20,000 bases of DNA from an uncultured virus (IMG/VR IMGVR_UViG_3300025674_006584) (IMGVR_UViG_3300025674_006584), one strand, 5' to 3'. Shown: positions 1-20,000, counted from the stretch's first letter. A program made the numbers and translations. Notes: a model not told the origin generated them from the sequence alone.

Positions 1-209
1 TAAACCGTTCAACATACGGTAACGGTGTTCTAAATGGTTCTTTTAATGTTAATGGTGTTATAAGATGGAATGGTGAGTTAGTTAACACAACATGGACTCT
101 AATGAGTAATAACTATCATATAATGATTCAGAGTCTTGATGACTTTGAAAGATATTATTATAATATACCTGTTAGTGAATTAAAAGATAAAGTAAAAAGA
201 AAATATTAA
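1..209 (+). CDS. partial hypothetical protein (3' end)
   Basis: Open frame from position 3 (NRSTYGNG...KVKRKY) to TAA 207-209, which overlaps the next ATG (TAATG). Confidence 0.7.
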   Translation, partial: NRSTYGNGVLNGSFNVNGVIRWNGELVNTTWTLMSNNYHIMIQSLDDFERYYYNIPVSELKDKVKRKY

Positions 210-496
210 TGAAAGAACAGGTTAACCATCCAGACCATTATGGTGGAGAAGATAATGTATATGAAGTTGTTAAAGTAGCCGAGGCTTGGGGAATAGACCG
301 AGACGCATACCTATTCAATGTTCTAAAATACATTGGTCGTAGTGGAAAAAAAGATGATAATCCACCTTTACAAGACCTTAAAAAAGCGTTATGGTACTTA
401 AACAGAAGAATAGAAACAATAGAAAATGAAAACAAATCAGATATATACAGGAGACTCTACCAAGAAAATGGCGGAGATGGAGGAGGGAACGATTGA
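209..496 (+). CDS. DUF3310 family protein (phage nucleotide-kinase-like/dATP-dGTP diphosphohydrolase-associated)
   Basis: Motifs VNHPDHY, NVLKYIGRSGKK and QDLKKALWYL are typical of DUF3310. Confidence 0.85.
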   Translation: MKEQVNHPDHYGGEDNVYEVVKVAEAWGIDRDAYLFNVLKYIGRSGKKDDNPPLQDLKKALWYLNRRIETIENENKSDIYRRLYQENGGDGGGND

Positions 497-1346
497 TTTA
501 ATTGTTACTTCACCACCTTACGGAGTTGGAATTGATTATGATAGTTGGGATGACGATAAATACTTTGAAGAATACAAGTTATTTGCGAAAGATTGGTTGA
601 CACAGGCTTACAGAGTATTGAAAGATGATGGTAGAATCGCCATAAATATACCATATGAAATAAATAGACAGGATAAAGGAGGTAGGATTTATTTCTCTGC
701 TGAGATGTGGATGATTATGAAGGAAATTGGGTTTGGTTTCTTTGGTATTGTTGATTTAGAAGAAAGTTCACCACACAGGAGTAAGACCACCGCTTGGGGT
801 AGTTGGATGAGCCCATCATCACCATACATTTATAATCCAAAAGAATGTGTGATTTTAGCATATAAAAATTTACACAAGAAACAGGTAAAGGGTACACCAC
901 AATGGAAGGGTGAATACCAAATGGTCGAAGATAAAAAGAATGGAGGAGAGAGACGTAAGTTAGTTTATGAAGAAAAAGACAAAAAAGATTTTATGTCTTT
1001 GGTTTTTGGACAATGGAATTATTTTGCAGATACTCGGCAAATGACTAAAGCCACATTCTCTTTAGATATTCCATATCGAGCAATTAAGATTTTATCATAC
1101 AAAGAAGATGTTGTATTAGACCCATTTAATGGTTCAGGTACTAGTTGTTTAGCTGCTGAAATGTTAGGTAGAAAGTGGATTGGTATTGATATATCTGAGA
1201 ACTACTGTGAAGTTGCAAGACAAAGAATTAAAGACTATCAGTTGGAGCAACAACAACTTAAAATTAATATAGAAGAAACCACCGACGAACCTATAAAAAA
1301 TATTTTTGGTACTACTACAAAAATTAAAGGTGGTATCGGAGCATAA
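426..1346 (+). CDS. beta-class N4-cytosine/N6-adenine DNA methyltransferase
   Basis: Catalytic motif IV (IDLIVTSPPY) is N-terminal and SAM-binding motif I (VVLDPFNGSGTS) is C-terminal; SPPY favours m4C. Confidence 0.92.
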   Translation: MKTNQIYTGDSTKKMAEMEEGTIDLIVTSPPYGVGIDYDSWDDDKYFEEYKLFAKDWLTQAYRVLKDDGRIAINIPYEINRQDKGGRIYFSAEMWMIMKEIGFGFFGIVDLEESSPHRSKTTAWGSWMSPSSPYIYNPKECVILAYKNLHKKQVKGTPQWKGEYQMVEDKKNGGERRKLVYEEKDKKDFMSLVFGQWNYFADTRQMTKATFSLDIPYRAIKILSYKEDVVLDPFNGSGTSCLAAEMLGRKWIGIDISENYCEVARQRIKDYQLEQQQLKINIEETTDEPIKNIFGTTTKIKGGIGA

Positions 1347-1364
1347 ACAATTTAATAAAAAACT

Positions 1365-2840
1365 ATGGTTTACTACGAAACTACGGAGCAATTAATGAAC
1401 CTTGCGAAGGAGGAAGGAACTAAAACTACCAAAGACGGTTTATTACATTTTAACACTGGTAAGTTTACTGGTCGTTCACCTAAAGATAGATATTTTGCAA
1501 ATGGTGAATATGTACATAATAATATAGACTTTAAAAGAGCTATAAACCAAAAACTAAGTAGAGAAGAATACATTTCTTTAAAAGAAGAGATGAAAGAATA
1601 CTTAGAAGAAAACGAAACACTTAGGAGTAGAAGAGTTGCGGGGTACTCGTATGAACACATGGCGACTTTTAGTATTACTTCAACAGAACCATGGGGTATC
1701 ATATTCTTTAACAATATGTTGATTGACCCAACTAGTTTTGTCACTACGTATTCAAGGTCGTTCACAGAATGGGAAGTCTTACACGCTCCAAATTTCGTAA
1801 GTAAAAATAGACCTAAAGGGGTTAAAAATGAAAACTTTGTTATTATAGATTTTGATGATAGAAAAATATTAATAGCGGGAACAAGTTATACTGGTGAAAT
1901 AAAGAAAAGTGTATTTACAGTTTTAAATACTCTTTTGATTGATAGAGGTGTGTTACCTATGCATTGTTCCGCAAACTCAAATACTAAAGAAGGTACGGGT
2001 GTTAATTTGTTTTTTGGTCTATCAGGTACAGGAAAGACGACATTGTCTTCAGACCCTTTAAAATACTTCATAGGGGATGATGAACACGGATGGGACGGAA
2101 ATAAGATATTTAACTTTGAAGGGGGATGTTATGCAAAGTTAATTAACTTAGAAGAGGAAAATGAGCCAATTATATGGGACGCGATACATAGTAAATTTAC
2201 AAGACAAAACACATCTTTACTTGAAAATATTATTGTTGATGAGGATGGAAATCCTGACTTTACTGATAGTACGATAACTGAAAATATTAGAGCTTCTTAT
2301 CCCTTAGACCAAATAAGTAGAAATTCTAAAGTAACTATGACAGGAAGAGGTAATGGAGTTAAAAATATATTCTTTTTATCATTTGACGCTTTTGGAGTAT
2401 TACCTCCCATTTCTTTATTGGATACAGAACAGGCGATTAAATACTTTGAGTTAGGTTATACATCAAAAGTGGCAGGAACAGAAGTAGGTATTGATGAACC
2501 AACGACCACATTCTCACCATGTTTTGGTGACCCATTCCTACCAAGAAAAATTTCTGACTACACAAACCTATTCAGAGAAAAACTTATAGAATTTTCAGAT
2601 GTTAAAGTTTGGTTGGTAAATACAGGATTTGATAAACATTATAATAGGTTTTCGTTGTCACAAACTCGCAGTATTATTAATGGAGTAATTGATGGTGACT
2701 ACGATGAGACCTTTATTGAATATAACGATTTACAGATACCAAAAAGAATTGGTGAGTACAATATGGAAGAGGTTTTTGAAAAACCTGATGAAATAAGACA
2801 AGGTAAATTCTTTACCATGATAAAAAACTCCTTACAATGA
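1365..2840 (+). CDS. pckA: phosphoenolpyruvate carboxykinase (ATP-dependent)
   Basis: Motifs TGRSPKDRY, YTGEIKKS, PMHCSAN, P-loop GLSGTGKTTLS, IGDDEHGW, NFEGGCYAK, DAFGVLPP, GYTSKVAGTE and WLVNTG. Confidence 0.96.
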   Translation: MVYYETTEQLMNLAKEEGTKTTKDGLLHFNTGKFTGRSPKDRYFANGEYVHNNIDFKRAINQKLSREEYISLKEEMKEYLEENETLRSRRVAGYSYEHMATFSITSTEPWGIIFFNNMLIDPTSFVTTYSRSFTEWEVLHAPNFVSKNRPKGVKNENFVIIDFDDRKILIAGTSYTGEIKKSVFTVLNTLLIDRGVLPMHCSANSNTKEGTGVNLFFGLSGTGKTTLSSDPLKYFIGDDEHGWDGNKIFNFEGGCYAKLINLEEENEPIIWDAIHSKFTRQNTSLLENIIVDEDGNPDFTDSTITENIRASYPLDQISRNSKVTMTGRGNGVKNIFFLSFDAFGVLPPISLLDTEQAIKYFELGYTSKVAGTEVGIDEPTTTFSPCFGDPFLPRKISDYTNLFREKLIEFSDVKVWLVNTGFDKHYNRFSLSQTRSIINGVIDGDYDETFIEYNDLQIPKRIGEYNMEEVFEKPDEIRQGKFFTMIKNSLQ

Positions 2841-2850
2841 GGGGTTTTTT
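2822..2850 (+). terminator. intrinsic terminator overlapping the pckA stop codon
   Basis: Stem AAAAAACTCCT/AGGGGTTTTTT (one G-U) ending in a U-tract. Confidence 0.7.
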
Positions 2851-2886
2851 GTTTAATATAATACAAAAAAAAATACACAAAACACA

Positions 2887-2915
2887 TTGACTAATAAAAT
2901 TATTTATCGTATACT
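2887..2915 (+). promoter_or_regulatory. sigma70-type promoter upstream of the fasciclin gene
   Basis: TTGACT-17 nt-TATACT; the spacer also contains TATTTAT (2901-2907). Confidence 0.6.
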
Positions 2916-2948
2916 CATGAAACAATAAAAAAATAAAACAAACAAAAA

Positions 2949-3995
2949 ATGAAAAAAGTATTAATGGTATTGGGATTGGCCTTAACATCCCTAATTGGTT
3001 TTTCTCAGTCCACTGTTGTGGATGTAATCGTTGGTAGTGAAGACCATACATTATTAGAAGCCGCTGTTATTGAGGCAGGGCTAGTTGAAGCGTTAAGTGA
3101 TACCACAGGTACATTTACAGTATTTGCACCTACCGATGATGCAATTACAAACTTGGTTTATGAATTAGGTATTACACCCGAAGAGTTATTGGCACTTGAA
3201 GGGTTGGGTGATATCTTATTGTACCATGTTGTTAACGCAATTGCATTGAGTGGTGATTTAATGGATGGTGATACCTTTGAAACACTCTTGGGTGAGGATA
3301 TTACTATCGCACTTACTGATAGTACTGTTATGGTTAATAACGCAATGGTTACTGTTGCTGACATTACAACAGATAATGGTGTTGTTCACGTTATCGACGC
3401 GGTACTTCTTCCACCTACCGAACCTGTAGTAACGGCAGTATGGGATTGGATTGAATCAAGTGATGTCCATAACTACCTCGAAGCTGCAGTTATCGCAGGA
3501 GGTCTACAAGAGACTTTAGAGGGTGAAGGTACCTTTACAGTATTTGCACCAACTGACGATGCGTTTGTTGATTTGGCAACCACGTTGGGTGTTGAAGTTA
3601 CTGACCTTTTGGCTCTTCCTAACTTGACTGACATTCTTTTGTATCACGTCTTGGGTACTACTGTTATGAGTACCGACTTGTATGACGGTTTGGAAGCAAC
3701 CACAGTAGGTGGTGGTACCTTGACTATCGGTGTTGGTGAAACAGTGACTGTAAACGAAACTGCAACTGTTGTGTTGGTTGATTTGGAAGCACAAAACGGT
3801 GTTGTTCACGTTATCGACGAGGTACTATTGGATAACACCCCTAATAGTGTCGGTGAGATTCAACCAACAGATGTTAACTATGATGGGTTCTACTACAACA
3901 TCATGGGTCAAAGGTTCGATAGTATATTGGACATTCCATTCGGTAGTGTATACATCTACAATGGTAAGAAGTATATTAGGACTGAAGATAGATAA
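2949..3995 (+). CDS. secreted fasciclin (2x FAS1) protein with T9SS-like C-terminal domain
   Basis: Signal peptide MKKVLMVLGLALTSLIGFSQ; two copies of FTVFAPTDDA...ILLYHV...NGVVHVID; C-terminus YYNIMGQRF...GSVYIYNGKKY. Confidence 0.93.
   Translation: MKKVLMVLGLALTSLIGFSQSTVVDVIVGSEDHTLLEAAVIEAGLVEALSDTTGTFTVFAPTDDAITNLVYELGITPEELLALEGLGDILLYHVVNAIALSGDLMDGDTFETLLGEDITIALTDSTVMVNNAMVTVADITTDNGVVHVIDAVLLPPTEPVVTAVWDWIESSDVHNYLEAAVIAGGLQETLEGEGTFTVFAPTDDAFVDLATTLGVEVTDLLALPNLTDILLYHVLGTTVMSTDLYDGLEATTVGGGTLTIGVGETVTVNETATVVLVDLEAQNGVVHVIDEVLLDNTPNSVGEIQPTDVNYDGFYYNIMGQRFDSILDIPFGSVYIYNGKKYIRTEDR
3108..3826 (+). repeat. intragenic duplication of the FAS1 domain (420 nt period)
   Basis: 3108-3142 resembles 3528-3562, and GGTGTTGTTCACGTTATCGACG at 3378 recurs at 3798; both offsets are exactly 420 nt. 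Confidence 0.85.
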
Positions 3996-4013
3996 TATAT
4001 TTTCACAGTATTT

Positions 4014-4044
4014 AAAAAACCTCACTTATCTGTGAGGTTTTTTT
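4014..4044 (+). terminator. intrinsic terminator
   Basis: AAAAAACCTCAC-TTATCT-GTGAGGTTTTTTT. Confidence 0.85.
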
Positions 4045-4054
4045 GTTTATAAGG

Positions 4055-4062
4055 TATTTATA
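4055..4062 (+). promoter_or_regulatory. TATTTATA putative phage (late) promoter
   Basis: Lies just after a terminator and before ATG 4079; the motif recurs before many genes. Confidence 0.5.
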
Positions 4063-4078
4063 TTAAAAGTATATTAAC

Positions 4079-4396
4079 ATGAGACAATTTAGAATAGATG
4101 ACTCAGAGAGAAATAGAATTTTAAATCTCCACGAGAATGCAACTAAAAAACAATACCTAAGTGAACAAGGTGGTAAATGTTTACCTATAAATCAAGTTAT
4201 TGGTATTGAAAATTTCGTTAAAGGTAATTTTGATTCACTTACAAATATTATGGGACAAAAGATTAGTGAGGTTTGTGAAAGTAATTCATTTGGTGATATC
4301 GCAGAATACACATTCACTATGGAAAGTAACCCTAACTTAACAGTGGCAAGTTTTAAAATTGATGGAGACTTAACACCAAAAGAATCAGGAGCATGA
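4079..4396 (+). CDS. hypothetical phage protein with N-terminal leader (..ERNRILNLHE..YLSEQ)
   Basis: 105 aa ORF with ATGA coupling to the next gene. Confidence 0.75.
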   Translation: MRQFRIDDSERNRILNLHENATKKQYLSEQGGKCLPINQVIGIENFVKGNFDSLTNIMGQKISEVCESNSFGDIAEYTFTMESNPNLTVASFKIDGDLTPKESGA

Positions 4397-5877
4397 AAAC
4401 AATACTAAAAGAAACGGGATTAAGAAATATCAAGGCGCTTGCAGATAGATACAATAAAGCTAAGATATATTTCCACCAAGATTTAGATGGTGTAACTACT
4501 GCATTGGCAATGAAAAACTATTTGGAAAATAACGGAATAGAAGTTGTTGATGCAGAGATAATTCAATATGGTGACAAAGAGTTTGCCGTTAAAAAGTTAG
4601 ATGCTCAAGGAGATACAATGCCAGTTTTGGTTGATTTCGCTCACGGTAAACCCATGTTTGTTGTTCATACTGACCACCACGATAGTCAAACTGGTGTGGA
4701 AGGAGACACATCTACATCATTCAGACCATCACGTTCAAACGTTGCAACACTCTCTCAGATAATGTCACCTACAGATATATTTCCATCTGAAGATATTACA
4801 TTAATTTCTACAGTTGACTCAGCTGATTTTGCGAGGTTTGGATTAAAACCTGAAGATATTATGAATTTTGTTTTTAAATTACAAAAAGATAAGAATTTAC
4901 AACAAAACAAAATGGCATTAGGATTAGCCACTAACAAACTATTGTTAGCTTTTAAAAATAAACCTGGTTTCTTAGAAGAGTTGGTAATGACATCAGAACC
5001 ATCTTTAATGAATATATTTCAAAACATTAATAGAATTGCTAAAAGAGAAAATTTAGCCTTCCAAGACAGACTTGAAAAAGGTTTAGAATTAAATAAATGG
5101 GGTAAACCAAATAGAAAGCCTTATGCATCACCTGAAGAAATGTCTGCAAATCAAAAAGATTATGTAGAGAAACAAGCGGAAAGTGATAAAGTATATGTTG
5201 ATGACGGTATTATAGTACAGTATGGAGGTGGTTCTATGTTTAAACCTGGTTCATATGACAGGTACACCCCATTTAAGAATAACCCTGATGCTGATTTCTT
5301 AGTTATTGCATGGCCTATGGGTTTAGTACAGGCAAGTTGTAACCCATTTAAAAGTGAAAGAGAATTGAAGGGTGTAAACTTAGGTGAGATAGCACAGGAA
5401 GTTTTAAGTAAATGGGAAGGACAGCTAAAAGATAAGATTATACCATTATCAACAATAAAATGGATTTCTGAATCAGGTAAATCTTTCGACGAAGAGTCAG
5501 TAGGATTTACCAATGCAGATTTAGAAGCATTTTATGGGGACAAAGTACGTTCGATGGAAGGTGGTGAACAATATATGGATAAGTTAAAAGATATAATGAA
5601 TAAACCTAATAATGAACTTACTGAAAATGAATGGGGAATATTGGATAAGTTAGGTGTCCCTGCTTGGGAAATGATTCAGGCTAATTCAGGAGGACATAAA
5701 TGTATTACAAATATTTCGGCACTTAATTATTTTGGTAGAAGTAAAAGACCACCACTACCTGATATTAAAAGAGGTAAGAAAGAAGGTGATTCACCATATG
5801 TGAAGTTTACCAAAATGATACAAAAAAGATTTGTTGAATTATTAAAACAAAAAATACAAGAAAGTAAATCAAATTAA
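4393..5877 (+). CDS. DHH-superfamily phosphoesterase
   Basis: Motifs FHQDLDG (DxD), VDFAH, TDHHD and a C-terminal SGGH (DHHA1-like). Confidence 0.8.
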   Translation: MKTILKETGLRNIKALADRYNKAKIYFHQDLDGVTTALAMKNYLENNGIEVVDAEIIQYGDKEFAVKKLDAQGDTMPVLVDFAHGKPMFVVHTDHHDSQTGVEGDTSTSFRPSRSNVATLSQIMSPTDIFPSEDITLISTVDSADFARFGLKPEDIMNFVFKLQKDKNLQQNKMALGLATNKLLLAFKNKPGFLEELVMTSEPSLMNIFQNINRIAKRENLAFQDRLEKGLELNKWGKPNRKPYASPEEMSANQKDYVEKQAESDKVYVDDGIIVQYGGGSMFKPGSYDRYTPFKNNPDADFLVIAWPMGLVQASCNPFKSERELKGVNLGEIAQEVLSKWEGQLKDKIIPLSTIKWISESGKSFDEESVGFTNADLEAFYGDKVRSMEGGEQYMDKLKDIMNKPNNELTENEWGILDKLGVPAWEMIQANSGGHKCITNISALNYFGRSKRPPLPDIKRGKKEGDSPYVKFTKMIQKRFVELLKQKIQESKSN

Positions 5878-6225
5878 AGAAAAGGAGACAGTGTCTCCTT
5901 TTTTAATACCTAATTTTTTACAAGTACCACCAGCAACTTCTAAAACCTCACTACCAAAACCCTTATAAGAAACACAATTATATTTTTGATTACATGGAGG
6001 ACAATCATGATGAATCTCATTTATAGTACCTTTATTAATTATTATTATGTCCAATGGTATAATACAGTTATACATCCAAAAACTTTGTTCAGTGGATTCT
6101 GGCATAATAAAAAACATACCATTAAAATTTTCATCGAATCTTTTTTTCATCATACCTTCAGATATTGAAGTGGGTGATGCACAAAGTTTGACTTTAAATA
6201 TATTATTGTCTATTATTATTTTCAT
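5869..6225 (-). CDS. DUF192 family protein
   Basis: GMM..NGMFF..SFWMYNCIIPLDII..VLEVAGG..GIKKGD. The start is re-called to ATG at 6225 (118 aa), because the longer ORF overlaps the Nudix gene. Confidence 0.88.
   Translation of the reverse strand: MKIIIDNNIFKVKLCASPTSISEGMMKKRFDENFNGMFFIMPESTEQSFWMYNCIIPLDIIIINKGTINEIHHDCPPCNQKYNCVSYKGFGSEVLEVAGGTCKKLGIKKGDTVSFSLI
5880..5904 (+). terminator. intrinsic terminator embedded in the convergent DUF192 coding sequence
   Basis: AAAAGGAGAC-AGT-GTCTCCTTTTTT immediately after the DHH stop codon. Confidence 0.7.
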
Positions 6226-6236
6226 ATTTATAAATA
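6225..6236. promoter_or_regulatory. palindromic TATTTATAAATA (bidirectional TATTTATA motif) between divergent genes
   Basis: Perfect palindrome between DUF192 (-) and Nudix (+). Confidence 0.55.
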
Positions 6237-6251
6237 TATTGAAACAGTAAT

Positions 6252-6659
6252 ATGAAAAAATATGCAGGTATAATTGTAAGATGTAACAATAAAGTTTTGT
6301 TATGTAAAAGAAATAATGAAGGCACACTACCTGGTTTTTGGTCTTGCCCTGGTGGTAAAATGGAAGATGGTGAGACATCTAAAGAAGCCGCTATAAGAGA
6401 ATTTATGGAAGAAACAGACTTACCAATCTACGGTAAAATCGATTTTGCTGCTGCGATAAAAAGATACACTAGAGATGGACAGACAGTTAAAGGTTTAATG
6501 TATTGTTATTTACTGGATGTTGAAGAAGAAGTATATCCTGATTTGGATAATGCTATAGATGGTGATGAACACATAGAATGTGGGTACTATGATAAAGACA
6601 ACTTACCTACACCGATGACTAAACAATTTAATAAACTATTAAATATAATATTAAAATGA
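6252..6659 (+). CDS. Nudix hydrolase
   Basis: Nudix box PGGKMEDGETSKEAAIREFMEET. Confidence 0.92.
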   Translation: MKKYAGIIVRCNNKVLLCKRNNEGTLPGFWSCPGGKMEDGETSKEAAIREFMEETDLPIYGKIDFAAAIKRYTRDGQTVKGLMYCYLLDVEEEVYPDLDNAIDGDEHIECGYYDKDNLPTPMTKQFNKLLNIILK

Positions 6660-6874
6660 AAAACAAATTATTCGACGCTTTAGAGAAAAAATATGAAGCA
6701 ATCAAAAGTGAATGTGAAGCAACATTAGAGGTGTATTTTAATAATCCTATGGGTATTGGAGAACATCCAGGAATTATTGAAGAAATGGATAAATTATTTG
6801 AGAGATACGCAACCGCTGAAGGTAATTTAGAGGTCTTGAGAAAGAATTTTTCCGAATACGATACAGAAGAATAA
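6656..6874 (+). CDS. small conserved-type phage hypothetical protein
   Basis: 72 aa helical protein with a GIGEHP motif; ATGA overlap with the Nudix gene. Confidence 0.75.
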   Translation: MKNKLFDALEKKYEAIKSECEATLEVYFNNPMGIGEHPGIIEEMDKLFERYATAEGNLEVLRKNFSEYDTEE

Positions 6875-6891
6875 AAAAGTTTTGTTTTTAG

Positions 6892-6921
6892 TTGAATAAT
6901 TAAAACTTTTTTGTATATTTG
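6892..6921 (+). promoter_or_regulatory. Bacteroidota housekeeping-sigma promoter P1
   Basis: TTG (6892-6894)-19 nt-TATATTTG (6914-6921). Confidence 0.6.
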
Positions 6922-6929
6922 TAAAACTT

Positions 6930-6957
6930 TTGACAGATAAGGGTATATTTATATACT
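6930..6957 (+). promoter_or_regulatory. sigma70-like promoter overlapping a TATTTATA motif
   Basis: TTGACA-16 nt-TATACT, with TATTTATA at 6946-6953. Confidence 0.45.
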
Positions 6958-6984
6958 ACAATCAGAAAAAAAGTTTAAAAAAAA

Positions 6985-7016
6985 TTTGACAGATTGAAAA
7001 ATATGTTTTAAATTTG
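6985..7016 (+). promoter_or_regulatory. Bacteroidota housekeeping-sigma promoter P2
   Basis: TTTG (6985-6988)-20 nt-TAAATTTG (7009-7016), an exact consensus match. Confidence 0.7.
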
Positions 7017-7022
7017 TCAAAC

Positions 7023-7034
7023 GTTCTTTGAAAA
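7023..7034 (+). promoter_or_regulatory. boxA-like antitermination element
   Basis: GTTCTTTGAAAA directly downstream of P2, resembling the rrn leader boxA. Confidence 0.6.
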
Positions 7035-7049
7035 TATTAATGACGAACC

Positions 7050-7862
7050 TTCACTGAAAGAGTTTCCTAAAAAGATTAACCCCCTTTTTTCATTCAAAAA
7101 CAGTGAACAAGTAGTTATCGGTGGTTTAGCATCGTTAGATAACCCTGGCAACAGGACTAAAGGGACAGAATGGGATTTAGCAATCCTTGGAAGTTCGCAG
7201 TCGTATGGCTGACAACTAAACAAAGTATCTACGACCCGTACCTCAAGGGCAACTGCTGAGGGGTTAGGGTTCATCTGAATGAGTGGACATTCGGGTGTGA
7301 GATGGAGACATCAACAGGAGAAGATACAGGTGACGGTTCGACACTCACTGCTATGGGTTGTAGAGCTGGGTACCAGTCTGAGGGGTTACCTCAGGGACGA
7401 GTGGAAACTCGGAACCTACCGTAGTCCTGACTGACCGTTAACTTGCAGGTTAACAGAGAGGTGTGAAGCATTCTGTACTCCAAAGGTATGGACCTTCTCC
7501 CGAAGCACATCTTTCATAAATCCACATTTGCTAATTTTAATCTAAATTAAAACAAGCGAAAGTCTTCGGGCGTTGATGACGAAAGGTGTCTAACACTTCG
7601 GACCTTAGTCAACGAAGTCATCCCTTGAACCGCAAGTTCTCGGATGTCGATAATGAAACAACTCGTGGGTTGGCCGACCCTTAGTGAGACCGCAAGTCTT
7701 GAGAGATTGAAGTAGTTGTCGAGTAGTTATCAACGATACGAGTGGTAGCCGTTAGTTACCGACACTGACTCGATACTCCTGTCAATGGAGTGGATACGTG
7801 GGGAATTATCTAACTATAATCCCACAAAAGACGAGTTGTCAAACGTGTAATCTCAGCGTCCT
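7050..7862 (+). ncRNA. large structured non-coding RNA, GOLLD-like
   Basis: About 810 nt with no credible ORF and raised GC (31/60 at 7321-7380 vs 19/60 at 7981-8040). GNRA hairpins: CCTG-GCAA-CAGG 7144, GATG-GAGA-CATC 7301, CGAGT-GGAA-ACTCG 7398. Long-range helices: 7571-7580/7726-7735 and 7456-7465/7506-7515. Flanked by promoters and a terminator. The 3' part (CCGACACTGAC..GTGGATAC..TGTAATCTCAG) resembles GOLLD from memory. Confidence is higher for 'structured ncRNA' than for the family name. Confidence 0.8.
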
Positions 7863-7896
7863 TAACCCCCATATATATAAAATATATATCTTCCTT

Positions 7897-7926
7897 AACC
7901 TCAGCTGTAGTGGCTGAGGTTTTTTT
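7897..7926 (+). terminator. intrinsic terminator closing the ncRNA transcript
   Basis: AACCTCAGC-TGTAGTG-GCTGAGGTT followed by a T-run. Confidence 0.88.
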
Positions 7927-7936
7927 CTTTTATAGA

Positions 7937-7944
7937 TATTTATA
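7937..7944 (+). promoter_or_regulatory. TATTTATA putative phage promoter
   Basis: Lies 4 nt upstream of ATG 7949 and just after the terminator. Confidence 0.5.
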
Positions 7945-7948
7945 ACTA

Positions 7949-8686
7949 ATGAAAGACCTAATTAGAAAAATACTAAGAGAAGAATACTCAGGTACTATTG
8001 ATTATTCATATGATGATATGAGCAAGGCATTTAAGGATGTATTCTCAGATTATAAAAGAGATGAGACAGCCAAATATCTTGAAGGTATAGTAGGTATACA
8101 TACTATAGGTGAACGTATGGGTAAAAAACACATTGATTGGTCAATAATCAATTTCTTTGATTCTAATAGGACATTAAAACCAATTGTTTTAAGAGATTTA
8201 AAATCTATAGAATTTGATAATATTGTTGATGGTTTGAAACAATTGTTAAGTGATGAAGTAAAACTTAAAGGTTACTTAGATTTAGTATGGGATAAAATTA
8301 AAAGAGGTTTTGAAGCTGAAAATAAATTCGTAGATAGATTAATAGAAAAAAATAAGAACGTTGAATATTCAGGTGAACCTGGTACTAAAGAGGATAAATA
8401 TAGTGGTGTTGATGCAAAAGTGGGTGGAAAAGGAATACAAGTAAAACATGCAAATTCAGTTAAAAAATTATTCACAAACAATGAGGGTAAAGAATTTTAT
8501 CAAGTAATAATAAAGGGAACAAAAGCACCAAACTACAAACAAAAAAATAAAGTTAATTTTTTGGCTTTTTATGTCCCTAATGAAGACACATTCTTCTTAT
8601 TTCAAAATTCAGGTTACTCCCAAAATTACGATAATAATAAAAGAATTAATATTCTTACCTTTAATAGAAAACCTTGGGAAATATGA
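7949..8686 (+). CDS. hypothetical protein, possible PD-(D/E)XK nuclease fold
   Basis: GFEAE helix ... EDKYSGVD-x7-IQVK; basic C-terminal half; N-terminal MKDLIRKILREE leader. Confidence 0.55.
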   Translation: MKDLIRKILREEYSGTIDYSYDDMSKAFKDVFSDYKRDETAKYLEGIVGIHTIGERMGKKHIDWSIINFFDSNRTLKPIVLRDLKSIEFDNIVDGLKQLLSDEVKLKGYLDLVWDKIKRGFEAENKFVDRLIEKNKNVEYSGEPGTKEDKYSGVDAKVGGKGIQVKHANSVKKLFTNNEGKEFYQVIIKGTKAPNYKQKNKVNFLAFYVPNEDTFFLFQNSGYSQNYDNNKRINILTFNRKPWEI

Positions 8687-9048
8687 ACGAAGTACCTGAA
8701 ATATTAAAAAAACAAATTGATGATTTATTTGTTGGTATTGAAGGTCATGAGTTACATGACAGAGATTTACCTGGGTGGTTTACAGATAGTATAGTGTTTC
8801 ATAGAAATGGTAAACCTCTATTTATGGTGAGTAGAAACATTATGATGGGAATCGACGTTAGAATATTCCCATCAATGTCAAATGTTATTTTATTTGGATA
8901 TGAACACTCACCTGAGATGGAAGAGTATTTTGAAGAAAAATTAAGAAATGAGTTAAATTTAGACTTCGATATGTCTTATGTAATGAATAGAGAGACAGAG
9001 AAAAAATATCTCGAAGTACTAATCCCACTTTTAAAAGGAGAGGACTAA
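8683..9048 (+). CDS. hypothetical protein
   Basis: Start re-called to ATG 8683 (ATGA overlap with the upstream stop). Confidence 0.7.
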   Translation: MNEVPEILKKQIDDLFVGIEGHELHDRDLPGWFTDSIVFHRNGKPLFMVSRNIMMGIDVRIFPSMSNVILFGYEHSPEMEEYFEEKLRNELNLDFDMSYVMNRETEKKYLEVLIPLLKGED

Positions 9049-9986
9049 GTAAGGTAAGACTGCAACCACTCTTTTATTGTTATAGGGTTAAATTCCTTTT
9101 CTTTTGATTTATAATACTTAATAAGTTTCAAAGAAGATAATCTATACTTCCTATCGTGACCCAATCTGTCAGGGACATATTCAAAAGTAACTTCCTTTCC
9201 TATTATTTCTGATATTAACTCAATTAATTCTTTGTTTTTATATGTACCCTCAGTATGGTGTTTTACTGAAGTACCTATATTGTATATATCATTAACAACA
9301 TCATCATCCATCATTAAATCATATATAACTTTTACATTATCTTTTACATACATCCACTCTCTAGAGTGTAAACCATCACCATATAAAGGAACGGTCTTAC
9401 CATTCTTAATAGAGTCAAATATTTTAGGTAAAAACTTCTCTTTATGTTGGTTTTCACCAAAATTATTACATGTTCTAGTGATTAGATACGGTAAATCAAA
9501 AGTTCGGTGAGCGGATAATACAATCATATCTGAGGAAGCTTTTGTCGATGAATAGTACGAACTTGGATTTAAATGATACTCTTCAGTTGATGACTTGTTC
9601 AACATCAACTTATCATCCATATCACCATATACTTCATCTGTGGATATATGAATAAACTTTTTTAATTTTTTATTCTTTCTAGCACATTCCACTAAGTTAT
9701 AAGTTCCCATAACATTTGTTGTTATAAATGGTCTACCATTCTCTATGGAGTTATCGACATGACTTTCAGCTGCGAAGTGCACAATATAATCATATTCACC
9801 TAAATCTTCAGGTGATACATCACAAATGTCTTTTATTAGTAAAGGTACATCACCATTAATATTGTTTCTATCAGATGCATATGTTTCCTTGTCAACAATT
9901 AATATATCAAAGTCCGTTTTTTCAGTCAATAAATTAACAAAATTGGAACCTATAAAACCTAAACCACCTGTTACGATAATTCTCAT
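9045..9986 (-). CDS. rfbB: dTDP-glucose 4,6-dehydratase
   Basis: Motifs TGGLGFIG, HFAAESHVDNSI, HISTDEVYG, YSSTK (YxxxK), CNNFG and DRLGHDRKY. Confidence 0.93.
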   Translation of the reverse strand: MRIIVTGGLGFIGSNFVNLLTEKTDFDILIVDKETYASDRNNINGDVPLLIKDICDVSPEDLGEYDYIVHFAAESHVDNSIENGRPFITTNVMGTYNLVECARKNKKLKKFIHISTDEVYGDMDDKLMLNKSSTEEYHLNPSSYYSSTKASSDMIVLSAHRTFDLPYLITRTCNNFGENQHKEKFLPKIFDSIKNGKTVPLYGDGLHSREWMYVKDNVKVIYDLMMDDDVVNDIYNIGTSVKHHTEGTYKNKELIELISEIIGKEVTFEYVPDRLGHDRKYRLSSLKLIKYYKSKEKEFNPITIKEWLQSYLT

Positions 9987-10027
9987 AATATTTTTTTCAA
10001 AATTATAGGAAGTATAAATTATTTGTC

Positions 10028-10035
10028 TATATTTG
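10028..10035 (+). promoter_or_regulatory. Bacteroidota -7 promoter element
   Basis: TATATTTG 4 nt before ATG 10040; the -33 element is weak. Confidence 0.55.
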
Positions 10036-10039
10036 TGTT

Positions 10040-10294
10040 ATGGAAAACCACGAAATCTCTTTCAATCTGTTCGATAACATGATTCACAACGAACCAATGC
10101 GTTGGCAATCATTGGAGTGTGACATTGAAGGTAACACCTTCTTTCTCTACCATCTTAATAACTATATTAATAACTACCCGATTCATGAATTGATGGTAGA
10201 AGAAATTCCTGAAGAGTATGAATATCTCTTTGGTGAATGTACTATTGAAGAATTAACACAAGTTAGAGAGGAGTTGCTTGTTTGTTTGAATTAA
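10040..10294 (+). CDS. small acidic hypothetical protein (probable early gene)
   Basis: 84 aa ORF directly behind a host-type promoter. Confidence 0.7.
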   Translation: MENHEISFNLFDNMIHNEPMRWQSLECDIEGNTFFLYHLNNYINNYPIHELMVEEIPEEYEYLFGECTIEELTQVREELLVCLN

Positions 10295-10308
10295 TTGTCT
10301 TATATTTG
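10278..10308 (+). promoter_or_regulatory. Bacteroidota promoter
   Basis: TTG (10278-10280)-20 nt-TATATTTG (10301-10308), with ATG at 10313. Confidence 0.6.
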
Positions 10309-10312
10309 TGAT

Positions 10313-10576
10313 ATGAAAAACGTAGTTATCATCCACCCACAGTTCGGTCAACTCCTCAACCAACAGTTCGATAATGAACAAGACCAACACAAGATTTACC
10401 TTAACGCTATTTACTCAGCTTTGTCTTTGAAAAATCCAATGACTATGTTTAATGGTGTTGACAATCTCATTCATATCCCTTATGATATCCTTAAGGACTG
10501 TGTGATTGTAGGAGGCACGTCCAAGATGACTCTCGGTCAATACGCTATCTCGAAGATGACAGAGGGAGTTATCTAA
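10313..10576 (+). CDS. hypothetical protein (probable early gene)
   Basis: Start re-called to ATG 10313 (MKNVVII), because the upstream TTG extension runs through the promoter. Confidence 0.7.
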   Translation: MKNVVIIHPQFGQLLNQQFDNEQDQHKIYLNAIYSALSLKNPMTMFNGVDNLIHIPYDILKDCVIVGGTSKMTLGQYAISKMTEGVI

Positions 10577-10621
10577 CCCTGTTAACAACAGGTGGTGGAG
10601 TCCGACATCCAAGTCGGCCTT

Positions 10622-10652
10622 AAAGGTGGAGTTAATACTTCACCTTTTTTTT
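10622..10652 (+). terminator. intrinsic terminator
   Basis: AAAGGTGGAG-TTAATA-CTTCACCTTT followed by a T-run. Confidence 0.85.
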
Positions 10653-10689
10653 ATTGTGGTGATATTTATTAAGTATAAAACACTACAAT

Positions 10690-10986
10690 ATGGGTAATAT
10701 AGTTATTACAGAAGAACAATTAAAAAGGTTAAGGAAGAATATAAACGAGAACAAAGATGGTTCGTATATGGCAAAACAACAATTGTTTACAATAGCGACA
10801 TTAGCTTACAAGATGTGGGAGTTGATGGAAGAAGGTGAACAATTAGAAGATTGGATGGAGAGTAAGATTGCACAAGCAGAACAGGGGGTAGTTGCAACAG
10901 TGAAGGCTTACATGTACGATGAGGTTGAGGATGAGATAAAGGGTATGGATACTCTTAACTATGGTGATTTAGTTATTGGAACTTAA
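10690..10986 (+). CDS. phage hypothetical protein with N-terminal leader (IVITEEQLKRL..INE)
   Basis: GSYMAKQQL..LEDWMESKIAQA resembles a large-phage repeat-type domain; TATTTAT at 10663-10669. Confidence 0.75.
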   Translation: MGNIVITEEQLKRLRKNINENKDGSYMAKQQLFTIATLAYKMWELMEEGEQLEDWMESKIAQAEQGVVATVKAYMYDEVEDEIKGMDTLNYGDLVIGT

Positions 10987-11009
10987 TTAAATTAAAACTT
11001 GAAAAATAA

Positions 11010-11044
11010 AAACCTTTCTCTTACTATTAGGGAAAGGTTTTTTT
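11010..11044 (+). terminator. intrinsic terminator
   Basis: AAACCTTTCTCT-TACTATT-AGGGAAAGGTTT followed by a T-run. Confidence 0.75.
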
Positions 11045-11070
11045 ATAAACAAAAAATAAAATTATATAAT

Positions 11071-11283
11071 ATGGTACATTTACTTTTTAACACTTACGAA
11101 CACACATTAGAAGTAAACTTTATGCAAACACATGACAGAGATAAGTTTGATAATGTTACAACAATAAAAACACATGAAGAAGGATATTATGAAGTCCTAC
11201 AAAGACAAGATATTAGTGGTAAAAACGCACCACTATTTAGATTTCCAGTCGAAACCACAATAATTCAATTCGTCCATGAATAA
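11071..11283 (+). CDS. hypothetical protein
   Basis: Start re-called to ATG 11071, because the upstream extension crosses a terminator. Confidence 0.65.
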   Translation: MVHLLFNTYEHTLEVNFMQTHDRDKFDNVTTIKTHEEGYYEVLQRQDISGKNAPLFRFPVETTIIQFVHE

Positions 11284-11518
11284 TATTAGTGAGGAAGAGT
11301 TTGATGAAGACCACTCAATGGATATGTTATTAAACGATATGATTAATAAATTAAGAACCGTTAGAGTTAGATTCGCAAACGAGTCAAACTACATAGTTTT
11401 AAATGGATTTCAGTTGGAAAATTTTGAAAAGATTGAGGAGTTTGAAGGGGAGGTTTATGGGATTTATAAAGGACAACATTTGATGATTGACAAAGAAGAT
11501 TACAAAAATTTGGTATGA
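11276..11518 (+). CDS. hypothetical protein
   Basis: 80 aa ORF overlapping both neighbours. Confidence 0.65.
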   Translation: MNNISEEEFDEDHSMDMLLNDMINKLRTVRVRFANESNYIVLNGFQLENFEKIEEFEGEVYGIYKGQHLMIDKEDYKNLV

Positions 11519-12555
11519 TGAACAAATTAGATAAACAATATCAGGAACTACTAAAGACAATAATAGAATATGGTGTAGATAAAAAAGATAGAACTGGAAC
11601 GGGTACTAAATCTATCTTTGGTTATACGATACGTCATAATATGAAAGAAGGATTCCCTCTTCTAACTACTAAAAAAATGGCTATTAAGCCACTTATGACT
11701 GAGTTAAAGTGGTTTTTAAAGGGAGATACTAATATAAGGTATTTAATTGAGAACAACTGTAAGATTTGGAACGGTGACGCTTATAAAAATTATAAATTAA
11801 AAAACTTATTTGCCACTGATGTTGATTATCTAACAATGGAGGAGTTTGTTGAACAAATCATATCAGATGATAAGTTTGCTAAGTTGTATGGTGAGTTAGG
11901 GCCTGTATATGGGAAACAATGGAAAATGTGGGACAAATATGACCATGAACTTATAGATAAAGATAAGTTTCCAAATGTCAAATCAAGTGTAGACCAAATA
12001 CAAAATCTAATTGAACAATTAAAAGAAAACCCAGACTCAAGAAGATTAATGGTAAGTGCATGGAACCCTGGTGATATTGATAAGATGGTATTACCTCCCT
12101 GTCATTACGGATTCCAAGTATATACAAGAGAGTTAAACTTAGATGAAAGAATAGACATATATAATAAAGGTGTTAACCCTATGAGTCGTTCAACAGATTA
12201 TTTCCATGAACACATGGACGTATACGGTATTCCAAGACGTGAGATTTCACTAATGTGGAATCAGAGGAGTGTTGACACCTTTTTAGGGTTACCCTTCAAT
12301 ATTGCGTCTTATGCAATGTTATTAGAAATTATTGCAGATGAGGTAAATATGGTACCTGGAGATTTAATTGGTAATTTAGGCGATGTACATCTTTATAATA
12401 ATCATATTGAACAAGCTAAAGAGCAAATAACAAGAGAAGGTTATAAATTACCTAATCTACATCTTATTAGTCAAGATATTTTAAATGGAGAATTTGACTA
12501 TAAAATTAATAATTATGAGTCACACCCAACTATTAAAGCACCGCTAAGTAACTAA
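11515..12555 (+). CDS. thyA: thymidylate synthase
   Basis: Motifs DRTGTGT, FPLLTTKK, LGPVYGKQW, DSRRLMVSAWN, LPPCH, QRSVDTFLGLPFNIASY and GDVHLYNNH. Confidence 0.97.
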   Translation: MMNKLDKQYQELLKTIIEYGVDKKDRTGTGTKSIFGYTIRHNMKEGFPLLTTKKMAIKPLMTELKWFLKGDTNIRYLIENNCKIWNGDAYKNYKLKNLFATDVDYLTMEEFVEQIISDDKFAKLYGELGPVYGKQWKMWDKYDHELIDKDKFPNVKSSVDQIQNLIEQLKENPDSRRLMVSAWNPGDIDKMVLPPCHYGFQVYTRELNLDERIDIYNKGVNPMSRSTDYFHEHMDVYGIPRREISLMWNQRSVDTFLGLPFNIASYAMLLEIIADEVNMVPGDLIGNLGDVHLYNNHIEQAKEQITREGYKLPNLHLISQDILNGEFDYKINNYESHPTIKAPLSN

Positions 12556-12821
12556 TGGTTTTACATATTCATATTTCAGAAATGAAACCTGAAATAAGGA
12601 AAAGGTTTTTAGAGAATGAAATAAAAGGTCTATCGATAGACTATGCGTTTAATGCGGTGATGGGTTTTATAGATGACGAAGAAGTAAAAGTTGTGGATTT
12701 CTCAAACTATTTCAGAGTGGATAACAGAAGTAATACCTATAATTTATATAGCACTTTAACTGAAATAGTAATAGAAATAATTCCAACTAAGAAAATTGAA
12801 ACGTATACAACAATATATTAA
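12555..12821 (+). CDS. hypothetical protein
   Basis: 88 aa ORF with TAATG coupling to thyA. Confidence 0.65.
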   Translation: MVLHIHISEMKPEIRKRFLENEIKGLSIDYAFNAVMGFIDDEEVKVVDFSNYFRVDNRSNTYNLYSTLTEIVIEIIPTKKIETYTTIY

Positions 12822-13510
12822 TATTTGAATTGATACGATAGTTCTCTATCATTAACCTCTTCATTATATTGGAATTCAAAAGAGACCATCATTTTTAAAG
12901 AATCAAAATAAAATTTACCCTGAGAACCCTCGTTAATTTCCCAACCTGGATACTTGTTTAAAAGTTCATAACAATAGTTTTCTACAACATTAGGTATTTT
13001 ATAATTATCTTCCTTTCTTGTTCTACCATCTTCTTCTACCCAACCACTATCACCTGAACCTTGGAAGTCAACTTCTAACTCACCATGACCTTCATTATTG
13101 AGTGTATTTAAAAATTCAATAATATCTTTAGGTAACTCATCAGTATCATAATGATTATTTTCTAGTTCACCCTCAGCATAATAACTGTATTCTCCGTATA
13201 TTCTTACCATACGTTCCTCAGGGTTAATCTCAAAACTATAATTATATATCTCGGTATCACCACCATCAGGGGTATCGACCCAAGTTTCTAATTCATTATT
13301 ACCATTTAAAACGTCCATAAAATCTTCAATAAATTTATCGATAGGTATAGGTGAATTAGTCCATTTACCATTACAGTAAAATTTATTTCCCGAATGTAAA
13401 TTCAAGTTATAAGCGTCTAACTCAAAACTTGCGACGCTGCACTTATTAAGTTCCAAAAACTTTTGGAACATATTTAAGACTACCTTTAATTGATTAAGTT
13501 CTTTTTCCAT
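12818..13510 (-). CDS. protein with C-terminal DUF6878-like domain
   Basis: VDFQGSGDSG ... PGWEINEGSQGKF; TATTTAT on the minus strand just upstream. Confidence 0.7.
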   Translation of the reverse strand: MEKELNQLKVVLNMFQKFLELNKCSVASFELDAYNLNLHSGNKFYCNGKWTNSPIPIDKFIEDFMDVLNGNNELETWVDTPDGGDTEIYNYSFEINPEERMVRIYGEYSYYAEGELENNHYDTDELPKDIIEFLNTLNNEGHGELEVDFQGSGDSGWVEEDGRTRKEDNYKIPNVVENYCYELLNKYPGWEINEGSQGKFYFDSLKMMVSFEFQYNEEVNDRELSYQFKY

Positions 13511-13521
13511 ATAAATAAATA

Positions 13522-13875
13522 TTAGTCATCAAAGTTTAATCTTACAGTACGGGTCATCCACGCAGGTTTTTCTTTATTGTTAAATGCGTCTATCCAATCC
13601 TTGGCGGATGGTATTGTATTATAACAATCTTCTTTTACATGCTGTTCTCCGATATAACGTGTATAAACTACTTTATCGTCAGAATTAACAAATGATTCAC
13701 CGAATATCTTTTCACACTCAAATATACCCTCTGAATGATGTCTGAAAGCCCTATGGTAGCTGTGCCCAATCCATGCTTTTGTTTCATCAAACCAATTATG
13801 AATATCTATATAGTCTTCTACCTTACCTCCAAACTTCTTAACTGAGGATTTTGCGTGTAATAAAGGGTGTGCCAT
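13522..13875 (-). CDS. DUF6915-like protein
   Basis: MAHPLLHAKSS..FGG..DYIDIHNWFDETK..HRAFRHHSEGIF..EQHVKED..IPSAKDW; likely start MAHP at 13875 (alternative 13893). Confidence 0.8.
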   Translation of the reverse strand: MAHPLLHAKSSVKKFGGKVEDYIDIHNWFDETKAWIGHSYHRAFRHHSEGIFECEKIFGESFVNSDDKVVYTRYIGEQHVKEDCYNTIPSAKDWIDAFNNKEKPAWMTRTVRLNFDD

Positions 13876-13924
13876 ACTTGATTGTTTAACCATATATATT
13901 ATAATTAAGTGTTAATAAAAAGAA

Positions 13925-14932
13925 ATGATTGAATACGCAGATATTATAGTCGATTTACAGGCAGGCGACACAGGAAAAGGAAAAGTCGCACACAGTTTGG
14001 CAAAAACTGATAATGAATACACTCACGTAATAAGATACAATGGAGGTGGTAATGCAGGACACACCATTTACCACGATGGTGTTAAGTACGTAACACACTA
14101 CATACCTGTAGGTGTTATATATGGACTTAAGTCAGTTATCGGACCTGGTTGTGTAGTAAATCCTGAAAAACTTGAAGAAGAGATAAAGGAGTTAGAAAAA
14201 GGAGGATTCAAAGTAAGAGAGAACCTACTAATTGACAGAAGGGTACATATAACCAAACCTGAATACATTGAAGAAGATTCAAAAGACGAAAAGATTGGTA
14301 CCACCAAAACAGGTAACGGTCAAACATATAGAGAAAAATATAACAGAACAGGATTACGTGCTGAAGATTGTGAAGAAGTATTTGATTATGTAATTGATAT
14401 ATACGATGAACTTCATGGTAAAGAAGATGTTAAAATTCTATTTGAAGGTGCTCAGGGTTTTGAATTAGATATAGATTGGGGTGATTATCCTTACGTTACA
14501 TCATCACATTGTACAGTTGCAGGTGCATTACAGAACGGAGTACCTTCACAAAAGGTAAGAAAGGTATATGGTGTTGCGAAGGCTTATAGAACTTATGTAG
14601 GTAACAAAAAGTTTGAAGACACATCAAGAACCTTTAACCTTATTAGAGAAGTAGGAAAAGAATATGGGGCCACAACAGGGAGACCAAGACAAATTGGTTG
14701 GTTTGATATTGACGATGTTAAAAAAGCAATTAATATTAATGGAGTGACCAACTTGGTAGTCAACAAAATTGATGTATTGGAACAAACAAAGTCATTTAAA
14801 ATGATTGACAATGGAAACCTATTAACCTTCAATGATAAAAGGTTATTTAAAGGTTTTATTATTCAAGAACTTTTAAAATGTTGTCCGACACTCAAAGAAG
14901 TTGCATTTAGTGAGTCACCATATGAAATATAA
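13925..14932 (+). CDS. purA: adenylosuccinate synthetase (short form)
   Basis: Motifs GDTGKGK, GGGNAGHT, IGTTKTG, EGAQG, YPYVTSS, GATTGRPR and NKIDVL. Confidence 0.93.
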   Translation: MIEYADIIVDLQAGDTGKGKVAHSLAKTDNEYTHVIRYNGGGNAGHTIYHDGVKYVTHYIPVGVIYGLKSVIGPGCVVNPEKLEEEIKELEKGGFKVRENLLIDRRVHITKPEYIEEDSKDEKIGTTKTGNGQTYREKYNRTGLRAEDCEEVFDYVIDIYDELHGKEDVKILFEGAQGFELDIDWGDYPYVTSSHCTVAGALQNGVPSQKVRKVYGVAKAYRTYVGNKKFEDTSRTFNLIREVGKEYGATTGRPRQIGWFDIDDVKKAININGVTNLVVNKIDVLEQTKSFKMIDNGNLLTFNDKRLFKGFIIQELLKCCPTLKEVAFSESPYEI

Positions 14933-14944
14933 AAACTGAAATAA

Positions 14945-15301
14945 ATGGAATTTCACTCAGCAAAAAGACTTTCGGAAGAGGGTCAACAAAAAGTGGCACT
15001 CGTAGATATAGACGAAACTATATGTTACTACGAAGACCCTGAAAATAGAAGGTATAATCTTTCAATACCGATACAGGAAAATATTGATAAGATTAATAAA
15101 TTATATGACGAAGGTTGGAAGATAGTGTATTGGACGGCAAGAGGTTCAGTTTCTAAGAAAGACTATACTGATTACACGAGAGAACAACTTACAGAATGGG
15201 GATGTAAATTTCATGATTTAGTTACAGGAATGAGCCCGAACCCTAAACCACATTTTGACTTAGTTATTGACGACAAGGCGAAACGAATTGAGGAATTGTG
15301 A
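14945..15301 (+). CDS. capless HAD-superfamily phosphatase
   Basis: Motifs VDIDETI (DxDxT), YWTARG and KP..LVIDDKA. Confidence 0.85.
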   Translation: MEFHSAKRLSEEGQQKVALVDIDETICYYEDPENRRYNLSIPIQENIDKINKLYDEGWKIVYWTARGSVSKKDYTDYTREQLTEWGCKFHDLVTGMSPNPKPHFDLVIDDKAKRIEEL

Positions 15302-15675
15302 AGGCTATAGTTGCAGTAAATAATTTAGGTTTTATAGGTTTAGATGACAAATTACTTTGGTACAATAAAGAGGATTTAAGACACTTTAAAAACATGACCT
15401 ATGGTAGTACACTATTAGTGGGATATCGTACTGCTATGGCTCTCCCACCACTTAAAAACAGGGAGTTGATTATATTTGACAGGAGGGAACATTCACCAAC
15501 CCATTACTATGAGTGTGAATGGTGTATTGGTGGTAAAAAAACATATGAAAAGTTTTGTGACTCATTTACAGAGTTACATATTTCACACATCAACAATAAT
15601 GAAATTGGTAATGTAACTTTTCCAAATTTATATAAACTAAATACTAATTGTAAAATATTTAATTATTATTTTTAA
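15298..15675 (+). CDS. folA: dihydrofolate reductase (compact)
   Basis: AIVAV..GFIG..LLW..EDLRHFKNMT..LVGYRT..IGGKKTY; GTG start. Confidence 0.88.
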   Translation: MKAIVAVNNLGFIGLDDKLLWYNKEDLRHFKNMTYGSTLLVGYRTAMALPPLKNRELIIFDRREHSPTHYYECEWCIGGKKTYEKFCDSFTELHISHINNNEIGNVTFPNLYKLNTNCKIFNYYF

Positions 15676-15683
15676 AAATACAC

Positions 15684-16685
15684 ATGAAAAAAGATTTAAT
15701 AATGATAGGTACATATTGTCCTGATAAGGAAAGGGAGGACTTATTAGTAAATTGTATAGATTCTTTAAAAGAATGTAGAGATAAATATGATTTATTAATT
15801 GTAAGTCACAGCTATATACCTGAATATATTGCGAGAAATGTTGATTATGTAATTTTTGACAAAGAAAATGATTTATTAATAAATGATACCGATTATCTAA
15901 ATAAACCATGGTTTAGACCTATGGATAACTATATTATTCTTTCATCATACATAGGGCAATATAGTACTTTTTTGTCTGCGTATAGAATTTTAATTGCAGG
16001 TATAGGTTTTGCAAAAACATATTTATATAATAAAATTCATTTTATCGAGTATGATACTAAGGTAACAGATATTAATGAAATATATGAAAATTCTGATTTG
16101 TTAGATAATTATGACGCGGTATTTTATAATAGTTTTACAAACGAGAATAATAATGGGGATAATTGGTATCAGGGTAATTTTTTAAGTTTTAATTTAAAAA
16201 GTGTACCTGAGATATTTCAAAAATTTGATAGAGATAAACTACTAAAAATACTTAAGGAGAGTAACAGAAAATCTAATGAGTATTTTACGTATTTATTTTT
16301 CAATGAAAAAAATGAAAACATTTATTTAAAAGATTTTGATTATTTGAAAGATAAAATGATAACTGCTTTATCTGATTTTACTAGTAAAGAGGATTTAAAT
16401 TATTGGACAGTACCTTTTTATGATAGAACTGAAAACGTATTAAAAGTCATAACTTGGAATAATAAAGATGCAGGACCAATAAACGTTAATTATATAATAA
16501 ATGATAAAATATTAATAACACATAATATTAATATTTTTGCATGGAAAATTGATTATATTGGTAATTGTAGTGAGGTAAATAAAATAACCTGTATTGTTAA
16601 TGATAAAATAAAATACACCATTAATTTAAACGAAGAAAATATTGAAACGTTTAAAAATAGTAGTTATGGTGAATCTATAAATTAA
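15684..16685 (+). CDS. hypothetical protein, possibly glycosyltransferase-like
   Basis: N-terminal Rossmann-like pattern (CIDSLK..LLIVSH..VDYVIFD) and FIEYD, a possible DxD equivalent; very AT-rich. The function call is weak. Confidence 0.5.
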   Translation: MKKDLIMIGTYCPDKEREDLLVNCIDSLKECRDKYDLLIVSHSYIPEYIARNVDYVIFDKENDLLINDTDYLNKPWFRPMDNYIILSSYIGQYSTFLSAYRILIAGIGFAKTYLYNKIHFIEYDTKVTDINEIYENSDLLDNYDAVFYNSFTNENNNGDNWYQGNFLSFNLKSVPEIFQKFDRDKLLKILKESNRKSNEYFTYLFFNEKNENIYLKDFDYLKDKMITALSDFTSKEDLNYWTVPFYDRTENVLKVITWNNKDAGPINVNYIINDKILITHNINIFAWKIDYIGNCSEVNKITCIVNDKIKYTINLNEENIETFKNSSYGESIN

Positions 16686-17433
16686 AACCAAAATGTAAAT
16701 TAATACGAGATTTAGATAAAAAATAAATTGAAGTACCTACATTAATATTTCTAATATCGAACAACAAACCATAGACTAAACCGAAGTCTCTTTTTTCTGA
16801 ATCGTTTATTGAGTATTCACCATTTTCAGATAATATATGATACTCATCATAGAATACTAAATCTTTATCTATTCTATTAAAGTTTACACCCGCGAAATGA
16901 TTTACACCCTCAAATAAATCACTACCAATACCTAAAGTAAATGATGAATATTTTTCAAACTCATTTATTAACTCATCTTCCCAACTAAAAACCTCCGCAA
17001 ATGTTATATTGTTGTAATGCTCATATTCTGAGGACTTACTACCTTCGTAAGATAGATACATAAAGTTATTTTGACCACCAATAGTTGTGTATAAACCTAT
17101 AGAATTTGGAGATAATAAACCACCTACAAACCCTATTTTAGTGTTTAATTCTAATGGTTGTCTATTGTAGTAATTATTATCACTATAATATTCGTTACCA
17201 TAATATCCACTTCTATTTCTGTATGGTACGTAAGGAGTATATGGTGTGTATCTGTTATAATAATAAGGGTTAACTACTGTTGGTGTGGGTACAATAACAG
17301 GTGACTGCTCAACTATGGTAGTAAGATTAGTATTACGCTCCGACCTTTTCCTAACTTTTTCATCTACTTCAGATTGAGATAAGCAAACTATAGGAAACAA
17401 AAACAATAAACTTAAAATTTTATTCATCATCAT
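16675..17433 (-). CDS. secreted protein, putative outer-membrane beta-barrel
   Basis: Signal peptide MNKILSLLFLFPIVCLSQ, a Tyr/Pro-rich linker, amphipathic beta-strands and the C-terminal strand INLHFGFNL. Confidence 0.65.
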   Translation of the reverse strand: MMMNKILSLLFLFPIVCLSQSEVDEKVRKRSERNTNLTTIVEQSPVIVPTPTVVNPYYYNRYTPYTPYVPYRNRSGYYGNEYYSDNNYYNRQPLELNTKIGFVGGLLSPNSIGLYTTIGGQNNFMYLSYEGSKSSEYEHYNNITFAEVFSWEDELINEFEKYSSFTLGIGSDLFEGVNHFAGVNFNRIDKDLVFYDEYHILSENGEYSINDSEKRDFGLVYGLLFDIRNINVGTSIYFLSKSRINLHFGFNL

Positions 17434-17617
17434 CTATATTAAAAAATAAATGTTTAAAAAAGTAGTATAAAAATATCGACAACATCAAAGGCCAAACTGA
17501 TATCATCCAAAAACGCTCAGACATATCAACAGACTCACCATTCATACGAATTGTAGTTTCAATGAAAAGACCAACAATCGTACCAATGAATAGGTATATC
17601 CAAAGATAAAATAACAT
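17420..17617 (-). CDS. small two-TM membrane protein
   Basis: Two hydrophobic segments and an acidic tail. Confidence 0.7.
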   Translation of the reverse strand: MLFYLWIYLFIGTIVGLFIETTIRMNGESVDMSERFWMISVWPLMLSIFLYYFFKHLFFNIDDDE

Positions 17618-18003
17618 TAATTATAATATTTTTTCCAAATAGGTTCATCTTTACCTCTCATCATATTTCTTTTATACTCCAATACTTTTTTTGGTTCAAC
17701 AAAGTAGTGACCTTTATATGGTTTATTCATAGTATGAAACTTTATTAATTTTTCTGCAGAATCGGTTGTCCCATCACCATTTTTCCATTCCATAAAGAAT
17801 TCAATATCACCATCATTGAAACTACCTCCAGGACCAAACGGCCAAGCTTCAGGAAGTATGACAACGTCCAAGTCATTCACATCATTTATATACCCTGAGA
17901 CCGCTAAAGGTGACGACCCATAGACCACATATTCACGAGGATTTAGATTGTATTTAGATAATTGATTTAGTAATCTATTTAAATTTTCTCTTGGCTTACT
18001 CAT
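17617..18003 (-). CDS. minimal nucleotidyltransferase-fold protein (Pol beta superfamily)
   Basis: VYGS-x11-NDLDVVI matches the GS...DxD signature. Confidence 0.6.
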   Translation of the reverse strand: MSKPRENLNRLLNQLSKYNLNPREYVVYGSSPLAVSGYINDVNDLDVVILPEAWPFGPGGSFNDGDIEFFMEWKNGDGTTDSAEKLIKFHTMNKPYKGHYFVEPKKVLEYKRNMMRGKDEPIWKKYYN

Positions 18004-18023
18004 ATTAGTGATAATTACTTAAC

Positions 18024-18037
18024 TATAAATATTTATA
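18024..18037. promoter_or_regulatory. palindromic TATAAATATTTATA (bidirectional TATTTATA motif)
   Basis: Perfect palindrome between divergent starts 18003 (-) and 18056 (+). Confidence 0.55.
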
Positions 18038-18055
18038 AAGTATAATTAAAGATAA

Positions 18056-18958
18056 GTGAAAAAGAAAAAGAACATAGGTTTACTTAGGGTACTACTTACA
18101 AACAGAAATAAACTGTTAGAAAGTTATAGTAACAATGTTTTCGATATAGAGTTTTTTCAAAACTATTTCAACGAAGATTGTGAAAAGTACTTACAATATA
18201 TTATGAATAATAAATTATTGGAAGATAGGAATGAGTTTTTGGAACAAGCAGAGTCTGTAGGATGCGAACAATTTGGTATGAAGTTATTATACGAAGAAGA
18301 TTCTAAATATGTTGTAAATCAAATAAAAGAACTTTTTAGGTATGATATAGTAGATGACGGCAGACTTCTTTTAGATAAACAAGATTTGGCTAATATCATT
18401 AGACCTGATTACTTAGCAAGTATATTAGATGATTATGGGTTGTTCGAAGATTGGTTTCCTGAAATTGGCGTTGATGAAATTAAGGATATACTAAACGAAG
18501 AAGAGAAGAATAAATTGTCTAAAATGATGGGTAAAGAGTCCTTTGATTATAATGACTTAAAAGATACTGACTTACTGTCCGAACTTGAAAATATATATAG
18601 TTGGTCTTATAGACAGGCTTCAGAAGATGAGGTATTTGAAAGGATAATGAAAGACCTCGAAAACTATTTTCAAACCGATGATATCAAGTTTGATGAAGGT
18701 CGCGATGGTCGAAAATTACTATCAATAAAAATAGATACTTTCTTAAATAATATAATCCATGATTACTATACAGGTAATGTATATGAGGATTTTGACGTGC
18801 TTTTGGAGTGTAGTAATTTCTTTTGTTTCTTATCAGAAATGATAGATTATGATGATAGATATAGTACTATAGACTCGATAAGTCTAGATTATTTTTGGCC
18901 TGACAGTAGTAAAGTTGAGGATTTATTCCATGAATATTTTGAACAAGAGATAGGATGA
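18056..18958 (+). CDS. acidic hypothetical protein
   Basis: 300 aa D/E-rich ORF with a GTG start. Confidence 0.75.
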   Translation: MKKKKNIGLLRVLLTNRNKLLESYSNNVFDIEFFQNYFNEDCEKYLQYIMNNKLLEDRNEFLEQAESVGCEQFGMKLLYEEDSKYVVNQIKELFRYDIVDDGRLLLDKQDLANIIRPDYLASILDDYGLFEDWFPEIGVDEIKDILNEEEKNKLSKMMGKESFDYNDLKDTDLLSELENIYSWSYRQASEDEVFERIMKDLENYFQTDDIKFDEGRDGRKLLSIKIDTFLNNIIHDYYTGNVYEDFDVLLECSNFFCFLSEMIDYDDRYSTIDSISLDYFWPDSSKVEDLFHEYFEQEIG

Positions 18959-19611
18959 ATTACGACGATACAGATTACGAGAACAGATTAGAAGGATTAC
19001 AATCATCAGTAGGAGTACTTGAAAAAGTATTGAAATCTTTAGTGTTTAAGGGAGTAGAAGTCAAACACGATTTTCATGTTGTTGATAGTGACTATTTTCC
19101 ATATGTCTTGTTACAATTCTATATTGATATAGACAAACAGTTCAAAGGCTCTCCTACTTATGATGAAGACTATAAGAATGTCGTTCATGAAATAGAACAC
19201 AAAGTTGAGGATGTATTACGTTACGCTGGATTATCACCACATGGAGGAGTAGGTGCAACGAAACAACACTACACATATATAAACGATGATTATGTCAAAG
19301 AAGTTACCAAAAATTGTCATGACGAACTGATAAATATTCTAACCAATGAATACAACATACCTTATAATCTAATTCAAGAATACTTAATAATGATACAGCT
19401 GAATGATAATCCTGATTACCCAACAGACACAACTATATTAGCGTATTCATATCCATTGTCACAAGGTTTTGGTACTGATAGTAGACTTATGGATAATGGT
19501 ATTGATTGTGATAAACTAAGTGAGATTGTTGATGGAATATTTGAACGTAATGGAGTACTTGAGAGCGGATTCAGTTTTCAAAACTCAATATGTGAAAAAA
19601 ATATGAGATAA
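18955..19611 (+). CDS. acidic hypothetical protein
   Basis: 218 aa ORF with ATGA coupling. Confidence 0.75.
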   Translation: MNYDDTDYENRLEGLQSSVGVLEKVLKSLVFKGVEVKHDFHVVDSDYFPYVLLQFYIDIDKQFKGSPTYDEDYKNVVHEIEHKVEDVLRYAGLSPHGGVGATKQHYTYINDDYVKEVTKNCHDELINILTNEYNIPYNLIQEYLIMIQLNDNPDYPTDTTILAYSYPLSQGFGTDSRLMDNGIDCDKLSEIVDGIFERNGVLESGFSFQNSICEKNMR

Positions 19612-19704
19612 TTGAAAATTTATTAGATAATATAAGGGACTAATATAAAATTAAATTGATTTAAAAAGATTTATTAAATATAATTGTTTATAAAAACTTT
19701 TTTA

Positions 19705-19866
19705 ATGAGAAGATTATGGACAATATGGGCAAAAGCTTTGGGTTCTAAAGCCAATGAAAAAGATAATTGGTATAGTGATAAGGTGGCAATTATAAGAACA
19801 TTTATAGTCTTTCAAGCAGTAATAACTAACTTATTAATTTGTCTAAACATTTATAAAAATTGGTAA
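19705..19866 (+). CDS. small phage membrane-associated protein (WAKALG..K family)
   Basis: MRRLWTIWAKALGSKA..SDKVAIIRT plus a hydrophobic tail; start re-called to ATG 19705. Confidence 0.7.
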   Translation: MRRLWTIWAKALGSKANEKDNWYSDKVAIIRTFIVFQAVITNLLICLNIYKNW

Positions 19867-20000
19867 TGATTAAAGAAATTATAGAAAAAAACTTTAAAAC
19901 TTTTGTGACAGAGATTGACGGAAATTATCAAGTCACGTTTCAGGGTATAGGAGGTCAAGAAGGGTATGTAGTTTTCAGAGAGGCTAAAAGAGGGTGGTCT
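19866..20000 (+). CDS. partial hypothetical protein (5' end)
   Basis: TAATG coupling; MIKEIIEKNFKTFVTEIDG... stays open to the window edge. Confidence 0.65.
   Translation, partial: MIKEIIEKNFKTFVTEIDGNYQVTFQGIGGQEGYVVFREAKRGWS

Follow-up and report, generated by a model that had tools for sequence, protein, structure and literature searches.

A GOLLD RNA gene with a promoter-like element and a terminator in a phage probably infecting freshwater Bacteroidota

A gene-free region and its family assignment

The analysed DNA, a stretch of 20,000 nucleotides from an uncultured virus (IMGVR_UViG_3300025674_006584; hereafter the window, with positions counted from its first letter), carries both phage-type and host-like metabolic genes. 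Its largest portion without a long open reading frame (ORF) covers 1074 nt (6875-7948), between a gene ending at 6874 and a gene starting at 7949, and the flanking genes code for DUF3310, DNA methylase, ThyA, DHFR and NUDIX proteins. The ORFs overlapping this portion are all short (85 aa on the minus strand, and 51, 42 and 40 aa). The GC content of positions 7049-7857 is 45.4%, compared with 31.4% in the rest of the window, and is the highest of all 809-nt segments. A preliminary description of the sequence had singled out the region as its sole long ORF-free and GC-richer stretch, which agrees with these values. Folded as a single sequence, the region reaches -245 kcal/mol against -226.2 ± 7.2 kcal/mol for 20 shuffled versions (z = -2.6). 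No ORF is conserved at this place, as the longest open stretch (46-103 aa) switches strand and frame across the 30 aligned sequences described below, and at least two stops interrupt the 85-aa minus-strand ORF, each time read in its best frame, in 26 of the 29 relatives. A conserved coding signal, named in the preliminary description as an argument against an RNA gene, is absent from these 30 sequences.

The Rfam model of the GOLLD family (RF02032) matches positions 7456-7859 on the plus strand with 301.0 bits, against a gathering cut-off of 150 (E-value 1.2e-85). The match spans model positions 1-416 of 416, and no other family reaches its gathering cut-off anywhere in the 20 kb. This GC-rich region devoid of genes is a genuine new member of the known GOLLD family, the class to which the preliminary description had assigned it. 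For other RNA families, a search in E-value mode over 6850-7960 returned four matches of 14-24 bits against cut-offs of 42-56, and no match to ROOL. ARAGORN found no tmRNA in the 20-kb window, and a blastn search of positions 7050-7930 against 50,697 phage records gave no match. GOLLD RNAs are described as being about 800 nt long, a conserved 3' domain following a less conserved 5' domain (PMC12286853). Since the Rfam model covers the conserved 3' half only, the 5' half was tested separately; it is conserved and covarying, and contigs from RNA libraries span 7049-7870, in line with the two-domain layout and length of the family.

Relatives were fetched from a viral-contig collection with a 15-nt pattern from the 3' domain, which yielded at least 120 loci. 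Among these, nhmmer searches gave 61 matches with the 5' half of the window sequence (7050-7455) and 63 matches with its 3' half, the latter including all 61 loci with a 5' match; in the two loci matching the 3' half alone, the flank is too short to show a 5' half. The nearest relatives among the matches listed are L119 (94.3% identity over 611 nt), L010 (82.8% over 1209 nt) and L050 (78.5% over 1127 nt). All 20 relatives tested with RF02032 passed its cut-off (259.6-308.2 bits). From 34 distinct full-length copies among the matches listed, 29 were aligned with the window sequence, leaving out L079, L004, L033, L040 and L043 as near-duplicate or short; this alignment of 30 sequences is the one used throughout. 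A second pattern scan yielded 21 loci, and six of the 20 compared with Rfam proved to be GOLLD. Three of them (L252, L257 and L262) belong to the subfamily of the window, with 249-254 bits for the 5' profile. A search of viral contigs with the downstream 245-aa protein did not identify any relatives. Finally, the 15-nt pattern occurs at 121 loci in bacterial and archaeal genomes, all of them chance matches (none of 121 confirmed by nhmmer, none of the 20 tested by Rfam), so that the host cannot be read from prophages.

Secondary structure and the two domains

RNAalifold applied to the alignment predicts 218 pairs in 37 helices. Both partners change in 99 of the 218 pairs, compared with 50.8 ± 3.4 in shuffled alignments (none of 500 reaching 99) and with 13-27 when the partners are slid by one to three columns. 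Standard pairs occupy 97.6% of the cells, against 34-43% with the same slides. The structure was predicted from the very alignment on which it was scored, which favours the covariation count; the slid-partner controls and the many double changes nevertheless argue that the effect is real. The covariation, whose absence the preliminary description would have counted against an RNA, is found in both halves, in helices 2-19 of the 5' domain and helices 21-37 of the 3' domain. A long-range helix proposed by RNAalifold (helix 20, 7458-7464/7886-7892), with one pair changing on both sides and 92% pairing, was set aside in favour of the Rfam helix 7456-7465/7506-7515.

The two GOLLD structures available for comparison differ in length and in the number of copies. 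The env-38 GOLLD, an RNA of 833 nt from a marine metagenome (Kretsch et al. 2025, PMC12286853; structure listed as PDB 9MEE in PMC12990946), consists of a 5' region (1-420) and a 3' region (421-833) with a disordered linker (497-538), and forms a cage of 14 copies in which the 5' domains make up the caps and the 3' domains the rings (PMC12286853). The GOLLD of Streptococcus agalactiae is 700 nt long and forms a 12-mer at full length and mostly a 10-mer as the 3' domain alone (PMC12990946). The window RNA resembles env-38 in its length (about 810 vs 833 nt), in its 5' and 3' regions of about 400 nt each, in a variable linker located some 60 nt after the start of the 3' region, and in the coverage of the 3' domain by the same Rfam model. 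In the computed alignments env-38 was represented by L251, one of three loci (L251, L264 and L268) whose 5' domain resembles that of env-38 by eye.

The 5' domain (about 7117-7455, plus strand) lies outside the Rfam model, yet is conserved and covarying, and can be divided into three parts. The first (7117-7226, helices 2-9) contains a hairpin at 7119-7134, a GNRA hairpin at 7144-7155 with the loop GCAA, a helix at 7163-7196 and a hairpin at 7197-7213. In the second (7225-7330, helices 10-15), a helix formed by 7225-7230 and 7322-7327 closes over three hairpins, including a GNRA hairpin at 7301-7312 with the loop GAGA. The last part (7329-7455, helices 16-19) is specific to the subfamily and consists of a helix at 7329-7374, a helix 7376-7378/7433-7435, a helix at 7383-7427 that carries an optional GNRA hairpin (7398-7411), and a hairpin at 7437-7454. 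All three GNRA hairpins pointed out in the preliminary description are present in the window sequence, but their conservation differs: the first two occur with compensatory changes in all 30 aligned sequences (helices 4 and 15, respectively), whereas the third, with the loop GGAA, is found in four of 30 only (the window, L010, L056 and L078).

Covariance models were built from three pieces of this domain (7117-7226, from 24 sequences; 7225-7330; and 7329-7456) and searched with a shortened calibration, so that their E-values are rough. The first model matches the very start of the 5' domain of L251 over its full length (22.3 bits, E-value 0.004; runner-up 8.5 bits), and the second matches L251 right behind it, also over its full length (37.6 bits, E-value 4.5e-10). 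The third model gave at best 7.0 bits on the env-38-like loci, at a different location, compared with 102.4 bits on the subfamily members L252 and L257. Plain sequence comparison did not detect the relationship, as nhmmer found no match between the window and the env-38-like 5' domain and a local alignment with the 5' domain of L251 scored 18, against 19.5 ± 1.9 for shuffled sequences. The divergent 5' domain suggested in the preliminary description is thus partly borne out: the first ~210 nt (7117-7330) are shared by structure with the env-38-like loci L251, L264 and L268, whereas for the last ~125 nt no relationship to those loci is detectable. This last part is also the shorter one, with about 127 nt compared to about 195 nt in L251. 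The GOLLD 5' domain is described as variable, and the lack of a match for the third model is therefore no bar to membership in the family.

In the alignments of the first two models, the GCAA and GAGA tetraloops fall on the L251 hairpins CUACGAAAGUAG and GUUCGGAAGAAC, and strings that are near-identical to these by eye are present in the env-38 sequence given in the supplement of its publication. In env-38, A34/A35 and A203/A204 form the inter-chain bridges B1 and B3 (PMC12286853, Supplementary Table 2). By this sequence correspondence, the two window tetraloops may be the equivalents of the env-38 tetraloops that dock into neighbouring chains at B1 and B3. A further match made by eye, of the env-38 loop 251-257 to window positions 7246-7258, was contradicted by the alignment of the second model and was dropped. 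According to the supplement of PMC12286853, the last part of the env-38 5' domain carries the cap bridges B3-B5; as 7329-7455 has no detectable counterpart in env-38-like GOLLDs, the cap contacts of the present RNA cannot be read from env-38.

The conserved 3' domain (7456-7859, plus strand) coincides with the RF02032 match, and its helices 21-37 covary. It contains an AU-rich linker (7516-7560, GC 22%) of variable length, in which an extra hairpin is inserted in four of 30 relatives, and which is enclosed by the helix 7499-7505/7564-7570 (CCCGAAG/CUUCGGG; helix 23, four pairs changing on both sides). The preliminary description had rightly recognized this linker as AU-rich, but had placed it at the boundary between the two domains, whereas 7456, where both the Rfam model and the published 3' region start, lies about 60 nt before the linker. 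In env-38 the equivalent linker is disordered and directed towards the cage interior (PMC12286853). Downstream of the linker are a hairpin with the loop ACCGCAAGU (7619-7646, helix 27), a hairpin whose loop contains a GGCC palindrome (7667-7680, helix 30) and a second hairpin with the loop ACCGCAAGU (7685-7701, helix 31), all on the plus strand and with covarying stems; the repeated ACCGCAAGT reported earlier is present at 7629-7637 and 7689-7697. The window RNA thus has, like env-38, all three loop hairpins of the 3' domain. The GOLLD of S. agalactiae is described as being without P9, P11a-c and P21b (PMC12990946) and, compared by description only, differs from the window RNA, which has both loop hairpins that follow the first ACCGCAAGU hairpin, including the second ACCGCAAGU hairpin that the S. 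agalactiae RNA lacks.

Judged from sequence, the hairpins within 7619-7701 may correspond to the env-38 inter-chain loops L20, L21a and L21b. In env-38 a self-pairing loop forms the bridge B8 (PMC12286853), and the central GC of the GGCC palindrome (G7673 C7674) is invariant in 30 of 30 sequences, as expected for such a loop. Moreover, G7556-C7557 in the linker flank is complementary to G7632-C7633 in the first ACCGCAAGU loop, and we read this as a pairing that might take the place of the env-38 bridge B7, in which G546-A547 pairs with U617-C618 (PMC12286853, supplement).

Several individual pairings had been proposed from the window sequence in the preliminary description, and the alignment separates them. 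Two pairs of the helix 7225-7230/7322-7327 (helix 10) change on both sides. The helix 7571-7580/7726-7735 (helix 24) is paired in 100% of cases, with two both-sided and three one-sided changes, and 7456-7465/7506-7515, the opening helix of the Rfam model, is also paired in 100% of cases, with four pairs changing on both sides. These three helices are thus upheld. The pseudoknot between GGTGTC (7585) and GACACT (7761) is invariant in all 30 aligned sequences, partly because the search pattern selected for it, but shows compensatory change across subfamilies, the counterparts being GAUGUC/GACAUU in L251 and GgugaC/GucacU in the Rfam consensus. Two other proposals fail. The pairing of TGACGGTT (7331) with GACCGTTA (7433) is possible in 80.8% of cases with no change on both sides, two of its pairs being broken in 28 and 18 of 30 sequences, and the GACCGTTA arm overlaps two covarying elements, the hairpin 7437-7454 and the helix 7376-7378/7433-7435; the 5-bp core ACGGU/ACCGU within it is invariant and hence offers no covariation to score. 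The pseudoknot between GAGATTG (7703) and TAATCTC (7848) is paired in 69.5% of cases, again with no both-sided change, and 7703-7709 pairs locally with 7659-7664 instead (helix 29, four both-sided pairs).

Transcription unit and genomic context

Upstream of the RNA on the plus strand is a promoter-like pair (6985-7016), consisting of TTTG at 6985-6988, a spacer of 20 nt and TAAATTTG at 7009-7016, in an arrangement that we take to be the -33/-7 promoter of Bacteroidota (TTTG/TAnnTTTG). All 30 sequences have TAnnTTTG at the corresponding place of the alignment and TTG 17-23 nt upstream of it (as strict TTTG in 25). TAnnTTTG is no more frequent in the window than chance would have it (29 matches, with 31.7 ± 5.9 expected), so it is its conservation that counts and not its mere presence. 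Between this box and the start of the RNA contigs lies another conserved element on the same strand, GTTCTTTGAAAATATTA (7023-7040), of which GTTCTTTG(AAA) is kept in all aligned sequences; a similar AGTTCTTTAAAAGA precedes the env-38-like GOLLD of L251. This element could be part of a leader or of the promoter. At the other end, an intrinsic terminator formed by an 11-bp hairpin and a T run (7897-7929, plus strand) is kept in 30 of 30 sequences, and its stem shows compensatory changes (CUCAG/CUGAG, CUCGG/CCGAG, CUUAA/UUAAG). The conservation of both elements in the whole alignment is consistent with the separate transcription unit that had been proposed for this RNA.

Assembled contigs from four metatranscriptome runs of four studies cover 7049-7870 on the plus-strand coordinates, which approximates the extent of the stable RNA; strand, ends and level cannot be derived from such contigs, and some DNA may be present in RNA libraries. 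For example, in run X16 a single contig of 811 nt extends over 7061-7870 with 16 differing letters and one gap, and in run X18 a contig begins at 7049 with zero differences. The contigs of X18 and X19 end at 7857 and 7856, respectively, and then run into adapter-like letters, presumably the sequencing adapter, a weak hint that the 3' end of the RNA is near 7857. The start predicted from the -7 box (about 7021-7024) and the first contig letters (7049-7061) are ~25 nt apart, which could mean that the RNA is processed at its 5' end, that the contigs have lost their ends or that the promoter was called at the wrong place. Six runs recorded as RNA contain 16-23% of the sampled words of 6000-9000, a stretch of which GOLLD makes up about 27%, compared with up to 98% in DNA runs. 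In the four RNA runs, 6000-7009 and 7919-8423 are free of contig cover, but lack of cover is no evidence there. Contig depth, which in run X15 is 1-3 at 8424-8827, cannot be used to rank genes.

The GOLLD RNA is encoded in a phage, as indicated by its flanking genes and by its relatives, which all come from viral contigs. A 494-aa DHH-like protein is encoded upstream of it, and homologues of this protein with 70-90% identity are present within a few kb of GOLLD in four large viral records (G001-G004), which measure 270 kb (88% complete), 297 kb (99%, by CheckV), 199 kb (66%) and 152 kb (52%). Three of the four records carry a gene for the ribosomal protein bS21. Phages encoding bS21 with predicted freshwater Bacteroidetes hosts have genomes of 293-331 kb, 31.0-33.7% GC and 5-25 tRNAs (PMC9723584), and the lineage described here fits them in size, GC content, tRNA number, bS21 and freshwater labels of the runs, a fit that does not imply membership of the same clade. 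The text of PMC9723584 has no occurrence of GOLLD, ncRNA or non-coding. As would be anticipated for Bacteroidota, just one of the 29 ORFs of the window has a Shine-Dalgarno-like motif. The carrier is probably a large freshwater phage infecting Bacteroidota. The Bacteroidota-type jumbo phage of the preliminary description is supported as to lineage, by the relatives of 270 and 297 kb, the rarity of Shine-Dalgarno motifs and the TAnnTTTG box, but its size rests on those relatives and not on the genome of the window itself. As a side observation and weak lead, the commonest phylum in the top cluster of a search for look-alikes of the PEPCK protein was Bacteroidota. The fasciclin protein did not show a secretion-tail domain in NCBIfam.

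The relation to tRNA genes differs from that of other GOLLDs. ARAGORN detected no tRNA in the 20-kb window, and hence none in the linker, and none in the loci of 31 relatives, in agreement with the earlier observation that no tRNA is nearby. Three further loci of the subfamily, L252, L257 and L262, do have an upstream tRNA on the same strand, located in L257 93 nt before the 5'-domain match. Each of the four large records has one GOLLD, with the tRNA clusters at least 37 kb away: these are at 164-176 kb, with GOLLD at 213 kb, in G001, at 268 kb vs 14 kb in G002, at 101-103 kb vs 150.5 kb in G003, and at 127-152 kb vs 71 kb in G004. Env-38, unlike the window RNA, is located downstream of a tRNA-Met (PMC12286853), and the env-38-like L251, L264 and L268 sit in tRNA arrays together with tmRNA. 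GOLLD also occurs in the tRNA arrays of Mycobacterium and of prophages, in some cases with a tRNA inside the linker (Morgado et al. 2020, cited in PMC12990946), in contrast to the tRNA-free linker and the distant clusters found here.

Proposed assembly and meaning for the family

Taken as a whole, we consider, with a probability of about 0.9, that the locus is a single-copy GOLLD RNA gene of about 810 nt (roughly 7049-7860) with its own promoter-like element and terminator, whose product most likely forms cages. Transcription would proceed on the plus strand from the promoter-like pair at 6985-7016 and end at the terminator at 7897-7929. The 5' domain (about 7117-7455) would form a cap, as in the solved GOLLDs, and the 3' domain (7456-7859), with the variable linker, would form a ring. 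By homology to the two solved GOLLDs, copies of the RNA would most likely self-assemble into a closed protein-free cage through tetraloop-to-helix dockings and kissing loops. We infer cage formation, the number of copies per cage and any biological role by analogy only, and copy number varies among the solved GOLLDs (12-mer, 10-mer for the 3' domain, 14-mer; PMC12990946). ROOL, a large phage RNA that also forms RNA-only cages and has an internal disordered linker, is unrelated to GOLLD in sequence and fold (PMC12286853), and the window gives no ROOL match even in E-value mode.

It is also conceivable that this GOLLD-family RNA does not build a closed homo-oligomeric cage in the cell. It would then act in monomeric form or within a ribonucleoprotein and might, for instance, bind ribosomes or another host factor during infection. 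Ribosome binding has been noted in pull-down assays (Kretsch et al., PMC12286853), the bS21 gene in three of the four large records shows that the lineage acts on ribosomes (PMC9723584), and the window RNA departs from env-38 in the last third of the 5' domain, where env-38 has cap contacts. We regard such a mode of action as rather unlikely, since both solved GOLLDs form multimers in the absence of protein, in the case of env-38 down to 12.5 nM (PMC12286853, PMC12990946), and the nucleotides of the inter-chain contacts in the 3'-domain loops are kept in the window; moreover, GOLLD and the bS21 gene are about 96 kb apart in G001, which gives no linkage pointing to a joint role.

That the region is instead a long structured 5' leader or cis-regulatory element of the downstream gene (7949-8686) might be thought from their common strand and the 90 nt between the RNA region and the start codon, but appears very improbable. 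The terminator hairpin and T run, kept in all 30 sequences, separate the RNA from this gene, the Rfam model stops at 7859, and the sequence past the terminator differs in 25 of 29 relatives, opening with a TAnnTTTG box of its own, while a gene start like that of the window is kept only in L010, L017, L058 and L050 (both by eye). The chance that a large RNA of another class (ROOL, group I or II intron, RNase P, tmRNA) or the remains of a protein gene account for the region is next to negligible for a stretch where only GOLLD passes its cut-off over 6850-7960 and neither a tmRNA nor a conserved ORF is found.

The caging GOLLD RNA favoured here might further represent a third structural class of the family. 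This tentative and rather doubtful proposal would combine an env-38-type ring and the first two thirds of its cap with a shorter and unrelated last third, with a copy number or geometry unlike those of the 12-mer and the 14-mer, and the class would be borne by bS21-encoding jumbo phages of freshwater Bacteroidota and uncoupled from tRNAs. If true, a tRNA-uncoupled class would be an argument for a core role of GOLLD that is independent of tRNA handling.

Closed cages made of RNA alone are known for few natural RNAs, GOLLD being one of them. For annotation, the Rfam model covers the 3' half of GOLLD only, and the ~400 nt upstream of its match are not a separate unknown RNA. The copy-number difference between the solved GOLLDs has been ascribed to differences in their 5' domains (PMC12990946), and the subfamily described here provides a naturally altered cap with which the influence of this domain on cage size can be studied. 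As a well-conserved and stand-alone subfamily located tens of kb from tRNA clusters, it also weakens the idea that GOLLD always acts with tRNAs.

Possible leader pairing and upstream promoter-like sequence

At the 5' end of the GOLLD RNA, a possible leader stem (TTCACTG/CAGTGAA) can be formed between positions 7050-7056 and 7101-7107 of the window, enclosing the conserved GATTAACCCCC at 7084-7094. By eye, the alignment of the window GOLLD with its 29 relatives contains changes on both sides of this stem, to CTCACTG/CAGTGAG in the viral-contig loci L050 and L075, and to CCTTTGG/CAAAGG in L017. Other relatives in the alignment have a different leader, in which a UUCG-type hairpin replaces the TTCACTG/CAGTGAA stem.

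A second promoter-like stretch (6914-6957) is present upstream of the promoter-like pair of GOLLD. It harbors TATATTTG at 6914-6921, followed at 6930-6957 by TTGACA and TATACT with a 16-nt spacing, an 11/12 match to the sigma-70 consensus. Its ATATTTATAT core is unchanged across the aligned relatives that extend that far. The stretch lies outside the region covered by the assembled metatranscriptome contigs, a lack of coverage that counts neither for nor against transcription.

Protein-coding genes of the window

Upstream of GOLLD, a minus-strand DUF192 ORF (5869-6378, with the start taken at the first ATG) overlaps the start of a plus-strand NUDIX gene (6252-6659) by 127 nt. The Pfam match to DUF192 spans residues 61-166 only, so the true start of this ORF is probably located further inside than the first ATG. 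Another gene (4393-5877) codes for a 494-aa protein, whose weak DHH/RecJ-like N-terminus falls below the Pfam cut-off (E 3.6e-4). Of the five relatives' records searched, every one keeps this gene a few kb from GOLLD. Two uncultured phage records of 635-642 kb contain homologs with 39-40% identity over 98-99% of the protein, and two others of 735 kb contain partial matches at 28% identity.

Host-like metabolic genes are also present, coding for an ATP-dependent PEP carboxykinase (1365-2840; Pfam E 1e-143), a two-fasciclin-domain protein (2949-3995), a thymidylate synthase (11515-12555), a short adenylosuccinate synthetase (13925-14932) and a short dihydrofolate reductase (15298-15675). Bacteroidota is the commonest phylum in the look-alike cluster nearest to the PEP carboxykinase, which represents a weak lead.

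Genomic settings of GOLLD in other viral records

GOLLD copies resembling env-38, the GOLLD solved as a 14-mer cage, lie in dense RNA islands in L251 (1300-3028, minus strand), L264 and L268. In L251, one tRNA and a tmRNA cut by the locus end are found upstream of GOLLD; one tRNA lies immediately 3' of it, with eight further tRNAs downstream. The upstream spacers harbor three ATTTGGTAGTT repeats and a TAnnTTTA-like box.

Three of the four large viral records related to the window harbor a gene coding for ribosomal protein bS21 (G001:C1:117239-117394, G002:C1:215166-215324 and G003:C1:57423-57575). Because ~96 kb separate bS21 from GOLLD in G001, the connection between the two is their common genome and nothing more. 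These three bS21-carrying relatives fit the published profile of freshwater Bacteroidetes jumbo phages encoding bS21 (PMC9723584).
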